Part shown: piece by piece, positions 1 to 64,000 of the stretch
Position numbering within the stretch: position 1 is the first letter of the stretch
Layout of the letters: every line of letters begins with the position of its first letter
Made by a program: the position numbers and the translations under genes
Notes under the pieces: model-generated
Seen by the model: only the letters and a program-made list of their open reading frames with translations
Databases searched by the model: none
Told to the model about the DNA's origin: nothing
From: Vermamoeba vermiformis
Taxonomy: Eukaryota
DNA: 64,000 nt
Assembly (NCBI GenBank): GCA_045837725.1
Contig: JBEWZL010000214.1
Location: forward strand, 1 to 64,000
Direction: 5' to 3'

Positions 1-328
1 GTCACTTTGTACCAGATCACACCGAAGAATTCCAAAATTAAGGGAATTCCACATAGATACGTAAGATAAGGGTCTCCTATATGGTATTCGCGATGGATTG
101 GATTTGACGCCAGCGTAATTCGCTTAGTGGACTGAAACCAAACACATCTAGATCCTGTAGTGAAATAATTTTAAAATATGTGCTGGTATTGTACGATTCG
201 AATTCTACTGGCTATTAATACTTCAAGTATTGGTTCACATCCGCAAGTCCGCGTTCTATCTTTTTTCTGCTCGCAAAGCTTTGGCGGAACTTTTTATTTA
301 TGCCAATAAGATAACAATTTAACCCACC

Positions 329-3300
329 ATGGACAATAACACCCAGGTACGCGATTTAAACTATCAAAAAGGGAATGCAATCGAAATCTGTCTTAGTGTC
401 ATTCACTTTAATAATTTAATTAATAATCATAATTGATTAAATATTATTCATTGTACAAATATTGATGGAATTTATTGCCAGTGCCAAGGCGACGGATTTG
501 CTAATCCAATCATTACCGACACTAGCCTCAGTGCAGTAGCCATAGAAAAGCTAGAAATACACAAAGAGGTTGCTAAGCAGTTTAATGACTTGCTTCCACT
601 CGTTGATGAAGCTAAAATAATCGAAAGCACCGTTCCCTCACCTTCAAAAGATGTTCTGCTGCATAGGAATTACATGCAATACCTTACCCTGGCTTGGTCC
701 AATCATTTTTCAGTCGTAGTTTCGCCAGATATTATTTTCTATACAATATTATGCGAGATTGCGGACGAAATCTCATCAAATCCGGATGAGTTTCGACATT
801 TGTTCACTGATTCGACCGAAAAGAAACCTATCATGGCATTCACGCATGAAATTACCAGAATTGACCTCGATCAAATCATTAAAGGTACGCGCAACTTAAG
901 CAGATCCTTTCCTGTACAAGGGATAGCCCGTACTTTACATCTGATTTTCTACGATGCTTATACAGTTATAGACCTTTTACTTTACAATACAATACTAGGC
1001 GGCAATCTAATACGATTATAAGATTTTTCGATCTTATTGTAACACGTGTATTATTTAGGCATTGCTCAGAATATGCCTATCGACGCGAGTATCTTCACGG
1101 CAAATTTTTCAAGCAGCACCGTTGAATCTCGTTTGGCCATTCAAGCAGCATTCTGCGAGGCCATGTCTTCGTATTTTTTCTACTATTCGACGCTGTGTGG
1201 CATTCCCCGAGTGAAAGTGTTGGGCACGAAACAAGACTGGCAGACACTCGAACACAAGATTCATCGCATGCGCACTGAAGTGTTCAATCAAGACACGACC
1301 ACTGCACAAAAGATGAGCGCTTATCTTCAGCGCGCTGAAACACAAGTGCACAAGATCCACACGACACGTGATCCGGCGTTCTGGAAAGACATGTTCTCGA
1401 TCAACAGATGCATGTCAGGCCACACAGATGTCGTTGAGGGCTGGATCGTCATGTTTTATCGCGATGCGCATGAACAGTACGAATACTACGAAAGCGAATA
1501 CTATGAAGAAGGCGAAGATACCTTTGAGGGCATAGGACCAGTAACGTACCAAGGCAATGATTTTTACAACTACAAGTCACACATTTCAACGGTCAAGTGG
1601 CACAATGCCGAGACTCAACGACACTTTGAACTCAAGAGCGGACTGTTGTACAGCAATGTCGTGCGTGGCGACAGCGACGACGACGTCAAGTATCCGTGGC
1701 TCGAACCTCAGTTCAGTCACGTGATTGTCGAGACTGACGGCAGTGGAAGGATGACACCTGAACAGTTCAAGCAGTACATCGAAGGCACGCTTAAAGGAGG
1801 CGATAAGCTTCTCATGAAAGAGTTCTACGACGTCCTTAAAGACGATCCAATCGAGTTGGTCAAAGGCGGGTCAAAAGAAATTGACTTCAGATTTGACCTT
1901 ATTAGTCGTCAGATTGACGCTTGGAACGAAGATATTTTGAAGAATGGACGCGCGTTGACCAAGTTTGACTTGACTGAACGACCAGTGTCCGTAGCACTTG
2001 ATTTTTATAAGAAGATAGAAGCTCAAAATTTACCCGCATTGGAGGCTCTTAAAGAAAAGATGATAGATTACTTGAAAGTTAATACGAGTATCAAATGCAT
2101 CGTTTTTAACGACCGAATTGCTCGTATTGAACCAACGATGCTAGATCTCTTTATTGGCAACGGAAATATCGAAGAGTTAGGCGTTCATCCAACGAACCAA
2201 GAGTCAATCGACAAACTAGCGCAGATTTTGTTGCACGAAAACTGCAAATTGAAGTGCTTGAAAGTGATGGAATCGGCTCAAAACGGAAATTTCGGACATG
2301 AAGACCGAACGCCGTTGAACTGGTCAATTTTAGCGGATGCATTAGTAGAATCAAGCGCGCCGTTAGAAGTATTGGATTTTGATAATATTGATAGCGAAAG
2401 TTTAGCAAAGGCAATAGCGGATCTGTGCACAAGACCAAACGGCTTGAAACAAATAGGCTTAACAGCATGGTACCATTTGACACAAAAAGTCAAAGACATT
2501 CTGATTAGAGGGCAAGTCATGTCAAAAACGCTGAAAGTAGTCACGTTACCTGAACTCGGACGATTCTCCGAAGAATTAACGGATCTGATCGTAAACAACT
2601 TGCCACTCAATCCATCGCTTGAAAACAATTGCCACATTTAGCTATTTAATGACCACGGTTAATCGCACTAAAGCACTTCGAATCCCATCGTTGAAAGAGA
2701 TCCGTCAAGTGGATCTTCAAGACTTGTCGTTCTTGGATGTGACACCTAAACTGTCAAACATTACTGCAAAGCTTCACTGCACCGCTGAACAAATGCAATA
2801 TCTATCAAACTTAGTGTCACGCGAAGACTGCCAGTTAGAAACGCTCTTTCTTCGAGATTCAACTTTTCATGCTGATGCGGGTGTCGCACTTGCCAAGGCT
2901 CTTACGCAGAACAAATCGATCAAAAAGTTTAGCTGTGCAATGTCAAAGTTTGGCAGTGCCGAGGACGCCGAAAGATTCTTAGAATTAATTATGTGTTGGT
3001 TAGAGAAGCCGTACTGCATGCTCGAAGAAGTACACTTGGACAACATGAAAATTGTCAAAAATGACTACGAAAAATTGCAACGAACAAAGGAAAGTTTAGT
3101 GGTTGAAAACGACGTTTTACGAAGATTAATCACGAGTTTGACTGGCAATACTAGGCTCAAAAGACTATCTATTGATGTCAGTTGTGCCGAGTCAGATCTT
3201 ACTTTGTTCACTGAACTCGTTCAAAAGAATTCAACGCTCCATGACCTCGCTTTCGGAGGTTACTCCGATGCAGAATTTGCCGAAGAATATCGAGCTCCGT

Positions 3301-3407
3301 TAGTCGAAGCCATCAAGGTTAACACATCATTGACATTATTTGATGCATTTTTCTTACCACATTCCGAACGAAAGTACACCATCAACGAAGAAGATTTGTA
3401 CATGTAA
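329..3407 (+). CDS. DUF4419-like domain + C-terminal LRR protein (copy A); frameshifted near 2618, possible pseudogene
   Basis: ATG at 329, introns about 347-481 and 885-1058. Motifs 'AWSNHFSVVVSPDII', 'TLCGIPRVKVLGTKQDWQTL', 'FWKDMF' and 'GWIVMF' resemble DUF4419. C-terminal RNI-like LRRs. ORFs 1046..2641 and 2619..3407 are joined only by a +1 shift, judged against the paralog at 40411-44489. Confidence 0.75.
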
Positions 3408-3693
3408 AAACGGGTGTTAAACTTCTTATTAGTAAACCAATTTTTAGAATAGTCAAACATTCGTGGTAATCGTTTATTCGAAAAATTAAATTGGACGTTG
3501 AAACACCAACAAATAATGATTAGCATTCTTCAACTGAACGTACTATGGCCTCACGCAGGATACCTAAGTTGTGCTTAGCCAGCCAAAAACTGTTTCTAAA
3601 ATTGAGGCGGATCCGATTCTTCTTGCAGTTGTGGCTAGCTTCTCTTCTTACTGTGAATTGACCTGAGGTAATGTAGCATGAATTTGCTTCACT

Positions 3694-6600
3694 CTAATGC
3701 GTTCTGAGATAATTAGCGACCTCTTCCATACTCTAACAATACCAAGATTAGTATTGAACGAAGAGATCTGGACTGAGAATTTTCGTTACGTACTGGTCGG
3801 TCATTAGGGCTCATTTTCCAACACATTTCCATTACATGGCGCAGAGCAGGGTCACACGTATCAGGAATAGCAGGTACAAAGCCCTGATCTCGAATTTTAA
3901 TGGCAATGTTGAGCTGATCCTCTTCTTCGTGCGGCTCTCGACCAGCAACTAGCTCCCATACTATAGGAAGTATTAGGCACAAGATATTTATACTAAATTT
4001 AAGCTATAATTTTCGTTTGAAACAAGCTAAAATTTTTGGTGTAATTTGTAACGCAATTTCCTTTTTTGGCAAGTGGAGGTTTGATGCTTGTTGCAACTCA
4101 GAATATTACTTACGTAATATACCATAGCTCCATACGTCAGATTTAGTGCTGTAAGTTCGATCCTTCAAACTCTCGGGTGCCATCCAACGGATCGGTCCAA
4201 AAGCTGTTTTAGTCTTGCCCTTAGCAGCTTGATCTCGTACAATACGCGACATTCCAAAATCGGAGATTTTAGGTTGATTATCGTTCGTAAGCTACGGTTA
4301 GAATGATTAGGAATGAGGACTTCCTGATCTGGATCACAAGAGTAACGTACCAAAATATTTCGGGCTGCCAAGTCTCGGTGCACGATATTGTTGTTATGAA
4401 GATGTAGAAGACCATATGCTATTTTCAGGGCGAATTCTTTTCTCTGTGCATTCGTTACAGTCTCTCGTTTGTTGAATACAACCGCATCTAAACTGCCACC
4501 GCCACAATATTCGAGAACAATGCAAGTATTAGGCCCATCGTTGCTTACACCGAATGTTTGTACCAAGTTAGGATGTGGAGTGATACCGCTACAAAATGTT
4601 AGGGCAGATCTAGTGGTACAAAATCCATAGTACTTACAGCGTTAATTTAGCTTCAGAAATAAACCCTTCATTATCCGCATACGAGTTGTTAACTTTGATC
4701 GCGACTTGAGCACCTCGCCATTCGCTACAATAACGTTAGAAATTAATCGATAAATTCTAGGAAAATTATTACCCTAAAAACACTTTGCCGTAACTTCCTG
4801 AGCCAATTTCTCTCGTGAATGATAGGCTTTGATAAGGAATGTACATTCGCTTGTCTACATCCGCAGGCTGTATCGACTTCATAGACAAAAGGTTGCTGCT
4901 CGGTTCGGTGAGTGGTGAAGTTAATGTAGCGCTCATTGGTCTATATTTAGACTCCCTTCCTTCAACTTGATTGCCTGACGGGCTTGAGTCTTTGTCGAGA
5001 GGAAGACTCGCGTACGAGCCTCCAGATCCGGATTTGTTTTCTCTTTCGGTCAACAAGATAGCACTACTCGGAGTAGGCTTATCATCTTCATTTTTCTTAT
5101 GCTTTTTTGTTCGATTTCTCTTCTTCAAGAAAAATACGAGTAAAAATACACCAAGACCTACGACGACTACAGGCACTGCGATAGCTGGGCCGAGAATTGA
5201 AGCTGAGATCGGATCTGCTGGAGGAGTTGTAACGCCCAAGGTGGTATCATTATTGGTAGGAGTATAATTTGGCGTCGTATTGTCGGTCGTTGATGGTGCA
5301 CCAGATCCGGATTCGGGCGATTGAGGAACTAACGGAGTTGCACTTTGAACAGGCGTGCTGCTTGGAATTGCCTCATTTACTGGACTATTAACTGGTGCGC
5401 TGATTGGACCACTCGTCGGAGCACTAACTGGGGCTGAAATTGGACTGCGAGTGCTTGGTACGCTGAGAGGAGTACTTATTGGTGTTGCACTAAAAGGTGC
5501 ACTAACGGGTGTCGTAGAAGTAGGTGGGTCTATTGGCGGGCTGACAGGAACAGGTGGCGGATCTATTGTCTGAAAAGCAAATCCGTAAGAAAAATTTTTG
5601 GCTTGAATTCAGGGTTTGCATAAGCTTACCGAATTGTAGAATAAAACGTCTACATATATATTGCTATTGTTTTGATATAAGACGAAGAGATACGAGTTGA
5701 GCGAAGTGTGAGTTACGGATGTGGGTCCAGTTTTTGTGACACTAAGATCTGTTGCCGCATTGCCGAGTTTGTCAATAATAACCACTTCATATCCAACTCC
5801 TTGACTGCTGGTTCTTAGCATGCTCATGCTTCCCGTCGTATCATTCATGCGTGAAATAACTGGGTACGAGTACTGATTTGATGACGTGCCCGTTCTTGTG
5901 AACACTTCGCTGCCACCACTTTCACGAAAACAAAATATCTAATAGGGTGTTAGTAATATAGGTCGCGGGTAGGGTATATTATACGTACTCCTGAATTAGT
6001 AGTTGATTGTTGTGCACAAGCTAGTAGTGTCTGATCCGGCCACACAACGACACTTGGATTCAATCCCTCGTTCAGCGAAGAGAATGAAGTGCCCGTAGAA
6101 GAAAGTAATAGAATTTGACTAGCTGCCCCTTTGCTCGCTACGGACACTATTTGATTATTCGGCGCTAAGTAATGAATTATTAGTCAAAATTGCTTTCGAA
6201 AATAATGTTAAATATTACGGTATGATGAGGAATCCATTGAATTAATGTAGCCTAAGTATTGCGAAGAGTTAAACGGTGGACTTGGGGGGATAAAACTCGT
6301 CTGAAAAATTCAAAAGTGAGTCGCGCGATCTGCGTTACAAGTGATTCTTTTAAATCATTTACCGTCGAGATAAAGAACGGGAATACATTCACCGTATCAT
6401 TAGTAGTGACTTCTATTTGTTTCATGCCGAGATTCGCGACACTAATGAAGGGTGGGCCAACAAGATAATCCTATCACATAAAAGATTAAAATTTCTTTTC
6501 TCCGTAAGGAATATAAATTTGTAACCTCATATTTCCGGTTCTTAAATAATTAAATAAGCTCTGTATATGCTTACTGTTGCAGTTAATAGCCCAAATTGGC

Positions 6601-6985
6601 AATCTGAAATTGAATCCACAACGTCAATGTCGATGTACGTCTTGTTATTGGGAGGTTGAGTGATAGATTCAACGGTACTAAGACCAGTAGTATCGACGCC
6701 AGCCCAAAATCTTCTTTTTTCAATCGTGACGCCGCCAGTGCTCGATAAAAAAGCTGAGCAGATCCAATAAATGTCCGAGTTAGAAGTGTCTTGATAAACT
6801 CTTGTTTCTATCTTAGAATAGACCCCTGTTGTTATAATAGGGTAATTTTGGATGATTGGGGACACTGAAATATGCAAGAAATTAGCACAAAAATTCGAGT
6901 TTTGTAACGGATGGATCTTACAGCTCAACGCCAAGGCCGAAGAAACGAAAATAAATAAAGCGAGAATGCTACGTATGATTGCCAT
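3694..6985 (-). CDS. Single-pass receptor-like kinase, tyrosine-kinase-like (TKL) group
   Basis: Signal peptide 'MAIIRSILALFIFVSSALA', Pro/Ser/Thr-rich stalk, TM 'IAVPVVVVGLGVFLLVFFL' followed by basic residues. Kinase motifs IGSGSYGKV, HRDLAARN, DFG, PIRWMAPE and DVWSYG. Multi-exon. Confidence 0.9.
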
Positions 6986-7427
6986 GACTGTGATGTGGTC
7001 TAGTGTTCCTCAAAAATCTGCATAATGACGTAAATTAGAGAGCGTGACATGTAAGAAAAATTACCAAAATAAGTAATTAAATAACGCAATTAATTTTTGA
7101 CGTTAAATTCTTGACAGGAGAAAACCCGCTGAAAACTGACTCATCGAACGACGATTGACGTATCGGGAATTACAGCAGGCCCGGCGTAAAGTTTCGCCCT
7201 TGCTAAATATTGCTTGGTACCTTACGTGGCAGATCCGATCCGGTCCTTGAGTGGCCAATGAGGCTGTATATGCGACATTCGAAGACTAGACGAATACTGC
7301 ATATTTGTGCCCAACTTCAAATCGCCTTCCTACTATTGATTGAGACCGTTAGATCTGCGTTACAATCCCATCAAAATAAAAATTCAACATACCGCTATAC
7401 TATTACAATGATTTCAACAGTTGAATC

Positions 7428-9837
7428 TTAAGATCGAAACCACAACTCGTCAATTTCAACCTCTTGCTCCTCTTGTTTGAGCACTTCAACTATTTTCTTC
7501 TTAAACAGACGCTGTCCGGTATTATCTTCATAGCTGAATGTAAATGCATATACTCCGGGGTATAGGCTGTAGCTTGTCGAGTTTTCCCCTGTCGCAGCAG
7601 GTTGAATGTTGTAGGGCTGCAGTATTGACAAAGTGATAGAGAAATTTTGTAGATGTGGATGCTGGCAACGGAACTGGGCCCAGTTGAAAGTAATGCGCGT
7701 CCTTCCGAGAGGGTTTGTAATATAATACAATCCTGGAGGACTAAGCTGATTATTATCAAGTGTGATCTTGGCGCCAAAATTAAGCAGATCCAAAAAAATG
7801 GACGAGTGCGGGTTAAGGAAGCCGATCATATGCAAAGCTGTTCGTCCCTCGCTATCAACAGCATTGATATCGCATTCTATTATATTAAATGTTAGAGCGG
7901 CTAAGTTATGGAATTTCCAAATTAGGAAATAACATGTAATGGCTTACCGGTGATTTCTAAGATCCTTGGAACGACTTTTAAGACATAGGTATTATCTTTG
8001 AGTACGTGTGTAGCTATTAGGTGCCATAAAGTCGTCTTTTTGCCGTCACAAAGTATGTCGGATCTGTACTCCTTCGGTATGCTTTTGGCGAATTCCAACA
8101 GTACTGAAGGAAGTGCCTCGTGCTTATATTTTGCTCCAGTTGACGATAACACGCTAATCAGTAGCCTCGCCGCTTGTAATGGGAACTCAGTCCAAATCAT
8201 ATCAAAAATTTTTCTCGTGACTCTCAAATCCGCTGAAACGCTCAACATCTTAGCTTCGAGTTCCACTCCCCAGTTATTCTGTTGAACATTGATATTGAAT
8301 CCTTCTTCTATCAGTAATTCTGCGACTGTGAATGCATCTTCTGATTCGTAAGATTTGCAGAGACTTTTCAACATGACAAAACTTTGTACGAGCGTCGAAT
8401 CAAATATTTTGTGGAGTAAATTGCGTTCTTTGAGCCAAACAAATGCATTGAAAGTTACTGGTTTGTTAATGAGTGCTGAAGCCATTTTTAAGATTGATGA
8501 TTCATCCGGCCAAAACTTTTTCTCTAAAGCAGCGTGATCCACATCCGACGTCAATGAGCTATAAAAACACGATGCGCAAGATGATATTTGACTGTCTATT
8601 ATATCCATTAACTTCTGACCATTAAAAGTCGTCTCCAACAGATTCATATCGAAATTCCAGTGCAGCATTGTATGCAACTGCAGCCGAAGTTTTTCCGCTC
8701 GATGAGCAGCGGAATAATTTGAATAGCATTGGATATATTCAATTAGTAAATACCCGATCTGCTCCGAGTAGAATGTTGAGTTCTTACGCCACAACGCGGA
8801 AATTGAATTTGAGATCGCGCCTGGATCTGGTTTGCCTTTCAAAGGAGCTAATAACGGCTGTGTTAATAACCACTTTGCAAAGTCTACGCTGACACTAATG
8901 GCACTCTGAAAGTATTGCGAGGCTGTTATAAATGTCTATAAAATTCAATTAGTACCCCTTCATTCATAATAAGGCGTAAAATACTCCATAAATAATTAAA
9001 TTAACTTTGTAATTTCATATTATAATAAATCGAGAATAAATCGCGTTATAATAAAAATATAAAAAGAAGAACCGGGCCAGATCTGGCGCTCATAATGTTA
9101 AAAACCATTTCTAAGGGATGTTATACCCTAGCATTAGTATCCTACTTACAGGTTGATATGAAGCTGCGTACTGGTCAATAAATAGCTTGTTTTGATTCAC
9201 AATTGCGACTTTGATAGGCATTAGTCTGTAGTTTTTCTGTAGCTCAGCGATCACTTTGTCACTATCCGGTAAATTCGCCTTTACAACGTATTCTTTGAGC
9301 ACTGTATTTAATAATAACGTTAGAGAATTGGTGCGAGTAAGGATCTCGGAGATCGTCGCAGATCAGAAAAAATTACGATTATTATTATTAAGCTTTGAAT
9401 AGTATGTCATTTTACTTACGCGTATCAACCTCAATGAATGACTTCTTGCTGGAGTCAACTACTGTCTTGTTGTAGATTAGTTTTCGAAAGTACGCTTTTC
9501 TCTGTTCTTCCTAAATAATAATCGTCAAAATAATTATCTTAATTTAGTACTACCATAAATATTTTAATGACAATATTGCATATCTGTACATTCCAAAATT
9601 AAAAATAAAAATCGGATGCGCTCTTACAGTCAATGTCTGATAGCGCCTGTCCCATACAATAATATCGTCTATAATATTTTCGAGTGCTAACAAGTCGCTG
9701 AACCATTTGTTAACACTCCTCAAGCGAGACATGGTTGCAATGTCGAATTCTAGGTGCTGCAGAATTATATAATGCAGCTCTGCGGGCAATAATTCATAGG
9801 CCGATGATTGAGTAAATAAATTGTCGTTTGATTCCAT
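7428..9837 (-). CDS. F-box protein with helical/ankyrin-like repeats and a beta-rich C-terminus
   Basis: N-terminal 'LLPAELHYIILQHLE...LRSVNKWF' F-box pattern. Later exons have ankyrin-like segments ('LLIEEGFNIN', 'GKKTTLWHLIA'). Exon joining is inferred. Confidence 0.6.
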
Positions 9838-10031
9838 TACAGCGGCCCTACTGTGCTTCAGGATGAAAAAAAAAGTAAATTTGATTTTTTGGCTGTTTCA
9901 AACCGAGGGCAGGAAATCAAAGGGATATGTTAACAGTGATGAGTAAATATTAATTAAAAAGTATTATAAGCCATACATCGCTATAAATTCCACTGCAAAG
10001 AGAGTAAAGTAAAAAGTTTACTATTTTAATG

Positions 10032-10471
10032 TTACATTACGAGAGAAATAATAGGGACAAAGACACCAACGATGACACTAATGACAACAACAGTGGCATC
10101 AGACGATTTTCCAGCAGTGCATTGAGCATCGGTGCAGCCAATCTGCTTGCACGAGGAAACTTGAGCCGAGTACAAAGTACCGTTACCTTCAGAGCACTTA
10201 GCTTGATCCTTCAAGCAAGTGAAGTAAGAAGGATAGCACGGGCACGTCTGAGAATAGTCGGTCATGTTGCTGGATTGACAGGCGTAGATCTTGCTCAAAC
10301 AGTTGTTAGCGGCGTTTGCGTCTTGGCAACCGGTGCCCGATTGGCAAGAAACATAAGCGAGAATAGCAGCTGATTATAAGAAGCGTTAGCGTTTTTTTCT
10401 GCAGAAAAATACGGGATGGCCAACGGCATCCACGACTTACCAAAGATAGCGAGGTAGATAATAGATTTCAT
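10032..10471 (-). CDS. Small Cys-rich surface protein with a signal peptide and hydrophobic C-terminus (GPI-like)
   Basis: 'MKSIIYLAIF' exon, one intron, then a Cys-rich exon ending 'VVVISVIVGVFVPIISLVM'. Confidence 0.7.
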
Positions 10472-10731
10472 TATGTAGTTAGAGCAGTAGTATTGCTTGA
10501 CGTATGGTACTGGCTTGATGGCACTAAATTATAATCATAAAAAGAAAAAATTCAAATTTATCGTTGGCGACTTAAATTTATTACTTTAATTGACCAATAA
10601 AATGATTATTAAGCCTATTTAATGTCTATTATTAGATTTTATGGCTTTACTGATTCGGATCGCTCCGACCAGCGGCCGTTGAAGAAAGTGACTAACTGTG
10701 GCTTGGATCCGTTGAGTTGTCATTATTTTAT

Positions 10732-13700
10732 TTACATTTTTAATCGCAAGACCGATAAGACGTCTAAATGGTTCTTAACGTTACCTTTGAATACTGCGCA
10801 ATTACGAGTGAACTTGTCTCGGTTGTCACGTGTCAGGTTCGGATCAACTTGTTGCGTCAACATTTCAAACTGGATCTTCAACAGATCTTGCAACTGTTCG
10901 TTCGGTTGAGACGCGATCATCTTCGTAGCAATCGCTTGATATGCCTATAATATATAATTAGCATCATATAGCAAAAAACAACTTTTGATTCAAAGCTTAA
11001 GGTCGGAAAGACGGGCCGGCATTTGCAAAGAATAAATTGAATTTAATTGTAATTACCTGATTAAATAAGACCAACATAGGCAATAGACACCTAGAGATAT
11101 GCCATGACGATGTTTCGTTTTCTTCTAACATGAAAGCAATCATGATCCACAAGAACTCAGCTTCCATGTTAACCTAATTAGGAAACAACGGCATTTAATC
11201 AATGATTCAATTGTTGTTAAAATTAACTAGAAAAAACATACCTTTTGCAAGAAATTAATGGCTTGGTACTGCTGCGCTGTTTTTTCAGCAATATTTTGTT
11301 GTCGTCTTTCACGGTTACTGAGGTAAGGTCCGCCAGGTGCCACGGGGAAATTTGACGTGTTTTGTGCCTCACTCTGCGCTTGTCTAGCCGCGTTGAGTTC
11401 ATTATAACACAACGTTAATAACGAGTCCAAAGCTGAGGTCGCGGCCTTGATCAGATCTTGGTTCGTTGAAGACAAGCCGCGGATGAGGATTTTGATGGAT
11501 TGGTTCGATATGAACTGCACGGCGCTGTTCGGGTACTGCGTGCAAATGACTTCCAAACAGACGTAGATCTTTTGCTCCAACTTTGGGAACACATCCAAGC
11601 ACTTGACAGGCAAGATATTAATGAGATTGATCACGCACGAGAGAATCGATTCGGCCGTGTTGTCTGCGAACAATTGGAACACGCAGCTGTGAATCTGCAC
11701 CAAGTTCTTGTTCATTAAGAATAGGAAGGCTTCAAGGACCGGAACCATGTCACGTGCCACCATGTCCAAGCCGTCGCTGGCCTCGTTGAATGAAATGGCT
11801 GCACTCGACATTTGTTGACTCGTGTTGAACCTGTGCAGCGCTGCAATATTTTCTTCAATTCGTTTCGCTGAAAACAACACAAAGCCGGCCGTGTCCTTCC
11901 AAAATCGATACAATGACGTCAGTTTGTCGTTGTTGCTCAATTCTCCACCGCGCAGATTGTGATTGTTGGCCATGATCGAATTCGTCAATTTTAACACCGT
12001 GCGGATCATCTTCTGATAAACTAAAGGAGAAGATAACATTAGAAAATGTGGCCATTAGAAATGCATGGAAAGCGTACCTTTGAACATTGGTGAATCGATG
12101 CCGACGCGTAGTGAGTTCAAGTACATGCACCAATCAAATAACGTGATGATAATTTTGTTGTCGTTGTAGATCCAGTCGAAAAACAAGTTGTTGTTAAGCA
12201 CAGTATTGACTGACGTAGCGAAGGCAACCAACTCGACTAACAAATTCCTGACTTCATTCTACGTTGCAAATATCACGTTAGTTTCAGCCAATCAGAAAGC
12301 AGAATCAAATCTTACCATCATTCGATCGTTAATATTTCCGCTCTTCATCTCATTATCAATGGCATCAATTCGTTGAAGAAAAGCATTGACAAATCCAACA
12401 AAGTACTTGGTACTAATAGCCGAATCAGAGAACAAAATCTTGCTCATAATCTTCGAGAACATCTTTCGGGACTGTCCGAGCTCTAACTTCTGATGATGTT
12501 CCAACAAATGAATGATCAACGGCGAGTTGAAATTGAATTGGAACTTGGAGCGTGAAGGAATGCTCGTGTTTTGATAATCAATCATTTGCAAGAGTAAGTG
12601 TTGCGTGGCACTATTGACGTCCTCTTGTTTGCCCCAGTATTGGAAGTTGAACAAACTGCGGAAAAAAAAAATCGACCGTGAGACATTAGGTCCTATGTAT
12701 AATATAATACTGAATGACACTTACATTTTCGACAAAATGGCGTCAAAGAACTCGTTAAATCCGCCGAGATCATACGTGAACTCGTTGTTATTCTTGAACT
12801 CAGTCAGTACTTCACCGACATATTCTTCTGAAAATTGATAACGACCAGGCATCAGTCTGTTCAAGAAGAATGAAAAGAAGTTGATGAATGCAAGCTCTAA
12901 GATGTGCGTGCACGGCGTGATTGGCGTCACTGGATTGGCACCACGTGACACCGTTCGAATTTCATGAATGCGTTCAGTTGTAACAGCTGTCACGGCCTAT
13001 CAAATGGCACGTTAGTTATCATATTAGAGCCCTTACTTATGGACTTACGAGGTGAACGTCAATCTGTTTCATCGAGGCCCAATTCACAGCCGCCGTTGCA
13101 GCAGCAAGTTCAGTGCTGAAACGACCATCGCGCTCCTTGAGAACGCAGCCGCAAATTTGAATTAACCACGCCAATTGACCTATTTACATGAGGTTACGAC
13201 TATTGTATGAAGCAAATATGTACTTACGTTCGATGGTGGCGATGCGAGAAATGTCATAGGCAACTTTTCCGCCCACAATGTCTTTGTAAACTGCCATAAT
13301 CTCGCGCAAGTTGGTCAATAAATAAGTGCCAATAGAGCTGTACTCGCATCGTCCCAACAAACACAAGCTCTCGTAGAATGATTGGTATTGTCCTCCGTCA
13401 TTCGAATCTGCGTTACTTCTGACCACAAGATCCAATAAGATCTCTTCACCTTGTTCGGAACTCATTTGCTCCATTAAGAACTTGACAAAATTTTTGAATA
13501 TCTACGAGGGAAAGGATCAGTTTTGCGGATCTTGACAACGAAAGTGAAGCTAACCTCCGGTACAATACTCTCCAAGTACGTAGGAGGTTGTGCGCTAGGA
13601 CTAATAAATGTCCTGCTGTGCACTAGCCGAGCCCAGAAATTGAACAAATAAATGAGTGAGTTAATGGCGCCGTCGAACGAGGTTCGCAGCTTAGCAAAAT

Positions 13701-15696
13701 TGTTGATGGTGAATGTAGCAATGCTGTGGATCCAGTCTTTGTAACAAGGAATGGCCGAGAGTTGTCTGATGGAGTAGTTCGTCTTTAGCCGTACTAACAA
13801 ACGAACAAACTCGTGCACATTGGCCTCGACCTCAAACCCTACAAAATGGCACGTGTCAGAAACACCGAGCTTTTTTCATGAAATTCCGTACCTCTATTAG
13901 AATTGATGATATTGATCATGGCCATGTACATATTATACAAAAACTTGTCACGGGCTTCCGCGTTCGAGAAAATTGAAATTCGCAACGAGGCTACTTGGAC
14001 CATGATTTCCAAAGCCTATTAAAAGTTAGCTAACTTGGCGTATATATTGTGATATCAACGTACCCTAGTAGAGTGCGGTGCTCCCATTTTCAAGTAGCAC
14101 GCCATCAACAAGTCAGGCAATGCTGTCCGTCCTTGCCTCTCCTCAAGTGTCTCGTTCCACGATAAAGGCACGTTGATGATATTAGGCTCATCGTTCTCAG
14201 ACAATAATAAACTGCTATTAGCAAAGCCACTGCCACCGTAAGTACCTGAAGAGCTTATTAGAATTGAACTATAGTGAGTTCATAAAGACGCACCTAATGC
14301 CGAGTAATCGTATTTGAAGATGGTCAGCAACAGTTCTAAAACAATATTAAGCATTTCATTCTGTTGGCTAGCTTCTGCTGGCTGAGTCATTGGCGGCATT
14401 TTCATCACTTGATCAAATACGGTCATAACTTCTTCCAAAATAGGCAATAAAAACACGTCTCTGAAAGTTGTTGTAATCTTTCTTCCGTTCGCCATACTTC
14501 GGGACACACTCGAGGTTGTTTTAACGCACGCACGTGACATCTCGTCAATGACTTGATTGGCTAACGATAACGAGATGATCTTGTGCGGCATCGAGGGCCA
14601 CTCGCGCATCCTTCGCATCATTTCTATCAACCAATATTCTTTCTTAGTATCACCTCCTAATGTCAATGCTATAAAAAGTCGTTAACGGCCGTCAATGTGA
14701 ATAAGAATTGAACTGAGCTTACTGGAAATTAATTGTTCTAGCTTAGCTGTAATGCTCGAGTCTGAAGGGATCCATTCTTTACTTTCATCCAGCCACGTGC
14801 TCGTTGATAAAGCCGCGACTAGTTTGCAAGCACCAGTGCGTGCTAAATTAATTTGTTGCTTTGCTTGAATTCCTTGGGTCGTGCCCCATAACACGTGTAC
14901 TTTTGAGAATATTATTTCAACAACCTTATTGCCTAAAATAATTAGCCTAATTAGTACTCGCGTATAATAATACATATGTATACATGCAGGTAAGGTGGTT
15001 TAATATAAAAGTATAGCAAATTAACAATGGCGGCCAAAATGCAACACAAAAGTAATTCAAAAGAAATTAGCAGAAAATTGGAGGGAGGTAATTACGTGAT
15101 CAAAGGCGTGAATAATGTGCCATTATAATTTTATCAATAAATTGGTGACGAATTATTCAGTAGAATTTGAAAACTTTTCACTTACGCAGACCCAGCTTGT
15201 CAGTGAGGCTGAATGACGATGGAAAATTATTAATAATGTTCGTAATATTGAGACATGCGAAGTGGATTGCAAATGGGTCTTGGGTGTGGGCTAATAATCC
15301 AATGTTCGGGTAAACTATGTCTAAGATCTGGCTAGTTGGTACTGAGTCTAGTTCTTGCGAACCAATAGCACGAGACGGTGGTACTAGTTGTTTTAAGAAA
15401 TTGAATGACTGCTGCCTATGAATAAAAACGATTAAGACCAGATGCTAAAAAATTTAAATAGATCCTTTTCTTTTAAACCAAAAAAAGCGGTAAAATTATT
15501 ATAGATAGATTAACGTATATTAATGCATATTATAATATTTCTAATCATAATTTTCAAGAAGTAAAATTCTGGAAGCAAAAAGGCGCCACGCAAAAGACTT
15601 GACTTTTCTTCATTCATTAACTCATTACCTTTCCTCATTAGAATTCGATGAGTAGCATCTGATTACGTGTTTCTCTAAGCCTGCCAGGTCATTCAT
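10732..15696 (-). CDS. XPO7: Exportin-7/RanBP16-17-like karyopherin
   Basis: 'HEFVRLLVRLKTNYSIRQL', 'LCLLGRCEY', 'LVEFVAFA'-like segment and C-terminal 'NLTRDNRDKFTRN' recall exportin-7. About 15 exons. Confidence 0.8.
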
Positions 15697-15914
15697 GGCG
15701 AAGAGTACTAAATATTTGGTGGAATGAATTTGAAACAAAAAAAATGATTTTTCTTGAAGTTCCGGATCTTGCCTAAATAGGAACCACGGTGCAGTTACTG
15801 CATATCAGTTCTCTATGAGATGAGAGGGGTGCGCGTAGTTATTTTAGTGGTTTGGTTTATTTTAACAACATTGCGAAGTTTTATGCGATTTTTATTACGG
15901 TATTATTTACTAAA

Positions 15915-18091
15915 TTATTTTTCGGACTTCTTCTTCTTGGAAGATCTGTAAGTGCCACCAACGACGGCGTGATCACGCTCGTAAGGTTCTAAAGAGATTT
16001 GTTCTTTGGGCTTGAATTGAACCTTCTTCAACTCAGCGACTTGTTGGGCAAAGACGACTTCAGGGGCAGCAGTTGAGTCGATGCAGTTAGCCTTAATGGA
16101 GATCAAGAAGTGACCACCGTTCTTCAAGAAGTGTTGAGCGTTGATGGTCAAAATACGGGCTTGATCGGGTTGAGCAACGTCTTGGAAGATAACGTCGACC
16201 ATAGGGACCAACATTCTGTACTTTTGAGGGTATCTAACGGAGAAAAGTTAGCTACTATTCATTTGAGGCACGTGAACGAGCTTATAGCCCGTTAAATGAA
16301 CAAATTTGAAAGCTGATCGGATCAAGACATACCTAGCGTCCTCAATAATGGGGATAACGTTGGTTCTCTTCTTGGCAACTTCGATAAGATCACGACCGCT
16401 ACGGTGAGACAACTCAACAGCGTAGACTGTACCTTCCTAGAGACGAAACAAAAGTCAGATCAAGGCAAGATCAGGTCAGATTCGCAAAACTTACGGGGCC
16501 AACAATATCGGCAACGTGAGAAACAGTAGTACCAGAGGCAGCACCCAAGTACAAGACCTTGGATCCAGGCTTAATGTAAATTTCTGAGATACCACCAGCA
16601 ACGGCAGCAGCCAACTTGGATCTACAAGCGAAGTTTAGTAACGGTTCCGAAAGTGGTTATGAATAGCAATAAAGTAAAAATATTCATCACCGTAGTAAAT
16701 ACATAAAATCATGGGCTAATCACGTATAGTGTATAATCATAATAAGATACAGATCGCGCATTCTGGATGCGCTTCGAAAAAGAGTAGTTACCTGAAAGGA
16801 TTCCATTGTCTGTATTCCTTCTTGACGCCATCGGCTTCAACTGTAACTCTCTTTTCACCGTAAACGGATTCACCAGTGGCGATGTTCAAAGTGAGCAAGT
16901 TGTCCTAAACAACGACAGGTTAGCCTGCAGTCGAACGAATGAAGGCCAGTGACGATCTAATATATGATCTCATAGGGTGTTCCTATTAAGATATGAATAC
17001 AAAAGACTTACCTGAGTTTTACCACGGGCAACGAAGATACCATCAAGACGATGCTTCTCAACGGTAACCTTTTGACCACCTACGCAATTGTGTTAATAAC
17101 TGAGGGTTGGTATAGTTAAGCAACGCTGATCAAGCGCTGTTTAAATAAATAATTTCTAAAATTAAAGGGAATTTTGATATTTTGGTTGATCGAGATCGAA
17201 GCTTACCCTTCATGCCACCTTTGCCGCCACGGCCGCCTCCACGACCACCACGGCCACCGCGACCACCGCGATCACCACCGCGACCACCACGGCCACCGAA
17301 TCCACCGCGACCACGATCGCCGCCGAATCCACCACGACCACCACGATCGCCACCGAATCCTCCTCGGCCACCGCGAACACCACCGCCGCGTGGGCCACCA
17401 GGGCTACCAAAACCACCGCGGGAAGCACCGCGACCGGGACCACCAAAACCACCTCGTCCTGAAATAAAAAGCGGATTTAGTAAAGAACAATTAGAACTGA
17501 CATGGTTAAGCTGTATTTATGATCACGAAGTACGTGGGTAAAAGGAATGATCGTGCACTAATTATTAAATTATTGTGATGCACCAAGTAAATTAGTTAAT
17601 CCATCCTGGATCGGGATTCAAAAATCAGACACAGCGACCAATAGTAAATAGTTAGCAACCAAAAATCGATGATACGATTATCGTGTAGCCAATATTTAAC
17701 TTGGGGGCTGATAACGATTTCTGAATCCTCGATCAAAAAAGGATGCAGATCAGCGATTTAATTTCCAGACGGCCAAAAAAATAAGCCAAGCTTCCACAAT
17801 GACCTAAAAATTGTATACGATCGAATGGTAGTGGTAGAGCACGATAAAAATTGCTGGTACCACCTAACCACTTTTCGCATTCGAGATGCAAAAAGATTTC
17901 GAACCAAATACTCTTTGTTAAATCATTGCGCAAGTCTAGCCATCGTAACAATAATTCAGCTTCTCCAGTCTCTAATTAATCGAGCCTGTGGAACGTTGCA
18001 AAGGGCCATCTGGATTTTGGGTCTCGATGCGGGCGTGATCACAAAATACAACGAAAGAGCTGCGTCGTAAAAGCTTACCTAAGGAAGACAT
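15915..18091 (-). CDS. FBL: Fibrillarin (box C/D snoRNP 2'-O-methyltransferase)
   Basis: Exon 1 'MSSL', Gly/Arg-rich GAR exon 17207-17458, '[13 protein letters not shown]', '[15 protein letters not shown]', '[10 protein letters not shown]' and '[11 protein letters not shown]'. Confidence 0.98.
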
Positions 18092-18559
18092 TATATACTG
18101 TTGTAACACTCGAAAGGTAACGAAAAAATAGCCACTCTGACAAAAACAAAATACAGACCAAGCGAGGCCGTTTGTGATTGGTCCATTTTGGTCGCAGTGT
18201 CAGGAGCTTACAGAACGTTCCAGTGCATCAAAACGGCATCCGCAACAATTCTTCTAGAAGTCGAGATCACGTATGCGACTTTTGAATAATAATCAGTTTT
18301 ACCAAGCACGATCTGGATGTCGCGATCTGTGCACGATCGATCACAGGTAACAGTACGAAAAGCGCCAGTCTAGTGCACAAACGTTTGTTTATTTGTACAC
18401 GTAAGCTATTTTGATTAATTTTTCTGATGAATAAACATGCTAATGGCTGTTCTCTAATGTACAATGAACTAACTTTGAACGAGCCAATAATTACAACAAA
18501 ATTTTAAACACTCGTAAAAGCATCACGTACGAATGCAATGGTGTGGTGGCACTGAACTT

Positions 18560-20048
18560 TTATACTTCGTATTTGGTCTGGTTGCCCCATGATTTGTTTG
18601 AACGCAAGGACTCGCGGTGATCTTGGAAGCCAAGCGAGACATTTTCAATGCCCAGGAGTTCCTTGAGTCGAGCACTATAGTGACATATCGATTAGTAGGT
18701 GTTTTAGAAGATACAATGGTAGATACAAGCGGAGCAAAAGCTTTGTAAAAGATCCAAGAACAGCAAGCGGGCACGCGTGTTTCAGAGCTTCGCGTGGCTT
18801 TACAATTATAGATAATTGATAGCGGTATGCAATATATGATAGTAGGCAACAACTATAACAATAATTTTAACTAGCGAGAACTTACCCAATACGTCTCATA
18901 GCACCTTCGTCGTCAGAATCAGCAGTCCAAAGGGACAACTTGTCCTGCTGCTTGCGGACACTCATAACGAGGCCGTTGATCTTGTCGCTGTCAGTGAAGT
19001 CTTCTCCAATAACGGCAAGGATCTAAATAGACAGATTAGTTCAAAGTCGGCTTGAAAGTACTGGAGCAATCGCAAAACGGAAAATTAAGGAAAAGTCTTA
19101 ATTCTTGTGAGAATAGTCTCATGAAAGAGTAACTACTTGAATGATTTGATATATACGTGACTTGCTAATATCGTCAATTGACGACACTGAAGATTGCTGC
19201 TTACTACGTGGTATTGCGAATCCCAACGTAAAATTAACAACCTTCAAGTAAATTTGAAAATAATGCGCGTTATATTTTTAAAATATTAACAATGTGGAAA
19301 ATTCGAAAGAACGAGCACGGAAAAATAATTAGTGAACGGATTCGATCCTTACTGCAAAGAGCCATAATTGGTCTAGACTCGCACGCTGTTTCGCAGGGAA
19401 TTGGACAGTCCACTTGCCTCCATTAGCGTTAGCTACATCTTCCCATTTGGGCTCAATACCGGTCTTAAAGAGATGGTAATTGCTGCCCAAAGGTAATTGA
19501 GATGCAGGAACGATGTTGTTAAACAGGCTAAAAATTTAATTAATATTAGTACCGTGTATATATATCATAATTACATCGATTTTCTTACCCCCAGAAGTCT
19601 TCGACCTACGCCCGAATAAAAAAAATAATTAATAATTCATGGATGTACGTCATGACGATAAGCTGTGGATCTATATTATGCACTTAACATTGATCTAGGT
19701 ACTTACCGAGGCAAAAGTAAACACTTGCTTCAAGTTCTGGCTCCAATTTTTAGCTGAAATTTAGTTGTTTTGTTAGATCTCCATTAAAATGAGAAATTCA
19801 TCGCGCTGTTATGACTTACAATTAGTCTTATGACCCGGATTATCGAACCATAATGTCCAAGAATTTTGGAGTGGATGTTTGATCGCGAAATCCTTCGCGA
19901 CCGTCATGGGCTCGACTTCTTTCTTTTCGACTTCATTAGGCATAAAAATGATTCTGCTGCTAGGGGAGCTGCTAGGTTTAGCTTGCTCGTTCATGTGGAT
20001 GTCGAAGAATGAAGATGTAGTGTTGGGGGATGAGCTTTGGATTTCCAT
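18560..20048 (-). CDS. EIF4E: Translation initiation factor eIF4E
   Basis: 'HPLQNSWTLWFD', 'VEDFWG', 'YHLFKTGIEPKWED' and 'DKLSLWT'. Last exon 18560-18674 ends 'KYEV*'. Confidence 0.95.
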
Positions 20049-20236
20049 GGCTTGGGTGTGGTTCTTTGGGTTATATTACAATAAAAGAACAAGTACTTAT
20101 AAATACAATATAAAATATATACAAGAATAAATAGTCTCGGCGGAGGTGTTGTCGATGGTTTTGTTTGGGTTTGAAAAATAAAATTTTGCGTCGCTTTCAT
20201 TTCCGACCGAACCAAATCAGACCCACAGCACAAGGG

Positions 20237-23065
20237 ATGAGTAATTTGACTGAAAAGCAACGCGCCGCGTTGGAGGAAAGACATCCTGATGAGCTTGATG
20301 ATGATCTTATTCATCCTGATGAGATTAAGCCTCTTGAAAAACCCACGCAAGAGATCCAGCAAAATCTGATCGAAGAAGAGCCCGAAGAGTATGCTAACGA
20401 AGATAACGAGGAAGAATATTATGACAGCGAAGAGGACGATGATTATTATTTCTACGATGAAGAGGATGTCACTGCAACCGGTAATTATTTTGTTTTACTG
20501 CATTATGATGAATTATTTTATTATCACCATTTGTCAATGCGATGATTTTTATTATTTAATTTGGTACATTAATTGCGTGAATTTTGTTTATGTCGGATCG
20601 ATCCACCCTTTTTCTCAGGCGATCTGGCAGCCGATCCATTTTATATAATTTTGTAACCACTCAATAATAATTTTATTATTTTCAGTGGGTCCAAATTCGT
20701 CAATTAAAAGATTCCAACCTCAAACAACCACGAGTATGGCTGGATTGGATCGCAAGATCAACCTGAGCACGTTGCACCTCGAAGAAGAAACAAAGAACTT
20801 GCCTAGTGAAGCATCTAGTGCAGTTAAAGAACATCAACGAAAAGATAACGCGAACAGAATTCGAGTTACTGAAAAAGCTGATCGAGCGACTACTGAACAA
20901 GTCTTGGATCCAAGAACTCGCATGGTCTTATATAAAATGATTAACAAGAAAGTATTCACTGAAATTAACGGTTGCGTATCTACCGGTAAAGAAGTAAGTC
21001 ACTCTCTTTCTATTCACTATCGTTTATTGCAAAAAATCATACCTTATTAGATGATCTTAACGCGTATATTTATTATTAGGCTAATGTATATCATGCCACT
21101 ACTGGCGAAGGAGGCGATGAACTTGCAGTCAAGATCTACAAAACTTCAATTCTTGTGTTCAAAGATCGCGTATGTTTTGATCATAATAATGGCTTCCAAT
21201 CGAGACTATTATACTCATATACTTCATAGGACCGTTATGTCACAGGAGAGTTCCGATTCAGAAAAGGTTATGCTAAGCACAACCCGAGAAAAATGGTTCG
21301 ATTGTGGGCCGAGAAAGAAATGCGTAACTTACTGAGGTACGTCCTAATAATCAATTATAGCAATATCAAGCATGCAATGGTACTTACTTGTTTATTAGAT
21401 TAAATCAAGCTGGTATTCCGAGTCCTAAGCCTGTTTTATTGAAAATGCACGTGCTCGTAATGACCTTCATTGGCAAACAAGGCTGGTACGTACAACGACT
21501 CCTATGAGATCGAATATAGGCTTATATATTATTAGGGCTGCTCCTCGCTTAAAAGATGCTGAATTGGATTTGAGCAAGTACGAGGAGTGTTACTTACAAA
21601 TGGTCCGAATCATGCGCACGCTGTACCATACTTGTCGATTAGTGCACGCAGATTTGTCCGAATATAACATTCTGTAAGCATAGGAGTTAATACAAAGTCC
21701 TATAATTAACATTTGGTAATGCAGGTATTACAAGGGAAAGTGCTATATTATTGACGTTTCGCAATCCGTGGAACACGACCATCCGCACGCTTTGGAATTT
21801 TTGCGTATGGATTGCTATAATATTACAGTATTTTTCCGCAAGAAGGGCGTCACTCCTATGCGCACTAAAGAGTTGTTTGATTTCGTTACCGATCTGTCGA
21901 TCACCGACGTAGATGCGTACTTGCAAAAGGTTTGTTTGATAGAATACATTGCACTAAACTTGAAATATTTACTAATATCATATTAGATGCAAGAAGTTGT
22001 CTCTAATCGTGTACATAACCAAGTTGAAGAAGAGGCAGAAGATGAAGTGTTCAGACAGATCTACATTCCGCGCACGCTCGAAGAAGTTATTGATTACGAG
22101 CAAGACATCGAAAAGGCCGGAAGAGGTGACCAGGTAAGCATATGTAGCCTATGCACGCGTGATGCACAACGATACAAGAATAGTTTATGTCCACCATATG
22201 AAACACGTGACTAACACGGTTCTGTTTACACCAGTTATCGTACTTGAAACTGACGGGAGTCAAGTTGTCGTCACAAGACAACGAAGAGGAGACACCTAAA
22301 AAGGAGGTCAAGACCACAGAAAAGAAAAAGACAGTCAAAAAGTCAACGACAAGCACCACTGCTACCACTGCTGAAAAAGACCCTGTCAAAGCTACAGCGG
22401 GACCCAAAAAGACGACCAAGACCAAGTCTAGTGCTACAGCCGAGACTAAGACTACGAGGGACAAGCCGGCAGTCAAGAAGGATACGATGGACATGAACAG
22501 TATCATGGCAATGTTGCCCAAAATCGATACTCAAACTCCTGCCGCCGAACCAGGTTTGTTAATATTAAGCCCGTAACGAATCATACTAACGATTATAAGC
22601 AGAGAAGACGCCAGAAAAGAAGCAAGTCACAAAAGCACCCAAGACAGCTAAGGCAGTCAAACCAGTCGAAGTGGCCGCTGCGAAAGAAGAGTCCGAAGAG
22701 AGTGGCGAAGAGTCGAGCGAAGAAGACTCTGAAACTGAAAGTGAGAGCGATGATGAGCTGCGTGAGGGCGAAGATGAAGAGGGACGCAAGAAGCGCATGT
22801 TGAAGAAGGAAGAAGATAAAGCTGAAAAGAAGGTACGTAGCTGGATCCGTTCGAAGATCAAATCCATCAAACGATCTATTAATATTATTCTGGATTCCAA
22901 AATATTGCCACTGCATCCATTTGATAATTTACATTTTACTAATCAAATAATATCCGATAGGCTCGCAAGAAAGAAGCCAAGCTTGCTCAACGAGAGCGAC
23001 GAAAGACGAAGATGCCGAAGCATTTGAAGAAACGAAAACAAAAGATTACGAAACAAAAGAAGTAA
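20237..23065 (+). CDS. RIO1: RIO1 atypical kinase (pre-40S maturation)
   Basis: '[15 protein letters not shown]', '[12 protein letters not shown]', '[10 protein letters not shown]', '[12 protein letters not shown]' and '[11 protein letters not shown]'. Acidic then basic C-terminal tail. Confidence 0.95.
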
Positions 23066-23289
23066 AAGCCTGATAAATTATATTTTTGCCTCAATTTTAT
23101 TTTCATCTTAATCACCACAAACAAACCTCGAATAGATTTTAAATACTCTAACTAAGGATGAGTGTTCTATCGACAGTACAGTATTCAGAAAGAAATGGGT
23201 TATTGAATTTGGCTGTCACCTGCACGGTCACTGCTAACTTACCGTAACGATATTGATTCCATCGCCGAGTTACAGAAAATCACCAGTAT

Positions 23290-24868
23290 TCACATAACCT
23301 TCGATCTTTTGTCTTTGGTGAATCGCGGCGAATCTCGTTTTCTCTTTTTTGATGATTCTGGTGAGGTTTGGTGCTGAATAACAGGCTCTTCATCGAAATA
23401 AGGATGATTCAACGCTTCTTTCGCGGTTATTCGTTGTGTTGGTTCGAATTCAAGAAGTTTGTTGACCAGATCTACTGCTCGTGGGTCTGCATTTGCTTTT
23501 TCAAATAGCTCGTCTTTCTTTGCAACAAATTCTTCGTATTCCATTCTACTAAATAATCTTGGCTTATCTAACAACTGAAAACATTGTAAAAAACGCGGTC
23601 AAAATGTAAATCTAGATTTGACGGTCGCGATCTGACGTCATCAATTACGTACCAGCTCCGTTAATATCACACCTACAGACCATACATCATTCGGGAATGG
23701 TCTTTGATCGAATGAACAAGCAATGGCCTCTCCAGGTGGTCTGTAATCGAAAGCGCCGGGCGTCCTAAATTTGTCTTTAAGCACATGAGCTGTATCAGGC
23801 GCGTAACCACTGCCGCTAAGGTCAGTCAAGTAGATGTGTGGCTTGTCATTGCGCCATTCCCACACGATGTTTTGTGGAGCTATTGACCGGTGAACAATGA
23901 AGTTCTCGTGGAGCACCGACACTGCCTACAATGTACTATTATCATAACGTATGTAGTATACGACAATAATAAATCGATATTAATAGTATTATTGATAAGG
24001 AATGTAATTTCGGGTTCGTATTATTGATGTATGGTGTTTAATCTAGGGCTCGTATTGTAACAGCTTTATTATAGCTATAATATTTGCATTACGATCGAGC
24101 AGCTGTTTTAACGATACGCAAAGTGTATCAATTAGTGCAATGAATATGAATATTTGCCAATAATGTACTGAATGAAAAGTTGGATCTTACCAGCAACAGT
24201 TGGTAGGTCACGTCTTTTGGATAGTTCTTGAGGACACCGAGATCAAATGGATTATAATACGGTCTAATGATATAGTTGTTGAGATTGAGCCATGTAAGGT
24301 CCGGCCATGCAGCGTGAAGTTTGATAATATGCGGACAATTGAGCGGATCCAGTCTTTGATGTGTTGCCATTGCGTGCTCGAAGTGATCGGGTCCAAATAA
24401 TTCTCCGAAGAATTTTTCACTCTTGTAGTCATTGGCCTTGTTCGGAACACTCATAAGACTGAGATATCGTTTTGTTCGTTTTCGTTTTCGGTTTAGTTTT
24501 ACTGCTTCTTGAACTACAGTGTAGTTGTTGTAATCTGCTGGCCATTTAAAGCCTGCGAAGCTGGAAATGGAGTTAATAATTGTGCTGATAATAATAATAA
24601 TTAACATGAAATTGGCCACTGTAACGAAGGCTGCAAACAACAATTACGCGAAATTATTTTTAGCTTAAATATTGAAAATTTTGACCAACTGCTAATTATT
24701 TCAGTATACTAAGTGACTTACCGATAGTTTTTTTTGACGTAGATTGGTAACGGCACGGGTAAGACACAATCGAAAATAGATGTTGCTTCCCACTCGATCT
24801 AAATTGCAATTAGTGTCGTCTGCATTAACGTACACTATTACATAGTGTTTCGAGATTCTTTTCTTCAT
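23290..24868 (-). CDS. Divergent CDK/CMGC-like kinase-fold protein, probable pseudokinase (copy 1)
   Basis: '[11 protein letters not shown]' in the HRD loop, 'TDLS' at the DFG position, 'YRPPGE', 'DVWSVG' and '[13 protein letters not shown]'. Basic NLS-like tail. Confidence 0.8.
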
Positions 24869-24984
24869 TTTTCAACGGAAACTTCAGTTGATCTTACGAG
24901 CTGAAATAATCAGTAAGTTAATTAAAACCGCAGAGCAGGTCGGTAAAAGAACCAAGTACCCTTGTATATTTGTCTTTACAAATA

Positions 24985-25578
24985 ATAAATAGTCTCGGCG
25001 GAGGTGTTGTCTCTGGTTTTGTTTGGGTTTGAAAAATAAAATTTTGCGTCGCTTTCATTTCCGACCGAACCAAATCAGACCCACAGCACAAGGGATGAGT
25101 AATTTGACCGAAAAGCAACGCGCCGCGTTGGAAGAAAGACATCCTGATGAGCTTGATGATGATCTTATCCATCCTGATGAAATTACGCTCTTGAAAAACC
25201 AAAGCAAGAATAGTTCGAAGAAGGAGACGAAAAATATCGTGATAACGAAGAAGACGTGGTTACTAATTTCTATAACGAAGAGGCTGCCACAGCAAAAGGT
25301 AAATATTTTTTTTCTTGCAAAGTATTGCATGAATTTTTAATCAACCCACGCTATTATTCACAAATTAATATCTCGTGACTGAAATTAATTTATAATAATT
25401 TTTTTGGTTGAGTTGGATCGATCCGCTTTTCTCAGGCGATCTGCAGCTTGATCCAATTATTAATAAACAGTGTAATAATAGTTTATTTTTAGTGGGTCCG
25501 AATTCGGTAATTACAAAATTCCAACCTCAGACAACCACGAGTATGGCTGGATTGGATCGCAAGATCAACCTTGAGCAC
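24985..25578 (+). pseudogene. Truncated duplicate of the RIO1 promoter and first exons
   Basis: Closely matches about 20127-20770 (same '[23 protein letters not shown]' and '[17 protein letters not shown]', same intron motif). Has indels after 25180 and stops abruptly at about 25578. Confidence 0.9.
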
Positions 25579-25630
25579 GCTGATTACTACAGCCTTTGTA
25601 GTTGCAACCAAAGAATCAATTGAAGGTGAT

Positions 25631-26888
25631 TTAACATCTTGGGCATTGAGGAGCAAGCTCGGTAAAGTACTGATGTTTCAGCGCTTCTTTTGCTGTCACT
25701 CGTTTTCTTGGATCTCGTACGAAAAGCTGGTTTACCAAATCTACTGCTAACGGATCTGCGCTTTTAAACAACCGATCCTTCTTTTTCCAAATTTTTTCGT
25801 ATGCCAGATCCATCTTCGCAAACATTCTTGGCTTATTTAACAACTTTAAAAAAAATCAGCATGCAAATCCAGTTCGAAGTGAGGCATTTTAAAATCTGAT
25901 AACTTACCAGCTCTGTTAATATAATGCCTACAGCCCAGACGTCGTTTGGAAATAGGCCGTCATAATCAGCTCGAATCGAATCCGGGTTGCATAAACCAGC
26001 CTTCTTTCAGCTCATGTTGTCTGTCAGGCACGTAACCGCTGCCACTAAAGTCAGTCAAGTAGATGTGTGGCTTGTCATTGCGCCAATCCCACACGATGTT
26101 TTGTGGTGCTATTGAACGGTGAACAATGAAGTTCTCGTGGAGAACTGACACTGCCTACAATGAACTATTATCATAACGTATGTAGTATAAAACAATATTA
26201 AATCGACATTAATAGTATTATTGATGTATGGTGTTTAATCTAGGGCTCGTATTGTGCGTACCTGCAAAAGTTGGTAGATGACTTCTCTTGGACGATAGTT
26301 CTTGAGTATTTCAAAATCGAACTGATTATAGCGAGGGGTGATAACAATACTTCTCGAGGAAAAGTTATCGACATTCCGCCACGCAGCGTGAAGTTTGATG
26401 ATGTGCGGACAATTGAGCGGATCCAGTCTTTGATGTGCTGCCACCACACGGTCGTAGAAATTATTGTGGATACATTCACCAAAAAATTTCGTGCTCGTAA
26501 AGCCATTGGTTTCGTTTGGAATGCTTACAAGACTCAGGTATCGTTTTTTTGGATGTGCTGCAAGATCTACCACGTAATTTTTGTAATCTTCCGGCCAGTC
26601 TAAATGAGCAAATCTGGAAATAGGATTAACGTATAACTTTTCAAACGTTCGGTGGAAAGCAACAAGCTGCAAAGGACCGCGGAAGTAGTAAATAGAATTT
26701 TCTTATTTTCAAATTAATCGTATTTTATCCTATTACCTGTAGTGATTTTCTACATATTTTGGTAAAGGCATTGGTAAATTACCGCCAGAATATGACCTTG
26801 CCTCCCATACAATCTAATCAGAATTAAGTTAGTCTGTATTTTAAGAAGCACACGTTATTACGTGGTGTTTCAAGCGCCTTTTTTCCAT
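25631..26888 (-). pseudogene. CDK-like pseudokinase copy 2 with a frameshifting deletion in the activation segment
   Basis: Paralog of 23290-24868 with the same '[11 protein letters not shown]' and matching introns. Frame ends 'QPGFDSS*' at 25966, while 'FPNDVWAVG' continues in another frame. Confidence 0.7.
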
Positions 26889-27081
26889 TTATATTTCGTA
26901 CAATCAGCGCAAAGTTTTGTTGTGATTGGTCCGTGCCTTCAAAAACAACAACACGCGCTCAACACTTCGACGGCAATAGTCATTCATGGCCATATTGATT
27001 AGTCAATATTAAGGACCATATTTATTGGACTTCTCCACGGACAATTTCCCTCACAAGTCAAATCCGTGATCTAAAACCACA

Positions 27082-28552
27082 ATGAATAGAAGATTGCAAA
27101 AACTACTTCTTGCGTGTATATTATCTATTTTAATATTTATGTTAATATTTATGTTATTTTCAAATGAGCCTGAATCGACATCTGAATCCGAGGATGATTT
27201 CACTCTTGTAATTGCCGTAATGTCAACACCTTTCAGTACAAAGAGGCGTGACGAAATTAGGGAGTCATATGTACAGCAGTATAAAGAGATATATTGTTCA
27301 TTTTGCAAAGATAATCGAACAGATCCGAAGGTAATTAATTTTATTTATTTTAGCCGGATAATTTGGAACCTCTTAGACATTAATAATTAACTATTACATA
27401 TTTTAAGAGTTGATAATGATATTAATCTAAATTACTTTTCAGGTGCGATTGTATTTTTTCATCGGATATTTTAAGGACGTCAACAACGATTCTATTCGAG
27501 AAGAGCAGCAAAAATACAATGACTTAATATATTTGGATCATATGCGAGAGAATATGGAGCGAGGAAAATCCCTAGAAGTCATGAAATGGCTCTATCGTAA
27601 TACCCGATCGACATTCGCAATGAAAGCTGACGATGATAGCTTTATTATCGTTCCAAATCTATTGAAAAGATTAGAAAAGTTTAAAAAAGACTATCCTAAA
27701 CGACGTAAGCACTATAATTCCTCTGCAATACCTCATTAATTAGATGCGTTTCTCTACGGTTGTACTAATAATCGATTTGGTTAAGATAGGAGTATTTATT
27801 ATGGATACCCATTGATCGATGATGCGAAGGACGAAGTAAAAGAGATATTCATGGCCGGTATGGGGTAAGATTCTTTATTTGGATCTCGCTCGCAAAAACA
27901 ATTAACAATTTTAATGCGTGTGCGCGTAATAACGATAATATTTAATCTATAGGTATATTGTAAGCAGAAATCTTGTCGAGTTTCTCGGATCCATGTCCAC
28001 AGCGTATACTGCAGGACCAGAAGATCAAGTCATCGCTACTCACGTTCATAGATATATTTTATATGGCAAGTATTAACATAACAATATCGACGTATTATTT
28101 TGATTGCGTATAACTTCGCATACTGAAAGTAAAATTCCAGTACGCGTTTTTACCAAATTTGGAAGCCATAGTATTAATTGATTATTTTTGATGCAGATAA
28201 GCAAAATTGGAACAAACAATTAGTAGTTATCGGCGATACGGTTCATTTCCATGATTACCCGCAATTCAAAGGTCCTTCATCGTGGGAGTTAAGTTGCCAA
28301 GATATCGTAGTTCATCAGCTCAAGAGTAGTGCTCATTTGCGAAAAACGAGCGAATATTTTGCTCAATGTTGTCAATTCGGCGAAAATAAGAAATTAGAAG
28401 ATCAATCGACGGATGTGCCGGAGATCTGTTCGTCGCCACAAAGCGAAACTACTTGCAACAACGGACAGTCACGTGGAATTGCTTGTCATAAGACGAAGCA
28501 ATTCAAAATTAGTGATAGGAGATACACGTACATTGACGAGTCTGTTGCGTAA
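27082..28552 (+). CDS. GT31-family (beta-1,3-galactosyltransferase-like) type II membrane glycosyltransferase
   Basis: N-terminal signal anchor, 'RRDEIRESY', 'EEQQKYNDLI', 'AMKADDDSFI' (DxD), 'FMAGMGY' and 'PEDQ'. The 3' end is uncertain. Confidence 0.85.
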
Positions 28553-28761
28553 GAAGGTAACTAATGAGGTCAGATCCAGATTTGATCTGCCGAATAGGAA
28601 CACATTTTTAAATTTTATATAGAATAATCATAACGGCTTACTAATAATATGAATATGATCGTACTCTGTACTAACTTTGTGAATCGTAGGTAAATGTGGC
28701 ATAAAACTCAAACAGGCACTGGAATTCTATTTTCAACCGTAATATTCATCATATCAACACT

Positions 28762-29242
28762 ATGAGCACATTTTTAACGCGACAAATTAATGTACCAGTG
28801 GCTAACCCATTCACTCACACTAACGTTAGTTGCGATGTCTGCGGCGCTTCGCCGATCCAAGGAGTTAGATACAAGTGCGCAACCTGCCCTAATTTCGATA
28901 TGTGTGCAAGTAAGTATAATTTACTGTTTTTAGGATTGTAGTAAATTTTCTACAAATTAACTATTTATTTTTGTTTTTGTCGTTTTTTTGTGGCCTTAAA
29001 ATCTATCAATTCTACCAAGCGATCTTAATTTGTAAATACTAGGAAAAATATTAAATAGAAATATTAGGAAGGAATCCAATCACGACAACACACACGTGTT
29101 CTTAAAGCTCCGTTATCGCATTGCCGAAGAGCCGTCTAATGCCTCCGCGCTGTTGCCTCACGTGCGCGTTCAACCACCACCACAGCAACGAGCTGTCCCT
29201 GTGCCTGTACTCGACCGTCCTTATCCTCACAGAACCGATTAA
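28762..29242 (+). CDS. Small ZZ-type zinc finger protein (copy 1, possibly degenerate)
   Basis: 'CDVCGASPIQGVRYKCATCPNFDMCA', then an intron and 'HDNTHVFLKL'. The Cys that should follow the intron is not cleanly recovered. Confidence 0.65.
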
Positions 29243-29570
29243 CACTTGTATTATTATTATTATTATTGCTGGCAGTAGTACTATAACTAAATTCTTTAAA
29301 TTACAAGCAAAAGTTTCAGATCTGGCTTGACGGTGTTAATGCTCTCCACGGCCACAACTATGTATTGCGTATTATTGCTTAACTATAAACGATGTATACT
29401 AGTTTCATTTCGAAACAGGACCGGTTTGGAAATCTCGGGTTGTTGTAGGTAAACGTGTCAAATTCCTTTTGACGTGAAAATCAGATTAAAGCAGGAACGC
29501 AAGTTGTGACCTCAACTCGATTTTGTTCATTGCATTACTTATATTCTTATTACTCAACATCATATTAATC

Positions 29571-30082
29571 ATGTTTTCTGGACGCCGTATGGTCCAACCT
29601 GCTAGCACTGTGCCCGTTCACACTTCCGTGGGTTGTGACGTCTGTGGGGCTTCACCGATCCAGGGGATTAGATACAAATGCGTTAATTGCCCTAATTTTG
29701 ACTTATGTGCAAGTAAGAATGCCTTGTAATAGCACTGTTTTGCATGGGATTGGTTTATCGGCAGATCTGCTTTAAAAAAGTCGAGTATTGACCAAATAAT
29801 TTATATGCAAATGAACATTATCATTTTATATATTAATTTTCAAAAATCCTGGATAGGGAATCAAGTCTTTCGTAAACAATTGCGAATCTGATCTTAACTG
29901 CTTGTTTACTTACAGACTGCGAGGCCAACGTTGATAATCACGACAAGTCACACGTGTTTCTAAAATTACGCACTCCCGTAGTCGAGGAGCCCTCGAACGC
30001 GCACGCATTGTTGCCGGGTGTCAGAGTCAAGACAGATGAACCCAAACTGAACATTCCTCACGATCAAGTACGCTTTGATTAA
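29571..30082 (+). CDS. Small ZZ-type zinc finger protein (copy 2)
   Basis: 'HTSVGCDVCGASPIQGIRYKCVNCPNFDLCA|NCEANVDNHDKSHVFLKL' across one phase-1 intron. Confidence 0.85.
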
Positions 30083-30334
30083 TACAAGAAGTTTAAATCG
30101 TGTCTATTTGTACCGCTAACTCGGTCTTGTAATAAAAAAATTTAATAACAATGAAACTTTTCGTTAACGGGATCCGGTCGTTACGCCTTTGCCGAAAATG
30201 TTAATGATTAACCTTGATCCACGAATATTATTTTCTTTTATATAAACGACACAAATAACGTTTATAATGCGAGTTACGGACGCTTCTAATGTATGCCGAG
30301 TTTAGATCCAAAATTTAATTTATGATCGTTCCGG

Positions 30335-32037
30335 TTACATAGTGCCTCTATTAATTAAATCAACCATAACCAAGTGTTTCATATGCGCAAACCGTTCCAG
30401 AACTGCTCCTTTGGTTACATTTCCAGTAAATAGTACTCGGGTCAAGTTGGTTAATGTTGTCAAATAATCGAGGTGGTGTTCGTTTGCGATGAATCGTAAT
30501 ATCAGCGAGTTCAAGTTAGTTAATTTGGCCATATGCACGAACCATCCAATTGAATTTTGGGCAACGGTGTCTAAGTGTTTTAGATTCGTAAATCTGTTTT
30601 CGAGATCCGTACTTGAATCTTTCGGAGGCTGATCAAAAACGAGCCCCGTCAAGTTAGTTAGTGTACTTAGACTATCATAGAGCTCATGCGTCACTTCTGT
30701 ATTAAGATTGAGATAAACGAGGCCTGTCAGATGCGCAATGTCCAACTGCTCCAAGTCATATGGCTCTCCATCTCCATATACGACTAACGACTTTAATTTC
30801 GTTAATGTTCTGATATAGCTCTCGTCTCTATCCAAGTTATAGCGTATTTGCAAGTTTGTTAAATTTGTCAAGTGAGACAAATGCTGTGTTTGTCGGGTGC
30901 TTTCAACGCTTAATTCTTGCAGTCCAGCCAAGCACGTGATATTTTCAGTGAATTCCACGACTTCGCCGGCAATTGTAAGTTGCGTCAAATTCGGTGCATT
31001 AACATAAGGCCAAAGTTGTGGTCCTATAAGATCATCACGGAAGTAAAGTTCTACGGTCTCGAGTGCTGTCAATGCTGTCAAAAATGTGAAGTTTCCCTGA
31101 ATGGTCGGACCATCTCCGATGGCAGTCAGCGAGAGGTCTTTCAAGTTCGTTAATGCTGCCAATTGTGAAGTAATCTGCAGTAGATCTTCTTCGACCGCAA
31201 GTGTCAATCGTGTCAGTTTTGTATTTGCATCTAAGTGGGATATTGACGGGGCGGAGTAATTGAGGTATTCTAAATTAGGCAATAGATATTGTGGACATCG
31301 ATGACGACAGACAAATTTGGTCAAATTTTGGAATCGGCTGATAGTCGTACTGTATTCTTCGTTAAATGCTCCATCTTCGACCAAAACCAAGGACAATTCT
31401 CGGAGTTTTAGAGGCGCAGGTATTTTTGCCAACAGATCTGCCTCTTCTCTATCCATTAATACTAAGCTCAAACTCTTAAGATTTGACAAGACTTCAAATG
31501 GTTGAGTTTCTCTCCACGAAGCGCTTTTCATCTTCAATTTGGTCAAGTTGCGATAATGGGCTAACAGCTTCTCGGGATATTGTGCTCTAAGTCTGAAATA
31601 TTGCAGATTTGTTAAGCTTGACAAGTGCATCCACTCGTTTGCGCTTTTCAATGCCAAAAATCGCTCCAGATGTAGACTAGTAGCATGAGTAAGACGAGAA
31701 AGTTGTAGAATTTGTTGCATATCTCCTCTGAAGCGAGATTTGAGAAAAGTTATGCCGATGGGGTGATTGTATTGCATTAACCGGTCTATTATCTCCTCTA
31801 ACGTCTGTAGATCGGTCCAATAAAATATAAATGTGTCGTATTGGATTATTCTGAACCATTCTTTCGATGTGGCTCGTGCCAAGCGCTTTGATCTGTCATC
31901 CAAAATTTGTAAAATAATTTTCTTTAATTCCAAAGGCAATGAATCCTATTTTAGTCGTTAGGATTTCCTTTTTAAAGCGTAATAAAATTACAATTATAAT
32001 ATTCTGTATCCTGGTACGGTAGTGGAAAGTTTACCAT
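30335..32037 (-). CDS. F-box/LRR protein
   Basis: ATG plus intron gives 'MDSLPLELKKIILQILD...ATSKEW', followed by many 'LTNLxxLxL' repeats. Confidence 0.85.
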
Positions 32038-32370
32038 TGTGCAATCAAAATTCTGACAATACAGAGGTATTAATTATAGTCCTCTTTGTAAATTAAGGTT
32101 CACTATTAGTAAAATAATAATGCATAACGAGCTGTTGTGTTCTAGCTCGTTTGAGATCTTGACTGTTTAAGACAAGTAACTACGATCTTGAAAAATTTTG
32201 ATAGAACACCAATAATATTATCTCGGTAGTAACTTCTCTTGCTTACACAACTTGTCACGTTTACCGACTCGAGTTAAATAAGGAAATAGCCCTGATTGAC
32301 AAATCGAAGTCTTTGACGAGACATAAAAAGAAATGACCACGTCGTTTATTGTATTATAATAAATCTCACC

Positions 32371-32993
32371 ATGAGCACAGCAGTACTGTCATTCACTCCT
32401 TCCATTACCGACTTGCATCTGAATACCATTAACGGTGTTCTCGGCGATGTAAGTCAAACTGACCTTAACGAATTTTCATCGCCTCAGCAACGCGTGCAAG
32501 CGCATCTCAAATATGTCTTGAATATCGTAAGTACCAAATTTCGAATTTTAGTATTTTTTGGTATTTAATTTGATTTATTTTCAAGCTCGAATCCGGTCAA
32601 TTTGCTCCAACAAGCTTGACTGTCTCTCAAATGCACAATAGAAGCAAATGCATAAATATCCTTCCATCCATTGTTCGATGAGCGTCAAGTCCATGTCGCG
32701 GATGTAGGCGAACTTGAGCGCAAGTAAGTATACACAGCTTATTAACGACCTCAATATTATACTCACAAAAATATTTGTTTTGGATCGGATTTACAGTGTA
32801 AATGCGTGACATTATTTTTTACGAAATTTCAAACGGTGTTAGCTGATTGGTTCGTTTTTTAGACTGCGAGACACTGGACACCGGCCACAACAAAAGTCAC
32901 GTGTTCTTAAAGCTGAAATTTGCCATCACCAAAGAGCCTGACAACACTACCCCGCTGTTGCCGAACATCACAGTGCAAGCGAACAATAGTTAG
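32371..32993 (+). pseudogene. Chimeric gene remnant: unrelated N-terminal exons joined to a ZZ-finger last exon
   Basis: Exons 32371-32527 and 32585 onward stop early. The donor 'gcaa|gtaagt' and the exon at 32863 ('CE...HNKSHVFLKL...EP...LLP') match the last exon of the ZZ genes. Confidence 0.55.
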
Positions 32994-33290
32994 TTCTACT
33001 TTAACTAGGCCAAAAAGTCGAGTCATTTTTACCAAGTTATTTTGATAGTCGATCGTTGGTGTATCTGCAGTTGGAAATTTTTTTACTTGTGCATAAAAAG
33101 TTGGAATGAAAATAGGTGACATTCGTCACGTGATTGTCAATATTAGTGACGTTACAAGTCGTCATTATTTGGTGACCTTCCTACAATAAATATACACGCT
33201 ATTTTCCTTACAAAGTGATTTCCGTCGTGCTGACGTTGTCACGGAAATTTAAATCTAATTTGACATTTTGTATTGAATATATCCACATCA

Positions 33291-34523
33291 ATGGCAGGAG
33301 AATCGTTACAAAGACGCAATAGAAGTCAAGCTATTTTGTTGATAGCAGGCGTCATTGTATTCGTTATAATGTGGGCTGCATTTTCTGCTGAAAACGTAGA
33401 TTTGGGTATACTTTAGAATTGATGATATTAAATAATTGAATTAATATTGATTTTCAGACCGCAATCTGCCAACTTTGGAGGTAAATTCGGGATTGATAGG
33501 AAAAATAAACTAATCAAATAACAGACAGGCCAAAAAATATTATATTCTCCTCAAAAATTAAACCCCGATGGCAGCTTTAAAGCTTTAGAAGGAAATACTA
33601 TCATCACTTTCTTCGATCCGAAGAAAAATCCAGTTTGGCAAGGTGCGCTCGTCAAAAGTCAGCAGATCGTGAAAGAAAGCAATATCAGCGATTGCTTTTC
33701 GATACTACCACCCTCAAGCTTCCATATTACTGCGTTCGACTTGTTTACCGAAGTACAGAAAAGACCAGATTACGTCGTAAGTTTTTAAAGTCATCTTGCT
33801 TGACACTTCACGCGATGAATATTCATAAACATCTAATTCAGGCAAATGTACCGTTTTCGAAAGTTGAAGAGGAAATGATCAATAGATTAAGGTAAATTCC
33901 TCGCTGTTTGAATCGTACATTAATTTGTCTAAATCTGGAATGTGAACTAGGCCTGTATTCAAGCGCGAAAATGAAAGCCCATCGTTGTACGAGTTTACGT
34001 TCAAAAATGTCACGTTTGGACCACCAAGAAAGGCCTTCGTCATTGAAGTTGAATGTACCGAACGGGAAAAGTTACTCCGCTGGCGTGAAGGTGCGCGTTA
34101 CAAATTACGATACGACTAGCCCAGCGAAATTAAGCTATATTTAACTAGAAATTACTGCGCTGACAGATTTGCATCTCCAACCTGCGAGATTTCACTTGGG
34201 GCTTGCGTACCTGCGATACAAAGTACCTGACGAGCTTGAGGCTGAACGAGTACGAATTTGGCATCTATTGATGGAGTACGGACTTGAACGTATTGTTACA
34301 TCTAGTCTTAATGATCTTATTATGATCGATACTTAGGTTATGGCAAGATGTCATCAAGAAGGAACCAATCGTTCATCCCAGCAGACCAAGGTTGACATTT
34401 TTTAGGTGAGAACTTAGCCATTTGCGATTGCATATGACTAATGCTCTTTGGATGCGCAGGGATATGACTCACTTTGGCTTAACGCCACTGTATGAAGAGA
34501 ACAAGGAGCTACTCGACTATTGA
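33291..34523 (+). CDS. DUF1868-like 2H phosphoesterase with an N-terminal signal anchor
   Basis: 'KLNPDGSFKALEGNTII', 'LPPSSFHITAFD', 'RFHLGLAY' (two His-based 2H-like motifs) and 'DMTHF'. Hydrophobic 'ILLLIAGVIVFVIMWAAF'. Confidence 0.75.
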
Positions 34524-34596
34524 TCAAACAGCCTTTGATGTTTGATAATAAAGTGAACGATTGTCACTCGTTTGGTTTTATTACGATTCTTGAAGA

Positions 34597-36235
34597 CTAC
34601 TGCAAATATGACATGTCAAATTTGATCTCGTATATTTCATTGCCAGATAGACCGAGGGCTTTGTTGTCATTAATGATGAAAATATCTACTATTAAGTCGT
34701 TGATGTAACCAATAATCGCTCGTTTGCTGATTGAAAAGAAAACTTGACACAGCTTGCTTTTGTGGGAAGTATGCCACGTTAAAATGTCTCTATTTAACCA
34801 ACGAAAAAAGAATGCACGTTCTGGCAAGCTGATCGAGAGGTAAGGGTCAGGCAAGTGCTCGATTTTGTCTGGCATAGTGTTTGTATCTTGTACGTGGGTA
34901 GTCCACAATTCATTGGTCAGTGCACGAACAGTGAATACTCCAGATTCTGAGAAAAAAAGTTTAGGTTAAAACCGAATAAATTTGCGGTCTTACTTGAAAA
35001 TGTGCAGTAATATGGTGAGCCTGGGAATACAACAAAATTATCCCAAGCTTCAATTTTCACTTCTTTAGGCGGTTGTTGCTGATAGGATTGGCGGTGTATC
35101 ATTTTCCGCGAATTGACATCGAATATTGCTAGTGCCATGCAGGGATCCCAAAATATCTTCAAGTAGGACCCATTTTCATTCTCGAATAGCTGCATAATGC
35201 CACTGAAACGGTCTGTTGGCTTTTCATTAAGCTGCCCGTTGTAAAGTTCAATTTTTTTCAGATTGATGCGGTCGATCTCGAATATTGAGTAAGTTGCATT
35301 CACTAGGTCATGACTAAGGACATACGCAACAGGTCTTAATGTCGATGGTACGTAGTCTAAAGGATCTGAAAAATCGAACGTAGCTACGTCGATCGCAGTT
35401 GTTATCGATCGGAAATTTAACTTCGCAGCATTATTCTCTTCGTCTTCCGTCCACAAGATCCAATTATCACCTAGCAAAGTACGTAAGTATTACAAATGAG
35501 AGCAGAATTATATTATACGTACCATATACCATGCGATCTGTTGGTGGATGGTTACTTAGGCACGTGACATCTCGTTCATGAACCAAAACGTCACTTTCAA
35601 CGCGGAAATATTTCATGGTACTTTTGTTCGGGGAAAGCAATCCGATCGTCTGATCTATTAGTATACGGCTTATATTAGACAGTCATAAGAATAATAGTGT
35701 GTAAAGTACTTGCCGGCAAAGTTAAAAAACGGGTTAAAAACGACTGAAATCGGTAGTCTTGCTGTTAGTAACGCTTTTGTTGCGTTGTATACAATCAAGT
35801 CTTTGTCTAAAAATAAAAGTAAATCTTTTCTCCATGGAACTTGAAAGCTTCTCAATCGTGTGTTGTGTGGATTCAAATCTGTCAAAGCGAAGTAGGAGAC
35901 TGAATGTCCTTCGTCCACGAGCGAATCTATCACAATAAGACGCCGGAATTGTTGGCTCATATCTTCTTTTAATACGTCGGTGTATGACAGTGGGAATGCT
36001 GATTGGATGCGTTTAATCCAGGTGAAGCTAAGCGGATCAGACAACCACGAATTGAACGTTTTGCATACTGTCCGCAATATAAATATTCTCTTGATCGACA
36101 GAAAAATAGTCACGTTGAGAAACGCGTCTTTGCTGGAGAATAAAGCATTTTCAGATCTGCTCGGCAGGAAAAAATTAGAGAAATCTAATTAAGTGGTGGT
36201 ATTATACTCCTCAATTTTACTTACGTGTGTTCCAT
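34597..36235 (-). CDS. F-box protein with a beta-rich C-terminal region
   Basis: Short first exon 'MEHT', then 'IFLSIKRIFILRTVCKTFNSW' F-box-like pattern. Multi-exon. Confidence 0.6.
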
Positions 36236-36371
36236 AAATCGTGTTGAATCGCTAATTTGTCAGCACCCGGTGAATGGTGCGCTTTGTCGACGGCGCGTTT
36301 TCTGCAGAAAAAGATAAGAAAAAAAATCAAGCGTAGATTCTCAATCGATTGTCTAACCGATTATTAATTCA

Positions 36372-37310
36372 ATGGAGACTACAGCAGTTAACGCGTTAAC
36401 GATATCGTTAGAGGCACTGCCACGGGAGCTGTTGTCGTATTGTTTTAGCATGTTATCCTCAGATTATTTCTATGGAGACCTATGGCGCATCGGACTAGTC
36501 AGTAAAGTGTGCTTAGAGCAGATAAATGATGTCAAGAATCGATTCCCCCAAAAAATGCATGGTAAGTCAGAATGGAATTTTTCTTGATCGGATCTCACTT
36601 CCATTATTTTTTAAAATTATTTTCTTCCTGAAAGTGTATATAAGACATGAAAAAACTAAACATAATTACGGTTTAATTTTTGTACGTTAATTATTTATCA
36701 ATTATTTTTTCAGTCGATCCAAGCGAATTTGAAGCGAGTGTGCTACAAATCTTAAGGACTACAATAGCAGTTGATGACATAAAGTGTAAATTGAAAGCAC
36801 ATATGCAGCGTTACAAGTTTCCTGCGCTCACAAAACAATACCGAAAAGAATGCAACCAGTGTCGAGCCCCTGTGACTTGCTTATTGCAATGTAAGTGCTA
36901 GTTATAATTACTCGCGCATTTAAAGCACTTTTTTAATAATACCATAAGTTTCTTATCGAATACGTTCGTTCAATTTTTTCATGCCTGATCTTGGTATTAT
37001 TTTAGTGGAGAACTCTTACGAAGAAAAAGGCGATCGATTTGAAATGCGTACGTATTAAAAGAATTGTTATCGTTCACTGAATTAAGTTCATGAATCATTT
37101 GCAGGCTGGAGACAAGAAGCCATGAATTGGTGTTCCGAGAAACACAGTTTAGTATTGACTACTAACACTCGGATAAAAGGATACTATATGTGGGAGTATT
37201 ATGATGATTCGTATAAGAGGCATAAAGTGCTCTCCGTCGATGAGGCAATCAACGAGATCATTCAACGGCGGACTACGATATTACAGATTCACCTGGAGGG
37301 AAAATCCTGA
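36372..37310 (+). CDS. Small F-box-like protein
   Basis: 'LEALPRELLSYCFSML...IGLVSKVC'. Later 'CNQC' and micro-exons. Confidence 0.55.
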
Positions 37311-37389
37311 TTAAATTCATGTAGTGATAAATTTAAGTCTTTACTTTTTTTGGTTTACAAGGTTTTCACAACCAGTTTCTCGTGATACA

Positions 37390-38231
37390 AATTTTCAGGA
37401 AAATAAGATTGTTTGCATTTGTTCAAGCTTATTCTGAAATATTGGTTCGGCATGACTGAGAGTAACTAGCATACTTTGACTATGTCACGTCGTTTTAGTG
37501 AAGAGCGGTGAATGAAAAATCAACGAAGGGAATGCTGGTGATTTAATTCTTTCGGCCAATTCTGAAACAAAATTGCTCTCTTTCTCAAACGTTACGGAGT
37601 TGATGTCAAAAAAGGCTTCGGTATTGCAGGCACTGTTTTGTTAAGGGATCCATTACAACACTCAGCTTGATGCTGCTGGATGGTTCCGATGCGTGATACA
37701 CTTAAGAAAATGTCGAGTCTAACAATACGATCCGCGGATTTCTCTCTCTTTGCATTTCCAAAAATTCTTCCATTCTTTGAAGCACATTTTGCAAATTTTC
37801 TGAGATAAAATTTAGTTAATTGCCCGTGAAGTCAAGATACTAGTCGTACCTGCGGTGGCTGTATCAACTGTTTGGTTATCTGTTGCACCTTCAACAATAA
37901 TTTAGCGCTGCTGACAAGGAAACTACAACAAATACGTACATCTACCGAGAGACTTCTGTACGGCATTCCACAACTTTTTTGTCTTTCCGGTCGGAACTCC
38001 GGGAAGAATTGAAATTAGTTCCGATAAACTTGGTACTGGCGCGTCAAAAAGGACCTCGCCGTCGATCTGTTGCTTGATCAGAATTTCGGCGCTCTCTTTA
38101 GAGAATTTCAAAACTTTTGTCGCCCACACAGCCACCTGCTTGTGATGCCAATCAGGCCTTGGTAGGGTGTCTTTAGTTATATTGGCGTGCGCCCATGCCT
38201 CAAGTTGCTCCTCAGACCAGTCAAGAGGCAT
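37390..38231 (-). pseudogene. SAM-like N-terminal domain fragment; downstream exons appear disrupted
   Basis: 'DWHHKQVAVWA...AEILIKQQIDGEVLF...L...GVPTGKTKKLW' fits a SAM-type helical header. No long ORF follows. Confidence 0.45.
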
Positions 38232-38690
38232 ATCTGTCGCAGATTTTAGTTTTGTACAAAAAGGACCTTATTTCGGATTTAGCTTTAGTTAATTCGATTT
38301 TGGGCATTTGATTATTTAAAATAATATTTCTACGTGAAGGATAGAAGCCAGGATTTAATTGAAATATGAAAGAAGATTCGGATTCAAATTCTCGGGTAAG
38401 TCTAATTTCTCGTCGTAGAAGATGTTGGAGAGATTTGTGACGCACGAAAGTAATAGAATATTATTATTTGATTTAGTAATTATTGGTGGCCACCAATGGA
38501 AATTTTGGCCTGATCGATAAAATTAATTACCTTGGTCGTTTTGTTCCATTACAAGAAGAAAATATGCTTGAAATACTTCTGTGGTATCCAACAACAAAGT
38601 GGAGATAGAAACGTTCAAAAAAATGGCGCGATTTGATGCAAGCGAAAAGTCAACTTTGTCAAATTTTACTGAAGAAACGTAACAAGCACA

Positions 38691-40111
38691 ATGAATAACA
38701 ATTCAAGGCCTGCAAATCCTTATGACCCGCAGTTACAGCGCGCAATTGCCATGCAAAGGTTCCATGCCTTGCGTGAGATCAAGGTTGTTATTTGGAGCTT
38801 GAAAATATAGCTTTAAAACAGATCTAGTACCAATGTACATTTATTGTTTTACCTTTTTATTCGACAAAAGGACGCCAATATGGAAGATCTCCTCGAGGAA
38901 GTAGAAAAACAGACAAAGATCCCAGAAGACGAAGACATTGGCGAGAAAATTACTATCGACACTCCCATTTCAAATAATAATATCGGATATAAATTATTGG
39001 TATGTAATAGAATTTTTAGCTATTTTTTGAACATTTTTTTCGTTTCGTAAAAATTTTCACTTCCGATCTAGCGCAAGGATTTGTACTTTCACTCTTAAAA
39101 TTATACATAAGACCTCAGGTGACGAGGCTGTTGATTTAATACGCCTGAGTTAGCGTCTCGGTTCCCAATATTTTTATTACCTTGGAATTCGGATCTCACA
39201 AAAAGACACTGTAATTCCTTACATTTTGTTCTGTATTAATATTTCTTTCTGTAATAGATGAAAATGGGCTGGAAAGAAAATACTAGTCTCGGCAAACGAT
39301 CAGGTATCGTGGAGCCGATCAGATACGACTTTAAAGCCGACGCTTGGGGCTTAGGCATGAAAGAAGATATTGATGAGCATACTAATCCTGAGAATATTAA
39401 ACGGTACGTTATAATTGTCATATTTGCTTTCTATAACGAAAAGTTTTTGCGGCCTTCGAGAAAGAACCGAATCTTCAAAACACGGATTAATTTTTGAATT
39501 AGACGTGCTTTAACAGTTGAAATGGACATGGAAAAACCAGAAAATGTGCAAATTATCCAAAAAAGGCAAGAAGCTATTGAGAAGAAAGAAGAGATTCAGA
39601 AGACAGTACAAGAAATGCTAGATCCGTTCTACTGCAAGCTTTGTAGCAAAGGTTATAAGCGCATCGATCAATATAACGAGCATCTTAGTTCATATGACCA
39701 TAATCATCGTCAGGTAAGCAAAGTTTCGGATCCAAATCCACGATCGATCCCGCTTCTTGCCACGGATCTAACGTTCTTCCCTAGCGATTGCGAGATATGC
39801 AAGAAATGACCAATACATGCAAGAACACGAGCTCTGAAGAGGTCAAGAAGCGAGAAGAAAAGGAGTTACAGAAACTGTTGTCTCGTGCCCAAAAGTTGCA
39901 GCAGATGCAGGGTGGAAATTCAACTTTAAATTCCGAGAATAATACAGCACCTCCTTTACCCGAAGAATTACCACCACCGTTACCTCCGACACCAGTTAAC
40001 GCTAGTGGACAGCCTGCGCCAGCAGCGCAGATGAAATTCAGTTTGAAAGCAGCGCCGAAAAAAGCAGCGCCTAAAATCAACGCATTTAAAGCTTTTAGCG
40101 ACGATGATTAA
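38691..40111 (+). CDS. G-patch + C2H2 zinc finger protein (GPATCH8-like N-terminal module)
   Basis: 'ISNNNIGYKLL|MKMGWKENTSLGKRSGIVEPI...GLG' G-patch and 'FYCKLCSKGYKRIDQYNEHLSSYDHNHRQ'. Confidence 0.85.
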
Positions 40112-40410
40112 GCAAGGACTTTAACACTCAGCAAGCCACGAATTTGAAACAGCGCGCGTCGAAATTTCTATTCGATCTGAAGAGCCAAGCCGATCCTCGA
40201 GTTCCTTACACCAACTGGCTTTATTATCGATTAACTGTACATAAATAAAGCCGCAGTATGTGGTTCCTAGAACAAGTTTGAGACTGGCCAGGGGTTAGTT
40301 CCTTTTAAGGAAACTGGTCGGTACGATTTTTGAGATAAGGTACATATTGGCAGTTACGATAGCAAGAATTACAAATCTTTTAATTAATACTATATACAAT
40401 GTTGCTGTAT

Positions 40411-43400
40411 TTAATAATAATCTTCATCATTTTTGGGCGATTTGTTCTCATCTGTCGACGTGAAATAACTGACAAATTCAACCAAGTTGTTATTCGCCTT
40501 AACTGCCGCTACAAGTGGAGCCTTTTGTTCGTCAGTAAAATTCGTTTGAACGCTCAGCAACTTGATGTGCGTTAGTGAAGTGCTTTTGCGAATGAGTTCT
40601 GTGAGCAGATCTAGCTCGGGAAGTTCCATCATAACTGCAATCTTTAGCCACTTGATCTTATTACTACTAGCCAATGCTGCAAATATATTTCGCAAATATT
40701 CCCCGAAAAAGATTAACCTGTTGCTTTCGTAAATATCCGAGAGGTCCAAGTATTCAATGTTGCAGCTCGGTTGGCTCAACCAATCAGAAATCGCCTCCAT
40801 TAGTTCACGCACATTAGAGTCGCCCTTAATAACTGCATGGTTAAGATCGAGAGTTTTGAGCGATGTGTTGTTCCAAAAAGCCTTCGCAAGAGCAGATCCA
40901 GCACCGTATTCCAACTCGGCACGCGGAATTTCCAACGACTCCAATTTTGAATCTTCGCGTGAGATTAGATTTACTAAGTGTTTCATTTGTTCTGGTGTAA
41001 TTTGCTTAAGTTCTGCATTCAATTTTTCGAGTTTTGTAGTCACCGCCAAGAACGACAGATCCGTCAAAGTTATTCGACCAAGATTTCGCAGTGAAGGTAT
41101 ACTTAGCATCCTTGACGTTGATAGTGGATCAGTCATATAGCGCCAATGTGTGATAGTTTGTAACGACGTTTTTTGTGGTAATTTTTGCATGAGAAGTCTG
41201 GTCAGATCTCGATCCACCACTTTAACAAACTCCGTACGACCATCATCGGTAGTGATCCGCTTCATTCCAAGGTCATTTGGGGCTATAGTCTCCAGTGTCT
41301 TCGATTCTGCAATTCCTCGAAGAATTTCAATTTCGCAATCGGAGGATTCCGTGCCGCGAATAGTTGCAAAGTGTTTTAATCCGTTCTCTTTTCTGCAAAG
41401 ATGTGAAATTGCTTTAGCCAACTCCAAGTTTTCTATTTTGTCGAATATAAGTGTTTCTAAGGGCACCGTAGTAGTTGTAAGTGCTTTAGCAAGTGGTGTT
41501 CGATCCGGATTCCAGTCTTCCAGATCTTTGTTTTGAATATGGATTTTTCGTAACTGACATTTAGGATGCATTAAAAATATCGCTAGTTTTTCATAAGCAT
41601 CTGTATAATCTCCGGTAATTATCAACTCTTCAATTCTGCTCGGATCTTCCATTTTGGTCAAAAATTCAATTATTCTGCCTTCAATCAATCCTAATCTGCC
41701 GCCCATATTAATACTCTTAATCTCGTTATTGAGATTCAAATATTCTTCGATTTTTTGCGCTAATGCATTCAATGCCGTTCTATTCTCTTCTCTAATCTCG
41801 CTGTAAAATTTCAACGCTAGACCACTGGCACCAGTTGATAAATCGAGGCTAGTCATGCCCACGCCATCTTGCGTATACTCATTCATCCACGTGTCAATTT
41901 GACGGGTGACGAGCTGGAACCGAAAATCAACTTTTTTCGGCCCCTCTGAAACTACCTCGATTGGATCGTCTTTCAAAACCTCGTAGAACTCGTTCATTAA
42001 TTTTATGTCTTCTCCTTGTAACGTCTCATCAATGTACTTCTTGAACTGTTCAGGTGTCATCTTGCCACTGCCGTCAGTCTCGACAATCACGTGACTGAAC
42101 TGAGGTTCGAGCCACGGATACTTGACGTCATCGTCGCTGTCACCACGCACAACATTGCTGTACAACAGTCCGCTCTTGAGTTCAAAGTGTCGTTGCGTGT
42201 CGGCATTGTGCCACTTGACCGTTGAAATGTGTGACTTGTAGTTGTAAAAATCATTGCCTTCGTACTTCAGCACACCGTGTTCTTTGTACGCACATCCTTC
42301 GCGATAAAACATGACGATCCAGCCTTCAACGACATCAGTGTGGCCTGACATGCATCTGTTGATCGAGAACATGTCTTTCCAGAACGCCGGATCACGTGTC
42401 GTGTGGATCTTGTGCACTTGTGTTTCAGCGCGCTGAAGATAAGCGCTCATCTTTTGTGCAGTGGTCGTGTCTTGATTGAACACTTCAGTGCGCATGCGAT
42501 GAATCTTGTGTTCGAGTGTCTGCCAGTCTTGTTTCGTGCCCAACACTTTCACTCGGGGAATGCCACACAGCGTTGAAATGTAATAGAAGTACGCTGACAT
42601 GGCCTCACAGAATGCTGCTTGAATGGCCAAACGAGATTCCACTGTGCTGCTTGAAAAATTGGCTGTGAAGATACTCGCGTCAATGGGCATATTCTGAGCA
42701 ATGCCTAAACAATACACATGTTACAATAAGATCGAATAATCTTGTAATCTTATTAGATTGCCGCTTAGTATTGTACTGTAAATTAAAAGGTCTATAACTG
42801 TATAAGCTAATAATGTATCGCAATCCTAAAATATTGCTGTCTAGCCTTACCTTCAATGACTTGATTGAGATCTATTTTTGTAACGTCGGTTGTAATAGTC
42901 ATAATTGGCTTCTTTTCAGTTGAATTAGTGAACAGATGTCGGAACACCTCCGGATCCGACAAAATCTCGTCTGCAATCTCGCAAAGTACCGTGTAGAAGA
43001 TCATGTCTGGAGATAAGACCACTGAAAAATGATTGGACCAAGCGAGCATGAGGTAATGCATGAGATTTTGGTGCAAATACGTGGTGTTTGAAGGTTCGGG
43101 CACGGCGTTCTCGATGATTTTTGTTTGTTCGTCGAACTTGGGGAACAATTTCGCAAAAGTAGTTGTCATTTGATAATGAATTTTCACATCATTCAAGTTG
43201 ACGGGGTCTAAGCCCGTGTCAATCATGATTGGATCCGCTTTGAATTCTTGAGGAACCACTGTAATTGGGCGCTAAAGCCAATTAGTCAACAATAGTCATA
43301 TATAATAAGTACTTTGAGCCTTACTATAATATTATCTAACGCCGTTTTCGCTACTTCAGCTAATCTTTGATCAATTTGCATTTGTTCTTCGGAACTCGGA

Positions 43401-44489
43401 GTTTTAACGTCCAAGACTCCCATTTGACCGTTTGCCAGCCAACAGTACATCATATCACCCATTATCTTTGCACTCGTAATAATCGTATCTTTGTCACATG
43501 AAAGTTTGTGTGAGTGCCAAGTCATCTTTTCGACATCCAAGATCCGAAGCTTGTTTCTTTCGTTGGGGCTAACTGGCACGAATATCATTTGCGCGCCTAC
43601 TTTTCCAGCATAATTATATAAATCTATATTGATTCGATCTTCATTAGCTGATTCTTTTGCACGCGCCCACTTGTCCTCTTTCAGATCGTAGTACAACACT
43701 TCACCGAATTCGCTCGCAAGTTTTGCATCATAGTATGGATAGGGGGCGTAGAGTAGTATAATATCGTCGGATAGTGCGGCCAAAAAAGTTTTTGTACTGC
43801 GCTCTTGTGGGTGCTGGCCGATCCCTTCTTCCGCGCTTGTTGAAATTTCATTCGTCGATGTGTTGAACCGATACACTTTCTTTTCGAGTGACGAACTAAA
43901 GTTATCATAGTAATATATTGTATCGCCAACAATAGCAAATGCGTGAATATGGTACAGCTTGCGATGAGATTTAACCTGGATTTGGCGCCATTGTTTTTGA
44001 ACGGTGTCGAAACAAGACCATTTATCGTCAGACAGGACCCAAATATTAGTGCCTATCACTGCGCCTTGAAGATACTCCGAGTTGTAAGCAAATGATGGCG
44101 TCGTTTGGATGGAGGACCAAGAACTAGATTTGGTATCAAAGACTGAAATTACGGCAGAAGCTGTTTCTTTGGTATTTTCTGATATTCCACCAAGGTAATA
44201 TATATTGTCACCTACGGTAACGGCAAGACACCTCTTTCGTGGAGTTGGTGTAGGTCCGTTGGTTTGGATCAGTCGTAAATTAAACTGTAAAATTTTTTAG
44301 ATTAGTCTACTAGGTATTTTCTATCGTTTGTAAGTACCAACATAAATAATTAACATTTTTACTATTTTTCTGAGCGAAATTGAATTTAAAGACTAAATCC
44401 ACGTGCGCGACTACTAGTGGATTACTGTAAGCACTAAGATAATAATTGGCTTACTAAATCGATAAACTTACTGAAGAAATATTTTCCAT
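40411..44489 (-). CDS. Kelch-repeat + DUF4419-like + LRR protein (copy B, intact)
   Basis: 'MENISS' exon, then a Kelch exon ('GPTPTPRKRCLAVTVGDNIYYLGG'). A short GT-AG intron (about 43273-43325) joins it to the DUF4419-like exons and LRR tail of ORF 40411..42717. Confidence 0.8.
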
Positions 44490-44640
44490 TTAATACATGC
44501 AACGCTTGTACACAGGTCAGAAAAAAATGAAAAAACGCGTTTTGTGCTGTTGATCAGTGACTGATGCTTTTTTTTGTCTGTTTTTACGTAAAAGCAATAG
44601 TAACACTTACAAGACGAATTGCCGTAAATGATTTAACGCA

Positions 44641-45754
44641 ATGTTGTGGACCTTTGTCGGATTCAATTTGATCTTGGGAGCGCTACTCGTTCACTTTCTG
44701 AAAAAGGTGATCGATAAGGTCACTAAAAATTATTACGTTTATCCTAGCGAAGCGGTGATTGACCAAACTCTGCCGGCAGTAAGTTCCACCAATTTTTAAA
44801 TAATTAACTTTTATTTTCACAATTAATTAATCACGAACGAATGATTATCCATCTGCAACTAATAATAACTTGATTTTAAAATTATTATTTTAGGAAATTA
44901 TGGAGCACATGATGACTTTTTTGGATCCAGCTGCGTTAATCGAATGTCGCTTGGTTAGCAAACATTGGCGGCATCACGCGACTAAACCTCAAGTAGAAAA
45001 TTCAATATTAGATGCCTATGATCGACAGTGAGTATATTATTTTTAGTATCATCGCTTGCTGAGTTTTGGCGCAGAATGAAATTAACTAAACTGCCTTATG
45101 CTGGCACGAAAAATTTAAGTTACGAGCCCATATGGCTAGACGAGGTAAGGTAATATTAATATTTACTATTATACTCCTCAAACTAACTTAATGTTTATAA
45201 AGCCAAACTATCCTCAGCGATTTTTGTTACGCGATCGGGCCTTAGCGACGAAGCACGGCAAACAATTACTGGAAATTTCTCCGAGTTGGTTAAATATTGT
45301 ACTACAAGCTTTTAGTACCGATAACGCTCTTGGCGACAATAGGACCGTTGATATGGATCGGTAAGAAGTCTTTTCTTAAAATGGAAACAAAAGAATAATT
45401 TTCCTTTTTAGGTTCATTATCAAGACATTTGCCAGTAAAGGCCGTCTTGATGAACCTCCCGATAGAATCAGCATTAATGTCGGGCAGAGGCAAGATATTC
45501 GATTTGCAGAACACACGGTGCCAAATTTAGATTGGAAGTCGTTAGATAATTACGCCTATCTTGACTGCATGTTTGATTTGGCGGATTGTTTTGATCAAAC
45601 CAAGCGCGGTTTGGTACGGCAGAGGGTGTACAGCGTGCGCGATGCAAATCCAAAAAAATATTTCTGTAAGTACTCGCAGTATCAGCCGTCAATTAGATTA
45701 AATGTCCTTTGTAATTTAGCGGTAATTTTTGGATCCGATATCTTACGTGGTTAG
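44641..45754 (+). CDS. F-box protein (5' exon structure uncertain)
   Basis: Spliced 'TLPA|EIMEHMMTFLDPAALIECRLVSKHWR' F-box, followed by several short exons. Confidence 0.55.
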
Positions 45755-45946
45755 CCGAAAAGTTTTAATTAGAAATTAAAAAGCGGATCCGCGATCGGCG
45801 ACAGTTTGTTCCTTAATTAGAATTTTGAAATATAATGCCACGGCCGGACAATTCTATACTATTAAATAACCGATCTATTCTTCAAACTTGTTTGAACGCC
45901 GTTAGCACTAGTGTTAAAATATTTTTCACGAGAAATTTCGTACTAA

Positions 45947-46636
45947 TTGAACGATTTAGGGTTCGTGCCGCTCAACTCGGACATCTTAAAAGTACTTGCA
46001 TTCATCTTCGTGCCACTGATAGTGCATGATGTGTTATATTCGGAGTTCTTAGCGACAGTCAAGATCTGGTTCGGACCAATAGTTTTTCTCTTGAACTTAT
46101 TGGCGAACGTCTTGATGGTCTTAGAGTTCACGGGATGGCGAGCTATGGAGACTATTTACAAAAAAGCAGCGGCGATATTTTGGACTGGCTTTGTGGTCCT
46201 GTCGGTCTTGGCCTATCCGTACTCTTTGACCTACTACGCAGTGGTTGGCATGGTAGCCCTCACACTTATCTACACAGTGTTGATGTTCGAGTATACTTTC
46301 CATTGGAACGCGAAACTCACTTGGAGACGTGCGGCGCCAGCACTTATTGCCCTCGCGTTAGTGGTCACTTTGAACGATTGGAAGCTCACTGTGGAGAGCA
46401 TCAGAACTGGCGCTATTCTGTTCAGATGGTTCGACAACTCGGTCTGCTACGCATTGATGTGCATTAACATGATTGCGTTGAATTATATCACGCACATCAC
46501 TCCGTCAAGGGGATGGGAATGGAAGTACCTTGTCGAATGGAATCAAAAAGTGGTGCGCATGGTAATGAAGGCGTACTTTATTATCGTATTTTTAACATTG
46601 TATGCACCTACGTGGAAAGGAAATCACCTACAATAG
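45947..46636 (+). CDS. Multi-pass membrane protein of unknown function (true start uncertain)
   Basis: Uninterrupted ORF with about six or seven hydrophobic segments. The ORF-track start is TTG, so a 5' exon may exist. Confidence 0.55.
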   Translation: MNDLGFVPLNSDILKVLAFIFVPLIVHDVLYSEFLATVKIWFGPIVFLLNLLANVLMVLEFTGWRAMETIYKKAAAIFWTGFVVLSVLAYPYSLTYYAVVGMVALTLIYTVLMFEYTFHWNAKLTWRRAAPALIALALVVTLNDWKLTVESIRTGAILFRWFDNSVCYALMCINMIALNYITHITPSRGWEWKYLVEWNQKVVRMVMKAYFIIVFLTLYAPTWKGNHLQ

Positions 46637-46955
46637 CAACAATTGGTCCCTAAATAAAAATGCTTGCCCGGCTTGTGAGTTAAATTCAGACCTTGGAAAT
46701 TCACTCGGACATTTACATTATTTGTTCCGAGTTCTCTATTTTTGTTATAAATCGGCCCGCATTTTTTAAAATTAACTTGGATCCAGCTCATCTGATCACT
46801 GAAGGTATAACACCGTTTGATATTGCTCCGATCAGCGTGATTCTCAAAAGTGCGTAATAGGCGTAAGAACGCGTAACTTCTCACAGAGCGTACCTTGATG
46901 TCATGTGATCGTGCGCAAGTTATTCCAAATTTGGAAATCGAAAAACAACCTTAAA

Positions 46956-48033
46956 ATGTCGCCGCAACATCTTTCAGTTCACAAACAAATTATAACTTCT
47001 ATTTTTTTATTGGCTGTAATCTCAGTCAGCACCGCTCAGTTCACGACTCTGACCCAAGTGATCAAGTCCGATCCAAACTTTTCTACGCTTTATAGCCTGC
47101 TTCAAGCCACTGGTTTGGACCAGACGTTGGATGGATCCGTTTTATTCACCGTCTTTGCTCCTAACAACAGTGCATTTGATGCTTTGCCTCCCGCCACTCT
47201 GAAATATTTGCTCGATCCCGCCAACGGAAATCTTCTTAGCAGCATTATTGAATACCACGTAAGCAATCTCATATTAAACTGCTCCTTAGTGTTAATTTCA
47301 ACCTTAGGTCGTCCCTGGAGCGTTACCGTCATCTACGCTTGCTAATTACAACGGCAACAGTCTGGTTACGGCTCAAGGCAGCTCTATCAACCTTGATGTT
47401 GGCAGTCCCTACAGTAACTTCAGTCCCTTCTCTATTTCCTTGAACAACGCACGAGTCATCAAGGCCAACGTTGAAGCATCGAACGGAATCTTGCATGCGA
47501 TCGACAAAGTTTTGCTCAACGACCTCAGATTCTTCCAACCGGCCGTTAATAACCTCTACACCCTTGTCTCTCAGAACCCTAAACTCAAAACTCTGACGGT
47601 CTTGTTGGATATGACCGGTTTGGCTCAGGTGTTGCAGGCTCCTAACGGACAATACACCCTCTTTGCTCCGACCGACGATGCCTTTACTGACCCTGTTTTG
47701 ACTTCTATCGGTAGTAGCCAAGCTGTTCTAAAGAGCATTGTCTTGTACCACGCGATCGCAGGGTGAGTACATCCAGAATTTCCGGAAATTCGATTCAGTC
47801 CTAACATGTTCATTAGTGAACCAGTGTACTCAACTAGCCTTTACGATGGATTGCAAGCTTCTTCTATTAACGCTAACAACAACAACATTCGTCCTTTAAC
47901 TTTCAGACGACTTTCATTCCCCGGTGCTGCATCCGTCACTGTGAACGACGCTAACATTTTATCCGCTGATAACCTTGCATCCAACGGCGTCTTGCACATT
48001 ATCGATCGCGTCCTTTTGCCCTACTCCACCTAG
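46956..48033 (+). CDS. Secreted fasciclin (2x FAS1) protein
   Basis: Signal peptide; 'FTVFAPNNSAF', 'NGILHAIDKVL', 'YTLFAPTDDAF' and 'NGVLHIIDRVLLP'. Two introns. Confidence 0.92.
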
Positions 48034-48638
48034 AACATAAATATAATCGTCCTAATTGGTCAGAGCGCGCTAAGTAGAATATTCGATTAAAATATAGATC
48101 ATCAAAAAGATAATAATAAATTCAAGATTTCCATTGAGCTTTTAACGCCATACCTGTTTTGTCCCTAGTTCGAGTTTTAGTATTTTAAAAAATTGTATTC
48201 AGCGCAGCACAAGCAATCACATGGTAACGTTCACATACGAGTATAATCCGCAAGGGCTTGCAAAAGTAAGGTTGCTTATAAATAGGAGGAAGCGAAATTC
48301 TGTTTATGAAATTTAAAATCGAAGAATATTAGTATAAATGAGTTATTTTGCTTCGGCCAAACAATAGATAATTTTTCGTATATTTATTAAATTTTTACGT
48401 AATTATTTTGAACTATTTCGAAATAGTTAAAGCAAAAAAATTATAACTTACCGGTCGATCTGGGTTTTTATTATTAGCACTTATTGCTTAGACATCTGAT
48501 ACGTCGTTAACTTGTTTTTTAGGAATATTAAACGAAGATATTTTTTTGCGTGACTCGAGATCCACACAGCGAACTGACACTTTTCACGCGAAACAAATCA
48601 TGTAATCGTATTTTTGGGCTTCATTTTAACACAAAGCA

Positions 48639-51416
48639 ATGAAGCGCATCAGCGTAGCCCGTTTCACTGTGCTTTTAGTACTTGTTCAAGTGTTGCACAT
48701 CCAGGCTGGCGTTCAATGGACTGGCGTGAACTTGGCTGGCGCTGAATTTGGTATTTTAATGTCAAAAATTCGTTAATATACCCTAAATAACAAGTATATA
48801 TTTATTTAGACGGTAATACTCCGTTTTGGCCCACGACAGCAGACATGGATTATTACATCTCAAAAAATATGAACGTCTTTCGAATCCCTTTCTTATGGGA
48901 GCGATTGCAACCGACTCTTCAACAAGATTTTGATGCTACTTATGTGGCTTCATTAGATGCGGTCGTATCTTATGCAACCGGCAAGGGAATCTGGGTGCTT
49001 CTGGACGTTCACAAGTACGTAATGGTGAACAAAATACTCTTAATATTAATACCGTTTAATGCTAATTATTATCGATCTAGTTATGCTCGTTATAATGGCG
49101 TAGCTATCGGAGCAGGCGTAACTAACGAACAGTTTGCCGATCTGTGGACTCGATTGGCCAATCGATACAAGTCCAACGACAAAGTGGTACGAATACTTAT
49201 ATTATTTACTATTATAAATATAAATTTATTCCTACATACCGATGATTCAATTTCAAAATTTATTAACATTTCTGTAGTTGTTTGGATTGATGAACGAGCC
49301 CAAAAGTATGCCTAGCCTGTAAGTACATAATACGGCAGTAAATAATCTGACAGAAGTAAATGAACAACTCTTCATAGTGATTGGCGTAACGGAGCTCAAG
49401 CAGCGGTCAATGCGATCCGTTTAGCTGGCGCTACTAATTACATCATGTTGCCTGGTGAGTTTATTAGTATTAAATGAGTACCATTTGCAACGTTAATAAT
49501 GCTTCTGTTCGATAATCAATTCGCAGCAATTTTATTCATAAATTACCATATTAGGCAATGGCTATACGGGTGCATGGGGCTGGTTCCTCGGTGCATGGGA
49601 CAGTGCAGCAACAAATCCTCAAGCGAACTCGCAAATAATGCCGACAGTTTGGGATCCGCTCAACAAGATGATCTACGAAGTGCATCAATATTTCGGTAAT
49701 TATAGTGAAAAATAATATTGAGATACATATAATCATTAATATAATCGTTAAGACGATGGAAGCAGCGGTACTAGCGCGACATGTTTGAGTCCACCAATCG
49801 GAAATTCGACGTTAGAAGCATTCACTTTTTGGCTCAGAGAAAACAATGCACGTGCTTTCTTGGGCGAGTTTGGTGTAGCTAATAATAGTAACTGCCTTCA
49901 AGCACTTAATGATGCAGTACAACATATGCACGATAACTCTGATGTCTGGTACGGGACCCACAACATGTCAACGCGGATCTGACATAGCAATTTTTTTCTT
50001 AGGCTTGGCTGGACTTACTGGGCAGGAGGTTTGTATTAATATTTGTTATTAATGATCTATATAAATACTAACAGAGGTCTATTATGTATTAGGCAACCGT
50101 TGGGGCGAATACATTTACACGATCCAACCCGCCAACAACTTCACCACTGACCGCGCTCAAATGGCCGTACTTCAGCCGTACTTGCACGGTCTAGGTGCTG
50201 TGTCGATTGACGTTCCTACACGAAGCACATCATGTGTGAATCAAACGATCTACGATGATAAGCTGCGCAACGGCTGGCAGAACTGGTACGTTGTGTCTCA
50301 AAGGCCAAACTTTTATTCATTTAAGCAGCGGTAAAATGCTGATGCTCAAAAATTGTTGTTGGGCATGGGTAGCTAAAAGCGACTGTTTTGACATTTTGAC
50401 ACTTTGACACATTGTCACTCTGAAATTATTTAGCCTTTTGAAGGGCTAGAGACACCGAGTTGTATTCAAAATAACATTTTGACACTTTGACTTTTTGACA
50501 CTTTTTGACACTTTTCCGTCATACAGGAGCTGGGCACCGAGTAATTTGACCAACACAGCACAACACTTCAGCGGCACTCAATCGATCAGTTTTGATTTCG
50601 TCGCGAATGCATACTCAGCCTTGTCTTTGTCGTTGGATCAAGCCACTCTTCTTCCCAACTTGTACTCGGGAATCGAGTTCTACATCAACGGTGCTCCTGA
50701 TGGTACGATCAGTAATGAAATTTCATCGAAGCATATTTTGACTGATAGATGAATCTTAGGTGGTCAGAAACTTCGGTACGGATACCGCAGAAACAAAGCA
50801 GATATTGGCAGCATGGTCAATGTCGCGGACTATTTGGCCAGTGGTACCTCAATCCCGACCTCTTGGACTCGCGTTACCATCCCATTGACTTCGAATGGCA
50901 TTCAAGATGCTTATTCACAGTTGGTTCTTGGAGCTGTAAGAAAAATACTTTGTCATTATGCCTTCTAACAAGAGATCAATTTTAACGTTATTTTTTGCCT
51001 TACAGAGCACTGCGTCTGCTCAACCAACAGTCTACGTGGACTCTATCAAGTTAGTTTGTGTTGGTACGTTATAATAACTAACTTATTACTGTACGTGAGT
51101 CTAATAAGTACGGGTATATTGCAGATCAGCCTATGCCTTCAGACGTCGCTTCTTTGCCGCCTTCAATCAGCCCGCAGAGTTCTTCAAGTGGTATTAATCA
51201 TTCGCTATCATTATTGGACTAGTACTAACGAGCCTTATAGGACCTTCAAGTTCTCAAACGCCTAATACTCCCAGTTCGACAGGTATGTTTTTACTCTTTA
51301 TTATAATTATCAAGATCGAATGCAAGCTAACGATAAAATCTTCAGTGAAATCCTCTGCCAGTCGTTTGTGTGCTTTGGCTGCATTTGTTTTCAGTGTTGC
51401 CTTAGCCGCACTCTAA
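48639..51416 (+). CDS. GH5 endoglucanase (GH5_5-like) + putative CBM-like domain + Ser/Pro linker + GPI-like tail
   Basis: 'GVNLAGAEF', 'FRIPFLWERLQP', 'FGLMNEP' (acid/base), 'EVHQYFD', 'FLGEFG' (nucleophile) and 'GWTYWAGG'. Then an 'IYDDKLRNGWQNWSW' module and a hydrophobic C-terminus. Confidence 0.9.
50385..50514 (+). repeat. Two short arrays of (T)TTTGACA(C) units inside a GH5 intron
   Basis: 'ttttgacattttgacactttgacac' at about 50385-50409 and 'ttttgacactttgactttttgacactttttgacactttt' at about 50477-50515. Confidence 0.8.
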
Positions 51417-51625
51417 ATTTAGAGATGTTCATCAAAGTCAGCTTTTGGAATAAAAAGGTGTTTCCGCGCAAACTCAAATTGCAACGCCGACGACAACGGC
51501 TCAAATAGCTATTGGAACTGCACATTCGGTTTCCAAATATTACTGTCCAGGTAAAACCACTAAACAAATCGCGTTGAGTACTGCTAACGACAATTTACTA
51601 TGTACAATATTTACAACTGACTTGC

Positions 51626-52870
51626 TTAATTGTACATGAGCGAGGCGAGATCCGGCTTGATGTACGGCAGAGGCATTCCACCTTCAACAGCAGCAACAGC
51701 TTCTTGAGCATCAGAAGTGCGATGAGCAATGAAGTATTGTTGCAGAGTAGCGGTGCTGACGTTGCGATTGGCAGCTCTGAATTTACCAACTTTTTCTACG
51801 AAATCAGCGGTCAGATCTGCACCAGCTTCAGGATAGAATTGCTTGAACATCAATTCGATCTGTTCGTCGGTGATAACTGAAGGATATTGCAAGTGCATGT
51901 CGACTCGGCCAGGACGGATCAAGGCAGGATCCAAACGATCAATGTGGTTCGTAGTCAAGACGAAGATAGAGGCGTCCTTGCCACCAATGCCGTCCAAAGC
52001 ATTAAGCAAGCCGCTGAAGGACAATGGAATATTCTCGAGCTTGCTGCGATCTGCAGTAAAAAGCGCATCCACGTCTTCCAAAACAACCACGCAGTTCTTC
52101 GGTACGCGTTGCAAGGCCTTCTTGAGCGCAGAATCGGTCATATGAGGGTCTGAAATATGCAAATAGGCAACGTGGCGGTCAATGTGAGAAGCCAAAGCCG
52201 AGATCGTGGAAGTCTTGCCGGTACCAGGCGGGCCGTAGAGCAAATAAGATCTCTTGTAGGGAATGCCGTGCTTAGCGTACCATCGAGCAGTATCTTTTTC
52301 GAGGAAATTGTTGACGTCGTCGATAAGCTTTTGTTTGAGAGCGGCAGGCAAAATGACTGTTTCCATATCTCGTTTGCGCTTGACGATAGACTTGGGCCAG
52401 TACTGATTATCAATGTCGTAAGAGTAGATGTTGATGAGGGCCTTATTGACTTTAGTATCCCATTCGCTGACTTTATCGACGAATTTCTTCAGCAGATCTT
52501 TCTTGCGAGTGCCTTCGACGACCAGGACCAAGGTTTGTAGGTAAACTGCAGCACTAAAAGTACCGACGGGTTTGCCATGAACGGTATGAATAACATGAAT
52601 AGTTTCAGATTCATATTCAATTTTGAAAGATCCGAGGCCCAAAACTAATCTGCATCCGTCTTGTTTAGTGTCTTCAACTTCGTCATCATCGTTGCTTTCT
52701 TGAGCACCCATACGAAGACTACTATCACAATTGCATACGTCAGTCAAATACTTGCAAACAGCAGCGTAGATCTGCTCGTTGGATTGAATCTCCAACGAAG
52801 TGCAACTGTTCGGATCAACCTGAAGAGCCTTTACTTCTTCCAAATTGAAAGGATATCTTGTGGTGTTCAT
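51626..52870 (-). CDS. BCS1-like AAA+ ATPase (intronless)
   Basis: 'WYAKHGIPYKRSYLLYGPPGTGKTS', 'VVLEDVDA', 'SFSGLLNALDG' and 'TTNHIDRLDPALIRPGRVD'. Likely ATG at 52870. Confidence 0.9.
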   Translation of the reverse strand: MNTTRYPFNLEEVKALQVDPNSCTSLEIQSNEQIYAAVCKYLTDVCNCDSSLRMGAQESNDDDEVEDTKQDGCRLVLGLGSFKIEYESETIHVIHTVHGKPVGTFSAAVYLQTLVLVVEGTRKKDLLKKFVDKVSEWDTKVNKALINIYSYDIDNQYWPKSIVKRKRDMETVILPAALKQKLIDDVNNFLEKDTARWYAKHGIPYKRSYLLYGPPGTGKTSTISALASHIDRHVAYLHISDPHMTDSALKKALQRVPKNCVVVLEDVDALFTADRSKLENIPLSFSGLLNALDGIGGKDASIFVLTTNHIDRLDPALIRPGRVDMHLQYPSVITDEQIELMFKQFYPEAGADLTADFVEKVGKFRAANRNVSTATLQQYFIAHRTSDAQEAVAAVEGGMPLPYIKPDLASLMYN

Positions 52871-53404
52871 TGTTGATATCTTGATTTGAATAAACTGTTC
52901 TTTTTCACAGCATTTTATTCCTTTGGCCACAAAATCTATCGCATTTTTTTCTGGCCGGCAGTTAGTGTCTTTACACGAAGAAAATTCGTGTCTACACCGC
53001 AATGTGTACTGATTCCTATCCTTACAGTATACCGCGTTAGCATGTTCTAACACTTTTCTCTTAATACACCCGTCAGCAAATCGAAAGATTTTTCCGTGCT
53101 CAGAAAATGGATGTAGGATCAGCCAAGCCAAGTTAATTTAATAATTACATGATTAATTTAATTATTATATTTTAGACTATATTACGCGATATCGAGCTGA
53201 CATTACAATGCAGCAAAATTAATTAAATCCGGTGTTAGGAATGCAAATCAACGCCCGCCCTAATAAATTCATCATTATTGTTTGACCCGATTCAAGATTA
53301 AGTTAAACATGCAAAATAATTGTTTGCTAGATCGCGACTCCAGTTGTCAACAAAAAAATCTTGGCATAATTGATAAATGTTATAATTATTTTACAATTGA
53401 GTAT

Positions 53405-56400
53405 TTAATGCTGTTTCGTTGATTTTTGTTCGTTGAAGTTAGCCACGGTCACAGAGCCCTCACTGTCCACCACGACACTTGTCAAAGGCACGTGACTTCG
53501 CTTCTTGGCAGTGCCTTTCACACCAGATTCGATGCGCGAGAAAATTCCTTTCTTGGTGCTGCGAATGACTTCGGCACGTGACTTCCAAGTGGTGACGACC
53601 AGCACTGCGATGACGACAAAGGCCAACAAGAAGACTGTTAACAGCTCTCCACGAGCCACCCTGATGGTTTGCAAAGGCAAGTCAATCTTATCGCTAGGTG
53701 AGCCTATAAAACACCGTTAACATTGCACTCAAGCGAGATCTGATCCATCAGTATCGAACACCGGATACAATTGATCGAGTATTATGAACAATGACTTACC
53801 TTTAGTGCGAGTAACAGTGACTGTATCAAGTTGCGTGTGTCGTGGCACGAGCTTGATCTCAAAAGTGCGGATCTCGGTTGGATGCAGCGTGATGAAGGAG
53901 TTGATATCTTCAATCTCTTTGTCTTTTATATCATCAGTCGACGGCGATCGTTTTCTTCGTGCCAAGTTCGCCTCACTGTCAGCTTCTTGCTTGACCTCTT
54001 GTCCAGCCTTCTCCAACGCGTCCTTTGAAATGAACACTCCCTCTTCGTCGGTGTTCTGTTTGTCGAGCTGTGCCTCGTCGACTTGGACGTTGCTGAGGTC
54101 TGAAACACCCGAGGACTTCCATACTCGACGAGTGGACTCTTGTTCTTCAATCGCTATGAAAAGTGCACGTGTCAATAGGGCTGTAACTTCGTGTCAAGTA
54201 CGTGACACGTTCAATTTAAAACTTACGTTGAGTGATGGTCAGTGACTTTTCGCCAATAAATTGCAGCTTGAATGCGTTGAAAAACTCTTGGATCTCGAGC
54301 TTTGTTTTCCTAAGAGAAAAAACTTGTCAGATCGCGTGTCTTGGGAAGTGAGCGCTAGACGTACTTTGCCAGATCTGACTTAATCTTGTCCGATCCCTCG
54401 CTGGTGTGCATTAATCGCAATAACAAGCTCTCTTCACCGGCCAAATACTACAAAAGTTGGTTCATTAGCACTCGTGTTAACAAAAGATGAAAGAATAGGT
54501 GCTTACTCTCAATGTGGTGATATGCACGTTCGAAGGCAACGAATCTAAACATGACTATTAGCACAAGTGTAAAAGAACGCGTTATTACGTACATTTCATG
54601 GGTCTGAAGCTGGTCTCAAAGTTTTCTTTCCACGTGTCCACTAGATTTTCTTGATGTTGAGTCAACGAACTGTCTCTGGCGATGAATGATCGCATAGGAT
54701 TGTTTAAGATCAAACTCAATTCTCTATAACGGTAAACTATTAGTGCCTGGCACGCGATCAGATTCGAATCCGCATCTTACCTAGCGTTGTCATCTGAGAC
54801 GGCGTTATTGTTATAAAGAGCCCATAAAGTGGTAGCAACAACTGATCTGTCGTTATTTGGCTCAGCAAGACCTCTACCGTCATCACGTGGCAAGTTTCTG
54901 TGGATCATCAACTCCAGCGTTCCACCCGCGGGACTTGTCGCACCAATTGAATGACGGTTCAAAATCTATGAAATTGTTAGCAATATGGCACGAGAGTGCG
55001 TGACTTACAGTAAAACGCTCATCTGTTTCTTCGCACTTGAGGAAAGACATGGAGATGCAGGGGTAGTAGTTGTGCTCGGGACGATCGTCTTTACGTTCAC
55101 GCTGCAATACTTCAACGCCGTTATCGGTATAGAAATGTCTGCTGTTGGGTGCAATGGCTGTGTGGTACTTGACAACGACTTCGGTCGCAGATTCAGCCTT
55201 GACTTTGTAATCTTGTTCGATGATCAATTGCGTAGTAGTAGCCTCGGTAGAATACAATTTAATATGCCACTCGAGATCATTGCCCAAAATAATCTAGCAA
55301 AAGAGCGGTTAAATCCAGAGCAGAAAAAATAAAAAAGAAATGCCGCGACCCGGGATTGAACCGGGGGCCTCTAGATCTTCAGTCTAACGCTCTCCCAACT
55401 GAGCTATCGCGGCTTGCCTTGTCCGACCGCCAAATTTTTTAGCGACGCGACGTGTACAGAAAACAATAAACTTGTTTTTCGCTTACCCTTGCTTCTTGAA
55501 CGTGCTCTCCCTTGTAGATAACCAAAAGGTACTTTTGAATTACAGTCGAAGCAGGACTAGTGGTTCGCATAATGTACGCACCACTTCTTTGAGCGTCTCG
55601 GTATGCCATCAACTGGTGCACGTGTTAATAAGCACATCCAATACAATTTTTGGCTTCACTACTTACGTCTTGGTTTAATTGCTGTGTTTTGCCTGTTTTT
55701 TTGTTCAGGATCTTGCCCATCAAACCATTCGTCGAAGAGAAAATGATTTGTAAATTGTCGTTTTCAATGAACGCTGCCTCAGATCCATCAGCGTGAGTGA
55801 TCGCAGCGAAGGAATAAATACTATCAACTTTAGGTCCGTTGTAACCTTCGCGACTCCAAGCTTGAGTGGTAGGCACAGCAGCCAATGCAGTTGTCTCGGG
55901 ATCCACCTTCAAGAAGTAGGTTTCGGCTCCGAGTGGAGACACCTCAGCCAAGAAATACAAATAGAATCCAGTATTGTTTTTCAACGGATCAACGGGAATC
56001 ATCTAGTCATAATGTTAGAGTTAAAAAAAAGTCGAATTGGATCGCGTACCTCGCTCGGCACATGATTGCCTGCAGCATCTGTAACAATAATCTTGTGCTT
56101 GGATTTGACGGTCAAATGTTGGTACTGCTTTCGAGGCCAGCCAAGCGAGTTATGCACGGCAATAACGTAGTCAGTTTTCTCTTCAAAATCTAACACGCGC
56201 AATTCCGATTCAAACTCTGGCGCCGCCTTATCACCAGCCAACAGCACTGACAATGACTTGGCAAGGGCAACTTTCGAGGCATTGTAGCCCTTGTCGAGTC
56301 TGTTCGTGTAGTCTTGAGCCACGAATCCACGAGCTGTACCTGTAATGCCGTCGTGGTGTTGAACCAAGGCTGAGTCCTTTGCAAATAAATCATAATTAAT

Positions 56401-58415
56401 TAAAGCACTAAAGGTGATTACATAGTCTAATTGTTGCACTAGATCCAGATCTGGACTACTGAAAAACACTTACTCTGCGAGCCCATTTGAGATCATAAGC
56501 AGTATCAGCAATGTTAAGAATGTTCTTGCCATTAGGCACATTTCCTTGCACGACCTTGTGATTGGCGAGTGCGACACCAGTCTCTGCAGACTTGATCATA
56601 GCATCCACTTCACGCGAGTGCAACTTCAGTGCAGGACGTGTGGTATAATAGCCCTGTTTATGGTTAGTATATGCCCGCTTAGTATAACACTATACGTACT
56701 GTCCAATAGCTGTCGCCGTTGTCAGCGTACGGGAAGAAATCTCCGAAGAATGAGGGGAACTCGGCCTTCGCGTTGTTGAGCGCGTCAAAATATCGCGAGA
56801 GAGTCGAGTATTGAATGTTAACACCAAAGTCAGGGTTGGCATTGATGTATTCTATCAATATATAAGAAATTGATCCTATTATCAGTTTTTCTGAAGGTAC
56901 GTACTAATGAGCGGATCCATGTTAGAGAACTGTTTGGTGGCATCAACGAACTTAAAGTCATCGCCCCACGGTACCAACAAGTTATTAGTACGATAGGCAG
57001 TGGCTCTGCCCGTCAAAATATTGACGAGTTCTCGCGCACGCTTTGCTTTGTTCTCTTCTGTCGTGGTCATCCAAGTCTCTTCGAAATCAAATCCTCTGCA
57101 ACACTGAAGTTAGCTCATTGCACAATATAACTTTATTTGGTTAATGTTAATGGAATTCCATTGTCAATGAAATGGTCGTCTAATTAGTAAATTAGAATAA
57201 TAACTTACTGAGGAGCAGAATAATGCGTGTGAAGCACGTGAGTCATAATCTTCGAGTCCGCTCTATAATTAATTAATAAGTGTTCGTAGTATCCATAATA
57301 ATATCATTTTCTTACTGGTTCAATCCGTGCCAGATAAATTCCATGTGCTTTGCTGACTTGTATTTGTTCTAGGAAACATTTTCGTTACATTTCGTTCATA
57401 ATAATATAAAATAATTGGTTTGGAGTTACCTTCAAATCGAAGTGAATTCTATTGATAACAAGTGCATCAAATCCTGCTTTCGCGAACAAACTTGGAGTCA
57501 AAGATGAATGACCGAACGGATCAATCTTAAAATAATAAATAATTAGATTTAAAATAATTAATGGTATATTAAGGGTTGATATTTACCTGCCAAGCAACGC
57601 GTGGTTTAACTTTGAAGTTTTCCCACAGGTATTGGTGACCTTCTGTGACCTGATCTATCACTTGATGATAATGCGCATTGGCTTCATCGTTTTGGACCCA
57701 TCCACCTGCAAATTAATTAATATTATCTTTTCAAACAAGTGCGCGGAAATACGGATTAAGTTTGTTCGTTAAACCGGATTTGACAACAAAAAAATAAATA
57801 AATCTTACCAGCGACGAATTCGAATTGCTTGTTATCAATTAACTTCTTTAGCTTCGCTTTGACGTCATTAGTTTGACTCTCGTACCACCGCTCAAAGAAA
57901 GAACTAGTCGTCGGAAAAATTAGAATCACAGCCGGAACTTTGCATGCAAAAAATTGATCGTATAATTATGATAATTAGGACTTACATCTCTGCCCAGACA
58001 AATGTACGCGAAGGATCTTTGGATAACTCGTTGACTACGTTCGTTAAGATCCGAGTTACGCGCATATTAAAATAACCCTAAAAAAGTTTTGTAGTTTTAG
58101 CAGCATGCGATTATAATAATATTAATTCAAGAAGAATATACTAATATGATCATAATATTATTTGATAAAAGGAGAATTCATTTTTTTGAATTTTGAAAAT
58201 AACGATCTGTTTTTAAATTACACAGAAAATCTTCTAAAATCGTGCTAACATTTAATTAATGGATTATTAGCATATAATATTACCTCGAACGTTTCCAACC
58301 ATCCAGGATCGCAATGGGAATGCGGGATCAGATGAACATTCAAAGGTTCTGCAGACGATAGCCCAGCAAAGAGCACAACAGAACAGGCAATAATAAATAA
58401 ATATATATATCTCAT
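53405..58415 (-). CDS. GH38 class II (lysosomal-type) alpha-mannosidase with a C-terminal TM anchor
   Basis: Signal peptide; '[10 protein letters not shown]', 'GGWVQNDEA', 'WQIDPFGH', 'PWGDDF', 'QHHDGITGT', 'SGAYI' and 'DDGRGL'. TM '[17 protein letters not shown]'. Confidence 0.93.
55341..55413 (-). tRNA. tRNA-Phe (GAA)
   Basis: Reverse complement GCCGCGATAGCTCAGTTGGGAGAGCGTTAGACTGAAGATCTAGAGGCCCCCGGTTCAATCCCGGGTCGCGGCA. It has a 7-bp acceptor stem, D arm, CTGAAGA anticodon loop and GGTTCAATCC T loop, and is followed by a T-run Pol III terminator. Confidence 0.97.
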
Positions 58416-58571
58416 ATTACACTATTGTACATGGGTTAAGATTTAAATAATGATGAAACAACGTCAGCAATTTTTTGTCCCATTTTTTTTCAGCCAAATA
58501 ATTCCAGCCCAGCACGCGTACAACTCTATTGCCTATTTTTTCATATTAGTCCATAACACGACACATATAAG

Positions 58572-59586
58572 ATGACGGCAGATAAAAGAAATGATTCAGT
58601 AACAATAGGAGTTCGCTCGATCTTCAGTCGGCCATTTGATTTATTATTATGCTTTGTATTTTTAGTCAAGGCTATTATTGCCGCGTATTCCGATATTATG
58701 AACGCTATAGGTAATTATTGCCAATCAAATTACGAAGTAACGGTCACCAGACAGATCCGGATAGTTATTACGATGCATTCTCTCTACAAATATTAATTAC
58801 ATTATTATATCATATAATTATTAATGTAAATATTAATATTGACGTAAGAAGCGAAAATGAGGCCGTAATTAATTTTTCTCCTTGTAGGTCCGATCGAAGG
58901 CAAGATGTCGCCCGAAACCGTAAAAGATTATGCTTGGCCTCCTAAAATGTGGTGGGACTTATTTTGGTGGTGGACTGACTTGGCAGATCCTCATTTACGC
59001 GTCAATCCAGTCTGGCTCAAGGTCGGATGCGCTTTGTCGGCTTATGTCTATACTCCTTTCTATTTCATTGCCATCTACGCATTTGTGAAAGGTAATATAA
59101 ACGCTTTTAGTTATATAGCATTAAGTCTAACCCTTTTTCGAAAGGACGCAACTGGATTCGTGATTGGGTCCTGATGTGGGGCTGGGGCATGATTTTGACT
59201 GTCGTAAGTAATATTAATATATTTAATACTGTCCCTAAATATATAATAATCGATTGTGTGGCTTAAACATTCCACGAAGATCTGATCCGTTGAATTTGTC
59301 CTCGTTACAAAATGATACAATAAGACATATTCGAATATTACAAATACTTTAGCTAACCCATTCATTAGGTGTTTGTTTTGAGCGAATTAACCATGTCTGA
59401 GAAACATTACAGCAACAACTTGGTGCTCGCTTACATCGGTACGTAAATAATTTACGGTCTTTAAACGTTACCGATGATTAATAATATGCTGCTGTAGTAT
59501 ATGGTGCTTATATTCTATTCCCGTTCTTTGCAATGGTTCGTGTGTGGCCGAGAAATGTTTTTGGTGTAAAAGAGAAAAATGAATAA
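58572..59586 (+). CDS. EXPERA/EBP-domain membrane protein (TMEM97/TM6SF-like)
   Basis: 'RPFDLLLCFVF', 'WWWTDLADPHLRVNPVWLK', 'YTPFYFIAIYAFVKG' and 'YGAYILFP'. Confidence 0.75.
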
Positions 59587-59680
59587 AACTCGTAGTGACA
59601 GTGGCGCAAATGAATGCAAACAGAATAAATTATAAACATACGCAAAATATAATATTTATTTATAGAATCTAAAACGGTAT

Positions 59681-60290
59681 CACCTTTCACGCTTCTTTGT
59701 TACCATTACGCTTTGTACCTTCGTACCGATCCAGTTCTTTGATACTAAATCTCGTAAAATCTTCAGTCGGCGGGCATAAGCGAGCGCACTGTTATCCTTG
59801 TAATGATATAAGCATAAAAATTTAGCAACAAAAGTAAACTACCTTACTACGGTACTCCAAAATAGCTTTTTGCAAATCTAGCAGCTCATAATGCAGTTGT
59901 TGCAAGTCTTGTGAATCATCGAGTACTTTTTGTTGCGCTTCATCTACAAACAGCAGAAATTCATGGTTTGCAATCCGCCTCAGATTTTGCATCTCTTTTA
60001 CCGCATTAAAAGGTTTTATTTTGTTGACAAGTCCTGGATTGCCTTCGAAAGCCGAATCTGTGGAGCTTTCTCCAATGCCTCACTTAAATACAATATTTCC
60101 CAGTCATTTAAAGATGTAATTAGAAAATATTTGGCCGGATAGCTGGCAGTAAGTTCTTCATCTACTAATTCTGCTCTCGCGATCAAGTATTTTATTTCCT
60201 CGATCGGTGCCTCGGGAACAACACTATGGTGTCGGTTAGTATATACTAATAGCTATTAAAATATTTGACTTACATAGTGGAGTTATTCAC
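59681..60290 (-). pseudogene. Fragmentary coding exons of an unidentified gene
   Basis: Splice-bounded segments 'VVPEAPIEEIKYLIARAE...', 'MKRNKKVLDDSQDLQQLHYELL...' and '...VMVTKKRER*'. No coherent start was found. Confidence 0.3.
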
Positions 60291-60400
60291 CGTAGTTACA
60301 ATTTGTGCAATTAAAAGTGTATTTTGTAAAAAGAAATAAAGTATGTTTATTTAAAATGACGTTTGGTTGTATTTTGTGTTCGACAGATCACAGAGAGTGC

Positions 60401-62275
60401 TCAGTGGTAGGGATAATAGCGTGAAGGAGTGCGGCTGAGGTGTGGGTCAGGTGGATAGTAGTCAGGAACAGGCACATAACGCGTCTCAACAGGTCGTGGA
60501 GCGGGCACGTACACAATCTGTAAAGTCGTTACTCACTGACTTTAATGCTGTAATGAATTTACCTTCTCGGGAGATTGAAATGTCGCCTCTGCTGGCACTG
60601 GTGTGAGTATACTCCCCTTAGTAGAGAGCTTTGACAATGTTGTCTTCGTCCTCTCCACATCTTCGCTAAGTGCAGCAAATTGAGCCGTCAATTCTTTGAT
60701 TTTGCTCAACTTGTTATTAATGTCATCTTGAAGCTCAACAATTTGATTCTGCTGACTTGAAAGTTGCTGGTTTACCCGAGTGAGCTGTTGCTGAAGTTTT
60801 ACGACGTCGTCATTTGCAGCATAAGCAACACTCTGTTGCGGGGCATCGAGATCTTCCAAATTATCGTCAAGCTGAAACAATTGCTTCTCAGTTCTTTGTC
60901 TCTTAGCTGGGGGGTTGACTGTCACTTCACGCTTTCGCTTTGACGACCGCGTGATTGGTACCTCGCTTTCAGAACTCTCCGAACTTTCAATGCTTTTGAC
61001 TGGTGCAGGAAGTGGTGCTCTGCGAGTGGGCTTCAGCTTTGTAGCTCTCTTTTCTTTGGCAGCGTTAACACTCGCAGTTGCTGCCTCCAAGTGGTTCTTC
61101 CAGGATGAGGACATTGCAGGAGTGACTCGGTACTGCTTGCGAATTATCTCTCCTGGAGAGGGAGTTCGAAAGATGATGTTTCCAGTTGTAGTGTCTCGAA
61201 CAGCTAACTTGATAATGCGTTTTGATCGCAACAACACAACCGCAACAACAGTACCTTCAGTATTGCCAAAACTGCACGTGTAGCCTCTGCAATAGCCCAC
61301 TGACTGTTGAGCCATTTTGACAACAACTGCAGCGTAAACATCAACCTTTCGTGCAGGCAACTGGGCATGAACGTCAATCAAAGGCTCGGTTCCAGCCTCG
61401 ATGTACAAGTAACAGTCGTCGTTGACTACTTTGACATACTCCAAACCATTATCGATAAAATCTAATATTGATTAACAAAAAGTTACGGTAGTTTGATCAA
61501 AACGCTTACCGGTCCAATTTTCTTCAGGCAGTCGCTCAGGAGGTGTATTGTTTCAGGTCCGTCATACACTGGTCCAATACTGGAATCATCTCCGATATTG
61601 TCTGGTTGCGTTACGACCACGTTAACGTCAGGACATTCTACAAGGAGCTTCGAGTTTTTAATTCGCTCGTGGCCAATGACCACAACATTTGAATTAAGGC
61701 ATAGCACTCGTCTGAGTGGCGATTAGCAATTATAGCAGCATTTAAATACTATTTTTAACTTACTTGTTATGTTTTTCGACTGTCGAAACGGCCCAATTGC
61801 CGAGGCGAATAATCGACCCCTCTTTAATTTCCGAGCGTTTAACCAAATGACTCAGGGATGGATGTAGAACACCAATAATAGTGTGTTGGCCATCAGAGAG
61901 TGTTAATCTATGGATCAGGTCGTGGTTAGACCTGGATCAGATGCAACATGTTGAAAAAATGAAGGATAATTGAAGAAAGAAAAAAACGATTATGCACCAA
62001 ATAATGCGGAAATTATTTCATCATTGCTAATTAACGAAATTCGATGGGGTTTTTTGATTTATGTAATTTAATTTATGATCTAAAACTCTACCAAAAATCA
62101 CAGCGATGCTTGATAGTGTCTCGATTTTATGGCGTTTATAATATTATTGCTAATTGTCAACTTACTTGTAATAACTTGGATTCCTGGATGCAGATGGCGA
62201 ATGGATTTTAACCACTTGCAAATCAATATTATTGGGATTGGTCCCTTGTAAAATCGCTGCTATAGATGTTGACAT
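60401..62275 (-). CDS. Protein with an RPA70 N-terminal-like OB fold, central unknown domain, basic linker and coiled coil
   Basis: Five in-frame exons: 62275-62166, 61907-61764, 61711-61510, 61461-60563 and 60517-60401. The N-terminus 'MSTSIAAILQG...DLQVVKIH...[42 protein letters not shown]...KRVLCL' follows the RPA1 N-domain pattern. Confidence 0.75.
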
Positions 62276-62565
62276 GTTGTTGATACAGCAATAATGTTAG
62301 TAATTTGACTTGGTGCAAACAAAAAAACCAAGGGACCTGTCAACAACCTGTCAACTCGAAACTAACATAATAGTGTTATTTACTATCATTACTAAGCACT
62401 ACAATTGGTTGTGAGAGGTCGCAGGGCCATACAAAGGTAAATCATAATTATAGCTTTTATGACAGTCAACCTGACCTCCACATCCAGGTTGAACACAGAC
62501 CCACGACCTTATGTACAGTGCTGTGACACTATTATAATTAATATATCACCTGTTAAATCAGCCCA

Positions 62566-64000
62566 ATGAGTGACAGATCTACTGGTAAGAAAATAATTTA
62601 TTTAATAATTTTCGAAAATTGTTCGGGTTTTACGTAACGTCGTTTTAATACCAAATACTATAGATTCCTGGGTCGATTCCATTGATATGTCAGATATATT
62701 TAATGACCATGTTGATGACACCACTACAACAGATCCTTTCGACGACGTTGACATGTCGTCGATGTTTGAAGGTATTTTTATTACGCGCAGTAATTGCGAA
62801 AATTAATGATTATTTGCCTACAGATTGGGACCAAAATATAGCATTAGTTTATCAACCTCCTAACAAACGACACTATAATTCAAAGAAATCGACAGTTGTC
62901 GAGCGACGCCAGCCAACTGTGAAACTTGCACGCGGTTCACGATTTGAAAACATTCAAAATGAACAATGCTGCTCACAACAATGCTTGCAATTGCTTTCAT
63001 TATCTCAATTGAAGCGAATTCGATTACCTTTTATTACCAAAAATGAAAGACAAAGGTGTGTATGGCATGTCCTTAGTATGTTGCAACTAACACTCAACAG
63101 ATCAGACTGGTTGTTGGATGTTTTGCGAGCTTCATCGATTAACAAAGGAGATGCATTAAAGATAGTATACAAGCTTGACGGTCATGTAGTGTGTCGAACT
63201 GCGTTCACGAAAGCATTGGGAATCAGCGCAACAAAACTTTCATCAGTAGTTAACTTGGTGAAAACACAAGCAGTAGTTATTGTCCCCCATGGTAATAGTC
63301 TTCGACAATACAAGACTCCTCAGCGCGACAAAGTGGAAGCCTTCATTCTTGGATTGACAAATGTATTTTTTGACGAGCAACCGGACTCTGACGAATGGCA
63401 TTGCCCAATCATCTTGAACAAAAAACTCTTATATGAAGAGCTGTTAGAACAGAATACTCATAATCCCCCTTCAAAGCAAGTGTTTTACAGCACAATTCAA
63501 CATTACCAATGGATCAAATTTCCAAAAAACACAAGGCTAGGAAAATGCGATGAATGTGTCGAGCTCAGAATGTAAGTACATATGTTTATAGCAGCAGATC
63601 TGATTCCGATGTAGAGAACTAAATCGAGCGAAAGGGGAAACAGCAGTTCGAGTGCAGCTTATCAAACAAAAGTTGCGTGATCACAACACTCTCCAAAAGC
63701 TTGAACGTCTAACTTACGACACACGAAAAACATTTGATGCTACAATTCTATGGCAGACTATCTGGGATGGCTACTCTGGAGTTTTAATCCCGCACATTTC
63801 ATGGCCAAATTTCCCAAAGAGTTGGCTTCGCTTGCCGCGTCTTCGATTACAGGTTTCGGGTGTGATCAACCATAACTTGGGAGTGAAAGAGCTGTATGTG
63901 TCTATTGCCCAGCAATTTGATCACGACAGCAACTACAGCATGAATCTACTGGCTATTCATATCTCAAAACAGCTTGCCAATGGACACTCTCTCCCTTCAA
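62566..64000 (+). mobile_element. Sola-like (DUF7869-like) DDD/E transposase gene, spliced, running off the window end
   Basis: Acidic N-terminus; 'CCSQQCL', 'YKLDGHVVCRTAFTKALGIS', 'HGN', 'IKFPKNTRLGKCDEC', 'H..LQKLERLTY', 'IWDG...PH', 'GVINH' and 'DSNYSMN'. Introns at about 62585-62663, 62772-62823, 63056-63100 and 63572-63614. Confidence 0.7.

Follow-up and report, generated by a model that had tools for sequence, protein, structure and literature searches.

A head-to-head pair of a DUF7869 transposase-like gene and an RPA70N-coiled-coil gene in Vermamoeba vermiformis, a possible two-gene transposon

The gene pair and its products

The window analysed here, a stretch of 64,000 nucleotides from Vermamoeba vermiformis, ends in two spliced genes that lie head to head, with their ATGs at 62275 on the minus strand and 62566 on the plus strand and an ATG-to-ATG distance of 291 nt. 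Our splice models agree with the initial annotation, which had placed two spliced genes with these start codons about 290 bp apart and had called both intact; this holds for the minus gene, which is complete, but not for the plus gene, which is cut by the window end. The minus gene, an RPA70N-coiled-coil gene (60401..62275, minus strand; hereafter the partner gene), is predicted to encode a product of 482 aa from exons 62275-62166, 61907-61764, 61711-61510, 61438-60563 and 60517-60401, the last ending in TGA, with four GT..AG introns of 258, 52, 71 and 45 nt between them. All peptides that had been quoted for this gene are found in the spliced model, and its final junction, which joins PEK to IVYVPAP, is backed by the relative P0004, which is intronless there. 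For the third intron, the natural 48-nt version is out of frame by one base and the sole in-frame version, of 71 nt, skips a conserved 'DFIDNGLE' stretch, a frame conflict that points either to a 1-nt assembly indel near 61462-61510 or to an acceptor that has shifted. The plus gene, a DUF7869 transposase-like gene (62566..64000, plus strand), is present with its first 405 codons in exons 62566-62584, 62664-62771, 62824-63055, 63101-63571 and 63615-64000. Its in-frame 45-nt GT..AG intron at 63056-63100 had been missed in the initial splicing, and the orthologous public contig L001 has an intron at the same place.

Between the two start codons lies a shared intergenic region (62276..62565) that we presume, from its alignment with L001, to act as a bidirectional promoter. 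The blocks conserved with L001 are TTGGTGCAA (62310-62318), CTGTCA (62337-62342), AGGTCGCAGG (62416-62425) and CAGACCCACGA (62496-62506). The block AGGTCGCAGG is unique in the 64-kb window, with 0.03 occurrences expected by chance. Further copies of the 11-mer CAGACCCACGA are found at 23479 and, in a form with one mismatch, at 54596; since each of them sits inside coding-looking sequence, we rejected them as chance matches.

The partner protein begins with an OB domain of the RPA70N type (61680..62275, minus strand; exons 1, 2 and the start of 3; residues ~1-100; pI 9.6). Scored on exon 2 (a 58-aa frame) rather than on the full spliced domain, the Pfam profile Rep-A_N (PF04057) matched with 31.3 bits (E 2.1e-7), above its gathering score of 26.7, across the domain's central half (profile positions 40-88 of 101), and the orthologous exon of L001 scored 24.8 bits (E 2.2e-5). 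The N-terminal RPA70N pattern that had been read from the letters is thus borne out by a single exon. A PDB sequence search with the partner returned coiled-coil noise only, and solved RPA70N chains in the PDB gave no direct match with the short exon 2 or its profile. Pfam detected no DBD-A, DBD-B, DBD-C or zinc finger of RPA1 in exons 1-4, the exons scanned, in line with the earlier remark that ssDNA-binding OB domains and a Zn finger are not apparent, and REPA_OB_2, Rep_fac-A_C and tRNA_anti-codon gave no match at E up to 1 in exons 1-4 or in P0004. By the domains of exons 1-4, the partner is not an RPA1.

Downstream of the OB domain, the C-terminal layout follows the one initially described, namely a middle domain, a KR-rich linker and a coiled coil, to which a Pro/Tyr-rich tail can be added. 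The beta-rich middle region (61115..61679, minus strand; residues ~101-260), interrupted by intron 3, is conserved in P0001, P0002, P0004 and P0018 and has no Pfam or PDB sequence match; its strands are predicted with low confidence (mean pLDDT 54 for the big exon and 45 for P0004). The basic, Ser/Glu-rich linker (60860..61114, minus strand) has 18 K/R in 85 residues and a pI of 10.3, and carries conserved KRK and KRQ(R/K) clusters along with an SSESSESE run, with S153, S158, E159, K167, R168, K169, K179 and Q181 invariant in 6 sequences; the two clusters look like nuclear localisation signals and may function as such. A coiled coil of ~70 residues (60617..60823, minus strand) is predicted as one long helix over big-exon residues 206-274 with a pLDDT of 80-93, and a similar helix is predicted in P0004, this being the sole confident part of both predictions. 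The coiled-coil region matched only coiled-coil families and chains, and the big exon as a whole matched only coiled-coil families in Pfam, all sub-threshold. The tail (60401..60606, minus strand) spans intron 4, contains 13 P and 7 Y in 52 residues, and shares the motif VY.P.AP.PVETRY..P.Y..P.P with P0004.

We assign the plus gene to the DUF7869 family (PF25273) through its L001 orthologue, which scored 82.2 bits (E 4.6e-23) over profile positions 8-102, well past the gathering score of 26, while the window fragment, which covers only positions 8-58 of 192 (51 positions), reached 25.4 bits (E 1.2e-5); the exon with the match is 74% identical to that of L001. The term 'Sola-like' was the label of the initial annotation, and the family assignment given here rests on DUF7869. 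As had been pointed out, the N-terminus (62566..62771, plus strand) is very acidic, with 13 D/E and 1 K/R in the first 42 residues, and it contains the motifs W..SID.S..F.D and DDVD.SSMF, both conserved in L001, which makes it a reasonable candidate ligand of the OB domain. The start of a catalytic-type domain (63766..63996, plus strand) shows a conserved IWDGYSG..IPH, whose D is encoded at 63766-63768, and the DUF7869 match sets in at 63838. In L001 this domain runs on into QSDNCWRENKN; the D residues may be catalytic. Only the first conserved D lies inside the window and the remainder of the domain beyond base 64000, so that the transposase is not callable as intact here. The transposase exon and its profile found no match in a PDB sequence search, none of 1162 candidates was a longer relative of this exon, and the Protein Atlas gave no usable match for either gene.

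Co-inheritance of the two genes

We found the same gene pair on L001, a public contig of 2894 bp that is cut inside both genes, with matching orientation, spacing, introns and intergenic motifs. The genes lie head to head at an ATG-to-ATG distance of 292 nt, compared to 291 nt in the window, and intron positions and phases are the same. At the protein level, the transposases of the window and L001 share 61% amino-acid identity over 399 codons and the partners share 45%. Upon comparing the coding sequences, we obtained a pS of 0.80 (saturated) and a dN of 0.34 for the transposase (399 codons), and a pS of 0.68 and a dN of 0.52 for the partner (184 codons). Hence, both genes are under purifying selection, and silent sites are saturated between the two sources.

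The pair very probably shares a contig in two further sources as well, as suggested by matching contig statistics: P0001 and P0020 each occur on 1 contig, 13519 long, and P0002 and P0019 each occur on 2 contigs, the longest being 4679. When 4 sources are compared in 6 pairs, identities of 61-77% for the transposase and 34-56% for the partner rise and fall together with r = 0.99, a value that stems from source pairs that are non-independent. All relatives of the transposase N-terminus (3/3) come from sources that also have the partner gene; copies of the transposase lacking the neighbour, which the initial annotation had named as evidence against its reading, were not encountered among them. 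That annotation had proposed a two-gene transposon. Of this proposal, the part in which the two genes form one unit is carried by the linkage on L001 and by the co-divergence; as to the transposon part, neither ends nor a target duplication nor a second complete copy came to light. Overall, the data strongly support that the two genes are one co-inherited functional unit, and their joint inheritance in several distantly related genomes makes it probable that they work as a pair.

Mobility, mechanism and rival readings

The family looks rare and of low copy number. A search of 1.84 billion representatives yielded just 4 genuine relatives of the partner, each on 1-2 contigs, and the 64-kb window contains no second copy of either gene. 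Locus scans gave 0 relatives among 97 pattern matches on metagenome contigs with the partner, 0 of 357 and 0 of 17 on viral contigs, and 0 of 38 and 0 of 87 on contigs of prokaryote genomes. Terminal inverted repeats, a target duplication and a second full copy were likewise not seen within the window and L001; as the window ends inside the transposase gene, element ends and target duplications are not visible in it. Inverted repeats sought between 59.6-60.4 kb and the intergenic region, near 60.3 kb and 62.5 kb, scored 23, below shuffled controls, which reached up to 32.

Two sequencing runs, X2 and the metagenome run X3, which contains a related organism, hint at extra transposase copies and at presence/absence variation, with the proviso that contig depths and identities in these runs are not copy numbers. 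Across the pair region, X2 contigs show 0, 7, 0 and 2 letter differences to the window in 491, 1683, 303 and 768 bp, while the left flank at 57443-58490 shows 27 letter differences and 20 gaps in 1048 bp, so that the pair region is at least 10 times closer to the window than the non-coding flank. Summed X2 depths of 243-287 for the partner gene compare with 645-900 for the coding region of the transposase, and the single-contig depth on either side of the partner gene is 415-437. At a likeness of at least 85%, only its own contigs cover the partner gene in X2; one X2 contig has only the short CDEC core in common, a sign of a distant paralogue, and the 30-mer at the X2 loose end occurs nowhere else in the window. 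In X3, all 14 of the 14 bins of 57.0-60.3 kb are covered, 62148-63551 has zero depth, and the partner gene has one listed piece that is ~85% alike (60956-61236) and low depth in a few other bins, a pattern that suggests presence/absence variation, although a coverage hole proves nothing. Two RNA runs with the same species label have reads on 57-59.5 kb and none on 59.6-64 kb; these reads are only 90-95% alike to the window and hence derive from another strain or species.

The reading that we tentatively favour, at somewhat short of an even chance, is that the unit is a two-gene cut-and-paste DNA transposon of low copy number, or something very recently derived from one, and that its second gene supplies an adaptor protein. 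Both genes would be transcribed divergently from the shared 290-bp control region, the plus gene giving a DDE/D-type transposase or transposase-like protein of the DUF7869 family and the minus gene the adaptor. The basic RPA70N-type OB domain would dock the conserved motifs, acidic and hydrophobic, at the transposase N-terminus, and the charges are complementary (pI 9.6 for the OB part; 13 D/E to 1 K/R for the transposase N-terminus). The coiled coil would pair two adaptors and bring two transposase molecules together, and the KRK/KRQR clusters may serve nuclear import. Such an adaptor would do for its transposase what the Myb-like second protein does in PIF/Harbinger elements. A bolder extension, which we regard as unlikely, is a transposon family with its own RPA70N-type docking protein, in which the transposase motifs mimic the acidic peptides that dock to RPA and the adaptor assembles and imports the transposase and perhaps couples transposition to RPA-centred repair.

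A lesser though serious possibility is that the pair is a co-domesticated host locus, that is, an old two-gene transposon, or a transposase with a host partner, that became fixed and immobile in an ancestor and took on a joint host function, as might be likened to HARBI1/NAIF1 or Arabidopsis HDP1/HDP2. Low copy number, purifying selection on both genes and the lack of visible transposon ends, in a window that ends inside the transposase gene, are all consistent with this, and spacing, introns and promoter blocks kept despite saturated silent sites fit an old fixed locus equally well. There is also precedent in two-gene transposons of which both proteins were co-domesticated (PMC9710019, PMC5339849 and PMC9392472). 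Against a fixed locus speak the closeness of the X2 pair region relative to its flank, the X2 depth over the partner gene, which is below that of both sides, and, to the limited extent noted, the X3 pattern.

The remaining readings concern what the RPA70N protein binds and whether the genes belong together. Repair and checkpoint proteins dock on RPA70N through acidic motifs, and the partner might recruit or decoy such host proteins rather than bind its own transposase, for instance at excision double-strand breaks. The Rep-A_N match is consistent with this idea, and, as ssDNA-binding RPA domains are absent from exons 1-4, the protein could compete for RPA70N partners; however, no result here speaks for a host partner, and the nearest conserved acidic motif lies in the co-inherited neighbour, which is the simpler ligand, so that we consider this reading rather improbable. 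Chance adjacency, in which an ordinary host gene neighbours an inserted transposon that has its left end between the two genes, could draw on the X2 contig break at 62484-62513, where the depth steps from 286 to 416. We rejected this break as a transposon end, because L001 keeps the arrangement on both sides of it, spacing and motifs included, at saturated silent divergence and with both genes under purifying selection. The arrangement moreover probably recurs in two more sources, and amino-acid identities of 61% and 45% exclude that L001 and the window represent one recent insertion, leaving chance adjacency extremely improbable.

Comparison with known systems

To our knowledge, two-protein cut-and-paste systems are few, with Harbinger as the paradigm; they help to explain how transposases come to be assembled and imported, and domesticated gene pairs of the host can stem from them. 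If our reading is true, the present pair would add a partner of a new kind, a coiled-coil protein bearing an RPA70N docking domain in isolation, and the literature that we searched contained no report of such a protein with a DDE-type transposase. If the transposon reading with RPA mimicry holds, the pair would represent a second, independently evolved answer to the adaptor requirement of the Harbinger type; if the pair is domesticated, it would extend the list of known co-domesticated pairs, in a eukaryote group that has been sampled little. The docking hypothesis lends itself to direct testing, as it points to one small domain and to two short peptide motifs that are conserved.

RPA1 proper consists of an N-domain followed by DBD-A, DBD-B and DBD-C with a zinc finger. 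The partner protein resembles its RPA70N domain (DBD-F) in the profile match above cut-off and in its basic character, and differs from RPA1 in that DBD-A/B/C and the zinc finger were not detected in exons 1-4. Transposon-borne relatives of RPA1 are described for Helitrons (plant PHRPA and animal Helitron/Helentron homologues; PMC4683698). Helitron RPA-like proteins have ssDNA-binding sites and stand beside the RepHel rolling-circle protein, whereas here the partner has the protein-docking N-domain alone and lies beside a transposase-like gene of the DDE/D type; helicase and Rep gave no match in six exon frames of both genes and four frames of 58.9-60.3 kb. With a DUF7869 gene as its neighbour, the partner falls outside the Helitrons with an RPA-like gene. 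For Sola, a 2017 survey reports no detectable similarity to any Pfam domain (PMC5751038), and Sola2-Fanzor1 chimeras, described with 4-bp AT-rich target duplications and short inverted ends, illustrate that a captured gene, unrelated to the transposase, can reside on a cut-and-paste element (PMC3627910), as may be the case here.

The closest parallel in layout is PIF/Harbinger, together with HARBI1/NAIF1 and HDP1/HDP2, in which a cut-and-paste-type transposase is likewise co-inherited with a second, non-catalytic protein. Unlike in PIF/Harbinger, the transposase here is of the DUF7869 type and the partner an RPA70N-type OB/coiled-coil protein without Myb/SANT; neither DDE_Tnp_4/Plant_tran nor Myb/SANT matched in the scanned exons at E up to 1. 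The pair is thus no member of PIF/Harbinger, and the resemblance would be functional only. The Harbinger Myb-like protein is described as importing the transposase into the nucleus by binding its N-terminal end (PMC9392472), and toward this the present pair offers a partner with KR-rich clusters and a domain of the peptide-docking type, next to a transposase whose N-terminal motif is conserved.

Gene models and domains of the head-to-head pair

From 60.4 kb to the window end, the DNA, which is eukaryotic with short GT..AG introns, carries two spliced genes arranged head to head, as the initial annotation had claimed, with ATGs 291 nt apart at 62275 (minus strand) and 62566 (plus strand). The minus-strand partner gene comprises exons 62275-62166, 61907-61764, 61711-61510, 61438-60563, and 60517-60401, separated by introns of 258, 52, 71, and 45 nt, and its spliced model encodes 482 residues; the plus-strand transposase gene (exons 62566-62584, 62664-62771, 62824-63055, 63101-63571, and 63615-64000) is cut by the window end after 405 codons. 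While the proposed gene models held overall, they required small corrections, such as an additional in-frame 45-nt transposase intron at 63056-63100, which has a counterpart at the matching place in L001, a public metagenome contig carrying a related pair. The last partner intron junction was confirmed by P0004, the partner gene found in L001, which runs uninterrupted across that site. At the third partner intron (61439-61510, minus strand), the natural acceptor AG at 61463/61462 gives a 48-nt intron whose frame is off by one base relative to the sole good donor, 61509, and the in-frame option of 71 nt omits 'DFIDNGLE', which is kept in L001 ('DFISQGLEF') and in the partner-related sequence P0018. 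Either a 1-nt assembly error, a true frameshift, or a shifted acceptor accounts for this frame problem. A contig of the public sequencing run X2 spanning 60831-62513 has one gap relative to the window.

Running Pfam on separate exon frames, we found a Rep-A_N match (PF04057) on partner exon 2 alone (E 2.1e-7; 31.3 bits versus the curated 26.7) covering profile positions 40-88 of 101, which bears out the suggested RPA70N pattern; a weaker BRCA2 OB1 match on the same exon is consistent with an OB fold. The ssDNA-binding domains of a true RPA1 had been noted as not apparent, and indeed no other RPA1 domain was matched in the frames of partner exons 1-4. On the big exon, a frame of 309 aa matched coiled-coil families only, all below threshold, and a single long helix is predicted in the partner (pLDDT 80-93). 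Its beta-rich region had no family or PDB sequence match; its basic, Ser/Glu-rich linker contains 18 K/R in 85 residues, and the KRK and KRQ clusters within it do not vary across six sequences. The Pro/Tyr-rich tail of the partner is also present in P0004. The OB domain is basic (pI 9.6). DUF7869 reached 25.4 bits (cut-off 26) on the last in-window transposase exon, where 51 of 192 profile positions precede the window end. As had been noted, the transposase N-terminus is very acidic (13 D/E and 1 K/R in the first 42 residues), and it retains two motifs, W..SID.S..F.D and DDVD.SSMF.

Conservation of the pair

L001 (JAESGF010000562.1, 2894 bp) was the sole locus obtained from a transposase-alignment scan of metagenome contigs. 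Using tblastn with both spliced proteins, we located the partner on its minus strand (exons 1-4 at 1024-920, 661-539, 489-295, and 167 to the contig end) and a transposase-like gene on its plus strand, the contig being cut off inside both. The L001 ATGs at 1024 and 1316 lie 292 nt apart, versus 291 nt in the window, and intron positions and phases agree for both genes. The L001 transposase exon matched DUF7869 at 82.2 bits (E 4.6e-23) and runs on into QSDNCWRENKN, and the OB exon matched Rep-A_N at 24.8 bits. Common intergenic blocks (TTGGTGCAA, CTGTCA twice, AGGTCGCAGG, and CAGACCCACGA) fall on both sides of the region's midpoint.

Between window and L001, the transposase shows 61% amino acid identity over 399 codons (pS 0.80, saturated; dN 0.34) and the partner 45% over 184 codons (pS 0.68; dN 0.52), from which we conclude that both genes have long been retained by selection. 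Over six pairs of four sources, transposase identities (61-77%) and partner identities (34-56%) co-varied with r = 0.99, the six pairs not being independent. Chance adjacency is excluded by the L001 arrangement, the matching intergenic blocks, and this co-divergence; the two genes are one inherited unit. The conservation of the pairing and the selection on it go beyond what a reading of the sequence alone could know.

The partner family is rare. In a word-indexed search, two of 1992 candidate proteins reached an E of 0.001 or lower, and a HMMER profile search run exhaustively over 1.84 billion representatives gave 17 at that threshold, of which four (P0001, P0002, P0003, and P0004) are real relatives, each on 1-2 contigs; the other 13 were dismissed, as they match nothing but the partner's coiled-coil part. 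For the transposase exon, 893 candidates of comparable length included three relatives, and 1162 longer candidates included none. The transposase relative P0020 and P0001 each occur on one contig, of 13519 bases in both cases, and P0019, also a transposase relative, and P0002 each occur on two, the longest being 4679 bases in both cases; given these matching statistics, each couple very probably shares contigs.

Mobility and surroundings

The possible two-gene transposon proposed in the initial annotation is partly supported: the pairing proved real, conserved, and selected. As to mobility, no inverted repeat shared by the left side and the intergenic region rose above chance. Neither gene has a second copy within the 64-kb window. 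Run X2, labelled as the same species and almost identical in sequence, has contigs of 491, 1683, 303, and 768 bp over the pair that depart from the window by 0, 7, 0, and 2 letters, respectively (0-0.4% over 60311-64000); in the AT-rich non-coding left flank 57443-58490, the difference is 27 letters and 20 gaps in 1048 bp (~4.5%). Over the partner gene, X2 summed depth, which is not a copy number, was 243-287, against 415-437 for single contigs on both sides; over the transposase coding region, it was 645-900. One X2 contig matches solely a 35-nt CDEC core, suggesting a distant paralogue. In X3, a water metagenome, a close relative covers 14/14 bins of 57.0-60.3 kb; depth is zero over 62148-63551, although holes in contig coverage prove nothing, and for the partner gene the listing shows only a single piece, ~85% alike (60956-61236), with a few further bins at low depth.

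These coverage and divergence patterns are hints only, but they fit a recently arrived segment that is not universally present. They may also reflect a locus that is old and fixed but unevenly covered. The main rival on mobility is a co-domesticated host pair; co-domestication of both proteins is documented for Harbinger (PMC9710019 and PMC5339849). A transposon end between the genes, at an X2 contig break (62484-62513), is contradicted by L001.

Just downstream of the partner gene lies a small spliced gene without a Pfam match (59680-60312, minus strand). X2 summed depth is ~1430 at 59.8-60.3 kb versus ~415-620 nearby, and X2 and X3 contigs diverge from the window at 60004-60008, 60047-60061, and 60312; this segment is therefore multi-copy or rearranged, and might delimit an insertion on its left side. 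An EXPERA/EBP-like membrane protein gene (58245-59600, plus strand; Pfam EBP E 0.0011, below cut-off) has one GT..AG intron, its joint from 58707 to 58885 backed by RNA reads of two runs. The flanks in RNA runs with the same species label are only 90-95% alike to the window, and together with the X2 flank difference this suggests that the label covers rather divergent strains or species. Elsewhere, the window holds two DUF4419 genes (1043-2641 and 40411-42720), a Kelch-repeat gene (43286-44296), a BCS1-like AAA ATPase gene (51626-53137), and a tRNA gene (55341-55413), a set that, taken with the short introns, points to a eukaryote from a sparsely sampled group. Around 23479 (23380-23600, minus strand), the window resembles, judged by eye, a CDK/MAPK-type protein kinase in its C-terminal portion.

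Proposed mechanism and comparison with known systems

In PIF/Harbinger, a second protein is reported to bind the N-terminal end of the transposase and import it (PMC9392472). By analogy, we infer a mechanism in which the basic OB domain would dock onto the conserved acidic transposase motifs, the coiled coil would pair adaptors, and the KR clusters would provide nuclear import. Alternatively, the partner may recruit or decoy host repair proteins, as initially suggested.

A literature search of main texts returned nothing on DUF7869 and nothing tying Rep-A_N or RPA70 to DDE-type transposons. The partner differs from RPA1, an assignment we reject, in the absence of ssDNA-binding domains from exons 1-4. 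It is likewise no Helitron RPA: its neighbour is no RepHel protein, and Helitron RPAs bind ssDNA (PMC4683698). Nor does the pair qualify as a Harbinger element, because both defining domains are absent. For the putative Sola membership, a 2017 survey (PMC5751038) reports that Sola has no detectable similarity to any Pfam domain, and Sola2 elements that have captured a second gene are described (PMC3627910). Set beside these systems, we rate the pair as a transposase whose partner protein looks obligate.
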